Origin: Cystobasidiomycetes sp. EMM_F5
Taxonomy: Eukaryota
Length of the DNA stretch: 64,000 bases
Reading direction: 5' to 3'
NCBI GenBank assembly: GCA_051047955.1
Contig: JBPGPT010000001.1
Coordinates: 620,001 to 684,000 of the forward strand
Shown here piece after piece: positions 1 to 64,000 of this stretch; positions within the stretch are counted from its first letter, which is position 1; every line of letters begins with the position of its first letter. The position numbers were made by a program, and so were the translations under genes. The notes beneath the pieces are model-generated. The model saw only the letters and a program-made list of their open reading frames with translations, searched no databases and was not told the origin of the DNA.

Positions 1-395
1 GTTGTAATCGCCTCGCGGCGTATGTGTAACATCGAGCTCGGCCAATATAGAGTAAACGCGGGCTGTACAACCGTTGCGGCAATCGCAGTCGTATATTAGA
101 TCGAGGAGGAAGTACCCTACCAAACGCAACAGCCTGGCTAGATGTTCTTGTGATGTACCAAATGTAAGCATTTCGATAAAACCGAGACGATCCCGTCCAC
201 TTACTGCTGTGTCGGGCTCTTTCGACAGTGTAAGCAAGTGCTTGAAGCTGCTTTGGCCCTTCGATGCTGATTTCTTTTTAGAGAATTGGGGCAATCACAA
301 TGTACAGCCCTTTGCACGTCAAAGCGAGTGCTGCCACGAGGATGCAAGTCGTGTGTCAGTATGATCTGAATGACCTCCACAGGTAGTTGCAGCAT
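1..395 (-). pseudogene. Probable F-box protein pseudogene (runs off the left edge)
   Basis: ATG 395 gives MLQLPVEVIQIILTHDLHP (F-box start LPxEI). The F-box-like continuation VAALALTCKGLYIVIAPIL*KEISIEGPKQLQAL is in another frame (shift near 338) and has an in-frame TAA at 280-278 where Tyr is expected. Confidence 0.5.
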
Positions 396-524
396 GTCGC
401 GCGTTGGCTATCTTGTCTTTGTTTACATCCGCCAAGTGGTAGTCAGGAAGTAGAGAGATGTCAGAGCGTTTCAGACACTTCCCGACACGCAGCTCAGGCT
501 GTTAGCTTGCAGGCCTGCAGCACA

Positions 525-1805
525 ATGAGCAGCAACGATGGCTCAAGCAGCAGCGGCAACTGCTCGTGCTCAGCAGACACCATGTCTACACCGTTTCTTG
601 GGATCCGAGTACGCAAACCCCTATACGTCACAAGATAATTCACTTCTGACTCCGTCTCCCGCCATTACCGCAGGTGCTTCAATTGCAAGACTTCTTCCAA
701 TCCGCTTCCATTCTGCATCCGCTGGCCATCGGCTCCATTGTCATTATCGTCCTTTTCGTCGCGCTCCGACTTTCCAGTAATAGAAGCATTGCGGTGCATT
801 TTCGAGATTCCCTCATGCTCTAACGTGATCTGACTCCGCATACTTCACTTGTGTCTTCTCTTTCAGCCAATGAATCTCTTTGATTGGCTTGTCAACGTCG
901 CTCTAGGCAGCGTGAATTTTCCTTTCCTAAAGCCAGACTGCATTGCCCTAATAAATTTACTCAGACACTGGCAGGCATCGTAAATGGCAACTCACTCGCC
1001 CGAGGAGTCATAGGTTTGGCGGTCCTGCTATTTTTCCAATGGTTGACGTGCGGGACCGAGCCTGTGTGTGTCGATTCGCCGCTGAATTGCAATCATCGCG
1101 CAGGTCTTATCTGTCAAGCCATAGCGGCCCGAGAGTACGTCATATACTCAATTCTCCTCCCCTTGTCATTATCTTCCGAGGGAGAACTCTAGACAAGGTT
1201 ATGATGAGACACCGTATCTCTATGGTCGACCTGAACGGCGCACTGCGACAAGCCAAGGTCGCCAATGTTAGCGAAGTGGAGGTATGTGTTCTGGGTCAGT
1301 CAACAGTCAAGACTACTATCGATAGAAGGATATCTAACGCTGCTCGTCAGAGCCGACCGGCGCTTTCGTAATCTACAAGACTGTTGATCTGCCAGACAAC
1401 ATGACTCCAGACGTCCTGCTCGCCGTGCCTGCATACAAAGCGCTTGTGGACGAACTCGAGAGCGGCAACGAGAAACGGAAGCGCAATGCGAAAGAATTGA
1501 CGAAGCAAGGTGATGTACCTCGTCTCGGCGCGCGAGATCTATCCCACATACCGCATGGTATGCCCAACGGAAAGCCAGGACAGCACCAAGCTCCTGTAAC
1601 ACCCACGTCTCATTCTTCCACGAGCGCCGACTCAGATTCGGCCCAGACGTTACGCGATGACGCCGGCAAGACGAAAGCTGAAAGAACAAATATCAAGCAA
1701 GCCAAGGAAGAGGAAGCAGCTGAGCGCCGCGAAAACGAAGACGGTCAAGGCGAGTGCGAATTGGGGACGGAAATACAAAACGAAATTGCGCAAAAGCAAT
1801 CTTAG
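525..1805 (+). CDS. DUF421/YetF (UPF0702)-like membrane protein, 6 exons
   Basis: The spliced product has hydrophobic helices (LAIGSIVIIVLFVALRL; PMNLFDWLVNVALGSTLAGIV; GVIGLAVLLFFQWL). These are followed by SPPLVIIFRGRTLDKVMMRHRISMVDLNGALRQAKVANVSEVEVCVLEPTGAFVIYK, matching the YetF C-terminal pattern. Five GT-AG introns. Confidence 0.75.
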
Positions 1806-2152
1806 CTGACTGCCCTCAACAAGATCACAACTAATGTTAGCTTCAATCCTTGTAGCATGCATCCCGGACACTCAACGTGTATGTAGAGCAATCGTCAACA
1901 CTGAAACCTGCGTGTAGTACCGATAGTCTCGGGAGAACCAACATGGCATGCTTGAATCGCAAAGGTTTGATTCTGTGCCCGTCTTCGTCAGTGTTGGCGC
2001 TTCGTAAATGCCCTACTATATACAGAGATTACCCGTGTTTATCGTCTAATGCCCAGTGTCCGTGTTCTATTCCCCTGATCGTGTATCGCGTGAGAGTTCT
2101 GATTCTACATTACCACTTTCGCTTGACATTGCAAGCTCAAGCAAGATCTTGT

Positions 2153-4566
2153 CTAAGGCCTGCCACCTGAACTTCTTCTTCGTCCCTGAGATGCAGTCGA
2201 AGGTGGTTGTGGATGTCGCGACATGTGGCTAAGTCTGGCCACATCTCGACTTGAAAGACCTGATGTGAGGCCGTCAAACAAGTCGTCTGTAACGCTTGTA
2301 TACCTAGGCAGTGTCGTAGCGTGGCTATTCAATGACGAAGTGCCGGGCAAGTCCGGAAGTCCGTGTATGCTGCTAGATGGACTTCTCTGCATGCCGGCAG
2401 CTCCCGCAGGCAAGTCGTAGCGTGTTGCTGCGTCAAAAGCAGGGTAGCTGCCCGACATTCGAGGTGAAAGCGGTGGACTTCGTGCCGTGTCGCCCTCCAT
2501 GCTTGCGCCCGATGGACGAGGTACGCTCTGAGCGGACTGAGCCTGCGCGAACGTGCCTACGTGAGAAGCGAGCGGAGGAGATATTGGGGCCGGCTGAGGT
2601 GGTGGAGAGGCAAAGGAGGCGCGAATAGGCTCAGCCCGTGTCTCCTGCCGAGGAGGCTGGTACAATTCATAGTGCTGCTGTGGCTGCATCTGCAGTTGCG
2701 AAGGATCCTGCTGATTTTGTCCGACGTTGGAAGGGCGTGACAAAGCAGTACTGTCTGGTTTTGGCGGCAGGCTCGGGGATGCCATTTGTGGGTTTGAACT
2801 AGATCGTGGTGGAGGCATATCTGGTACGATATCCTGCAGCGTTTGCGGTGGTCTGGAAGGCCCAGGCTGCGATGGATACTGATTGTACGGCTGCGCCTGA
2901 GGGTGGTAGTTGTATCCAGTCTGTCTGCCCGGTTGACTGTTGTAGCTGCTATCACGCAGGTATGGCAACGAAGCAGACGCCGTAGTGGAAGCAGACGTTG
3001 TGTGTTGCATCATTTCGCTTTGCTGACTTTGGCCTGCGATAGGCGAGGTGGGTGCAGACGACCTGCTTCGAGCGATAGCATGCGTAGATTGCAGCGTGGG
3101 CAGCTGAGAATCGCGTCTGGCTCTCTGCTCCGCAGTGAGCACTGTATCAGGTGAGACGCCTCCGCTAATCATCTTTTGTCGTTCTCGCCAAGTCTTCTGG
3201 TCAAGGGGTTTGCCATCCGGGCCCATTGGTGGCATGGGACTAGCATAGCCTGCTCCTCGACCGAGTTGTTCCTCCTCTATCGATCGTACAGAACTATTCC
3301 TTGATAGACTTGGCCCAGCAGTAGCGCGCCTTTCATCTTCGACAATCTGTTGAAGCCGAGGTTGACTAGACGCTGCTGCGCCCAGCCCATGCGAGGAGTA
3401 GGCTGACCCCATTGCGTTCCTTACAGGTGACGAAGGTCCTCTATATCCAAGCGGTTGCGGTATTTGTAGATGAGCACGCGATCCTGGGTGAGAAGGTGAA
3501 CCCCTGGCTGCAAAAGCGCCTGCAGCGACACCGCCAGCAGCAAGAGCAGCACCTCCAGCGGCGGCGGCGACACCAGTTCCATCGTGACTGTAGGCTGGGT
3601 ATGGCGCACCGCTCTCCGCGCCTGTCTGTCCAGCATACATTGCACCGTTGCCTGCGTATGCACCGCCTGGACTGTAGCCCGTATTTGCGAGAACGCCATG
3701 CTGGGACATTTGTGGTGCGCTGTTGGCGTATGGTACGGCTGCTGTCGCTGTCGCAGCTGCTGCGTTGCCGACTCCGCTACCACTCAATTGTTGTTCGTAT
3801 GACGGTTTCACGACAAATCCATCGGGGTCATCGTTCACGGGCGCGCCTACGCCAAAGCGGCGAGTACGCCTGTTTGCACCGCGGCAGCACCATAGATATG
3901 ACAGGATCCCGAGAATGATGCCTGCTGCAACGCCGCCGATAGCGATACCGGCGATAGCTCCAGTGCTCAGGGAGGACGACGAGCTGCTGTTGGCGTTAAT
4001 GTCGGACAGACTGCTGCCTGCGGCTGCTGTGGATGATGTGCTGCTAGTCGTGCTACTGCTCGGATTGAGTGTGGTCGACGACAGTCTGGAGGAGGTCGTT
4101 GTCCGGGATGTCGTCGAAGTCGAAGTCCTCGAGGAAGTGGAAGAAGACGAGCTTGTCGAAGAAGATGTGGACGTCGTCGACACGACAACGGGAGTGGAGA
4201 GCGCCGATGAAGACGTCGATGGCAGCACAGTCGTATACGGCGTGCTCGTCAAGATTGTGGTCAAACGAGGAGCGAATCGCGTCGACACTGACGTCGAAGT
4301 GCTGATTTCGAAAGATATCAGCTATTTATCGCGACTTGGCTGATATGATCCGCTTACACCATTGAGAACCTGACATTCTGAACAGTGATTGTTCCCAATC
4401 TCGGATCCCCCTGCGTCGTGGTGACTGTGACAGGAAGTACGGACTGCAGAGTGTACGTCCGCAAGACGGTATCTGTGACCGTTGCGACTATATTGACGTT
4501 GCTGTATAGGGTCGATGTCGCTCCCGTCCCGGCTCCGGGAGGAGCAGCGGGGCCTACCCCAGCCAT
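2153..4566 (-). CDS. Single-pass Ser/Thr-rich membrane protein (Mid2/SKG6-like), 2 exons
   Basis: Ser/Thr-rich ectodomain, TM segment GAIAGIAIGGVAAGIILGILSYLWCC, and a long Pro/Gln-rich cytoplasmic tail with LPRY. The upstream exon from ATG 4566 joins through a short intron. Confidence 0.7.
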
Positions 4567-5629
4567 GCTGGCCGGCGGTAGCGCAGTCGCCTAATGAAAC
4601 AGCTCTCGATGAATACTGATGTCCTTTACAGGTGGGTATCGATTGAAAAGCAGCGAAGGAGCTGACTTCTTCCCCACCCCTGCTTCTTTCCCGTGTACGA
4701 TATCTAGTCTAAGCGCTCGGTACCTGATCAGCTGAAAAGCAGTCGGCCAGCAGGATGGTCAAAAGCAGTGGTGGATGTAAAGCCACAGTATCTGGTCGTC
4801 TTCCAACATCACCGCCGTACGGCATCTCTCTTCCAAGTCCCTCAAATTGTCCATATGGCTTAAGACGCGCTCTAGGCTGGACTCTGACCGGGGAGGCTGG
4901 TCGCACAGCCTCACTCGGGTCGCGGATTCCGACATAAAGTGTGCACTTTATCGCGACATGCTGTATACGCGGACGCTCGTAGGGGAGATACATAGCTGGC
5001 AAGGACGCCGTTTAAAATGCTTTAAGAGCAAGCGCTCTTTATGTTGGGTGCTGGAATAATACGATGAGGGATGATGAGAATCTAAAAGCAACCCTACAAC
5101 CTGCTTCAAAGCTCATTACGCGACTCCTGCTCCTATTGCAATCATACGCCTGAGCTGGAGCTCGCGAATCAATGCCAGACGAGCCTGCTGTATGTGCGTC
5201 CTAGCCATAGGATTACCGTCCTGTGACCGTTGCGGGACACTCCTTCAAACCCGCCACTCGGTTCGAGGCTTCGGTTCGTACTCGAGAGTCTGCGACCTGT
5301 CATCATAGATTTTTATCCACGCCCCGACTGGCGGTATAGAGCAGTGAAGCCTGCAGCTTCGTCCCGTCTGTGACTTAGAACTCTGTCAAATCTGTGCATG
5401 CTCCCGAATCAGTACAGGAGACCTGTCTCGCATCTATGACGTCCTGACCATCCAGGACCGCCGTCTTGTCAATCGCGATACGTATTCAACGAGGCATAAT
5501 TTGAGCACTCTGGCATATCATTGTCTCATTTCTATCCAGTCTACGCAAACTTCTTACGTGTCTCGTCTACCGCGCGCATCAGCATTTCGCAATCATTAGA
5601 ACCTCCAAAGCGTCGCAAAATAACGCGAG

Positions 5630-7974
5630 ATGAGCGGATCAGCCTCTTCAGCCTCGGTCAACGCGTCTACCCTTGCAGATAATGGCACAACCACCATGCA
5701 TGCAGTCGAAACCGCACAGAGAACGGCCGGCATGGCTAAAGACACCGACGTCGAAAAGCGAGGAAGTGATAGCAACAACAACATCAAGCTTAATACAGGC
5801 GGTATAGACAGCATACATCGTACGCGACACCGAAAATATACTGTTCCAGGCGATGACCGTGGTCGAGATGCCGATGGCTTGGATACAGCAGTTTCAAGTC
5901 GCCAATCAAGCACGCTTCACCAGCCTGCTACCAAGCTCTATGTGGACCCCTCCCGGTACGGTACACCATGGTCACAGCGTTCTTACCTGTACCAGTTCAA
6001 GCCTTTTCGAGGCATGTACTACGATGTCAAAGGTAGACTGCCATTCTACATTTCGGACTGGACCGAAGGATTTCGACCTAGAAATATGTACAGAGTCATT
6101 GCAGCGACCATCAGAATGTACTTCATCAAGTGGGTAGCTGCCACTATCCAACTTTACGTCCAGCTGTTCTGATGCACATCTACGCTTGCTTCGCGCAGCC
6201 TGTTACCAGCTATTGGTGAGAATCTGGAATTTGAGACAGAATATCAAGCACTGGCTGACGTTGTGATCTATAATAGCATACGTTCTTGACATGAACTACA
6301 GAACCGACGGCAATTACGGCATTAACGAGGTCATTTTAGCTTCAGCACTCGCCGCAATCGTGTTTCCCGTCTTCTCCGTCCAGCCTCTGACCATTGTCGG
6401 CGTGACTGGACTTATCAATCTATTTAATTATACCGACTTTGATATAGTCAGCCGATATGGTGTCGACTACTTACAATTCCAAGCTTGGATGCTAATGTAA
6501 GTTGCGCACAGCATTTGCTAGGCTGTCTGCAACACCCTGACTGCTTCTTGACAGCTGGGCCGCTGTTATACATTTCCTATTCGCAATCTTCAACATCTCC
6601 GACTACACTCGATTCATTACAGACATGACGTCCGAAACCTTTGGCTTCTACGTTGGGATAGTCTATATTCAAAAGGGGATCGAGCTGCTGATTTTGGAAT
6701 TCCCGCATTCCGAAGCTGGAGGTTGGCTAGCAGTCACCGTTGCTATACTTTTTTCGCTGGTTGTATACTTTGCACAACGAGCAGGATCCATGCCATTCGG
6801 TCCGTTTTGGCTGCGCAAGTTCCTTTCGGATTATGCGTTCGCGCTGGCCGCGGTCTTCTTCACTGGATTCACGCATATCCCGGGCTATATTCAGGCAGCG
6901 AATCTAGAATATTTGCCTATAACAAGGGCCTTCTTCCCCAGTACGCCTCGGAATTGGGTCATATCGTTCTGGGAGCTTGAGATCAAGTGGATATTCGTTG
7001 CGCTACCTTTCGGTTTTCTGCTCACGCTTCTCTTCTACTTCGATCACAACGTCTCTGCTCTAATGGCGCAAGCTCGCCAATATCCAGTAAAGCGACCAGC
7101 AGGCTTTCACTGGGATTTCTTCCTTTTGGGCATCACTACACTCGTATCTGGGATCCTCGGGCTGCCTGCTCCGAATGGACTAGTACCGCAAGCTCCTGTC
7201 AACTCCGAGTCCCTATCGGTCGTTAATCGCATAGATGTCGACATCGAAGACAAAGAAGGCGTGGTGGAATACCGAGACTATGCAGAGTGGAAGAAACACG
7301 CAGAGAAGGATCGCAAATTTGTCGAACACAAGGTTGTTCGTACTGCTCTTGTCGAGCAGCGCGTGTCGCATCTTGCTATCGGCTTGCTCACACTTGGAAC
7401 TATGAGCGGCCCACTGCTAGTCTGCCTTGGACTGATGCCGCGCGCTCTGTTTGCTGGCGTTTTCCTGGTCGTTGGGTGGGGCTCCATTGAAGGCAACGGC
7501 ATCACGCACAAGACACTCTTTCTCCTGCGCGACAGGCGCATGATACCTCGCGAACATATATTGCGGTATGTGTCGCGCCGCAAGATATTCCTCTTTGTCG
7601 TCATACAATGGGTCGTTTTCGCCATGACCTTCGCAATCTCGCAGACTATAGCCGCAATCGGCTTTCCCGTAATCATCACCCTCCTCATTCCCTTCCGCTA
7701 CTATTTCGGGCCAAGATGGTTTACACCAGCCGAATTGGCAATATTAGATGCTCCCACGGCCAACAGTAATGCGGTCATGGTGTCTATCGGTTCAGATTTA
7801 GCTCGAGTAACGGGCGATGGCCTGGAAGTGGCCCCGGATACAGGTATCGCGGGAAGCAAAGCCCGTGCTCCCGGCGGTACTAAAGAAGCCGACCGTCTTG
7901 CTGCCTGGCGTGTTAGGTCACGCGACGAGGAGGATGATGCGCACATACAAAACCTTACCAGCATACGTAGATAG
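5630..7974 (+). CDS. BOR1: Borate/HCO3- anion exchanger (SLC4 family)
   Basis: Motifs GMYYDVKGRLPFYISDW, VQPLTIVGVTG, TSETFGFYVGIVYIQKG, LFYFDHNVS, GFHWDFFLLG, PAPNGLVPQAP and VEQRVSH. Multi-exon, including a very short exon near 6200. Confidence 0.93.
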
Positions 7975-8119
7975 CTTGCACGCCATACAATTCCCTAGAT
8001 TCACGAGAAGCAGTGTAGCATACATTCCGCAAATCAGTCAGGCGCGCGTGCTAAGTAGTAATAAGCATGATTGTCTTTAACCCTTCATGCATGCCATTAT
8101 GTCATGTGCCCTAACGACA

Positions 8120-9498
8120 ATGTCAGACATCGACATCAAGCGGAGATTGAACGCTGCTACGTCCAATAGGAAAGCTACTCACTTACAAGCAGAACAAACG
8201 TCATCGCTGCCAACCAAGCCTGCTTATTCAGACATCGCTGGCGAAGGGTGGCGCAGGAGCAACATCCACATTCATACAGGTGGGCTTGCAGCAGCAAAGA
8301 TAGCAGGGCAGTCCGGCTCAATCTCTGAGCAGGCTTCCACCCGCTGACTAGATCTTGGGCAAAGAGCTGGGGAACGCTGCTGGGACGCCCACACAATGAG
8401 ACTGTAAACATCATAACACATCTGGCAGGCGCAATAGTCGTTGCCTATTTCTTCATATACTCTTACCGTCACTTGGCTCTGCCAGATTGGTTTGGCGTTC
8501 ACCCATTGCGTACAAACGAGATCAATCGGCTTGCGCTCGTTTACCCATTTCCCCGCCCTAACGAATCCGTGTCCCTAATGGATGCTTGGGCGTTTTCAAG
8601 TTTCTATGTGGCAGCGATTCTCTGTTTCGGCTGTTCTGCAACTTTTCATACGAGTTTGTGCCATTCCCAGGTAAGTGCAGTACAATACGAGTACAGCAAG
8701 TACAGCGAAATCACGCAGCTGAGAATGCTTTCTTTACAACAGGCAGTGGCCGAGGCTTACAACAAGCTGGATTATGTTGGAATCGGTGCCTTCCATCCGT
8801 GTTATGCCCGTAGCGTCACTTCTGACTAGACTGGCATCAGTTTTTCTGATTACAGGAACATACTATCCGGCCTTATATTACGGCTTCTACGGCCAACCTG
8901 TGTATCAGATAGTATACATTGCCGGAGTGACCATGTTTGGCGCGCGTGAGCTATGTCGGTTGGCCTCAGTATACGTCGGGCTAACACACTCCGTCAGTAA
9001 CGGCCTATTTTGTCTTGTCTACTGGAGCCCACCGTCGGCTGCGTACTTGGCTCTTCATAGGTCTTGGCCTGTCAGGTGTGATCCCTATCATTCAGCAGGT
9101 CGCCAGTCTCGGGGTAGGTAGACGGCACAGCGTAATAAGCCGCATATCTGACGATTGCTACAAGCTGGAAGGTGCAGATAAAGCTATTGGCTTACGATGG
9201 CTCGCAATCGGAGGCGCTTTCTATGTATGCCCGTATGACGAAACAATGCTTCAAACTGACCTTGTGGGTTTCGCTTTGCAGATCGTGGGAGCGCTGATGT
9301 AGTGAGGTGGTCTGCCTTCTTATGATTTTCGAAGGCTCATCCCTTTCCAGCGCAGAACATGTACCGGAACGCTTCGCACCTGGCCGCTTTGACATATACG
9401 GCAACTCTCATCAAATTTTTCACGTCGCATGCCTTGCGGCAGCGACCTTTCACTACGTAGCGCTATGCCGAGCTTTTCATTATCATCACTACTCGTGA
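8120..9498 (+). CDS. PAQR / hemolysin-III family membrane protein (IZH-like)
   Basis: The spliced exons give HNETVNIITHL, SATFHTSLCHS, KLDYVGI and VPERFAPGRFDIYGNSHQIFH, which are the PAQR zinc-binding motifs. Confidence 0.9.
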
Positions 9499-9565
9499 TC
9501 ATCATTATCTGTACGTGATTGGCGTGACGCTAGCTTTATGAACGACTTTATGAACGACTTCACGG

Positions 9566-12500
9566 CTAATGAGGTGAAACATGTATACATAGAGGCAAGA
9601 AGGGTGCATTGCCCGAGGTGGGGAGGCCGTCCTCCGGCCCGCTTGTATCGGTACATGTACTACTCCTGGCATATACTGGCAATTCTTTGAAGCGGGGCGG
9701 AAGATGGTCTTCGTCGCCGGGCTCCGCGTCACGCCGTCTTGCTAGCTCTTCAGACGGAGAATCCAGATACTGGTTGGCGTGGAACCTTGGCAGATTGAGA
9801 ATCCCAGAATTGCCAACAGGTACGATTGTGTACGTCGCCAAGAGCCGCAGGACTTCAGCACTAGGTTGGGCCGCATACGGAAGTACCGTAAGCTGATCAG
9901 TCTTGCGCAGCCCGGAGTAGACGAAGTTGTCGCTGGCAGCTTCTATATAGAAAGAAAGTCGGAGCGGCAAACGTTTTGCGGCTGCTTCGCCGTCCGATAG
10001 ATTCGCCGGAGGTATCACATAGTAATATGAAGCAGTGAATGGTCGGTGCAGTACAGCTCGGCTGGGTGCATCTGCGATAATGTACGGCTCCAGATTTCCA
10101 GAGGTGTCACAGAAGTGCAGAGGCTTGTTTAAAGCGCTTATTGGTATTGAGGTCATCGTAAGGGACTCAATTGTAGACGTCGCCCTGCTGTAAGACTTCA
10201 GCTTTGAACCGGACCTGGCGAACAACACTACGAACGGGCGTCGCCATGATATGTCCAGCAGTAAGCTAGCTGCGTGGGCGAAGTCGAATTCTGAAGACAT
10301 TTCCACGTCGTAAATCATGGTGAAGGGGTCCTCCGGTTCAAAAGCTAACGCAATTACACGTCAATAAGCTGAACGGCGCTTCCAACGATAAAAAAAATCA
10401 GCTCACTATCTGGAAGTTGACCATCGCCAGGGTTGACAGTACTTGAAGTTATGCGAATGTCGTCTTGCCCCGACTGAATGACATAGCTGATCAGCCGCAT
10501 TTTCGACAACGTTCGACCTGACTGACTTCTGTTCGCATTCGTACAGAGACCACCTCGACATTGGTTGGTCCGAGAGCACCCCAAATTATATCTAATTTTG
10601 CTCGTGTAGGATAGCTCCACTTGTCCAGTTTGTGGACATCTGCAGGATCTTTTCGAAGCGGGACCGCATCGGGCAAAGAAGACGCATTGCAACGCCTCCA
10701 GCGTGTTTTGTAGTCACAAAAGAAGGGATGGGTGACGTCAAGCGTTAGATGAGTACTGATCTCCGTTACAGAGACATCCGTCTGTTCGGGCGAAAGTGGC
10801 TGAAAAATAGCCGATAGATCGATGTGACGCGCACCAGGTACGGCACGACTGACGAAGAAGAGAATGGTGGTTCTGCTGTCTCCTGGTTGCAGAGCGCTAG
10901 ATAACTCGGCACTGGAGATACTTGCAGCTCGGTCAGCTTGACCATCCAGCTGAAGAAAGTCTGTGACGCTACTGGAAGTCGATGCTTCGGCAATCGGATG
11001 TAGCAACGCGTCGAGCGAGACTTTTACTGGCACATCGTCGTCATTTGTTACCGTGAGCGGTATAGCGAAACGCTCGTTGAGATACGTCTGTTGAGCGGTG
11101 CCAGCCGTAAAGGTGACTCGCAGCTTGCGGGGCTCAAATCTAGGCAAACGCCTCAGCATGTGGCTCGATGACTCCTGCGACTGACGACCTACCGACACGT
11201 GCTTGCAGCTGCAGTAGCATCGAACACAAACGGCTCTATGGTCTCAATGGTCGAGTACCACACCGGCTTCTGAGTAAGATCAGGCAGAAGATGAAAGCAA
11301 AATCTGGACGCAGATATACGCGCATGAAAGTCAAGATGCTCGATCTGAGTCACGACCGTACTTTAGCAATTCAGAATAAGGGTGAGTTGCTGACGTGACT
11401 AACCTTTAGCAATTGAGGCGTACCGCAGCTCATCGTTCCCTGGAGGACCAAGCATCCGCTAGAGAAGCGGAGATTTTTCACCTCGCGAGACTGCGTGCTT
11501 GCATTGCAAGCGCCGAGATCGTAACGACCGGTGGTAGCTCTCAAGTTTTCACCATCACAGTGATTGATGGTAATTTGGCGTAAATCGCTGAAGACGGCAT
11601 GTATTGAAAGCGGTTCGACAATCAAATCCTCGGCTTCTAACATTTGAGAGTATAGCTGTATTTGAAAAGGTATTTGGGACTGTAGATCCGCCTGAGGGCG
11701 CCAGAATACACAGCAGCATGACAAAGGGAGAGACCGCTGATCGGATCTTAGCACAATCTCGTTTGTCGGCCCTGTTGCGTCAGGAGCACCTGTGGCCTCC
11801 GACAGCATCTGCCGAAATCGCGGTGTCCGACTGCGCTGGCCTCGAGGTTCAAGCCCTCGCAGCGTAATCCGCTCGATGAGGCTAGCGATAGCAAGCGTTT
11901 TATTCAACTTGCTTGAAGAAACATTGTCATCGTGACCATTTGTCGTTGCCTTCAGAAGGGCTGATTGTCCGCTCCTGGACAGGATGCAGTCTAGTACAGT
12001 CGACCAGCGCTCCTTGCGGTACGTCTTCTCAATTCGCTCGTCGAATTTGATGGACGTTTCGTGGTTACTCGTAGATGAGTGTAAGTCGGAGATGAGATAT
12101 GCAAGATAGAGGGTGATGCGGGTAGACCGTTCGCGTTTGAAGTAGTCGTAGGCCTTCGTGAACAACTCTATGATCTGGTCCGCATGAGAGACGCTACCTT
12201 CATGACGCAAGGCAGCTGGCATCTCTGCCGATGCGCTGCCTTCGATTTTGCTGGCCGCATTTCGATAACAATCGCGCCGTCGCATAGCACATAACCCTGC
12301 AATATAGTAATAGTAACCAGGATGCTGCATACAGTTCGCAGGAGAATGCGAAAGCTGTCGTGTGTGCGATCCAGGCAATGGCGGTATTCCGGGCGGTGCT
12401 GGCAATTCGTAGCCATGCCTAACTGCCATCTCAACTAAATCTGCCAACATGCGATGTCTACGTGGATAACATTTAGCATCATTGACGGTCGGGTATGATG

Positions 12501-14071
12501 CGCGACTCACTGCTTCGATGCCCAACTCCAGTACTCAAAACTATCATTATTCATTTCCCAATATCGCTCAGACAGCCTCTGAAATCGCTGCAGGTGCTGA
12601 TGATACTGCCGCAAAGCAAGGACACTGTTTTTGGAATAGAAGTAAAGCTTGCATATCTTTATGGAAATACAATCCGCCAATACTCTAGCTTCGGCCCATC
12701 GTTTTGAGCGCGCACGGAGCTGAGGCGCGCCCGTTATCAGAAGTGCGCCAGAGTGTGCTGGAGCAGACTCAATGTCGGTATATGAGCATATGAAGAGCTC
12801 TATCAAAGCGGTGTAGCAATCTTCATATGCCTTCAAGGCGACCTCGAGTTCCGCACGAAATTCGGCAAAGACTGCCGCCTTATATTCGTACCGAACATTT
12901 AGCGCTTGTATGCTAAGTAGTCTCCTATCAGCCGCCGCGCCTGCCTTGCTGCCGTTCGCTTCTTCAGTGCTGGGCAGTATCTGTGAACCCAGAAGGTTGG
13001 TCGATGCTGGCCTGGATCTCTTCCGCCTCAGACGTCTTCCATGTTCTCGATAATAGTCAATACTGGATTCGGTCAGTTCCGCTTGGAGGGAGTTGACAAA
13101 ATTCTGGACCTCCTGCATTGCGACTGGTGACAGGACAAAGAGCGAGGCTCGCGAGTCCAGCGTGGACAGTCGTCTGATGTAAGATAAACGAGCGTCAAGA
13201 GTAGTTTCCTCTGAGGTGTGAATAGATGTGAGTGTTGTCGTGGGTTTTGAGGCGTATCAAGAGTGCTCTCACCCAACATCTTGCGAGACGTCAATAGTAC
13301 AACTGCAAGTTTTATTCCTCGTTCAGAGCAGGTACGTTTACGGTTGAGTACCTCGTTGACTAGCTCATTATCTCGCATACGCTCCAGCTTCTCCTTTTCT
13401 AGAGGACCCATATCCAGCTCCTCTTGCTTTGGTTCGTTGATATCGTTACGAGCCTGTCCAAACTCGTACAAGCGCAACACCAGCACAAACACGCTCGGTA
13501 TGAGTTCGCGATGCTTGCGTAGCCAGATTGGAGCCATGATACCGTCGGGATGGAGCGGCGAAGTGGGCGTGAAGGGTGATATTGGCGAGTGTGGGCCGAC
13601 CGAGCCGCTTTGCGTACGAACTTTCCTGGGCGGAAACCTGACAGCCTATTCGAGAGTGTCATATTCTTCCTCAGCTTGTTCTGTTTGTACAGGTGCTCGT
13701 TGTGTATAACGTACCTTGTCTACGAGAATTACATGGAATTCTGCTGCCTTGCCGGGAGTCGCTGAAAGAGATGTCGCAGCGGCAGTATCATATATCCTGA
13801 GGCTCCGCTGTGCCGTAAAGCCATTCCTGAGTGACTGTATGAGCGTCGCATACGGTGAGACTGCATTTTGGACATGTTCTTTCGCCGGCTGCTCAGTTCC
13901 AGCAGTCAGAGCATTTCCCACAGCAGACGCAGTGCTGTCACTCGAGGTGTCGTGCGGAGATTGCACCGATGCAGCTTGTGCTGACGATTGAGCCTGCTGC
14001 TCTGGACCGAGCCCGGCAACAAACATCAGAGGACGCAAATGAGCGACAAACTCGGCTGGAACGGTCTGCAT
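9566..14071 (-). CDS. TRAPPC11: TRAPP III subunit TRAPPC11 (foie gras/Gryzun domain)
   Basis: N-terminus MQTVPAEFVAHLRPLMFVAGL, then SPLHPDGIMAPIWLRKH, RYEYKAAVFAEFR, RWAEARVLADCISIKICKLY, FEYWSW and HPGYYYY. Multi-exon. Confidence 0.88.
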
Positions 14072-14367
14072 GGTGAAGGAGTTGGTATCGAAGCACTGCG
14101 AGGACCTGGAGGGGACTGTCGCTTATTGTAAGGCATAAAGAATCCAGGTCGTGAAAAGCAGCCTGAGCAGCACGGCGGACGACCCCGTAAATGTGCAATT
14201 CCAGCAGCTTTGTTATGCGAGCCAGCGAGGTATTCAGTCCATACTTGAGCAGCAATCATGGCCATTTTCGACGCAACATGTTTATAACATAAATCTGTAG
14301 CAAGCCAAGCACCGGCGTTTACGCAAATCCAACACACGCAACCATGACCAGACCCTAGCATTCAGCC

Positions 14368-17300
14368 ATGTCGCGCAGAATGCACCGACCATGCCAGCTG
14401 GCCAGGCTGCTAATCCTGCTGGCTTGCCTGGTGGGCGCTGTCCTGGCCGTCATCGAGAGCGAAGAAGGGCAGTATGTCAAGGCTAGCGACAGTGCTGAGC
14501 CTGCAGCTCTGCCTCCAGTGGTCGACCGAGCTCGCGAAGGTGTGCAGATTGTACTGGAGTGCTTGAATCTCATGCTGACGCTTTAGTATTGATGTGCCGT
14601 ATTGACTGCATTATTGGAAACGGCCGGTCTCGACAGCCGAACGGTTGTATGCATCGTCAATGAAGATTCTTGCAACGCTCAAGGCTCGTAGTGAGGCGGC
14701 TCAACTGGCCTCGCAAGCCGCTGCTTCGTCATCGGGTATCAAGAACACCCTGTACACGTCAAAGGATACGGTCCAAGGCCTCTCGTATGGCGATAGTACT
14801 CTGCTCAGACCCGTTACCGAAACTCCGTTACTCGACTATCTCGAGGAGAAGTTGTCGAGTAGAACCAGCTTTCTTGCCAGGTTACTCCGATTGTACCGGC
14901 GCATGACCGGCCGTTGGTCTCAGAACCACGCCAGCTACAAGTCGGCCCAGTCATCTAAGCAATCATCTTCAGCTTCTCCGCCTACACCGTCTGATAAAGC
15001 CAAACCGGAGACTTCGGCCGCCACGTCTCACGGCTTCATGGGCAGACTCGCCGCCGTCAAGAACATCAATATTGCGCCATCCAAGCGAAGAGATTCCGTG
15101 CACAACCAACAGACAAGAGCTGCTGCTGCTCTAGCAGTCGAGCGGCTGGAGAAAGCTTACGAGCTTGGCAAAATTGAGGCTGGCTTGATCCTTGCAGATC
15201 TGTATTTGGTGAGGAAGGATGCGTTTGTATCATCGACGATAGCTGAATTGCCATACATCGTACAGTGGGGACGTTACTCTTTACCCTCAAATGCGACAGA
15301 AGCATACTTGTACTATTCCGCAGTCGCTGGAGTCTCTGGTGACCCTTATGCGCAATATATGACAGGCTTTCTACACAGCACGAACTACGGAACAGCGACC
15401 TCGCCCGATACATCCTCTCCGGCTCAGAGGGAGGGAGAAGGCGATCAGGGAGCTGCAATACTGCACTACACTTTTGCAGCTCTGGCTGGGCAGGCAGAAG
15501 CGGAGATGACGATGGGTTATCGTCATTGGGTCGGAGTCGGTGCCAAGCAGCAATGTCAGGATGCATTACCGTGGTACAAGAGTGCTGCAGACAAGTCAAT
15601 AGCTCACTTCAAGACTGGGCCACCTGGGGGTCGCCATCTGCCACCACAGAAATTACGCTTGGCTGATGTGCAGGGTGGAGCATACGGACCTGGAGCATCG
15701 GCCACTACTTCTGGACACAGTGGTCACCATCATCATCACAGTCACAGTAACCATCATCACCCAACTACAGAGCGAGAGTGGGAGGATGTACTCGAATTCT
15801 ACCACTTCCACGCCGAGAGAGGCGATGCATCATTCATGTTTCGCATAGGCAGGATATACTATCAAGGTTTCAATCCAATAGCCTCTAGAGGCGGCGGCTC
15901 ACATCAGAATGGCGGACGCGATTTCGCAAGAGCGCTGAGATGGTTCACTCGGATAGCTCGCACGGTCTGGCCGCGTGATCCTATAGCCGCCTACGTCAAT
16001 CCAGCACTCGCAACACCTCCAATACGTCCGCCAGGCGTTTTGAGTACTGGTCCTGCCCGTCAAAGCTCTCAGGATAAAATAGCATTCTATGATGTCAGCA
16101 AGGATGTCAAACTGAAAGTAGAGGACCACCTCGCAATGGCGGCAGGATTAGCAGCAGGATATCTCGGTCGTATGTATCTACGAGGCGAGGGGTTTCCAGA
16201 GCAAGACTACGCAAGAGCATTTCTTTGGTTTCAGCGGGGCATTGGACAGGTACGCGTGGCTGCCGATGTGCCTCCTTCCTGACATTATCTGATCCGAGAG
16301 TATATATATTCAGGGCGATCGTGAGTCACACAACGGTCTAGGCATCATGTATCGAGACGGTCTTGGCGTTCCGAAAGACTCGCAAAAAGCGCTTTCTCAC
16401 TTTCAAACGGCAGCAGCGGCCGATCATGCCGAGGCTCAAGTGAACCTCGGGAAGTACCACTTCTGTAAGCAATTTATGTTTTACATAACTTTTGTCGACG
16501 ACTTTGGCTGACTGAAGGCGAAATCGCCTATAGACCGCAGCGAATACGTCCAGGCAGCTACACAATTCGAGGCCGCTTTGCGCCATGGCGATGGACTCCA
16601 AGCATACTATTACCTCGCAGAAATCAATTCTCATGCGCCGAACCGTCCAGATCTGTGCCCGATAGCAACCGCTTTCTACAAGATCGTAGCAGAGCGAGGC
16701 GACTGGCTTACCGCTACACCGTGGTGGGAAGCTGAATTGGCTTGGAGTCGGGGAGACGCAATTCGCGCTTTGCTGGGATATTGGGTGATGGCGGAACGCG
16801 GTTACGAGGTGGCGCAAAACAATGTCGCTTGGATTCTGGACCAGGGTGAGTCGACTGGGTTTTGGACGGGGTGCGCACCGTTATTGACGCTGTTCTCACT
16901 TGAAACAGACAAACAGCTTATAACTTTACCATTTTATGACCTTCGCCTCGATAATATTACTGAGCGACTGGCTCTCATCTTTTGGACTCGATCTGCGGCT
17001 CAGGATAACTTCGATGCTCTCGTCAAGATGGGAGACTACTATTTGAAGGGTCTAGGCGTACCTTCTGGTATACCACAACCTGAAAAGGCGGCAGCCTGTT
17101 ACGCAAGCGCGGCAAATTCGCACGTGTCCAGCTTGGCGATGCACAATCTGGGGTGGATGCATGAGAATGGCATCGGTGTGTCTCAAGACTTCCACCTCGC
17201 CAAGCGGTACTACGATCTCAGTTTGGAGACAAACAATGAGGCATATCTGCCAGTCACGCTGTCAATCCTGAAATTGCAGATACGTTCGCTGTACAAAGCC

Positions 17301-17984
17301 ATAATAGCGGGTGACATCAAGGCCATCTCGCTTTTCGTCTCCAATGATTATGAGGACAGCGCCGACAACACGGAGAGCGGCGACGCGTCCGCAATAGGAG
17401 TGAAGAAGCCTTGGCTTTGGTCATGGCGACGCCTACGAGACGAGTTTTTCAAGCGATGGGTTGGAGAGGAGATGGCTCGTCAAGAAGCGCAGCGTCAAAT
17501 ACAGGAACGTGAGGCAGGTATTGAGGGTGTCGCTCAGCAGAATACTGCCACTCCTGGCGGTGAAGCAGCATCAACCAATACCGGCACGGTTAACAATGTC
17601 CATGCTCAGAAGGCTCGCGCAAGTCTCGAAGCGCAAGACGATCCTGTTGAATGGGCGAGGAGACAACGGGACGACATGCTTTTGCAGGCGCAACAAGATG
17701 AATTCGCAGATGATTTGGAAACGCCAGACTTTTTTGGGGATACCATTGGAGGAAGGGGGATTGGAGGAGGCGATGATCTCTTAGAAACAGTGGCCATCAT
17801 TGGCTTGTGCCTTGTATTGGGATGGCTCGTCTACATTCGACAAGCAAGATACGATGGAGCCAGAGCACAACGACCTCCGGCCGCTGCAGTCGCCGCGCAG
17901 GCTGTCGCGGGCGCCCAAGTACGGGATGCAGCCGAAGTCTTGGCTGACGGACAGCCTTTAGCAGCTCCGCCCGGGGCTGGGTAG
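14368..17984 (+). CDS. HRD3: ERAD E3 ligase adaptor Hrd3/SEL1L (SEL1 repeats)
   Basis: Signal peptide, SEL1 repeats (AEMTMGYRHWVG, LGRMYLRGEG, ALVKMGDYYLKG, NLGWMHENGIGVSQDFHLAKRYYD), AERGYEVAQNNVAW and a C-terminal TM helix. Confidence 0.92.
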
Positions 17985-20103
17985 GAACAGAATTTGAAGA
18001 AGATTTGCAGTGTTGTAGCAGTAGCTAAAATAATGAATTGTAAACTATGTTGTCGATCGTCATGGTTGAAATGCAGGGCTGTATTGCAACTTGGTGTGCA
18101 TTGACTATTGCTCCTGTGCTGACTGAATGGATATTGCAAGGGTCTAAGCTGCGATTTGCACACTCACACCGAATGAGTAGGCAGATGTTATCCTTATCAT
18201 GCTACGACGCCAGTTCGAACGGTTCTCCTTCGGCGTCGATAGCTGCTCGTGAGGTTTGCATCTGCTAAAACCGCGTACCGGCGGGGCGGAGCGCTGTATG
18301 TAGATTGAAATTCTGCCTGTAGTTTCACCACCTCCTTTCCGAGACTATTGTGATTGTGTCTATATCGCAGTACTTGCACCGTATACGCTAACGCCAATTC
18401 CGCGACCTCGATTTCTGCATGAAGCTCAAGACTCTTCGTCATGGCTGAATCAAATCGAGCTTGTGTAATGAAAGTCTGGTAAGAATCCAGTAAATGCAAG
18501 CTCATTAAGCTCACCTTTTGTATCAGATATAAAGGCCTGCTCGAGATAGTTTCGCATTCCGAAAGCTCTCACGCCCATGCAGCCTTCTAGATTGCCAATA
18601 GCGTCTCTGAAAGCAAAGTAGTTATCGTAATCGATGCCGCCGCGAGCGCGTGTGTCTCTAATTTCACCCATAAGATCAGTGTGGGTCGAACTTTGTACGC
18701 CTATGTCCCCATGGGTGATGGATGTCTCCGTTGAGCTTGACGTGGTTGACGACGACGTACGACGGCTGAGAGGTGGCCACGAGGTAAAGAACAGCACAAA
18801 GCATCAGCCTGCGCTCGCTGCAAGAGGTGAGCTCAGGTCGGCACTGACGCGATATGGCGATTCGCCTGCGATACATAAGTTTCAGGAGGGCCAGGTCGCC
18901 ATGCTATCGGGATCAATGAGATCATAGCCGAACGTTGTCTGATGGTGTTTGAGTGTGGTATCGGTGCTGTTGTAGTTGGTTGTGGTTGCGTTGCTGTGTG
19001 AGTTGCCGGAGCCCGCCTCACCCTGATATTCGCGCGCTGTGATTCTGTGGACGGTCGTAAAGTGGACATGCTACCGAGCGCTGCGACACTCGAGGATATG
19101 CCGGATGAGATGTAACAATATGATGGTTCGTGAAGGAAGAGAGCCAAGAAATAGTACGATCTTGCGAGTCAGAGCATTTAGGGAACGGTGAGGCAATACT
19201 ACAGGGTCACGGCGATGTTCTTTGTCGTGTTCAAGAAAGAAAGCTCTGTCAGTGCTGTGGTGGTTGTTGGTGACCTGCTCGACTTCATAGCCCCCATTAT
19301 CGTCACCGGAATGGGATACTGTCAGTGAGGGTAATGACAGCGAATGGCAATCTCGCCGGGCGCCAGCAGGGCCGACTTGGGAGAGGCCACCAATATTTCA
19401 TGGAAGACGAGGCCTGCACATGTCACAGCTTGGGCCAGTAGTCTCGTGTCTTATCGGCTTGGCCGGAGCCACATAACCGCTGAACATGGTCACAAAGATG
19501 ATTGTGCAGGCTGGAGAGACTCGACAGCTTCGACATTGTAAGCGAAGGGGTAGAGAGCGTCAACAGGTGTGCATCGACAGCGAGCGGGAGCCAACTGTGG
19601 TACAGACGGCAGGTGTCAACCCCGGGACAGACTGCGATCGTTGGCATTGATGTCTACACATGTGCATCAGCATGGTGTGGTAGAGGCGACCTGCGTGCCG
19701 AACATGCGCAAATCCAGCACACAGAGACAGGTCAGCTCATGCGCAACGAGAGCGAAGATGGGAAAATATGCGAAAGGAGATTCTGCAAAAGAACCTAGAC
19801 TAGACATTCACGTGGTGCGGAGCGGTTGGCCCTGCTGACGGTAAAGTCGTCGTGAACTCCATCATGGTTAAAAGAGAACAAGCGGCGGCATGGCAGCCGA
19901 GCTGAAACTACGACTACGTCCACCCTTCCATCCATTCATCTACGCGCGAAAGCTGACTGCACATGCCATTGCGATGCCATCTTGCGGTGCAGCCAGCTGT
20001 GCATCGAACGGGGTGTTCGGAAATTTGAGTCAGCTCCCTGCTGCCAATCTACACTTATTCATCTTGTGCAGCTGACACGCCAACTAGCATTCCACTTCTA
20101 CCT

Positions 20104-21207
20104 ATGCGCGCACTGATTCCTCCAATGATGCAGATGCGCCTGCGCATGCGTCTCCCCAATTTCCGTAGAGTACCCTATATCATGGTACCCCGCCGACTGC
20201 GCAGGATGCCATCCCCGACCGCGAATGCTCACTCGTACTCTTTGCCGCACCATCATGGAAACCGTGCACCTTTCGTCCCGCTGATACTGCCGGCAGCTGG
20301 CATATCGCAGCCATACCTGCTTGCATCGCAACCCAGTGGCAGTCCACAGGCAACGCCATATCGTTCGACCACGATGAAGTATCAGGCTCGAGAACCTGTG
20401 ATCAACCTGCCTATACGCGAAAGACAACTGCGGTCTCTGCTCGCAGGTATCGCTGAAAGGCCGAGAAACCCGTCCGTTCAGATAGGGAAGCCACCAAATG
20501 TCAACGGACACCGAGGCGCAACAATCACGACGTCGGTCACCAAAGCACCTCCAGCCAAGTTGGCTCTGCCTCACTCAATGGTATCCAATAGTTTGCCAAC
20601 TCGGCAGCCTTCGTCTGTCAAAACAGCAACAGCCAGTTCCAATAGATCTATTCCGGCCGTTGCGTCTACTTTGGCCACAAGGCCAATTCCGAAGCTGCAG
20701 CGGAGTCAGACGATTGGTACGATGAAGCCGGCTTCTCAAGTAATGCACCGATCTCCCAGCTTAGCATCAAAAGCATTCGCAACCAAAAATAAGGCCCCGC
20801 CTGTACCGATGGCAGCTGTACGACAAGCAAGTTCTGCGCCTTCACCGGCTTTGAAACCGCTCAAACGCTCAGTGACCGAGCCCAACATGTCACTGCCGCC
20901 TTCATTGAAGGCTGCGTTACCGCCGGCTGGTCCAAGACAGCCGACGCAACCTCCGATCAGGACCCGGACAGACACAATATCGCATCAATGGAGACCATCA
21001 GAGGGCGATGAGGTGGTGTACTGCGGACGCTCGGCGTACGTGTGGTCTTTGCCTGCCGCGTTGACATCGTCCAACAAGCTCACCATCAGAATGGTCGACA
21101 CTGGAGAAATGATTAAAGCGGGTCTGGCTGAAGTTAAGGAGCCTGCGACACGCCGAGCTGTAGATCCAGCCGGAAGACAGGCCGTTGTGATTGATGACTG
21201 CCTATAA
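20104..21207 (+). CDS. Hypothetical protein: low-complexity Pro/Ser/Thr region plus a short C-terminal beta-rich (KOW/SH3-like) segment; upstream exons may extend to about 19.3 kb
   Basis: 367-aa ORF ending WRPSEGDEVVYCGRSAYVWSLP...LTIRMVDTGEMIKAGLAEVKEP. No family recognised. Confidence 0.55.
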   Translation: MRALIPPMMQMRLRMRLPNFRRVPYIMVPRRLRRMPSPTANAHSYSLPHHHGNRAPFVPLILPAAGISQPYLLASQPSGSPQATPYRSTTMKYQAREPVINLPIRERQLRSLLAGIAERPRNPSVQIGKPPNVNGHRGATITTSVTKAPPAKLALPHSMVSNSLPTRQPSSVKTATASSNRSIPAVASTLATRPIPKLQRSQTIGTMKPASQVMHRSPSLASKAFATKNKAPPVPMAAVRQASSAPSPALKPLKRSVTEPNMSLPPSLKAALPPAGPRQPTQPPIRTRTDTISHQWRPSEGDEVVYCGRSAYVWSLPAALTSSNKLTIRMVDTGEMIKAGLAEVKEPATRRAVDPAGRQAVVIDDCL

Positions 21208-21271
21208 CAACCTTAGTTCTGATGCTTTCGATACTACCACTTCGAGAGTCATGCTACAGCATCTAAAAATC

Positions 21272-23440
21272 CTAAACACGGCGAGAGTTTCCAACAGGCT
21301 GACCTTGCTGCTGTATTTGCTCCAAAGCCCTGGCGTTGCGCCGGTATGCATTCCAATACGCATCGGTCATCGAGTCAAACCTCCTCTGTACTTTCGGGGC
21401 GTCTAGATGGGTTTTGCAACTGTCGATATGCTGGCGATAGGTAGCAATCGCCAACTCCTGGCGTAACTGCTTGTCCCTTCCAGTTGCTTTCCAGAACCGT
21501 TCTGTCACAAGAGGCACAGGCAAGTATTACAGTCGTATATCGACGATCTGAACAGGCAGAACCTACCTCGCACATCTGCGACAAATAAATTTGTCAGATA
21601 CTTGTGCGCCAAAAAATCGCTGATACCGTGACTTTTCAGATTGTCGATATCAGCCGACAGCCGAGTGTAATCTGCAGCCTTAAGTCCACCGTCTTTGTGA
21701 GCGGAGTGGATCCTTCTAGCTCCCGTCGTCCAATAGGTCTATTTTGTGGAGAATGTGGGATAACAGCAAGTGGATTCGGGTTTGCTAGCGGAACAGATGC
21801 TGACGTCACGACCGGTGCTACTGGTCTATGAGCACCGTACGTTCCGCGAGGTACGAGCGGATTCATACTGATTGAAACGAGATGTACGGCAGTGCCGAAA
21901 AAGTGTTATCGAATGGAGCTGTTGAAAGAGTAGGAGACAGGAGAGGATTGATGCATAGGTCGACGGATCCTTTTTCAAAGAAATAATTGCGGTCAAGGCC
22001 ATGTTGTCAATGCTGTGTCTTTGTCGTCCGAACTGCACGTAATTGGCTCCCCTTGTCCTCCCAAGTCGGTTCAGTGTAAGTCAGCGCGTTCGTCGAACAA
22101 TTTCATCTTGTAAACCAACTAAGCGGACTTCCGAACCACGTCACGTCTAACAAGGGGAGCAATATATACATATTGAGTAGTGCACATCGGTGTCTAATGG
22201 ACGGAAGTCCAAACAACTGGGAGGGACAAACAGGATTGGGGGACTTTATAAAGCTATTAGTGTTGTCTGCGAAATCTCGGAGGTCCTGGACGAAATGAAC
22301 TAAATTTCGAGTGTATGGCACCAGCGCCCACGAATATCTGTCCAAGCAATGTGAAATCGGTTGCGACTGGTCTATCAGCTGATCAGTTCTTGAGAGGTTC
22401 AAGTCAACGTCATGTTGGAATAAACTGCAGACAATCTTGAATTACAGCATACACAGGTTGTTACACGCAGGCGAGCAACGATGCCATCGGCAGCCAATAT
22501 TTCTTGGCTTCGCAGCAGGATGAGCAGTGTTCTCTCTCATTTGTGGCTGAGCGGGACATGTAAGATCAATTTGCTAGGACCATATAATGTGGGGGCCAAC
22601 GGCAACTGGCGGGTGTATCGGAGAGCCTGTCCACATACCATTAATAACTGCATCAGTGCTGAATTCCAACGCACGGGAGCGCACACGCTTTACCCGTAAT
22701 GTCAGCAAGTTGTTCAAATGGGGTGGTTTCGCCACGCGCTCTGCGTCGAGATCGCGCGACCTCCTCGACCTCCTGTAGCGCTTGTTGTTGTAGGATTTCA
22801 ATCGTTCGAGGGAGCGTTTGCCACTTCTTCTGAAATTCCAAACGCATGTTGTCCAATGTTCTGAGTTCTTTGTTACCCCAAAAAGTCCTTTATGTCAACA
22901 AGGCATTGTTTGCCAGGCAGCCTCTTTGGAGAAAAGCGATCTCGAGCTCCGCGGCTACTTTGTTGTTATTACGAAGAGCACGAGTGAATCGTCCTGTGGG
23001 TCCATGGCATCCAGCTTCCCGCTAAAACGCCTCTGCTTAATCCGCCTACCTGAGATTCCATCTAGAAAGCGCCGATTAAGGTGAATGACCAAAACCTTGA
23101 CTGATAAGCCATAGCAGGTTTGCACCCGATGAGCATCGTTGAAAAGTTTCTCGTAATCGCGTCCATCGAGACCGCCTTGCCTATGTAGTCGTTCTATTTC
23201 TGCATTGACTTGCTGCATCCCGACCGACACAGCTGTTCCATTCGATGAGATGAGCGTTGATCACGCGTGAAATAGCATGCCATACGTACCAGTTCCGCTA
23301 GCAGTATTGCCCCGAACAGCTTCCTGGTTGTCAGTGGAGTCTCGGCGCCGAGTGGTAACACCTCTCTGCATGCGCGGGGGAACTTTTGAGGTCTGGCTTT
23401 GGCCCTGAACAACTGCAGGACGGGCTTGTCTGTTGGTCAT
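21272..23440 (-). CDS. Hypothetical multi-exon orphan protein
   Basis: ATG 23440 gives MTNRQARPAVVQ..., then a GTACGT...CAG intron joining VGMQQVNAEIERLH. Further protein-like exon fragments run down to ...GQPVGNSRRV* at 21272. The full exon chain was not resolved. Confidence 0.45.
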
Positions 23441-24160
23441 GTTTGCAGGAGGTCTGATAATGTAGCGACGAGAAACGGCGAGGTGAGGACAGAGGAGATG
23501 TGTTGTGAGGGCAGAGTAGACACAGTAGAAGCGCGCTTTAAGATAAGCGATTCAAGGACAGCTGATCGTCTGGCGGTCCGACTCGCGCGGTACTGGCTGT
23601 GCAGGCATGTGCCCCGTCTGCTGAGATACCCGTGAGAGTCAAGGTCTGCTGATCATTTCAGTCATTAATTCCCATGGCAGCTCTGGTAGCGTACGACGAG
23701 TTGTAGTGAAGAACATGGCAAGCTCTTGAGAGTTCTAGAAGTAAAGATCGTCTCAATGCGACGTTTGACAGCGTCGCAAGTGCAACGCAATCGCCCTGAA
23801 TAGTGCTGTAACTCCGTACTCAGCTCGCAAAATCACATAAAACAGCTTCCAGGATGATAGCGGCCATTAACTGTGGCGAATGACACGAGCGCAGCAGAGT
23901 CGATCCGATTCGTCGTTTTTGCGAGTATTACCTCTATCAGCTCGAATACACGAACGAATCACCCCACTGGCAGGTAGAAGAGTTGGCTGTTAGCATGCTG
24001 TCTCAGTCTGCTTCTTGGTCAGTAATGAGAAGTAATGGAGGGCGCAGTATCTTTACCCGCGCCTTTGCTACAGATAGGTTACGGACTCTCTCATATGTGC
24101 CTATGTGCTACAAGAACGTACCATGCCAGAAGAGAGTGCTTAGATAAACGAGTATTGATT

Positions 24161-26407
24161 TCAGGCCAGTCTTGGGGGAATAGGCGGTGGCGCTGGGTTA
24201 CTATTGTACCTCGATTGGACGTTGCCTGGCGACCCGCTCTGCTGAGTATCGACTGCTGACGAAAAGCCTCTGCTTGAATTATTACCGAACCATGTCTGGA
24301 CAGCAGCAGGTAGCGAGCCTTGCCTACCAGACAGCGGATTTTGCGAGGGAGTCGTGGGAGATCGCATACTTTCCGCTTCCAGTTTCTCAAACGAGTCAAC
24401 CTGGAGACGCTGACCGTCTTTCTCATCGACTACGATAAGATTGCCCTTCTCATCGCGTTCTGTATGCTTATCTTGCAGACCAGCATCGTCGAGCACGACT
24501 TCACGTCCGTCCTTCATACGTGCTTTGATGGCTCCTTTGCCAACACGCTTGAGAAGGGCGCGATGCATCACTCCACGAGCATCGACGTAGACAAGAACCA
24601 CATTTGACCCAATTCCAGTGACTTGATTTGCCAGATCACGCGCCTCGTCACCGAAGCGGTGTTGGACAACCTCATTGGTAGACTGCCGTGAAGTGTCCAA
24701 TAGGTGCTTCCCGCTGCACGAACAGACACAGAAGATCGCAATCGTCAGAGATGCGAAGGACAGTTCACTGCTGTTATACGAGACGCACCTCTTTTCGACA
24801 CCATCGATGACAGTCGTCACTGCCTGTAAACCTTCTTGAAACAAGCCCTTCATCTTGCCTACGCTGCTGTTGCCGGATACCTTTTGAGCTAGAGATGAAT
24901 GAGAACTCAGCTTTACCCCCTATCACATCGTGGCACAACTACGTATGGACGCACCCTGGCCATCCAAACCTAGTTGAGACACGCCTTTACTTCCATAAGT
25001 GACTGCTGTTGCTCCAACCTTCTCAGCGGCCGTCCCGATCATTCCAATTCCTTTACGAGCGATTCCGGCTGCTCCTTCCACCGTTCCAGCGACTGCTCCG
25101 ATGCTCTTTTTTGTAGTCGGCGAGAAGACCATCGGCGAGTCTGTCGCCCTCGTTCTAGCCTTATAGCCCGCTGCTGCAGAGCTGACAGACGAGCCTGCAT
25201 ACTCTGCCGCAAAGAGGATACCCCGTGAGACATACTCTGCTGCTCCTACGACTTTGGAGTTTGAACGACCGTAAGTGCTCGTGAGTTCTTGAAATGGTGA
25301 AACGCGTATCTCTCCACTGGTTGTCTGTGCACCCGATGCATCCGTTGGAAATTGCACTAAAACAGGATCTTGTGAAGATACTTGACCGGGTTGTTCGCCG
25401 GCTGCCACCATCTGAGCTTCATCAATATTGATCTGCTGGCTCAGCGGCCCAAGCACTTTGCCAGTGTTTTCGTCAATGAGCAATAGCTGCTGCCTAAAAT
25501 CCTGTGCTCGCAGTTCTGGAGTTGACGTTCCGGAAGCCTGATCGACAGCGGAAGTATCGGCAGCCAGTACGCCGACTCCGCTCGACGTCTGCTTGCGGAT
25601 AATGTTGTCGAGAATGGCATGTGAGCCACTGCGAGGCATGTCAAGCTCAATCTTCACGCAATTGCCTTGGCCATTGTCGATGACGTAGGAGTTGGGTTCA
25701 ATGAATGAAATGGTAGAATCTTGCGAGATGGGAAACTCAGTGTTGCGCACACAGAAGACGATGCCTTGGCTAGCTTGTCTCGGAGAAGGTGCGCGTGCGA
25801 GCGGGGATGAGCCAATATTTTGTGTGTTTAGATGAAGATTAGGGGTAGCGCCTTGTCTAATGACTGGCGATGGGAGACGGCCGATAGACCCAGCGACCGA
25901 GGTTGGCGACTCCGTTCCAGGTCGAGGAGGAGTAGCACTGTTGGAAATGGAGAGGGTATCAATGTTGGGTGTGCCGTACTGATTGTAAGAAGGCGGCTGC
26001 CCAGCTGCACTGCTTGTAGTAGATGCACCAGATATGCTGGATCTGAGTGTCCCGCCGGGGGGAAGTGGAGGAAGTCGTCTGGTTCCCGTTCCCGGTCCCG
26101 CGTCAGTACTGGAAGTCGGCGTCATTGCGCTACTCGGGGAAGAGGGAACGGGCGGCGGTGCTCTATCTATTCCTCTGGCTACAGGCTGCGAGTACTGTAC
26201 CTGGTACACTGCAAGCTCGCCCAGCGCGAGGAATGACCAGTTATCGCTCCCAATGTATTTCGAGGCTTTTGCGTTTGGAATCTGGAGAACGCAGTTGCGA
26301 GAGGAGGGCGACGAGGACGAGCTCGAGGCTGGTTGAGCTGCCATACCGGTCGATGGGCCACCGAGGCTCGTCCTGCCCATGCCGTTCATTGGTACTCTTG
26401 CGGCCAT
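24161..26407 (-). CDS. Spartin/senescence-domain protein
   Basis: Pro-rich N-terminus with PPSY, then LLLIDENTGKVLG and a senescence-domain-like region (VVQHRFGDEARDLA...VVLVYVDARGVMHRALLK). Confidence 0.75.
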
Positions 26408-26690
26408 ACTGCAATGCCTTGGCACAGAGGTTTGAAGCAGTGTCGGGTAATGGGAGACTGGGCCCTGGCAGCAGTGATGCAGATGTGTACCAGCAGATAG
26501 AAGAAGCTCGATTTTTAAGTCAATACTTGAGCAGGCTGCAGTCTGAACATTGCTTTTGAAATACCACTTTGCGCGTCATCGGTGTGATCATCATCATCCG
26601 CGGCGATATCGGACGATAGTTTCATTTTGTTTACTGATTACCAGGATAGGTCGTTACTTCTACGAGACGCCAACGCAAACCACCTCCATC

Positions 26691-27808
26691 ATGCCAGTCA
26701 TAGTGAGTAGTCTGCAAAGACCTTGGCATCAAACACTTCCTAATCGTTGTCGCCCCTGCAACAGGTTCGCAAAATCGACCCGCATGTCACGATATTCACA
26801 GTCCCGTATATTGGTTCGACATCGTCGTCACTGACCACACCCGGAGCTGACAAGTCGTCACCCAGATTTATGCGGTTCGGTCTCATTCCTGTCGGCGGCA
26901 GATCCACAGCAGTCAGTTGTCTACTCACGCTACATACCGATGCAGGTGTATACTGACTTTTAAACAGATCACAATGGCCAACGGAAATGTAGTCCTTTTT
27001 GCGTCGCACGGAAACGATGAAGCTACCCAAAACACTCTTCGAGACTTGCATGGACCGAATCAATCAGTCTCTCACATTGTGGCTTTGGACGCGGTTCACC
27101 AGCTCTATCTTTCGGTACATTACCTCCACCCGCATCCCAGACTGCATTATTTATACTGACCTTATCGACAATCTAGGACTACATCAAATCGTACCCGAAT
27201 GCCAAATTAGTAGGGCCCAAAGGTCTCGTCAAGAAGCGAAGCGATCTCAAGTTTGATCTCATCTTGCCGGATACTGGGCTGGACAAGGAGATGCAAGCGG
27301 AGTTTGATGCCATCCCGATGGCCGGTCATCCGAATGAGGTGCTGAGCATTTCATCTATTACATCTCGACGACGTGCTAAAGTCTAGAGCAATTGTCTCGT
27401 GTAGGACATCATCTTTCATCACCGTCCCTCTCGTACTTTAATCCAAGCCGATGTGCTTTTCAACCTCCCCGATCCCGACCAGACACCGAAATGGTCATTC
27501 ATTCCGTCATTCATGCTCCGAAGACTCACTCCGTACACGGGATTCCATAAGTTTGTTCTCAAAGCATTCAGTAAACCAGATCCCAGGTCAGTCTTTTTGA
27601 GCTTTTGCGATTTCCCTCGATAAATGCAAGCTGATGAAGCGCGTTGTCCAGTGGATTCGCTCAAGCTGCTCGTAGAGTATCAGCATTGGACTTTGTACGC
27701 ATCATTCCTTGCCACGGTGCAGTCATTGACGGTTCCACGACCGGCAAGTCTGCAAAGGACGCTTGGGATACGGCATTTTCCAAGATCTTGTCGACCAAGA
27801 ACGAGTAG
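26691..27808 (+). CDS. DUF4336-like (metallo-beta-lactamase-fold) protein, 7 exons
   Basis: The spliced product includes FTVPFMRFGLIPVGGRSTAI, HIVALDAVHQLYL, YPNAKLVGPKGL, DIIFHHRPSRTLIQADVLFNLP and LDFVRIIPCHG. Stop TAG at 27806-27808. Confidence 0.8.
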
Positions 27809-28251
27809 AACGGTAGTGTTTCGAAGGAGTTTGCAACTGGCCGAACGAGGAAATGTCGTTGTACGATGCAATGCAGCAGTTTTCAACATGGTTGTCGTCG
27901 TAGTGAAGCAGCGGCCGCAATGCCCGATGCCCATAAGCACAGACTTGACGAAGGTCAACACTTGGAGCATTGTGCACTTGCATGCGCACTGCATTGCATG
28001 CTGTTTGTGGCATCTATTGATACAAAGTGCAGATAAACCATGTTTCTGCTAAAAAGACTGACGAAGTAACGCATTGGATGTCGTGGCAGCAGCGTGAGAT
28101 TGAACCACACGTGCTGTAGCATGAGTATCATGTAAGGCGTGCGAAGTAACAGTTGATTGATATGACAGGGTAAGATTGCCCGACACCGCTTGTTTGGTGG
28201 TAAGAACGATAGATACCTTTTCCCAAACCCGTGAGATACTTCGCCGAGTCT

Positions 28252-31200
28252 CTAGAATTCCCAGTCGGCTTCAACATTCATTGCCCAGACTGTACGTACA
28301 GATCGTCAATGTGGCAATTAATGCAGTTTTCGCAATCCAGACTCACCAAACTTGGTTCGCAAAGTCTTTGCAAACATTTTCTCGATGGGGACATCGTGCT
28401 TCTTGCACCACGCAGCAGTGACGCGCGGATCCATATAGTTGATCTTGGAGGTAGTGAGAGATATTTCTTTACCTTCTTCCTTGTCGACAGCCGCAATCTT
28501 CTGTGCATCAATGCGCGCATCCATCTTGAGGATGGCATCGAGAATCTTGGCAGTCGTCTGACCTTTCTTTGCTTCCACATGCTCTTGCACGCGCTCTTCC
28601 TTCATCTCGCGGCCGTTCTCCTCTGCTGCATCGAGCATCTGTTGCAAGTCCTCTTCGTCATGTTCGGCTTCCCCGTCTGCTTTGCGCTTCTCATTGTCTT
28701 TCTCCCACTTCTTCCGGGCTTTCTGCTTCTGCAATTCAACTTGCTCCTTCTCGTACTTTTCGCACCAATCTTCGTCGATATCACTCTCCATAGCTTGATA
28801 CGCCTTGTGCTTCTTCTTGTTACCGTCTTCAACATTCCACAACGCGTATCGCAACTTCATGCGCTGGTATTTCAGCGCACGTACCTTGTCGGCTAGCTTC
28901 TCCATGGTTGCTCCATGCGTCTTTGGAGCAGCACGTTGATGGTTACACAACTCGGCGACCAATCGGTTTGCTCGGTTGTAATGCAGAATCTTGTCAGCGA
29001 CGCTTGCATCTGTTGGAGTATTGGCAAGCTGCTGCTGAAGGACGGTGGAAGCATTATAGGTACGGAACACTTTGGCAGATAGGCCTTCCATGTAACTTCC
29101 GAGGTACTTGTTGATGATGGTAGGCTGAGAAACAAAGCAATCCCGTCAATATTGGCTCTGTTAGTCGCACTAATGGGCAACTCACATTGACACGATCAAA
29201 CAGATCGTCTCCTTCCGAACTCTGCTTCTTGAAGATCTTCAAGTTTTTGAAAATTTGCAGATCGACCTCTTTGTCTGGCTGGTAGAATCGAATAGAATCT
29301 TTACCCAGGAAATCAAAAGTGACAAGATTGGGCTCCTTCAGAGTGATATGATCGTGTCGCAGCGAGCAACAGCCAAAAGTATCGGCTTCATCGTCACCCT
29401 TTTCGTTACCAACACGAAGCGCGAATCTATCGATGAGATAAACGGCAGTAGCTCTCTGACGTTCTGCCATAAGCTGGCTCGATAAATCGGCAGTGTAGTC
29501 TTTGCGTAGCTGATCGATATGGTCCTGAGATACGATGTATCAGACGGATGTAGGAGGATAAGATTAAATCATTTCACAGCAACTCACCTTGAGTTTGCGT
29601 GCCTTTTCAAACTTCTTCCAGTCCGCCTGGCCCTTCCAGCTACTGTTTGCAGCCAGAAATACGTACTTTGTTGCGCCATTAATATTTTCTTTCCATGTCG
29701 CCAGCCAGGTGACGGTATTGTCGTGCTGCACCTTTGCCCACTCCTGTCCTTCCGGAGGTTCCGGTACTTTGGCATCCTTGCCAATGTTGATGGTGATGTC
29801 TGATGCTTTCAGTCGGAGCTTGAGTGCGCCCTTCTTGGGATGCTCGCCTCGACCACGGAACAGACCTGGTGGTTCTAGTCGGAAATTGCCCACCGTTTCT
29901 TTACGTCCGTCAATCAAGGCCGTCTTGAATGGCTTCTCCAGCTCGGCCTTCTCGTTCTTGACTGTTTCCTTTTCGGCCTTTGTCATCTGCTTCTTCTTTT
30001 CCCTTTCGAGTTCATAATGATTGTAAATGTCGCGGAAGTCGAGACGGCCAAAGTCGTCTTTACCAATCTTGACCTTGTTTCGGGGAGGATGAGTCGAGAG
30101 AACGTCTCGGAAGTCTTTGAAGAAGTTGTTCTGGAAAGTCTCGTTCTTGGCATGATCCGTTTCCAACATTGCACCGAAAAAGCCAGCGACTTCTTCTGCT
30201 TCCGCGTCCAGATCGACAGGCTTGCCTACATGGCCGAATCATCTCAGTCAAGGTCGAGATGCGCGTGTTAAGTTGCTCACCATCATACTTGAGTTTCACA
30301 TTGCCTGGAAGGGGGGTATATTCTGGAGGGAACAGAACACCATTGTGCGAAAGGGTCGTCCACTTGGGTCCATCCGTTTGCTCCATGTCCCACCACTTGA
30401 ACTCCTCCTCTTCATCTTCTCCTCCTTCTCCATCTTCCTCCTTGGCCTTCGCTTTACCTTTCTTGTTCTTGCTGGAAGCGGCATCGCTAGCGTCGACAGA
30501 CTCTTCCTTCTTTACACGCTTCTTTGCCGGTTTGACATCTCCTTCCGTCTTGGCTTTGGTTGTCTTTTTAGACTTGAGGGGAACGTCCGAGTCTGAATCT
30601 TCCTGCTTTGCCCTCTTCTTGCTCGTACTGGCCTTTGGCGGTTTGGCAGCGCCATTCTTTTCAGCCTTCTTGCCATCAGCCTTCTTTTTGCCTTTCTTCA
30701 CGGGGAGTTCTTCTTCATCTGCGCTGAAATCCGAGTCCGCCTTTTTTGCCTTTTTGTTCTTCTTTGCAATGGGTTCACTGTCTTCAGAATCGCTTTCGCT
30801 GCCGTTCTGGCCAGACGAGCTCGTAGATGCTCGTTTCTTCGATTTTGCGGGTTTCCCGTTGGCTTTGCTTGTGCCAGCTTTGGCGACTTGAGCACTCAGA
30901 GGCTCATCTTCGTCTGAGGAGTCTTCCATATCCTCATCTTCATTATCCTTACGCGACTTGCCCTTGCTCTCCTTCTTCTTCTCGTCTGTCTTTGTACTCT
31001 TTTTCGCGTCGTCCTTCTTGAACGAGGGCAAGGCATCTTTGCCATTCGTGGCTTTTGCCTTTCCATTCAGAGTTGCAGACAGCGGTTTATCATCGTCGCT
31101 GCTCTCTTCTCCGTCGACCGGCACCTTTGATTCCGCGGCATTAGCCTTGGCGTGGTTCGCGTGTGCACCGGTAGATGAGATAGCGTTGGTCACTGCTACG

Positions 31201-31655
31201 GGAAAGCCAGACGCGGCAATCTCGTGTCGCAGGTGGGCATCCTCTAGTTCTGGCTTTGGCTGAATCGACTTCTGTTGGAACAAATTGCAGCCGAGTGGGC
31301 GCGGTACATGTCAGTCACGGTTCTACACGGCATGCAGTGGTTGTACAGCGGTCGACTGTGACGGAATCACGTCTGCGCTGGAACGCGACTCTGAAAGGGG
31401 CCAGCCGGGCATTGGACACAACAAACTTGCCTGGTCGGGATGACCTGCTTGATGGAGCAGAATGGAGCCAGTAGCAACAGCCTCAGCGTGCGAAGCGGAC
31501 GTAGACTTTGCCTCTCCCGCAGAGGGAACGCTCGTATTGTTTGAGCCGCTGCTGCTGCTCCCAAGAGTCGCCGAAAGCGGTGCGTCCTCGTCGCTGCTGT
31601 CGTTGTCGGATTCCGATATAACGCGCTTCTTGTACGGCTTGTTGGTGGTGGACAT
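28252..31655 (-). CDS. TOP1: DNA topoisomerase I (type IB)
   Basis: Charged N-terminal region, [46 protein letters not shown], catalytic SKINYMDPR and C-terminus [11 protein letters not shown]. Confidence 0.98.
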
Positions 31656-31824
31656 GGCTGGATGTGCGAGGGCCACGTCCAGCGCAGTCTGCGCCAGGCA
31701 GTCTTCGCTTCAGTCAGAGCAGAGGAGAGCTGAGCAAAAGATGCAAGATCAAATCCAGTGAGCCTTTCGCAGACGCCGACTTGCACCTCAGCGCTGCGAT
31801 TAGGCAAGCACTCTTGCCAACAAA

Positions 31825-32240
31825 ATGTCGTCGCCGTACAGAGGTATGTTTGCAGTCTGGCTGTTTGAGATCCGGCTGGGCTGATACGGGACATTGCTCC
31901 AGACCCTTGGGCAGCTCGGGAAGCATGGCGAAAGGCAAGCTCAATACGGTCTTGTTTCTACGGACACGCTGCAGAAATACGCATGATGGTCCCTCTTCGC
32001 TGACGCTGTCCACATTCTGCACAGCACCCCGTATTCTCGAAAAGGTCAATGTACGGTAGCATGTTCCCAGGTCTCGGGATAGCCATCGTCGCATTCGGTG
32101 CATACGTCCTCGTTGACAACCTCGTACACCCTTCAAACATCGAGCAGCTAAAGCAGCAAGCGAAAGCCTCAGCAGAGAGGCCGAGTCTCCTGAGCCTGTT
32201 ACAAGGGAAAAAGCAACCCACGCAAGGCGGCGAGCAGTGA
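31825..32240 (+). CDS. NDUFB3: Complex I accessory subunit B12 (NDUFB3), 3 exons
   Basis: Exons 31825-31843, 31903-31934 and 32025-32240 give MSSPYRDPWAAREAWRKHPVFSKRSMYGSMFPGLGIAIVAFGAYV... Confidence 0.9.
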
Positions 32241-32586
32241 AGGTGGTTGTGTTAGGTGAGCGGGCGCACCTTATTCGTACTTATCCGAGACTGAACGCGG
32301 ATCTCGTTCACAGCCAAACTTGTACAATACGGAGTAGCGTTCGTGGCAATTCATCATGCGTCTTGCGCTGACGCAGTATCGGACCGTGCTACGTTGCTGT
32401 TGCATATGTAGTTGATCGAGAGTCTGTGCGAACGCGGCTCTGCTGCCAGCGACAAGAGATCATCCGTAGCGCAATGCGAGTTGCAGCCATCTTTTATCCA
32501 ATAATATGACAACAGGACACGCGAAAACTACTGCCAACATGCTGATCCATACAGTCGAGATGCCCCGGCTCTGAGTGGGCGATCTC

Positions 32587-33457
32587 CTATGCTTCCCACT
32601 TCTCCACTCCTGACAACCAGGGCATTCTGCCGTCGTCCAATGGTGCACCTCTCCAACTACCCATCTGTCTGACCACTTCTATAGCTTTTCGTACATTCCG
32701 CTTCCCAACCTTCAGGTTGCGTGAGCCGAAAAAGTGACCTTTGGCTTGTGCGGGACAGTCCAGAGCGGCACTGAGCAAAATGGATCAGACACCAATGTAA
32801 AGGAACAGTAATCGCGCTTTACAGCGTCACTACTCACCATCCCGTGAATTCCAACAACACCGTCTCTCTCCAGCTCATCACGTCATCTCGCGATAGATTT
32901 GCCCCGTAGAGCTCGTTGACAATCATTTCGGCTAGATCCGGTGAGCTTTCTCCTATCCGGTCAATGATAGCCTGCGCGTGTCGTTCATAGATTGCAGAAA
33001 AGAACTCCCAGCCAGCTTTAGCATCTTGTTCAGCTGTTCTCGCTCGCTTTTGTGATTCTTTTGGCATGGCTGCCAATATTTCCTCTCGCTTGGGATGCTT
33101 CAATATTTCTGTATGCATAGCTTCGAGCGCATTGGAGACTTGTACTACGCCCACTAGTGGTGTAGCTTTGAAGAGAGCTGCTCGGATCCGCGCCACCATT
33201 GTTGCAGCCGGAATGTCCTTGTGCGTACGAGTCTGGTCGACAAAGTAGAGAAAGATGCGTGCAAAGTCTGAAGGTTCGTTGCGAGGAATTGCACAAATTG
33301 CGACAAGACACGGAAGCATGCTGTTGTTCAGGCCATCCTGTTGACCGTCGGCTCCGTTGTAGAAGGCATCTCCGGCTCGTTCGTCGCGGTCGGCTGCATA
33401 ATACTCCTCCAGGCGTGCGAGCACAGTCTCTAGGGGCTCATTCTCAGGCTTGGGCAT
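32587..33457 (-). CDS. AhpD/carboxymuconolactone decarboxylase-like protein, 2 exons
   Basis: RIRAALFKATPLVGV, GWEFFSAIY, PDLAEMIVNELYGANLS and the exon 2 sequence CPAQAKGHFFGSRN. Confidence 0.72.
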
Positions 33458-33581
33458 CGTGCAAAGCTCGTAGAGTCGCGATAGACCGAAGGAAAGCTAT
33501 TCGCCTGACAATTAGCCACCGCTCATATTTAGATCACGGCTCCTCCGTCCGAGCGTGAACCGCGACTGCTATTGACATGAT

Positions 33582-35569
33582 TCACGAGCCTTCACTGCGG
33601 CCTGTATTATTGCGATTCAAGTACTGATTCAATCGCTCACGGCCGCTCCACCCGCCATGCACCGTCTCCCATTCTGCCAGCTTATTCATGTCAATTTGCT
33701 TGCCCGCAAAGCTATCGTCGTCTTGAAGAAAGTTACAGTGCTGGAGTTCCGGCGGAAGGAATGTCTGATGGACCGGGTGAGCGTAATCCGGCTCGTATCT
33801 GTCATACGCTTCTCAGCGGGAGCACACAGCGTGCTTGTGATGAGACTCACAGATATTCTCTGCCATAGTCCAATTTCTTCATCAGGGCCGTCGGTGCGTT
33901 TCGTATGTGCAACGGCACAGGATATTGTTGTTCGTTCTTGACCAAAGCTCTCGCAGCATTGTATGCCTTGTATACGCGTACCGACTTTTTGGCCTCAGCG
34001 AGATATACTGCGCACTCTGCCATGATGCAATCGCATTCAGGCATCCCCACCAAGAGAACGGCCTGATACGTTGACATTGCCTATACACTCGTTAGCGCTT
34101 CATACAGTCATAAAGCTGACGCTCTGACCAAAGTAAGAGCCGCGGGGTCTGCTAATCCAACGTCTTCAACAGCCATGCGAACCATCCTCCGAGTAATGTA
34201 AAGCGGGTCTTCGCCGCCTTCAAGCATACGCGCTAGCCAATATAGAGCTGCATCGCCATCGGATCCACGTATGCTTTTGTGTAGAGCAGAGATGGTATCG
34301 TAGTGCGCGTCTCCCGTCCGGTCATACTGCAAATGCGCTTTGAGAAGGCTTTCCTTCAGGTTTGCTTTGCTTATACTACTGCCAGACTTGAGCGCCAGCT
34401 CCAATGTAGACAGAGCGATACGAGCATCTCCGTCTGCTGCAGCTGCTAGGAATGCCAGAAGATCATCATCGATTGAGTCCGAAACATCTCTACCTTGATC
34501 TTCTATTGACACATGTTGTTCGCGGTATAGTCGCAGTGCGCGTCGTAACACCAGCTCGCACTCCTTCGGAGTAAGCTTTTGTAAGACAAAAACTCTACAC
34601 CGACTGAGCAGGGCGTTCTGCAGTCGAAAACTTGGATTTTCCGTCGTAGCTAGTAAGCAGGTAATGATCCCTGCTTCAATGTGCGGGAGAAAGAGATCTT
34701 GTATGTTCTTCGTTAGGCCTGGACCGCATGGCATTAGGATATAGATTGCTGCGCCGTGGAGAATACACATACGCTGGCACTCATCGATAAATAGGAGAGT
34801 CTTCTTTCTGGACACAGTAAACGTATGCGCACATGTCAGACTACCGGAAAAGCCTTCAGTAATGATCCTGCTCACCCGGTCAATCGCAATTGATTTGCAG
34901 CTTCGTCAAAAGCCTTCCGTAGCTCCTGCGCACTCGTATGCGTAGCCGAGATCTCTCGAAAGCTCGACTTGGTCTGTGCGGCGATGACCCGCGCAAGAGT
35001 CGTCTGCCCCGGCAAGTCAGACTTGATATCGTCATGTGAAGAGGAAGATAAATACTTTGCCAGTTCCAGGCGGGCCCCACAGTATTAAGCTTCCTATAGT
35101 AAGAATGAATCTGCAGGTCAATGACTGTTGATCCTGACCGGTAAGCGCAGTCGCCTCGCTTCGCACCTACGGCATCGCGATCTATGAGGTTGCGCAGAAG
35201 TGCACCGGAGCCAAGCAAGTGTGTTTGACCCACAACATCGTCCAGAGAGCTTGGTCGGACCCGATCAGCCAAAGGTTTCGCTGCTTCGACTGCCGAGGAT
35301 GCCTTGTAGCGTTTAGATTGCGAGGAAATACTATCGTCTGCCTTGCGCTTCCCGGAGTTCCTCGATACCGGCTTGGAAAAGATGCTGGCGACGGCGCTTG
35401 CTGTATTCACATTCGAAGAGGAGGAGGATGTCGAAGGGACAGGCTTGCAGCCGAGATCAATGTGTGCGGCCAATTCATTATCCAGTATGAGATCTTCGCA
35501 ATGTGGGCTGTATTAAGTTAGTCTGGGACGACTTTGCACGGCAAGCACGCACCACTCGACTATCGTCAT
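33582..35569 (-). CDS. MGS1: AAA+ ATPase Mgs1/WRNIP1 with N-terminal UBZ zinc finger
   Basis: Spliced N-terminus MTIVECPHC...AAHIDLGC, PLADRVRP, Walker A WGPPGTGKTT, LFIDE, ATTENPSF, HYDTISALHKSIRGSD and VPLHIRNAPT. Confidence 0.95.
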
Positions 35570-35857
35570 GTGTCAGCTCATATGGTACACTCGCAAACAG
35601 TGCCGCTCACCAAGCTGATTTTCCATGATTGTTTATCGTACCAACGCGTAGAGCTCGTCACAGCGCATAAACTGGGCCACTTTGTCCAGGACACTCAGGG
35701 CCACGAATCGGAGTGCAGAGTACGAGGATTCCGGTTTCTTTACGGTTTCTGGTACGTACAGCTTATGACCGAAGGGAAGAGTCGTGGAGGAACAACAAAT
35801 TGCAAAAACAGAGAACTCGCTCAGACCGACTACATCAATGCGAATGGGGTGCAAGCC

Positions 35858-36392
35858 ATGCCGGTAAATGTAGTCGTCAAGCCTTGTTCCACTCTGCAGC
35901 ACACCGTCTCCAAGCCTGCCCACCATTATGTCAAGTTGTCCATAACGCCGCATGATGGAGATGCTGGACTGCCGATGGATCTGGCAACACTGATGCTCCT
36001 GCTCAACAAGGCAGTCACGGAAGCGTTCGGAACGATAGGAGGGGCGGCAATATCCGCGCTGTCTGGCCAGGGTCTGGAGATTGTATCGTTGCAACGGCAT
36101 GGTGACAATGGCCTCAGCAGGATAGCCATACTAAAGGTGGAGAGCGGGTAGGCGACCGTTTCAAAAGCCAATCGACAACGCGCGATACTGACAGTGCGCT
36201 GAACCTCGTGACTTCCGGACCCGTAGTTCCGTCACTCCTCTGATAGCAACGCTGCCATTTTCGACCGCAACCGAGAATTACTCTTTCGACATACTAGGCC
36301 ATTCACCGTCACTAGCACTCGCCAAGGCCGCTGCTCACCCAAGCCAGCAGCCCGGTAGCTTGCCATGGCTGTCGACATTTGACAAATTATGA
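35858..36392 (+). CDS. POP8: RNase P/MRP subunit Pop8/Rpp14-like, 2 exons
   Basis: HYVKLSI...DLATLMLLLNKAVTEAFGTIGGA...IAILKV, then after the intron VTPLIATL...FDILGHSPSL. This pattern fits the fungal Pop8-like family. Confidence 0.6.
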
Positions 36393-36635
36393 CTTTAGGA
36401 TGCGTCGACGGACTCGGTCTATACTCGAACTCGCAGAGCGGGTCGCACGGTTCAATCTCAAGCAGATGCCAGCGATTACAGACACTCTCAAAGGCAAGAT
36501 TTGGGCAGCAGCGGTGCACCGGATACAGCGATATCATAAGCCTGGCATGTTCTTCATTTTGCTTCACCACTGTCATGTCGAAGCCATCCAACGGTCATAG
36601 GCCGCTGGTAATAACGGGCCTACTCTCCTACACTC

Positions 36636-38180
36636 TCACGCGTGGCCCTTGATGCTCTGGGAGACGTACGGCTCCGAAATGTATTTGATCTGTTCAGGGG
36701 ACAGCTTGGTGTTGACGGATTCTATCAACGGAGATGGACGCGCGACGATCAGCTCTGGGATCATTCAACCCGATACCGACGTGAGAGATAGCTCACCGAT
36801 AGCTTCAACCAGATGATCAATTTTTGTTGCTCCGACAATCGGTGCAGTCACATAATCTTGAGCCAATACCCAAGCGTACGCTACTTGTGCCATGCTCGCA
36901 TTGACGTCTTTGGCGACCTTTTCAATGCGCTTATTGATTTCCTTTGCCGCTTCGGCTTGGACATCGTTAAACTTGTCAAAGACAGCATCCGTGCCAGAAG
37001 AGCGGGTAGTAGCACGGGTGTCGGACAGTGGACGGGCCAGGACTGCGGGGAGGCGCAATCTGTCAATTTTGCCTAATGGTCGGTTTAGTGGGCAAATTGC
37101 CTACATCCTCGTGCGATAGGACTCCATGGGATGCAACCGACACCACTGCAGCGAAAAATGCACATTAGTGCGTGGGTAAGAACGGTCCAGTCTGTTGTAA
37201 CCTACAAGTGCTTCAGGGTAGGCACCATCTCGCGCTCTTCCTCTCGATAGATGGCATTGACAAAGTTCTGCATGCTGATGAATGGAGTGAGCTTGTTTTG
37301 GATTGCGTAGGCTTTATTTGACGTCAGTACAGGCACAGAGCTTGGACATGCTGTAATCACACTCACATTGCATCTGCCAGAATTGCCAAGCGTAGCACGA
37401 GCTCATGCCTACGTATCTAACGTAGCCGGCCTGTACTACGTCATGCAGAGCCTGCATGGTCTCCTCAATAGGCGTTTCGTAGTCGAAGCGATGGCACTGA
37501 AGGACATCGATGTATGGGGTGTCTAGTCGCTTGAGCGAATTGTGAACGGCATCAAAGATATGCTAAACGAGACATGTCAACATATGAGGCAAGGACTGGG
37601 AAATTTGGCTTGTTTACCTTGCGGGACAAACCACGCTGATTTACGTAGCCTGCCTCATCGAGACCAGACATCGGAGGCTTCGCCCCTCCAATCTGACCGG
37701 CGAGCAAAGGTTGATAACATTTGGTCAGGATGACATACTGCTCACGCGTAGCATTGAGCTTCTTGAGCGATTTGCCTAGCATGACCTGCAAAGACAAGGC
37801 TGCTTTAAGATGCATAGATCAGATCATGGGATGGGAGGGTTACCTCGGAAGCGCCTTGCGAGTACATATCAGCTGTATCGAATGTGTTGCCTGCAATTGT
37901 CGTCAGCCAATTCCCAAACGCTCTGGATTGTTAGCATTACCGCCATGTTCCCAGAACTTCTGGACGTGTTTGTCGCATTCTTCCTGTCCGACCACCCAGC
38001 CGGCCCATTCGGGGTCTCCGTAAGACATCCTATCGCCATCACCTTCTCAGCGTTGTTTGCCTAGTGACGGATCACGGGGAAATCAACTGACATTCCCAAG
38101 ATGATTTTTGACACCTTGAGGCCCGAGTTACCGAGGCGAGTGTAGCCAATGAATGTCTTTCCCTCTTGCTTAGCTGCCAT
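36636..38180 (-). CDS. Aldo-keto reductase (aryl-alcohol dehydrogenase-like)
   Basis: [56 protein letters not shown] and [13 protein letters not shown]. Confidence 0.92.
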
Positions 38181-38611
38181 TGTGAGTCGTCGCGGAAGCC
38201 TGCGGGAACACCATGATGTCAGGAGAAGCACGGCAGCAGGGTTGGCGGGCAGAACGGAGGCGCACGCGGTGGTGTGATGGTCTCCTGGATGATATAATGA
38301 GCTGCTGTGATGTGGGAGGGAGGGAAAGAGAAGGCGCAGCGTCGTCCGTAGGTTCACTTTCGAACAAATCATCCGAAGAGTCGGCGTTTAGACTTCGGCA
38401 CTGGACGGCAACTTTTTGAACGTTGATTCAGCTAAAGATCCGCGACATGGAAATGTGGTGGAGGACTGTATGCTCTTTATAGCTCCCGTATTTCAGCAGC
38501 CTGAAATACAAGCTTACTAGCCGTCATTCGGACCCATTGCCGGGCTGATCGAGTTGGCAGGCTTCCAGCCATAACTTACTGGCTACCCTCTCACCAAGAT
38601 CAGACATCCGT

Positions 38612-41364
38612 ATGGTGGGTAACATGGTCGACAATCACATTCTGCTTATCGACAACTACGATTCGTGGGTTCAGGGTAGCAGATTCGGAATGGCTTTCCA
38701 GGCTGACTCGAGCGGACATACCATTGCTGCTACAGCTTGTAAGCAGATCATTCTCGAGGCTGAATCGCAGTCTCATTAACACGTCATTCCAGCTCTTGGA
38801 ACGTATACCAGTTCCTTAGCCTCCAGGGCGCAAATGTGACGGTCGTCCGGTCTAGAGACAAGACGCTCGACGAGGTCAAGGAAGAATACCCAGATATTAC
38901 CCACCTCGTCATCTCCCCCGGCCCAGGACATCCACTGCGGGACTCAGGAATCAGCATACCCGCTATCAAGCATTATGCCGGCAAGATTCCAATCCTCGGC
39001 GTGTGCATGGGGCTGCAGTGCATTTATGCGGCCTACGGCGGGTCAGTCGACCGTGTAGGAGAGATTGTACATGGAAAGACCAGCAAGATTATACATGATG
39101 GCAAAGGAATGTTCAAAGACGTGCCGGAGGAGATTAAAGGAACTCGGTACCACTCGCTGGCTGGCTCGTTCTCAACCTTGCCGCAAGAATTGGAAGTATC
39201 ATGCAGGACGCCAAGAATCGGGCAGGTCTACGATGCAAAAAGAGCAGATGAAGGGATAGTCATGGGCATTAGACACAAGAAGCTCACGCTCGAGTCTGTG
39301 CAATACCACCCAGAATCAATTTTGTCTGATGCTGGACAAGTCATGCTTGCAAACTTCATGAAGCTCCGGGGAGGAAGCTGGGAAGAAAATGTTGGATTTG
39401 GACTGTCGGCGAGGGAGAAATCGAAGGAAAATGGGGTTCAGACGCCCACATCGAGCAAGAAAAACCCGTCTCCAGAAAGCGCTCCCACAATTCTTACGCG
39501 CATCTATGACCAACGAAGACAAGACGTGGAGACTGCAAAGAAGACGCCAGGATCATATCAGTCTGATCTGACAGCTCTTCTCGACTTACATATCGCACCC
39601 CCTCAAATATCGTTTTATGATCGCTTGTTACCGTCAGCGAACTCGCAGCCTTCTGGTTCAAAAAGCCAGTTGCATCCATCTTCTGGAGATGCTGCTCTTA
39701 TGGCTGAAGTTAAGCGGGCTTCTCCATCCAAGGGTGATATCCTTCCGGCCTCCTCACCCCTCACAGCAGCGACTATCGGATTGTCATATGCACAAGCTGG
39801 AGCATCTGTCATTTCGGTACTGACTGAGCCGACCTGGTTCAAAGGGACATTGAACGACATGCGTGCCGTCAGACAAGTTGTCTCGACACTTCCGCATCGA
39901 CCAGCAGTCCTTCGCAAAGACTTCATATTCGATACCTACCAGATTGACGAAGCCCGGCTGTACGGAGCCGATACAATCCTGCTCATCGTTGCTATGCTTG
40001 ATGATACGACACTCAAAAAACTGTATGATTACGCCCGATTTGTGCGGGGAATGGAACCGCTCGTCGAAGTAAACAATCCCGAAGAATTGCAGCGCGCGTT
40101 GGCTATCGGAGCAAAAGTTATCGGAGTCAACAATCGCAATCTGCACGATTTCAACGTCGATATGAGTACAACGTCGCGGATCGCCGAGGTCGTGAATCAG
40201 CAGCAGCAGCATCAGCAAACCAACGGCAGTCAAGCGGTCGATGATCGTAAAGTCATACTGTGTGCTTTATCGGGCATTACTGGACGAGACGACGTTGTCA
40301 GATATGTACAGCAGGGTGTTGGAGCGGTCCTTGTAGGAGAAGCGCTGATGCGTGCTGAAGATCAAGGAGCATTCGTGCGTACGCTACTCGGCATTGACGA
40401 AGCTACACCCCATAGCAAGCCAAAAACAAGACGAGCATCCCTTACTGCCCCACCCGATTCTTTCAGTCCGCCATCGGACGCTCCGACTGAGGAGACCGTT
40501 CCGACAAACATGCCAGCGGAGGCAAATTCATACAAGCCGCTCGTCAAGATCTGTGGTGTCAAGACGCCAGAGGCTGCTTTAGCTGCTGCTGAAGGGGGAG
40601 CAGATTTTGTTGGCTTGATCTTTGCACCCAAGAGTAAACGGTACGTCACTCCCGAACAGGCTCGGCGGGTTGTCGATGCCGTCAGGCAAAGGACGGCGTC
40701 GTTTCACGATAGACAGACAACAACTCACGGCAAAGCATCCACCATTGGCCAAAACGAAGATGATACATCAGTCTCTTCTGACTACTTTGAAAGTCAAGCT
40801 CGACGACTCAGTCACTCGCGCAGGAAACCGCTCTTCGTTGGCGTCTTCCAGAATGCGCCGCTTTCGACTATAGAAGAGGTTGCGGATACGGTACATCTGG
40901 ACGTCGTGCAGCTGCATGGATCGGAGCCTGCCGAGTGGTGCCAATTACTCAAAATCCCGACATTCAAAGCTTTCCATGTGGACGAATCACTAGCCGAAGA
41001 CGATCTGGACAAGACCTCTGGAGAGGGTGATGCAGCTACGAAACTTGCATTGCATGAAGCTGCTCGACCTGGATATCATAGCATACCCTTGCTTGACACC
41101 AAACTTTCAAAGGCTGCTGGCGGTCTGAGCGGTGGGGCAGGCAAAGTGTTTGATTGGCAGGTTGCGCGAAATCTGTGCCAGACTGACCGTCCAGGCCTGC
41201 CCATCATTCTTGCGGGAGGGTTGGAAGTCCACAATGTCGCTAACGCCGTCAAGATGGTCAGACCCTGGGCGTTGGACGTTAGCGGAGGAGTGGAGACCAA
41301 GGGCGAGAAGGACCTGGACAAGATCCGAGACTTCATAAGAGCGGCAAAAGGTGCCGTACCATAA
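38612..41364 (+). CDS. TRP1: Trifunctional tryptophan synthesis protein (GATase-IGPS-PRAI; TrpC type)
   Basis: LLIDNYDSFSWN (through a microexon), ISPGPG, LGVCMG, QYHPES, AEVKRASPSKG, LRKDFI, GVNNRNL, VKICG and LDVSGGVE. Confidence 0.98.
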
Positions 41365-41731
41365 CTTCAGCCGCGGACACCGGGCGAGTCTCCAGTCTCG
41401 GTCTTTCGAATGACACCTTCGTCAGCATCAGCGTCACCACCGCCACGATTGAACGGACTTGGATTACGTTTTTTTAAACGGTGCTGCTAGAAATGGTGCC
41501 CTCTGCATATCCAACGTTGTATCGTTCCGTGCCGTCTGCTCGTTATCCCAGCCAGGTTTTCGCCGCTATCACGACTTACATTTCGGCCGTCTTTATCCCC
41601 AGATTTTGCCCATCAGCTGTGCCAGCCTGAACACGACAACGACGAGCAAAGACCACTTAGCGCAGCAGCGGCGCACAGGCTTGGACGTCGGAAACGGACA
41701 GCACGGTCACCGTTGCCGCCCACACCCAGTC

Positions 41732-44700
41732 ATGGCGTCGTGGCAGCCCCAGCCAGATGGTCTCAGAGACCTGGTCGAGTGCCTACGCCAGGCCGAAGCT
41801 GGCGATTCAGCGACGCAAAAGGCCGTATTGGAGGTAAGTCTGGCCTGTGAACCAGCTTGCAGACATATCTGACGAGCGTCGCGTTCAATGCACCCTGCCC
41901 TGGCCAAATCTCATCCCACAAACTATCAAACAACATGGCCCATACCAGCGCATGGACTCGTTCACCGCCATCCCAGACTACGCCAAGTACCTCGCATACA
42001 TCTTTGCGCAGTCGCCGGATCAGCCAGAGAACGTGCGCTGGCGAGCAGGCCTCACGCTGAAAAACAATATTCGAACATCCCTCAAGGGGTTCAGTCCGGA
42101 CGTCGTGCTATACGTCAAGGCTGTCATCTTCAGTAGGCGGCCTGGTCAATCAAAGGTGCCGTTTGTCTGGCTGAATCGCTCCGCTCCGCAGACGCGCTCA
42201 GTGACCAGGCACATTTCATACGCTCGACTGCAGCGTCTGTAGTGGACTGGCTGTACCGTGGCCTTGGGCCTGAGAATTGGCCGGAAGCGCTGCAGAATCT
42301 GGTCACTATGGCAGAATCAAACGACAAGCACGCTCAGGAGGTACGATCAGTCGATGAAACCGGCTACTCCGGCCAGCTAGACTGAATCTACAACAAACTC
42401 AGGGTGGTATCAAAGCTCTGTCCAACATTTGCCAGGAGATACCGCGGTATTTGAGCTCGATGGAAATCAACGGCCAGAAGCCCATGGACTACGTTATTCC
42501 GAGGATCGTTCAGCTTCTCGGCGCACCTAACGAACGAATACGAGTGGAAGCGCTCATCATCTGCAATCAATTTATCGAAACACCTACTCCGCCAAATAGT
42601 CTTGCCCTGGTCGCCGACGCCTTTCTTACCCAAGTCTTCAAACTGGCATCCGACACGCATGCCGAAGTCCGCAAGCTAGTCTGCCAGGCGTTCAATACGC
42701 TCTTGGCGAGCTGGGCCGAGAAATTGCTTCCAAACCTGCAGAACATTGTCGACTTTATGCTCTACTCTACCCAAGATGCGGACGACGCGGTCGCATTGCA
42801 AGCAGCAGAGTTCTGGTTGACGTTTGTAGAAGAACCAGACCTGCCAGAACACCTGCAACCCTACCTGCCGACCGTTCTTCCGGTTCTCTTCAAGGGCATG
42901 CTGTACAGCGATTACGACCAGGCTGTCCTGGACCAGGACAATGAAGACACGTCTGTTCCCGACAAGGAGTCTGACATTCGTCCAAAACATTATGGAAGCA
43001 AAGCGCACGTCAGCGAGAAGGCACAGGGTTCCTCGACAAACGGCAGCACATCGACGTCAGTATCACTAGGGCGAGCGGCAGCTGCGGAAGACGAAGCGAA
43101 TGACGATGATGACGACGACGATGACGATGGCGATGATGAGGATGGTGATCCATATGCGGAATGGACTGTACGAAAATGCTGTGCGGCAGCGGTAGACATG
43201 ATGGCATCGCATTTTGGCGATGACATCCTGCCAATAATACTACCAATCCTGCAGCGGGAATTGGAGAGTACGGAATGGAAACACAGGGAAGCGGGTATCT
43301 TGGCTCTCGGTGCGATAGCGGAAGGGTGTCAGAGCGGTATCGAGCCTCATTTGCCGATGCTGGTGCCGTTCTTGTTTACTAATTTAACGCATGCTAAGGT
43401 CAGTATACGGGACATGCTATTTATATGGCAATAAGTGTTCACACACATCTTCCCAGCCTCTGGTGCGATCAATATCTTGCTGGACATTGGGGAGATACGC
43501 ATCTTGGTGCTTGCATACAGACCAGCCAGACCCTGTCACTCACAAGGCTCAATTCTTCGAACCATCAATACAAGGGGTAGGTTTTGTCGTATTATCCGGT
43601 CTGACTAAGGTCACTGATGTATCGTCCGCAGCTGCTTGCCACGACATGCGACAACAATAAGCGTGTGCAAGAAGCTGGCTGCAGCGCTTTCGCAACCCTC
43701 GAAGAAGTGGCTGGCGCTGAACTTGAACCCTACTTGCCAATCATCCTACCGACTCTCGTTAACGCCTTCCATCGCTATCAGCAGAAGAATCTCCTCATTC
43801 TGTATGATGCGATTGGAACCCTGGCGGATGCAGTTGGCAACGCCTTAAATCAACCACAACATATCAATATCCTCATGCCGCCTTTGATCGCTAAATGGCA
43901 ATCAGTCGATGATCTTGATCCCGACATCATCCCTCTGCTTGAAGTGAGTCGACGTAGGCGCACGAACTTACCTAGCCTGACCCACAATTGCACAGTGCTT
44001 GTCCTCCGTTGTGCTAGGGCTGAATGACGGCTTTCTACCGTATGCCCCGCCCGTGTTCGAGCGATGTGTGAACATAGTTCGACAATGTTTGACGAATTAC
44101 TCCAATTTTATGGCGAATCCTAACGGTGATGCCGAAGAACCGGATCGGACTCACCTCATCGTGGCGCTGGATCTGCTATCTGGACTAACGCAGGCTCTCG
44201 GCAGCGGCATCCAACCATTCTTTACAAGCTCCGAGCCGCCCTTACTCCATCTCATGATCGCATGCTTTGCGGTAAGTACCGCAATTTGTACATCTGCTCT
44301 TCGCTGATCTTATATGTGCGCAGTATCCGGAGCCACCGGTCAAGCAATCTGCATTCGCTTTACTGGGTGATTCAGCGATATCATGTTTTACTCTCCTGCA
44401 ACCGTTACTACCTCAAGTCATGCCAAGCGTAATCGACTCTATCCGTGCAGATGTGGCTCACGACTCTGTGAGCGTGTGCAATAACGCTGCGTGGTGCGCC
44501 GGCGAGATAGCTCTGCAGCATGGCGCCAATATGAACGAATACGCACCTGCCCTTATGCATCGCCTGGTTCCGTTACTCTTGTCGACCAAAGTTGCGCGTA
44601 GCTTGACGGAGAATGCAGCAGTGACCATCGGGCGTCTGGCCCTCGTGTGTCCGCAATTCGTATCACCTCATCTTGGCCTGTTCTTGAAACAATGGTGTGA

Positions 44701-45102
44701 GGCACTGGCGGAGATTAAGGACAATGACGAGAAGGACTCAGCCTTCAAAGGCATCTGCCTGGCGATACAAGCGAATCCAGCCGGTGTTGCCGAGGTAAGC
44801 AATGCAAGTTCTCCGTAACATGTAACACCATCCTGACATTCATTTGCTGATACAGCATTTTGGCGCCTTTTTGCACGCGCTAGTCCGCTGGCGAACCCCT
44901 TCACCCGAACTTGCTTCCATGTTCCGAAGTGTGAGCTGAAGATGGATGTAAATGAGAATTGGGATTTATTGCTGATGCATCTGTGTCTTGACAGATCCTT
45001 GTGGGCCTCAAGGAAATGAGTGGCCCTGCGCAATGGGAAGCTCAGATGTCTACACTCACATCTACAGTACAAGAGCAGCTGAAGACGAGCTATGGCGTCT
45101 GA
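41732..45102 (+). CDS. KAP104: Transportin-1 / karyopherin beta-2
   Basis: N-terminus [19 protein letters not shown], the acidic H8 loop, [30 protein letters not shown] and [13 protein letters not shown]. Confidence 0.95.
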
Positions 45103-45816
45103 CGAAGTCGTATTCACATATGGCCCTTTGCAGCTCCGCACATTCCTCTGGAGGCCGATTCAACCATGGCTTTAGCCAAAAGCCGGCATCGACAGCGACT
45201 CCAATTCCCTTTCCCAACAGGTATATCTGCACTTCTCTCAGCTAGTCATATTCAATATTTTAGATTAGAATCTCACGCAAGCTAGTCCCCTCATAGTCTG
45301 AGCAAATCAATAGTAGCAATCAGCATCAGAAAAGACTGCATCGTTCACACCGCTTAACGGTTGTTCGATTAGATATACATTCGACAAGAGGACGACAGCA
45401 CGGAACCTTTCTCCGCTTATCGGAGATTGGATACTTTCCGCCTCGTTCCCACACGAGACTATGGGATTGAGGTGAAGCTAGTCATTCATACCACCTCTCT
45501 CCTCGACTCGTGTGATACACAAGTAGCATCATGACATGTCATGGCGATCCACTCGTTTCCGCTTAACGGACGAGAGCATGCTCCACACACGCCGTAAGCT
45601 TAACTTTGGCGTCAATGCGGAATGAAGATATATTAGGATGAGCAGCAACAAGCTCAGCCAAAATACCGCGTTTCTGGGTTCTCTTTCAGTTGCCAAAGCA
45701 GGCCATCTTACGAATGTAAAAGATCTGCTTTGCCGTACTACTACACACTACCGACTCGATGATCACAACGTTGCTGGGTTTCGTAGATACTTCATCATGT
45801 TGCCGTGGTTTAGTTG

Positions 45817-47478
45817 TCAGAATCGCTTTGCGCTCTTTTTGCTCCTGTACCCTCTAAAGACGATGAATGCTACGACGACGACAGTCGCCAGGAACAGCCA
45901 TTTTATGAGAACGTATAGGAAGCTTCCTATTCTACCAGATTTTCGCCCACTCTTGTACGTACTTCTCTTCTTTTTGCCCTTTGCGCCCGGCACTGGGGGA
46001 TGCCATACCGCATTGTAGGCAGAGATGGATATGATGTCGTGCTCGTCTGCCACATCGCCGGTATGCGCCGTGAAGCCGAGGTAGACATTGTTTGGCAGCG
46101 TCAAATTTTGAATTGTAAAGCAAGAAGTCCATTTATCCCATTCTTCGTGTTGTATCGACAATTCGAGAAAGTTGTTCTTGAAGTATGTTAGCTTGCCTTT
46201 TGTAGTGACTTCTGTTCGCCGGAAATCGAGCTGTGGACGGAGCAACGCATGCGCTGGTCAGATGTACTGATGAGTCGATGCGACTGGGGGAAATGCAGAC
46301 TGACTGAACAGCGTCCGGCTTCCTGTCCTGCCCCATCCTGTCCGAGGTTGTACGCTTTCAGGCCATCATTCATTATAGCTGCAATTTGTGGGAAAGAGTA
46401 CTTTGTGACGACAGAGGCAAAACCTGTCAGTTGTGCATCACGTTATGGACGCAAACTCAGCTCACCGAATGCCTTGAGTTGGCATACGTATCAAACATGA
46501 TTCCCAGTCCATTCCATCGATCTGGTGATTGACGACACTGTCAGCAGCCTGCTCTTTCGCCACTGCGCGTAACGCAACAGACTATCGTCCATTGCGTTCA
46601 CGTCTGCACAGCGTACCCTTGCTCCCGAACACAGGTCCCGGTTCAGCTCTGTCGGTCGTCAACCACATTGCCATTCCGTCGCCGTAAAAGTTGTTTGATT
46701 TGCCATCTATCCGAAACTCAAATTCGACTTCGAAAGCGCTGGGTGTGAGTGGCTGTGCGGTGTGGTAAAGTCGGAAAGTGCATGTCGAGTCGCAAATCAC
46801 AAGGCGCGAGCAGAGGGGGAGGAGAATGCCGCAATGAGCAGCTAACGCTTCCTCTCCAATACATGCCCACCCACCATTCTCGACCACAACCACCCAGCTT
46901 GGGACTTTCTGTCCTGAGTCAAGCGAATGTGCTTGTTTGTATTGATTATCGCGTTTCCTCCAAAGTCAAACCTGGCGGGATGGGTGTGTGACGGATGAGC
47001 ACGCTGCTCGAGTGAATCGTATTGCCTGTGTATTGCCTACCATCGGTTCTGCAAGTCCGAGTCGACGTAGGCTGCAATGTAGAAATGAAGAGGGAGTGGA
47101 GGAAGGGTAAGACGGGGCGGTAGGAAGAGTAAAGATTCATCTCACGAGCGTATATCGAATGCGTCCTCAGGGGAACTGCACGCGTTTCACGCCAGCCAAG
47201 TCGCGAGGCAGGGTCAGAACTCTCATCAGCCCAGCCAGTCCACAGCCCACAGCCCACATCTCCATCACCAATCACCCACCCGTCCTCTCTGCTACACCAC
47301 CCTCCCCCGGCTCGCCTTTACTCAGTATCGTCTGCGCCTGCGATGGAGCCTTTTTGGCGTCTACGCTGCCGACTAAGCAGGCCGCGAACACAGCGACGAT
47401 GCAGGCAGTAGTGATGACGGAGAAGCGTCGTCGTGCACTGCGTCGACACTGCGCAGTATCATTATTGCGCATGGTCAT
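45817..47478 (-). CDS. L-type lectin cargo receptor (VIP36/LMAN2/Emp46-47-like)
   Basis: Signal peptide, LRTHSIYAPYVD, WFDFGG...HIRLT, YGDGMAMWLT, GPVFGS, FDTYAN, YLGFTAHTGDVADEHDI, a TM helix and the C-terminal KRF. Confidence 0.9.
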
Positions 47479-47635
47479 TGTTGGAGAGTGGTCAGGTTGA
47501 TAGACCGAGTGAAAGGCAACAGTGTCAATCAAACGAAATGGACTGGTGCAGACTGGTAAAGTAATAGACTGGGTATTTGGCTAGGATATACTTCACGACA
47601 ATGCAGACACCGTCATATAGAAACACAGAAGCAGT

Positions 47636-47789
47636 ACGCGGCAAACGACTGCCTCTTTACGCGTCGCAGCGGGCGAATGAAAGCATTGAGGGTGTGTTAA
47701 ATGGGGATGTAAAGGACTGTTAAGTGTTAACAAGTTGACAATAGGCTTGTTTAGCTTGCTTCGCAATGCGTTATATTCCAACAAACGCG
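47636..47789 (+). promoter_or_regulatory. Possible MCB-like elements upstream of DBF4
   Basis: ACGCGT at 47659-47664, plus ACGCG cores at 47636 and 47785, lie 180-330 bp upstream of the DBF4 ATG. The motif is short and common. Confidence 0.3.
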
Positions 47790-47967
47790 CTCCCCTCTCC
47801 GTCTGTCGCCCATCCATGCCTCCCGATCAAGCGTGTACCGTGTTTGTTTATCCAACACAATTGCCAGTCTTGCCCTCCCACAAACACACACAACCATGTC
47901 TGCCCCTTGCACTCTGTAGTCCTCACTGACACATCCTCACATTTCCATATCCCCTTGGACTCGCACA

Positions 47968-50900
47968 ATGCCATCCGCAACACTGGACCCCCGTCCTCCA
48001 ATGACGCCCTTGAAGCGAAGCCTGCGCTCAAATTCGAGCCAGTCCCGCCAAGCTGTACTGTCAAAGGGCAAACAACGGGCAGTGTCATCAACTAGTCGGA
48101 TTCGACAGACGCCCGAGAATACAAGAGTCCTCCAGCCAGCTGCGCCTATAGCTTCGAGAAAGCGGGCACGCGAGATTGACGCCAACGACGGTCAAGCAGA
48201 GCAGTCTGCAAATCTCACTGCAAGACTCGACGAAGCGGTAGTGAGGAATGCGAGGGCACTCCTCGCTGCAACGACGACTGGCCTGGGTGCACCAGCAGAG
48301 ATATCGAGAAAGCGCCAGAGAATCGACAACAACATCAACACAGACCTGCACAATGCAGCTCAATCCCCTGTGGTGGTATCGTCGACGGAGACCCGTCCAA
48401 AGCGCACACGGCAGCAGGCAAGTAACGGAATAGTCATCTCTGCGAGAAACATCTTTGCCACGCCAAAGACTGTTCCAGCAGATGTAAAGCCGAGATTGGG
48501 AGCAGCAAACGATGCAAGATCAGTCACTCTTGCCGGTGCGAATGCTATCCACCCTCCAGCTCCCTCCCGACCTGCAACACGAAGCAGTACTTCCAAGGTC
48601 AGGCGTAAACAAAACTCGGTCAAGGTCGAGCGAGACAGCGCTTCACGGCAAAAGGAACAACAAGCACTAGAATGGAAGGTAAAGTATACAAGGGCGTTCC
48701 CAAACTTTGTCTTCTACCTCGATGAAGTCGTCGATGTAAAGAATCGATTCGAGAAGTGTATTGTCGAGCTGGGCGGGGTGGGTTATATTTCAATTTGGAC
48801 GCGTCCAAACAAGACTGAGTCGTACGTCTTTGCCTTATTCATACAGCGCCTCGAACCCTTCTTCTCCAAATCTGTAACGCACGTCATTACGCAAAAGACG
48901 CTTCCCACAGCAGCAGAAACTATCCCAACAGTTCTTGCCGACCCTGATCCATTCGCTCGGCCAGACGGCACAGCAATTACAGGTGCTCAAGGCCTCGGGG
49001 ACGCGTCCAGGCTGACAAACATTGACCAAGGCGAAGCTGGTCGAGTCTTTGGCACCACTCTACAAGGAAACAGTCTACCAGACGGGCCAAAGAAAGTAGT
49101 CACACGACCACGCATCGTTGTGTGCAAGATTACGGGTAAAAAGATTCCTGTTACCCAGAGAAATTCGTCGGAATCGCCCTCGAAATTGGCAGCAGCTGCT
49201 CTATCAGCTCAAAAGGAATTGCTGATCGGTCCGCATAGAAAGGGCAAAACAAGGGCGGTAACATCGGTGCTGGCAAAACCATTTGCGGGCGCACGGACCC
49301 CGCCAAAGATCAAGCCGTAGGTGGTATTTATTCAGAGACAAACGGATGTTGACATACATGTGGGTGTACAGCCTGGCTGGTATTGATCGCGTCGATCCGT
49401 ATGCCGTCATCAACAAGGCCAAGGGTTTTGGTATGAAGATCTGGAGTACAGAGAGTGAGGGTAATGCGCATCGCTGTCGGTAGACATTGGCTAACGAGAG
49501 GGCACCCAAGAACTCGAGCTGGTGCTAGACCGACTGCTGGACAAGAAGTCTCCGACCAAGACGTTGCTGAATGTCCGTGCTCAACTGGCCAACAACGCCC
49601 AAGGACCGGGTCTTAACGCTCTTCTCCGTCACGAACAGCTAACCGGTACAACGTACGAGCGGGACGCCGCTACCCTCCGACCAGACTTTGTCTATCTCCA
49701 CCAGAGTCACGGCTACTTGATAGTCGAAGACTCGATTGGCGAGTACCAGCCAGCGCACTTGAAGATTTACGAACAGCGCATTCATCCTAAAGCGAGCGAA
49801 CCGAAGGATAGGGAGACGCTCTGGCCTACTCTGTGGGGTGGTCAGGAAGGCCGCGGCGCTTTCCAGAAACCGTCTGCAAGCTACAGTGGATACCCCTTGA
49901 TGGACCCGGTCATGCGTGTAAAACACTTATGCCCAGACCTGCCGCACGATGTAGAAAAGTGGCCAATTGCCTTCAGACATCCACGCTGGCTTGCCCAGTA
50001 TGGTGTGACGAACCACCCCGAAATACACAATTCATCTCTCCGTCGGGCGGCTTCGACGAGCGCGCTACAGCCCCTCAAGGAAAGGAATGTAGCTGCCAAT
50101 GTTGCGAGAGGACGCACATTACGATCTTCTACGCGCCGGGATTCCTTCATGGCAGCATCTGGTAATTCCCAAATCATTACATCGAATATCGCCTCAGCCA
50201 CATCGGCCACTACGACGAGGTCTGGCCAAGTCATTGGAAAGGACAATTCTGCAAACGGGGGTAATTCACTCGCAAATGGCATCATTATCGATAAACGATT
50301 GGCTCGCCTTGGCAGCAAGGCAAAGAAGCACATTATCACGTTTGGCGGAAACAAGTCTACAACGACCACAGCAAACGGGCTGCTCGCCCCGCCTGCCCAG
50401 ACCGCAGCACCGACACTCCACCGCTCAGTCAGCTTGGATACTGGCCTCAACAAGATGCGTAATTATCAGCCTCGCGAGCAGCCCAAGAAACCGGGCTATT
50501 GTGAGAATTGTCGTCTGCGTTACGATGATTTCAAAGCTGTGAGTCTGCTTCCTCTGGAGTCAGGGCTGCCCATCACTGATCACAATCATATTCACAGCAC
50601 ACCCGATCCAAAAAGCACAGACGCTTCGCCTTGGACCTATGGAATTGGGTTGATCTCGACATCTTACTCGAGTCTATCAAGAGACCAGTACTGCCAGAGC
50701 TTCTGCAAATGTACGAGGCTGCAGGCTGCGAAGTTCCTAGCGATGTCGATGCCAGTGACAACGAAGACGAGGGTGACGCAGACAAGGACAACATGAACGG
50801 AGCACTGGATGACTCTGGCTTCTGCGTCGATGAAGCCGAACACCGCTATCAGCATGAGATCATGATGAAGCGCTATGATGATATTCTCGCTGGCAAAAAG

Positions 50901-51029
50901 GATCTTTCTACACACAACTATACCTCTGGCGATGACGACGATTCGGAAAACAGTGATTCCGAAGAGGAAGATGCCCTCAATGGCGAAGGTAGCTCTGATG
51001 AAGATGACAATGACGATGATGACGAGTGA
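47968..51029 (+). CDS. DBF4: Cdc7 kinase regulatory subunit Dbf4/Dfp1
   Basis: Motif N (WKVKYTRAFPNFVFYLD...FFSKSVTHVIT...KAKGFGMKIW), motif M (YLIVEDSIGEYQP), AASGNS and the zinc finger KPGYCENCRLRYDDFKAHTRSKKHRRFA. Confidence 0.92.
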
Positions 51030-51480
51030 TGTGTTACGCCTCTCTCTCTTCCGAACTTCTGAATACCGGAGCCTAAAGAAGGTTCCATGATTGCACGACT
51101 CCATGATTGTTCTGGCTTACTTTGCTCATATCTGGCTATTTTGGCCGAGACATGATACCATGCAGGTTATTTGCTGTGCCATTTGTACGTTGTATGCTAT
51201 ATCTCCTCTGTCGAAACCGGCAGAATTGCAAATACAAACCAATACCTGCTAGATCCACTAACGCCCTCAGATATGGTCTCGCGTAGCAGCGCGTTGTTGG
51301 TACAATCACACTGACTATCTCTTGCTCTCGATAGCTGATGCTGCAGAACGCTCCTACATTTCGCACAGCCATGACGATCCCGGATGTGCAAAAGCATTCC
51401 GCGAAAACGGTCGCTTATGGTCCGAGCAACATGCTCAAGAGCAGGACTAGACGCCCAGACACGATCGACTTTCATTCGTG

Positions 51481-53745
51481 ATGCAATTTGCGCAAGGTGT
51501 CGAAACAGTACAGGCGCGGCCTGCCGCAAACAAGTACAGGGGACTGCCGAAACCGCGGGTAGTAGGTGATAGACTCTCGTCATTACTCGCAATGACGTGC
51601 TGATCGTGCTTGCGATTAGCTTGGCCTTTCTATCTTGTTAATCCTCGCGGTCATCCAATCCATCCTTGTCATAATGGCTTTGGTACAGCCAGTCCCAAAC
51701 TTCGGATCTGGTCTTTTCACGATAACGACAGTCAAAGCTATCAGTCTCACTCGTCGAAGTCTGCTATACGACGAAGACCCACCCCCGCAAGCCTGCAGTG
51801 CGAACTGTTCTGTGGCAACCAGCCCCGCCAAAATTTGGGAGATGCTGCCCACGATCCGTCCGAATGTGACTGCTAACCTCGAGCGGCGCAAGAGCGCATA
51901 CTGGGTGTCTGCTGGTCCATACACGCAATGTCATGCCGAGAAGGACTTCACGATCTGCGTTGAATGGGACGATACCCACTCTTCCTGGAAGCCGTTGGCC
52001 GGTGTCATAGTCACGCAGACGATACTCAAAACCGTAGCAACAGATAATCACCCCGCAGTCGTGCGGACTATACTGAATACGTTGACTGCTGACGGATCTG
52101 TATATCCATCCGACGTTGACGATCCACCCGCTGTAGTCCGGACTGTCCACCAGACGAGAACGATGAACGGTCCTTACTCATCAACGACTACCAAGAAGAA
52201 GAAGAAGAAGAAGAAGAAGAAACCCACTTCAGCAGCCGATGCGGGCAGCACGCGAACGCGATATACTTACACGACTATTTCTACGACAACGAGGACCACA
52301 CTCAAAGTCAGCACTGGTCGAAGCTCAAGTGTGTACGCTACTCCTGTTGGTAGCACCGGTACGCCGAGACCGAGCAAAAGCCCCACATCTGGAAGCCACC
52401 AGAGTAACGCCACGGCCTTTGAAGGTTTATGGGTGAGCGTGTTTGCATATGATATCTCGTTACGGACCGGGCTCACAGTGTAGAGAAGATTGGGCCGCTG
52501 GGCGCTTGCCTCAAATTATGGAATCAACCGCGGTATTGCTCATCACCGACCTTGTGAGCTGGCGTACTCTCGTTCGCCGGTCCGAGCTGAATACGTCGAG
52601 GACAGCATACCAGATAATGGCGACATATACAACCAGTCGGCTCTTGCCCCGCATCTTCTCAGAGACTTGCCGACTGGGACTAGAGGAGGATCCTTCATGC
52701 TGATGTTTGCGGTGGGTGCTTCGTAGATAAAGTTTGGAAGACGGCTTACGCCACATCCAGATAATTTGCTATATAATCGCTGCGATTGCTATGGCTCTGG
52801 CTTATCAATGGGTAAGGAATTTGCAATATTAGCTCTGTCAGCTAAAAAATGCTCTTCATTTCATGCAGGCTGTCGTTTCGCGCACGCGAGAAGGCAATAG
52901 AGGCTTCACCGAGCCGCGTCAGTAAGCCGAGCACCAGCCAAATGTGCTTGACGTTCCCTCAATCATATCTTGCAACTTCGCAGCATATGGCCCCTTGCTG
53001 TTGTCTTCGTCACATCTGGCATCGGTGCGATTTTACTCCTGATCGCACTGCTCATCTTCAAGAGCATGTATAATAAGTCTGCGCAAACGATACCGCAGGA
53101 AGAACCTCAGCTGACCGCGGGCGGCGGAAACACAACCGGACTAATGGTACGTCGAGATTCATTAATAAAAGCAGATTGGGCAAGGGTCAATCGTTCCGCG
53201 GCTGTCCTTCGCAGACTATCGCTCTCATATTTGGAGTACTGGTTGCGCTAGCCGCTGCATTTCTGCTGATCAGGGTGAGGGCGCCGCTGTGAGCAGATGG
53301 ATCTTTAACGAGCTGAGCAGCTGCATTGCGGATTGTGCAGGACCTTCGCACGATAATGTAAGTCAGTGGCATCTGAATGATTGCAGCATAGCTGAAATGT
53401 TGGTGATTAGGCAGGATATACTTGACAGTGAGTCCCTCAAGGGTGCGATGCTCGTCAGTACTGAATTGCATGTTAGCTGTCGAGGCGGATGAAGAGCGTC
53501 ATAGAAGGCACAAGGCCGAAGCTCGCAAAAGCGGCCGATGGCGGCGGAAGAAGCGCTCTGCAACGCAAAGTTCGACGGGAGCAGCAGCAGAAGGTGGTCA
53601 GCCAGGCCTTTTCCCACATTCACTCGACGACGTGCGGCAGCAAGCGCCTTCGTGGTGGAGACGATTTAGAGCAAATTCTGCCAATTGGGCCACAGGACAC
53701 CGCGGTGATGAGGCTAACAGGTACATAGACGAACTGGACGAATGA
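51481..53745 (+). CDS. Four-TM SUR7/PalI (claudin-like) membrane protein with a large Thr-rich first loop
   Basis: TM1 LGLSILLILAVIQSILVIMAL, a loop with W-x-GPY-x-C...C, then three more hydrophobic exons (IICYIIAAIAMAL; WPLAVVFVTSGIGAILLLIALLIF; TIALIFGVLVALAAAFLLI). The ends are approximate. Confidence 0.5.
52193..52222 (+). repeat. (AAG)9AAA coding microsatellite (Lys10)
   Basis: Read directly from the sequence, in frame in ORF 51635-52483. Confidence 0.95.
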
Positions 53746-53956
53746 AGATGTCAATGCGAGGTGGAAACTTCGTTAAGAATCTCGAGGAAAGAGCGGAAGG
53801 TCTGCGCTCGCCAGTCTCTTCTAAGTCGAGTGAAGGATAGTGAAGGATGATTGCAGGTGTTTCGATAGACCCACATTTCGATCGCGCCGTCAGGTAATAA
53901 ATTCGTCTTTGTGGTTGGCACTGCGTAGGACAGGCGACTTATTCGGATCCAAATTT

Positions 53957-55398
53957 CTAGAATAACTGAACTTGAGCGGGAGTATCGCTAGTCTCAGCAC
54001 AGTACGTGGCTGCATAGAGAAGATCGTAGAGTCCGTGTGCGTAAGCTGGTTCGTAAGCCGTCTGAGGTGCTGAGAAGGAGGAGACTACATCGTAATGGGG
54101 CGGTAAGGCGAATAACATATTCGAGGGCGCCTTTTCATACATCGGTATATGAAGCGAATCGAATGAGAGCGGATGGTACAGTTTGTAATCATTTGGGTAC
54201 GATGTCGCTAGCATGTACGGGTCGAAGGAGTCAATGTCGATCATCGAATCGAGCGGTCTTTGCTGGATGGCAGTCGGATAAAAACTGGGACAAGCTTGAA
54301 CAAACGATTGCGTATCATTAAGGAATGAGCGCGCGTGTAGTACTCGGAAAGCAGCATGATCGTTCAAAGACCCCTCGCAAAGCTTGTGCTGGTACTCCGC
54401 CCGTTCGAAACGAAAGTCGGGCATGTCGGAGATCGGAGCGAATGATACCGTGTTTGGCAGTTGCAGTTCTAGGACGGAATCGTAAACAGATGCAACTTCC
54501 AGCGGATGGAACGGGCCGTCGTCTGATGCATCGGTGGCTGTATGCTTCGCGGGATTTTCCGAAGAGGCAAAGGGACTGCCAGATTGACAAGGACAATCAG
54601 AGCTACAGACGTTGATTAGTGCATTGCCTGGCTGCCAAATGCTCTTGGAAGGGAAGCTATGGCAAGCATTAGACCATCACAGAGTTTTCCTGATACAAGA
54701 CTCACTCAGTCAGGTCAAGGAAGTCTTCTCCCGAATACGCAGAGAAGTCCTGATCGGCTGAGAACGAGTACCACGCTTGATTATCAGGAGGCGTTCGAGG
54801 CATGTCAGATGCAAGGCGAGGAGACGCGGTTCTCTCTGAGTCTGATGGTTCGACGGCTGATTGCTCAGACGACGTGAATGCCGTCATTTCGGCACTGCAA
54901 GCAAATCAAGATGGATGTTCAGCGCCGGAACACGGTAGAATCGCAACCCGTCGCCATTGAGGGGACATACGAAGCGACAATTTCAGCTGCAGACGTGACA
55001 CCGTCGGATACGGCGGCTGTAAAGGATGTGACTAGTTTGGCTTCATCCTGAATAGAGTCGGCGGTTCCTGCTGTTCGCGCATCTACTCGCGCTTTGGGCG
55101 CCTGGCTAGTTCGACCAGCAAGGCGTCGTCGTCTGTAAGAGAAATACCTTGATATTTGTACTCTCGTTCTATCGTGCTTTGAAGCTAGGTCCGTGATGCG
55201 CTCGGGTGTGAGGTAAGGGTTTGCTTTGTAAGCGGCTCTCAGAACCTCGCAGTCTACTACTGGCGGCTTTATACTGAGAAAATAGAGCAATGTAAAGATC
55301 AGTGAAGATGCAGGACAATGGAACTTTGAGGAGGTATCTAGAGGTGAGGAGGAGACTCAGTACCCGGTCAGTTTTGACGGTTTCTTTGCAGAGGGCAT
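53957..55398 (-). CDS. Atypical single-homeodomain protein, 4 exons
   Basis: MPSAKKPSKLTG|IKPPVVDCEVLRAAYKANPYLTPERITDLASKHDRTRVQISRYFSYRRRR. The downstream exons splice in frame into the acidic/aromatic ORF ending at 53957. Confidence 0.75.
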
Positions 55399-55799
55399 GA
55401 TGGATTGGGAGAAAGCGGGTGGCAAAACAGTCGGTTCTCCGTCAAGAGCTAAAGCAACGAAAATAAAGAATTAAAACATATTGAAACGCAAGCATTGAAG
55501 ATCTAATCGTACACAGCAGGAGAGCAGAACTAAGTCAAGTGCACACTTAGATACACGGTGAGGCTCGATAACAGCAAAGCTAGCGGGCTATCGATGCACG
55601 GAGGGGGAAACCAATAGAGCATGCGTATCATGGGAGATACTCAAGCAGATGATGTATACAGATCGCCAAACATCGCGTTATAGAAGAATTAAATGCCGAT
55701 AGTCGTCAAAGACGGGAACATAAAGAGTAACAAACGGTCATAGCAGGAAGGAAAGACATGACACGCCCTTCGAAGGAGCGGATGCCATACACATGCAGA

Positions 55800-58538
55800 T
55801 CAGGCAACGACCGGGATGTCGTCAGAACAGTGCGACGAGACGGCTTGCTTATGTGTCTCCTTGCCACCATCGGCCAGCGCAGGCAACTGGATCGTAAGGA
55901 CAGCGGGTGACGGCAACTCGTCATCGGCTGACGACAGGCCGTCTTTCGAATTTTCCGCCAGCATAAGTAGAGAGGAAGCAGAGTCGGAGAAGACCAATCC
56001 TTCGGAGTGAAGAGAGTAGGAATCGTCGTAGGCTAGCTCGGGAACTTGGACATCTTCGTTCGTATCGCTTGCGGAGTCAATGACGATTGCAGGGTAGACC
56101 GCGTCGGCAGATGAGGCGGCGCCGTCGAGGTCCATTTCTTGTTCCTCTTCATCGGCTTCCATGTCCTCCTCTTCTTCTTCTTCGACTTCAGACTCTTCGT
56201 CGACCACAGACTGCAACTCAGATTGCGCTCTACTACCGGCGTCAGAAGCATGTGTGGAAGCATGACCTGGCGTGCCGTTAGCATCCAAGGCAGCGGCAGT
56301 GAGCTTGTTGCCAGAGGCGCCCTTCTTCCTACCTCCTCGCGGCTTGCGATTGAGGCCATGACGAATTTTGATCTGGTAGCCAGTCTTCTTTCTCTCTCTG
56401 ACGAAATAATTGGAGACTTGTTCTGCGAAACGAATCAAAGTCAGTCCTAGGCACCACTAAAAAGCGGTACGTCGACACGACTTACTCTTTCCGAGACCAA
56501 GCTTGACTGCAAGCGCGTCGAGTACCGATGTAGGAGGGTGAGGGTTGGCGAGAAAAGCCAGGCGCAGCTCATCGCATGCAATTGTCGATTTGAGAGCTGC
56601 TTGTGCTTTACGCCTCTTCATCAAGACAATCTCTTCGACGTCGTATTCCGAGCTTGAACCATGCCCGCCCAGGTCATCGTCCGCACCAGAAAAGGCTGAT
56701 GAAGCCAAGCGAGTCATCGGTCCACTGCCCGGGATATTCGAAATCGATGCCGCATTGGCTGCAAAGTGCTTGATCTTTTCAAACTTGTCCTCGGGTCTAG
56801 TCGAGCCAAACAGGGACAGGGTGGATTGTTTGCCATCCTCGGATGCCTGCTCGCTTGCCGGCGCAGGGGGAGCTGGAGGTCGGGTAAACCACGTTCTAGC
56901 CCTCTTCCTCACAGGCTCAGCAGGGTATGTGGAATAGCCATAGCTAAAGCAATCTTGCTCTGGCATAGGAAACGGATTTCGGAGGAATTGCACAGTAGGC
57001 GATTCATACTTGGTCGATTGACGTCCAATATCATACGCTTGCAGTGTTTCTTCCTCATTGTTGGCATCCTGCGATGGAGACGAAACAGACGAGGACGAGG
57101 AAGCAGGGGAATAGTAGAGTTGCGGTGCGCCCAGAGCATCGTCTGAAGATATGCTTGCGTCTGCCCTGTGTCCTCCAGACGACGATTGGGGTAGATATAG
57201 GGGTGCCGAAAGCTGCGACGGCGACGATGAAAGTGGCACTGCCGCCGGACCAGCTCTTGCTCTCGCAGCAAAAAGCGACCGCGATGCTGCGAAATGGTCT
57301 ACGCCTGGCTGAGATGCATGCGAGCCGGCATACCGCGCACCGAGTCGCGAACGCACGATTCGGACTGGCGAAGATAGCGCTGCCAAAGACGACGACGCGT
57401 TATCATTACCCCTGGACGCGTCAAAGTGGTCCATGTCGGCGGCCGACCTGCGAGCGCGATGCAGCACAGGTCGCTGAGGAATGTTGGCAGGCTGTAGTTG
57501 TCCTTCTGCTCCAGTATTGGCGTGCTCGTCGTCAACTTCGACAATTGCTGGAGCTCTTGCAGCGCGTTTCGGACGCGCGATTGCTGCACTGTGAGACGCG
57601 CTCGTGCGCTGCAGCAATAAATTGGGAGGGAGCGAGCCTGAACCGTCCACAGAAGCATCGACACTGCGCTGCTGAAACTCCGACTCTCCACTGTCGAGAT
57701 AAACTCTGCTGTCCTTTGCGTTACTGCCTGTGCCTGATATTGTCGCGTGCCCGCTCAGCGATAATTCATTCGACGTGACTTGGCAGGCCGAGGCCTTTGC
57801 CGACGCAGACTTGCGATAGTCGTCGGGGTCGGACGATGCAGAAGAGGCGGCAGATCCAGACGCACCGACTGGAGTCTGCGTTCGCACGCGACGCGTAGGC
57901 AAGACGACGCCAGCCTTTCTACGCTCTCGCTCGAAGAAGTTGGACACCTGTGTGTTTGAAGAGCAAGTCAGTGTGCGCCCTGTAGAATTCCATGTTGCAG
58001 TGAGTTGCAAGACATGCCTGCTTCTTGTTCAGTCCCAGCTTATCTGCCAGAGCTCCCATGACCTTTCCGTCGGGATGAGAGTCCTGCAGAGCGGTAGAAG
58101 CAGCATGGTTGAGTTGTGAGTTTTTGAGATGGTGCAGAGTATATAGTTGCAATTGTTATTGTTGGGCAAGGAAAAGCGTGCCGTTTGGACCGTGCGTAGT
58201 TATAAGGTACCAAAAGCAAAGAAATTGAAGAGCGAGGCGGAAGATGGGAGAGTCGAGGGCAAAGAGAGCACACATGGTCAGCTTCTGCGTCGTCTGAGCG
58301 TGGGTCACCACTCGACTGCTCGTAGTCTACGCTATAAGCTTGCTTGCTTCCAGCCAACAGTGGCAAAGAAGGGGTCAATAGCCGTCTGCCGACGTGTATA
58401 CGACGACGAGGAATGGGATGTGCAGAGTGCAGTGCAGTGCAGTGCAGTACAGTGACGGGGATACTGCCTCACCTTTGCAAAGTATGCTTCCAACTCGATG
58501 CACGATACCGTCTTGCGGGAAGCCGGATCAAAGACCAT
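55800..58538 (-). CDS. Atypical double-homeodomain protein (about 738 aa), 4 exons
   Basis: Exons 58538-58473, 58083-58018, 57947-56486 and 56422-55800. HD-A is IELEAYFAKDSHPDGKVMGALADKLGLNKKQVSNFFERERRK. HD-B is DELRLAFLANPHPPTSVLDALAVKLGLGKKQVSNYFVRERKK. Acidic C-terminal tail. Confidence 0.8.
58426..58454 (+). repeat. (AGTGC)n pentanucleotide microsatellite in intron 1 of the double-homeodomain gene
   Basis: Four perfect AGTGC units followed by two degenerate units. Confidence 0.85.
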
Positions 58539-59762
58539 GGCTGTGGTGTTTGTTGACTGTCGTGAAGGCGATGACTGATGATGACTGCTTGAAAGAGATG
58601 TGAGACTGCAAGATGGGGTGCAGAGTTGAGACGAGAGATGAGACGGAGCAGTCAGCCTTTTAAAGCTCAAGCCTCGCGCTCTCCTCCTTGCACTCCTCCT
58701 CTAGCTTGACCCCTTTCACGGCACAGGGGCTGAGAGAGGGTCGGTGTGGAGCTCTTTTTGCTTTCAGACTGACTTGAGCGAGGAGTGACGAACGATGTGG
58801 ACGATGAAAGTATGTGCAGCAATGAGAGAAGGACAGGAATGACAAGAAGGAGCCAGGGTCGACTTTGAGCACCTACCCTCCGCCAGAAGCAACAGTGCTC
58901 TTTCAACAAAGGGTCGCCGTGGAGGAGCGATAAGAGCGGGCAGTGGCCTGAACGAGCCTGCTGCACAGAGTGTGTTCTGCTCTGCTGCACGTTGCTCGAA
59001 CGCTTCAGCCAGAGATGAGCAGTGGAAGCTGCACGGTAACCTTCCGACGACGAAGGCACCGAGTGCGCGAACCAAAGAAAGACGCAAGGGAGAAGGGGAC
59101 GCGAGTGGAGTGAGATGGAGAGTGGATACACCAACACTTACTCTTGTGCGACACCCTGCGCAGTGCAAGCTGGCGTAGCGTGCGTCTTGTCGTTGTCGAC
59201 TTGGACCTCGAAAGCCAGAAACGTCAACGCGAGTCGACTTTCTCGCAGAAAAAGGCAAGGCGCGCGTCCTTCCACTGCCTTCGCCCACCTGCAAATGAAA
59301 ACTCAAGAGGACGAGACGAAGAACGGTTCAACGGACTTGGTAGCATTAGCTTAGCTCGAGCTCGAACGGGGGTCGTGCGGCTGAGAGCAGTCGAGGCATT
59401 CGCTGCTCTGCAGTGTAGTCTAGTACTGTTTGTATGTGCAACTCGTAGTGTGCTCTGCTCTGCTTTGTCTGCTCGCTCTCTGTGTCATTCTCGCTCGGCT
59501 TTCTTTCTCAGGGTTGCGTTTGACGCCGCCTCGGCCAACGTTCTTCTAAGACACGACGCCAGCTGTTTGGGCAGAGCTTTGGGACTGGGCGAGCTTATAT
59601 ACGCGGAGAGTACTGAGTGTGTTATAAGTAATTCCTTCAAACCATAGACAAGCACTGTCAAACTAGCTACACGGTGCACAGCGGGAAAAGACGACGCATG
59701 CGCAAAAGAAACGACGACACTGAGTGAAAATGGCACACTGCAAGACTGGCAAAAGATGACGC

Positions 59763-60372
59763 TCATTCGTCGTGCGCCGCTTTGCCCTTGCCTCCTCCAG
59801 ATTTGCCCTTTCCTCCAGGTCGGACACCCTCTTCCGAAGTCTTTGCGGGTAGCAATTCTTGGTGAATGCTGCGGGAGAAGCGCGTTAGAACTAGTCGAAA
59901 GGTAATAGAAAGATGGACTGACTTTGGCAAGACACCACCTTGGGAGATGGTAACGTGTCCGAGGAGCTTGTTGAGTTCCTCGTCGTTTCGGATGGCGAGT
60001 TGCAAGTGACGGGGAATGATACGCGACTTCTTGTTGTCACGGGCGGCTGTAACCAGAATCAGCGACTGGTGGGAGAAAACCAGATTACGCAGCTCACCGT
60101 TACCAGCCAACTCGAGGATCTCGGCCGCGAGGTATTCGAGGACAGCGGCAAGGTAGACTGCACAAGATGCCATTGTCAGCCATACTCGATCTAAAACCCG
60201 ATAATGTGCACACACCTGGTGCACCGGCACCGATACGTTGAGCGTAGTTGCCCTTCCTCAACATACGATGGATACGACCGACTGGGAATTGGAGACCAGC
60301 CTTTGACGATCTCGACTGCTGGGCCTTGGACGCATCTCCTGCCGCTGCTGCTTTTCCACCTTTTCCAGACAT
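59763..60372 (-). CDS. HTA1: Histone H2A, 4 exons
   Basis: [44 protein letters not shown] and [13 protein letters not shown]. Confidence 0.98.
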
Positions 60373-60483
60373 GGTTGATATGTAGAGTTACGGTGAGGGT
60401 GTTGAAGTTGAGGGTATTTGAATGCTTGGAGCGGTGTAAAGCAGAGTATGCCGTTTGTATTTGTACTTGAGCCCAACGTTGGA

Positions 60484-60585
60484 TAACAGCACGCAATGCA
60501 CCCTGCCTGTACTCGAGAATAGGGGCTTAGCAGCACGTATGTTTGCAGCACGCCAGCCGATCGAGATTTTTGGGCTAACAGCACG
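60484..60585. promoter_or_regulatory. Four-copy TWRCAGCACG element in the divergent H2A/H2B promoter
   Basis: CAGCACG at 60487, 60531, 60546 and 60579, preceded by TAA, TAG, TTG and TAA respectively. Confidence 0.6.
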
Positions 60586-60719
60586 TAGGCTTAGGTGGAC
60601 GATCTGAGCGAGCAACGCACGTTTAAAGCGCAGGCCCCCGTGACCTTCTCCTCTGTCCACAACCAAGTGCCTCCACCAACCCTCTGACACTCATCCGTCA
60701 ATCACCTTAATCAAATACA

Positions 60720-61282
60720 ATGGCACCCAAACCAGCATCCAAGGCTCCCGCGTCCACCGGCGGAAAGGCACCGGCGACTGGAGGCAAAGCAGCCAGTGAG
60801 TAGATGGAATTGTACTGCTCTTCTCCAGCTCCTGACGCGACCACGCAGAATCAACAGGCGGCAAGGCAGGAAAGAAGGCCACCAAAAAGACCTCTGCGTC
60901 AACCGGTGGTGATGCCGACAAGAAGAAGCGCAAGAAGAAGCGTACCGAGACGTACTCTACCTACATTTACAAGGTCCTCAAGCAGGTGCACCCCGATACC
61001 GGTATCTCCAACAAGGCCATGTTGATTCTGAAGTGAGCCCAAACAGATTTATCCCCTCACCTATACATATGCTGACATGAACGTATCTGCAGCTCCTTTG
61101 TCAACGATATTTTCGAGCGTATCGCGTCCGAGGCCTCCAAGCTCGCGTCATACAACAAGAAGTCTACCATTTCATCGCGAGAAATTCAAACTGCCGTCCG
61201 CCTCATCCTCCCTGGCGAACTTGCCAAGCACGCCATCTCAGAGGGCACCAAGGGTGTTACAAAGTACTCTTCCACCAAGTAG
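60720..61282 (+). CDS. HTB1: Histone H2B, 3 exons
   Basis: [25 protein letters not shown] and [26 protein letters not shown]. Confidence 0.98.
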
Positions 61283-61645
61283 AACCTCTCGACCCTTTGT
61301 CAGCTATTTGATCGTGTTCGGCATTTCTGTCCACAGTCCCTTCATGTAGCCTATAGTTTTAGCAGTGCAAGGTCCTGTCTGTTTAGTATGCGGTGTGCTG
61401 TGAGATGACACACGCTGTATTAGCTAACCAATCTGCAATGTGCCTCATACGCTGCCCGGAGTTTCAGCTTGCCTGTCGTCAGATGGTCCGGGCGACTGTA
61501 TCTGACATTGTTTACGCCTGACACCCTTCGTTATACACAATGAAGCCATGCAAAGGGTGATGCACGTTTAGCCTAGACACCCTTCACGCGTTATCATACT
61601 CGGCTCCATACACGTTGAGCAGGCTTCTTTAGGCCAGCCTGATCC

Positions 61646-62770
61646 ATGAACAACGTCCCGGGTGGACTGGTGCCGAAGGCGAGCGACTCCAGCCAACACA
61701 AGCTGAAGAGGCGGTTATCTGATGGTGAGAACACTTTTACTCTCAAACACCAAGCATGTTACTGATGCATCGCCTGATTCTGCCGTCTGTTCTCTCGTCG
61801 CACTGATTGCATATGCTTTCGCGTAAACAGCGTCAACAGACTCGACAACTGCTCCATCGACGAAGAAGCCAAAGAAAGCAGCTGGGTTGTTACCGGACGG
61901 CAGCAAGCCTCTATCGTCGTCAACGTCCACAAAAGATAAAGATATCGCTGCAGCTCTTTTATCATCTTCCAAAGATGGCACAACGAAACAGCCAAACAAG
62001 GCTGCGCGGTTCAAGAGTGAGTATCAACTAAACAGATACCTGCCTGACCTTGCATTGTTACTCACCTGTTTGCCTTATTGTGTGTCATTGCCGCCGCAGC
62101 CGAAACACCCATAGATTACGACGTACAATGCGGTGTACTCAATGAAGATGATTTGCCATGCCGCAGGTCGTTGACATGCAAGACGCATGGCATGGGAGCA
62201 AAGCGAGCAGTCCAAGGGCGTTCAAAATCATTCGATACCGTTCTTGTCGAGTTTCAAAAGACGAAAGAAGCCAAAAAGGCCAAGCAGCGAGCAGAGAATG
62301 AACTTCGAGAGAAGCAACTTGCGGAATCTTCTGCCAATGGTACTAGCGCACCTGTTGCTGGTGGATCAAAATCGAAAGGAAGTGGTGGTGGTGGAAGCGG
62401 GACGAAATCTGCTGCTGGCGCAGTTGCTGGAGAGCCTTCTTCCGGCAAAAAGAAGAAGACGGGAGAGGGCAAGAGTAGCAAAAACAAGGCTGCTGCGCGT
62501 AACAAAGCAGATCTAATATTGGGCGAAGTCGACGATCCGCCTGTGGCGGCATTGGTCGACAGCTACTCTGCCAATAATATAGAAGAGGAGGCACCGGACA
62601 GCGAAGACGAGGTCGATCAACTGCTTCTTGCAGTCTTGCATACCCGGCCAGAACCTCTGGCTACTCATTCTTTCCCCTCGTATATCCGCAATACGTCAAA
62701 GGTTACAAGATATCGCGATACGTTTGAGACAGCCTTTACGGGACGGACACTATCCTCTGCAGCAAGCTGA
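61646..62770 (+). CDS. SGF73: SAGA subunit Sgf73/ataxin-7 (SCA7 domain); start uncertain
   Basis: PIDYDVQCGVLNEDDLPCRRSLTCKTHGMGAKRAVQGRSKSFD (SCA7 zinc finger) and a C-terminal DSEDEV...PEPLA segment. Confidence 0.88.
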
Positions 62771-62937
62771 CGCGTTGAATGGCAATGGGCACCAACATTG
62801 TATTTTAAGATTTCCATCAGTACTTGTAGCCTGTCTACTTTGTATTATGCAAATATTGCCATGCGGTAGTATATGATGATATCCGAGACAGCCTGATACT
62901 TCACGCATCCTCCTTCTCGTAGAGGTCACCACGGTCG

Positions 62938-63847
62938 TCAAGCTCTAGTATACTTTCGAACTTCGCTTCCACCTGTTCCCAGACCTCGTCTTTCGGCCAT
63001 TCAGCAGTAATCTGAATCACTCAACTCAGTATTCCGCGAATTGCTTTGATTTGCTCAGACCGACCTCGATGATATTGCCCTCCAATCTGTATCGCTTGAC
63101 AATGGCTTCAGAGTCTTTCGTAAACTTGGCCCAGGCAGCTTTTGCTGTTTCTCGCGCATCTCCTTCTTTCACCCTCGCTAAGGCTTTGTCTTGGTCGAGG
63201 TCAAGGAAGATCACAAGGAGGACCCGAACGACCTGAATCCAAAGATGATTAAAACGAAGTGGGTATGATAATCTCGCAACAAACCCACCTCCTTTTCGAA
63301 GGCTTGTGATTCTGAGAGTGTTACGGGAAAGCCTTCGACGATGAGACGTGGCTTTTGCTGTCCAGTGTTGCTTGATATACGATCTTGCAGCTGTTGTTTT
63401 AGATTGTCCGCACCTGAACGATAGTTCATCATGAGCTTGTCATTGGTAAGACCGAACGACTTACTCTGAAGATGCTCCAGCCCGAAGCGCTCGACAATAT
63501 TTCGTATTTGCGTACTCTTCCCAGATGCTGGTCCACCTTTTACGACCGGTCAGTTTTGACCCGGGATTCTAGAAATTTGATTTGTAAATACCTATCACGC
63601 AAACGAGGCCAACTTCGTTCTTGGTGAATGCTGGATTTGCTCCCTTTGATGAAGGTGAGTCTGCTCGAAGCGGAGTCGCAAAGTATAGGCCTGTTGCGGC
63701 TAACAGCAAGCCAATCGCACCGAAAGTGAGGGGTCTTCGCCTTTGCTTCAACGAAGCAGAGAATATGCTGGTACTAGAAGAATAATATCGTGACGATTGG
63801 AATGCCGAGCGGGGCAATATACGATGGGGATGTAAGCGTGATGTCAT
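62938..63847 (-). CDS. Adenylate/UMP-CMP kinase-like protein with presequence and TM; degenerate (an alternative start is possible up to 63928)
   Basis: Arg/Ser-rich presequence, TM LTFGAIGLLLAATGLYF, P-loop VIGGPASGKST, LIVEGFP, VIFLD and ITAEWPKDEVW. Confidence 0.75.
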
Positions 63848-64000
63848 GGAAGAGGGAGTTGTGTAGACGCGACACATATGCGATGGGGAACATGAAAGTT
63901 TTCGAAACATGATATTGGAAGCTACCATCTTGCTTTGATTTGCAGAAGCGGTGGATAGAGGCAACAAGCTTGACGCGATTTAGAAAGTCGTGATCACTTC

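Follow-up and report, generated by a model that had tools for sequence, protein, structure and literature searches.

Two adjoining genes on the minus strand of the 64-kb window (the whole stretch of DNA that was analysed, 64,000 nucleotides) encode three homeodomains (HDs) between positions 53957 and 58538, in agreement with the location given by an earlier sequence-only reading. Gene A (58538-55800, 738 residues) contains two HDs and gene B (55398-53957, 390 residues) contains one. Profile searches and fold predictions support all three as genuine homeodomains that diverge at Trp48 and Asn51, and sequence comparison supports gene A as a member of a narrow, unnamed but conserved family. The best explanation, in which we place roughly even confidence, is that gene A may be a conserved nuclear HD regulator and gene B a separate lineage-restricted gene, with neither belonging to the mating-type (MAT) system.

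The splice model of gene A comprises four minus-strand exons (58538-58473, 58083-58018, 57947-56486 and 56422-55800, the last ending with the stop codon at 55802-55800). Intron 1 (58472-58084, 389 nt) follows position 22 of the first homeodomain, HD-A1, intron 2 (58017-57948, 70 nt, GC-AG) lies between HD-A1 positions 44 and 45, and intron 3 (56485-56423, 63 nt, GT-AG) is placed at the codon just preceding Gln44 of the second homeodomain, HD-A2. For intron 2, the sole in-frame option with a GT donor is a 34-nt intron that leaves a 12-residue insert within the domain; the GC-AG intron was chosen because it reproduces the orthologous peptide. Gene B likewise has four minus-strand exons (55398-55364, 55273-54971, 54894-54706 and 54602-53957, stop codon at 53959-53957), which join in frame across GT-AG introns of 90, 76 and 103 nt. 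The exon joins, including the GC-AG intron and the short first exon of gene B, are models based on splice signals and contiguous orthologous open reading frames (ORFs). Those of gene A are reproduced as contiguous ORFs in the orthologues P0001 and P0028, and its codon log-likelihood is positive in the model frame only. A single gene with three HDs was also considered and is ruled out by the C-terminal end of gene A, which is conserved in orthologues; the two genes are therefore separate. Upstream of gene A are H2A, H2B and a gene encoding an SCA7 domain, and the surroundings consist of housekeeping genes.

HD-A1 (57900..58538, minus strand) corresponds to residues 1-60 of gene A, such that HD position 1 is the start methionine, and HD-A2 (56370..56612, minus strand) to residues 490-549. 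The homeodomain of gene B, HD-B (55108..55377, minus strand), spans residues 8-67, with helices 1-3 all within exon 2 (55272-55108) and no intron at position 44/45. HD numbering was taken from the Pfam alignment (profile positions 13-54), alignments to homeodomains in the PDB and AlphaFold helix boundaries. For comparison with the Pfam Homeodomain profile (PF00046, curated cut-off 22.9 bits), spliced orthologues were used to stand in for gene A. P0001 and P0028 score 58.1 and 61.0 bits, with two matching stretches each, and P0010 (39.5 bits) and P0011 (24.7 bits) also lie above the cut-off; in P0001, the HD-A1 equivalent is matched at residues 14-55. The Homeobox_KN profile is matched by P0001 (38.5 bits for the entire protein, over two stretches, the better being the HD-A2 equivalent) and P0028 (36.4 bits), and P0010 passes as well. 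The gene B exon scores 22.0 bits (E 1.4e-4), slightly below the PF00046 cut-off, and is borderline.

Fold prediction places three helices at canonical positions. In the AlphaFold model of P0001 these are predicted at residues 13-22, 28-38 and 42-55 for the HD-A1 equivalent (pLDDT 72-87), and at residues 424-454, 460-470 and 474-487 for the HD-A2 equivalent (pLDDT 73-86). In the model of the gene B HD (pLDDT 72.8), for which the alignment rows were gene A-type HDs alone, the helices at residues 5-17, 23-33 and 37-53 correspond to HD positions 10-22, 28-38 and 42-58. Among the Foldseek matches listed, all are homeodomains for both P0001 (probability 0.63-0.99, most at least 0.9) and gene B (0.89-1.00, most 1.00); the E-values, never better than 0.086 for either model, are weak owing to the short length of the domain. 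With VIA-align, homeodomain entries match the gene B model with Z-scores of 9.0-7.6, the highest being that to engrailed (Z 9.0, 1.4 A over 53 residues).

The recognition helices are QVSNFFERERRKAG in HD-A1 (58020-57909, minus strand), QVSNYFVRERKKTGYQIKIRHGLNRK in HD-A2 (56420-56343, minus strand), which is followed by the basic stretch KPRGGRKKG (56345-56319, minus strand), and QISRYFSYRRRRLAG in HD-B (55158-55114, minus strand). Their cores, QVSNFFERER, QVSNYFVRER and QISRYFSYRR, read the same in the splice models as they had before; in both gene A HDs the genomic-frame Gln before VSN is read from the CAG at the acceptor site, and the true Gln44 lies in the upstream exon. The sequence-only reading had further noted a motif just before helix 1 (TVSC, TIAC and VVDC), which is found at HD positions 10-13 (VVDC at 55260-55249, minus strand), and the replacement of Trp48 and Asn51 with retention of Phe49 and Arg53, which holds for all three domains. 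For HD-A1, HD-A2 and HD-B respectively, position 48 is Phe, Tyr and Tyr, position 50 is Glu, Val and Ser, and position 51 is Arg, Arg and Tyr, with Phe49 and Arg53 throughout and Glu52 in the gene A domains. Leu16 is present in all, position 20 is Phe, Phe and Tyr, and the hydrophobic core (Leu16, Phe20, Trp48 or Phe/Tyr, and Phe49) is kept in each. The N-terminal arms have Phe, Ala and Leu at position 3 and Pro, Ala and Gly at position 5, in place of Arg5, and positions 3, 5 and 31 are non-basic in all three. The net charges are +3 (HD-A1), +7 (HD-A2) and +9 (HD-B). The proposed non-TALE spacing between helices 1 and 2 is also borne out: all three domains are of the canonical 60-residue type, with the usual spacing from Phe/Tyr20 to Pro26, and helix 1 is predicted to end at position 22 and helix 2 to start at position 28.

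Phe or Tyr at position 48 is an accepted conservative substitution, and Arg5 of the basic N-terminal arm is present in 99 of 106 fly HDs (both from PMC4901127), while Asn51 is the adenine-reading residue and almost exclusively Asn among extant HDs (PMC3460184). Since the change at position 48 is an accepted one, the true oddities of these domains are the loss of Asn51 and of the basic arm alone.

Sequence comparison points clearly to HD-A1 and HD-A2 as ancient paralogues from an old internal duplication: they are identical at 27 of 51 residues, an intron interrupts each of them at position 44/45, and P0001 and P0028, with an overall identity of 37%, possess both. To this extent, the earlier suggestion of local duplication from one ancestor stands. 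An exhaustive HMMER search of 1,835,955,588 representatives recovered 23 proteins matching gene A at E <= 1e-3, 12 of them at E <= 1e-30. None of the 14 clusters of matches that were consulted (90% identity) carries a functional name, the sole label being 'hypothetical protein', and no description of a fungal two-homeodomain or Asn51-less homeobox family was found in the literature searched. An Atlas search with P0001 gave uninformative best scores of 0.75-0.76, and a metagenome scan with the gene A alignment yielded 199 pattern matches, none of which was confirmed as a relative.

Both recognition helices are identical across the orthologue rows that hold them, with the exception of P0027, a 51-residue fragment with Tyr at position 48 of an HD1-type helix. 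Arg51 is found in every helix of the family recovered, Cys13 in 15 of 15 HD rows from outside the window, and a family HMM built without the window sequences scores HD-A2 at 75.8 bits. The near-invariance of the helix, from which this one row deviates, is compatible with a DNA and a protein interface alike. Conservation extends beyond the HDs to the N-terminus (in P0001 and P0028) and to two linker motifs, ESPTVQFLRNPFP (57005-56967, minus strand), where AlphaFold predicts a short helix (pLDDT 69-83), and RKRARTWF (56909-56886, minus strand), both kept in 11 of the 11 non-redundant orthologue rows covering 56886..57005. The tail region (55803..56189) has an acidic Glu/Asp run (56189-56130) and the motifs VPELAYDD (56045-56022), SSLLMLA (55976-55956) and terminal IPVVA (55817-55803), all on the minus strand; the motifs are conserved in P0001, P0004, P0011, P0019 and others. 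A relic third HD in the linker (FL[KR]NPFP ... RKRAR.WF) was considered and rejected, as hhalign aligned 8 columns with a probability of 8.8% and AlphaFold predicted one short helix.

The relationship of gene B to gene A is weak. A tblastn search of the 64-kb window with HD-A2 picked up the locus of gene B (E 1.1e-4), a similarity beyond chance, and no fourth HD-like site, and BLASTP aligned gene B to HD-A2 with 33.5 bits (37% identity over 49 residues). In phmmer, gene B scores 16-21 bits to HDs of the gene A family and 8.6 bits to the window's own HD1, compared to up to 16 bits to unrelated solved HDs, among them human SIX1 (16 bits); by sequence it thus appears hardly nearer to the gene A HDs than to these. 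The gene A-family HMM gives it 13 bits over 15 residues, as against 22 bits by the generic Pfam model. The suggested common origin by local duplication is therefore weakly supported for gene B, given phmmer scores near those of unrelated HDs. The proposal of an undescribed lineage-specific family finds support in gene A; for gene B, no homologue was detected among longer proteins (word-seeded search, 806 candidates), proteins near its own length (8 candidates), or 478 pattern matches to its exon in the metagenome scan, and its C-terminal exon gave no usable match in the Atlas. Since these protein searches were word-seeded and the exhaustive HMMER search covered gene A, the orphan status of gene B is weakly established.

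With no homologue in the two word-seeded protein searches, the metagenome scan or the Atlas, and a Pfam score slightly under the cut-off, gene B might instead be non-functional, an incomplete copy of a homeobox exon that is decaying or has been mis-modelled, next to a single real gene, gene A. Its HD exon also has no in-frame ATG and requires a first exon of 35 nt, whose donor reads GTACTG. However, removal of the GT-AG introns (76-103 nt) leaves the four exons in frame, the core residues Leu16, Tyr20, Phe49 and Arg53 are intact, and the codon usage of gene B resembles that of coding sequence: exons 2-4 score 0.11-0.22 per codon, positive in the model frame only and similar to gene A and housekeeping genes, whereas every frame of the flanking non-coding DNA scores negative. 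We consider a non-functional gene B improbable.

Basidiomycete MAT HD1/HD2 genes form a divergently transcribed pair of a TALE (HD1) and a non-TALE (HD2) gene, with a variable N-terminal domain for dimerisation and specificity and with alleles that diverge strongly between mating types. The sequence-only reading had observed that the present layout does not fit such a pair, and indeed genes A and B share one strand and both are non-TALE. It had also raised the idea of a heavily remodelled MAT-HD derivative, for which the sole support is the occurrence of two adjoining homeobox genes in a probably basidiomycete genome. Each testable MAT feature failed, that is, the divergent pair, the TALE partner and the variable N-terminal domain. 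No homeobox ORF is present upstream of gene A, where H2A, H2B and the SCA7-domain gene are found among housekeeping neighbours; no HD of either gene has a TALE loop; and the first HD residue is number 1 of the gene A protein and number 8 of the gene B protein, leaving no space for an N-terminal dimerisation and specificity domain. The N-terminus and helices of gene A are, moreover, conserved across species and not hypervariable. Derivation from a MAT locus is scarcely credible, and genes A and B are not mating-type HD genes.

The likeliest reading of gene A is that of a nuclear regulator with HDs that either recognize a non-TAAT site or do not bind DNA. Its two canonical-length non-TALE HDs, one at the extreme N-terminus and the other about 490 residues in, are connected by a disordered linker bearing the short conserved motifs, with the basic stretch and the acidic tail following HD-A2. 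As the gene A HDs have neither Asn51, Arg3/Arg5 nor Arg31, classical reading of a TAAT core is not expected. HD-A2 (net +7, with basic flanks) may still bind nucleic acid with non-canonical specificity, HD-A1 (net +3, with Glu50 and Glu52) may be an auxiliary or protein-contact module, and the acidic tail may be an activation region. The separate single-HD gene B, which follows immediately downstream in the same orientation, may share the stock of gene A. The recognition helix of HD-B is more basic (net +9), with Tyr at position 51.

The loss of Asn51, Arg5 and Arg31 and the two glutamates in the HD-A1 recognition helix argue against DNA binding, and it is possible, if doubtful, that all three HDs have ceased to bind DNA and act as protein-protein modules of the HOPX or ZHX/Homez type, in which case gene A would be a scaffold or co-regulator. 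ZHX homeodomains dimerise, and HOPX is not known to bind DNA. Consistent with this, no HD has Asn51 and positions 3, 5 and 31 are non-basic in each; HD-A1 combines Glu50 and Glu52 with a net charge of just +3; a ZHX3 HD (with Glu aligned to position 51) ranks high among the PDB entries that gene B resembles in sequence (15.3 bits); and the structural matches include HOP, ZHX and Homez domains. However, HD-A2 (+7) and HD-B (+9) are strongly basic, keep Arg53 and Lys/Arg55, and have basic flanks. A fairly unlikely reading is that the motif Q44-V-S-N-[FY]-F-x-R51-E-R53 together with Cys13 marks a new class of fungal HD that binds nucleic acid without Asn51. Arg51 might then read guanine, with Glu50 and Glu52 positioning Arg51 or reading cytosine; the core would contain GC instead of TAAT, the two HDs of gene A would read a bipartite site, with gene B as a young offshoot trying a third helix variant (Tyr51).

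Of the residues with which the HD reads DNA, Asn51 is the most constant, and recognition models for the family presume it. The gene A family retains two HDs with Arg51, and their helices, one recovered sequence excepted, are identical across lineages that are otherwise less than 50% identical. The family thus offers a natural test of whether the HD scaffold has some other means of reading DNA, or whether a fungal HD has been kept for a role other than DNA binding. It is an unnamed addition to the fungal homeobox repertoire, which is small, usually fewer than a dozen genes (PMC4901127), and it adds a modestly new branch to a protein family that is very well known. Genes A and B also illustrate that neighbouring fungal homeobox genes are not necessarily mating-type genes. 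In practical terms this matters modestly until a function or binding site is established.

In comparison to known systems, all three HDs resemble the non-TALE domains of PF00046 in their predicted three-helix fold with canonical helix boundaries and in Leu16, Phe/Tyr20, Gln44, an aromatic residue at 48, Phe49, Arg53 and Lys/Arg55; the intron at position 44/45 is common to both gene A domains. They differ in having Arg, Arg and Tyr instead of Asn51, Glu, Val and Ser at position 50, and no Arg3, Arg5 or Arg31; gene A differs further in Glu52, a fixed Cys13 and a protein that begins exactly at HD position 1. Like bE/bW-type MAT HD1/HD2 pairs, genes A and B are two homeobox genes side by side in a fungal genome, but they share a strand and housekeeping surroundings, have no TALE member or variable N-terminal domain, and the gene A sequence is conserved between species. 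By sequence, the gene A orthologue is matched best in the PDB by the PBC-type TALE proteins Extradenticle and PBX1 (16.3 bits, E 0.038), which share with it NP[HY]P ahead of helix 2 as well as QVSN (positions 44-47). However, the gene A HDs have no three-residue loop extension, the Homeobox_KN alignment to gene A orthologues covers profile positions 6-39 only, past the extension, and Trp48 and Asn51 of Extradenticle and PBX1 are replaced by Phe/Tyr48 and Arg51. Gene A shares with ZHX1-3, Homez and DUX4 the presence of more than one HD per polypeptide, the aligned ZHX3 HD likewise has no Asn at position 51, and the structural matches of the HDs described here include ZHX, Homez, HOP and DUX4 domains. 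Neither the zinc fingers of ZHX nor the leucine zipper of Homez was found, Homeodomain and Homeobox_KN being the only Pfam domains above cut-off in P0001, P0010, P0028 and P0011, and gene A differs from these vertebrate proteins, HOPX included, in its fungal host and the ~430 disordered residues between its HDs. The similarity of genes A and B to the ZHX/Homez type is at the general HD level (15-16 bits), a likeness of kind and not of membership.

The region 53957-58538 was resolved into two genes, both on the minus strand. Gene A, which encodes two homeodomains (HD-A1 at the N-terminus and HD-A2 near residue 490), was modelled with exons 58538-58473, 58083-58018, 57947-56486 and 56422-55800 (738 aa), and its neighbour gene B, with a single homeodomain (HD-B), with exons 55398-55364, 55273-54971, 54894-54706 and 54602-53957 (390 aa). 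Exon joins were based on splice signals and codon-usage log-likelihood and, for gene A, also on contiguous orthologous peptides. Gene A has modelled introns of 389, 70 and 63 nt and gene B of 90, 76 and 103 nt; apart from gene A intron 2 (GC-AG, starting GCATGT), they are GT-AG. In exons 1-4 of gene A and exons 2-4 of gene B, codon-usage log-likelihood was positive in the modelled frame only; gene A intron 1, the spacer between the genes and the sequence beyond the end of gene B scored negative in every one of the six frames. Peptides spanning the gene A joins are contiguous in the orthologues P0001, P0028, P0010 and P0011, and the orthologue fragments P0002, P0004 and P0012 show intron read-through at exactly the gene A join sites. 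Since the C-terminus of gene A is conserved in orthologues, the two are separate genes. A plus-strand GTGCA microsatellite of about six pentanucleotide units (~58420-58455) lies within the 389-nt intron 1 of gene A.

Both gene A homeodomains are interrupted at the Q44/V45 boundary, the HD-A2 break falling in the codon just before Q44; HD-B is contained in a single exon. The HD-A1 intron (57948-58017, minus strand) carries a GC donor (GCATGT...CAG). In the unspliced orthologue fragments P0002 and P0012 a V follows KKQ, indicating a GT donor at this intron there. The intron in our gene may be either a working GC-AG intron or a lineage-specific splice-site change; left unspliced, it would give a stop after 77 codons of gene A.

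By profile score and predicted structure, HD-A1, HD-A2 and HD-B are homeodomains. Against the Pfam Homeodomain model (cut-off 22.9 bits), the spliced gene A orthologues P0001 and P0028 scored 58.1 and 61.0 bits, with two stretches each, and both also exceeded the Homeobox_KN cut-off; the gene B exon scored 22.0 bits (E = 1.4e-4), slightly below the cut-off. The AlphaFold model of P0001, built from a family alignment of 21 rows, is mostly disordered (mean pLDDT 49.6), except for two modules of three helices each that are predicted with confidence (residues 13-55 and 424-487; pLDDT 72-87). The Foldseek matches listed for it are homeodomains (engrailed, aristaless, Msx-1, Nanog, Exd and others), mostly at probability 0.9-0.99 and rmsd ~2 Å over 42-49 columns; their best E-value, 0.14, is weak because the domain is short. 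For gene B, a 66-residue model (pLDDT 72.8), whose alignment rows are gene A-type proteins only, matched homeodomains among the Foldseek matches listed (probability 0.89-1.00, best E 0.086). For the same gene B model, a structure search independent of Foldseek gave homeodomains from Z 9.0 to ~Z 6, with engrailed as top match (Z 9.0, 1.4 Å over 53 residues). The profile scores and predicted structures of gene A orthologues and gene B agree with the homeodomains that an earlier, sequence-only reading had proposed.

That reading had described three recognition helices without W48 and N51, and in each domain a hydrophobic-x-Cys motif just before helix 1; the helices were recovered as written in the sequence and splice models, and the three motifs in the sequence. 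Positions were numbered from the Pfam alignment, alignments to solved homeodomains and predicted helix boundaries. In the order HD-A1, HD-A2 and HD-B, the residues are F, A, L at position 3; P, A, G at 5; L in all three at 16; F, F, Y at 20; M, L, I at 31; F, Y, Y at 48; F in all three at 49; E, V, S at 50; R, R, Y at 51; E, E, R at 52; and R in all three at 53. The 60-residue spacing of all three domains agrees with their earlier description as non-TALE.

HD-A1 and HD-A2 belong to one lineage, as judged from sequence. They share 27/51 ungapped identities and an intron position, and both are present in orthologues only 37% identical overall, so the duplication is internal to gene A and old, neither recent nor local. 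The one-ancestor part of the earlier claim stands for this pair. For gene B, descent from the same ancestor is plausible on thin evidence: HD-B has 15/51 identities to HD-A2 and 12/51 to HD-A1, and lacks the 44/45 intron. Gene B scored 33.5 and 30.8 bits against the P0001 domains by BLASTP, and 16-21 bits against family homeodomains by phmmer (18.7 for HD-A2 and 8.6 for HD-A1 of the window); its phmmer scores to unrelated homeodomains were 16.0 (SIX1), 15.3 (ZHX3) and 14.6 bits (engrailed-2). Against an HMM of the family from which window sequences had been left out, it reached 13.0 bits across 15 helix 1 residues; none of 1000 shuffles exceeded 7.6 bits, and the generic Pfam model gave a higher score, 22 bits. 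A tblastn search of the 64-kb window with HD-A2 matched HD-B (E = 1.1e-4) and found no fourth homeodomain-like site. Common origin is plausible because Cys13, an aromatic residue at 48 and the loss of N51 are shared and the genes are adjacent. Word-seeded searches detected no gene B homologue, and since they were word-seeded, this orphan status is weak evidence.

A profile made from gene A together with the first matches to it was searched against 1,835,955,588 representative proteins. It found 23 at E ≤ 1e-3, of which 18 also passed 1e-10 and 12 passed 1e-30. The 23 include P0009, which is the last exon from the window itself, and many of the remaining matches are exon-sized fragments. The helix 1-2 region of HD-A2 is covered by ~13 clusters at the 50% level, so the family extends over a fair number of lineages. 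The 14 clusters examined all derive from Logan, ENA or JGI assemblies; none carries a functional name, the sole label being 'hypothetical protein'. Cys13 is present in 15/15 non-window homeodomain rows, and QVSNFFERER and QVSNYFVRER are invariant in all rows holding them except P0027. This 51-aa fragment has an HD1-type helix, QVSNYFERERRK, with Y rather than F at position 48, the sole recognition-helix variant seen in the family. Also conserved are an acidic run, DDVPELxYDD, SSL[LM]MLA, the C-terminal end and, in 11/11 orthologue rows, the linker motifs ESPTVQFL[KR]NPFP and RKRAR.WF (56886-57005, minus strand), separated by a variable spacer of ~15-60 residues. The linker motifs resemble homeodomain positions 20-26 and 48-49, and an NPF triplet also occurs in them. 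A relic third homeodomain in the linker was unsupported, hhalign aligning only 8 columns at a probability of 8.8%. The gene A family, unnamed as far as the clusters examined show, is a narrowly distributed new variant inside the homeodomain superfamily and not a new kind of system. Literature searches, the main fungal homeodomain review aside, listed no account of a family in fungi that has two homeodomains or lacks N51.

Published work states that position 51 is almost exclusively Asn, specifying adenine at base 3 (PMC3460184), that R5 occurs in 99/106 fly homeodomains, and that F or Y at position 48 is an accepted substitution (PMC4901127). R53 and K/R55, which contact the backbone, are retained in all three domains. 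The domains have therefore kept the fold and these backbone-contact residues, but the classical set of base-reading residues is gone. Net charge is +7 for HD-A2 and +9 for HD-B, both basic, whereas HD-A1, with E50 and E52, is nearly neutral (+3). We hypothesize, with about even confidence, that gene A encodes a nuclear regulator in which HD-A2 would bind nucleic acid with non-TAAT specificity, HD-A1 would serve as an auxiliary or protein-contact module and the acidic tail would activate. HOPX and ZHX-type proteins use homeodomains as protein-interaction modules, and by analogy all three domains might do the same, the main alternative, which we hold to be less likely; in its alignment with gene B, the ZHX3 homeodomain has E opposite position 51 and, like HD-B with Y51, lacks N51.

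Upstream of gene A (59766-61279 and 62048-62767) lie the neighbours noted before: directly next to it a divergent H2A (minus)/H2B (plus) pair, then an SCA7-domain (Sgf73-like) gene. Beyond these comes a minus-strand ORF resembling adenylate kinase (63214-63549); no homeobox was found among these upstream genes. Elsewhere the window carries housekeeping genes: an HCO3 transporter, a TRAPPC11-like protein, topoisomerase I, a trifunctional TrpC-type gene (38764-41361, plus strand; a single ORF of 866 aa with GATase, IGPS and PRAI domains), an importin-like HEAT protein and Dbf4. The TrpC-type fusion gives the clearest sign that this DNA is fungal, while an Atlas search hinted weakly at Basidiomycota. 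The homeodomain starts at residue 1 in gene A and residue 8 in gene B, leaving no variable N-terminal domain, and the gene A N-terminus is conserved across species. The sequence-only reading was right that this layout, co-oriented and with neither gene TALE, is unlike the mating-type pair; its suggestion of a remodelled mating-type derivative is opposed by strand, spacing, N-terminus and neighbours alike. Genes A and B are not a mating-type pair: whereas basidiomycete MAT HD1/HD2 is normally a divergent TALE and non-TALE pair, they lie on the same strand, are non-TALE and are without a variable N-terminal domain.
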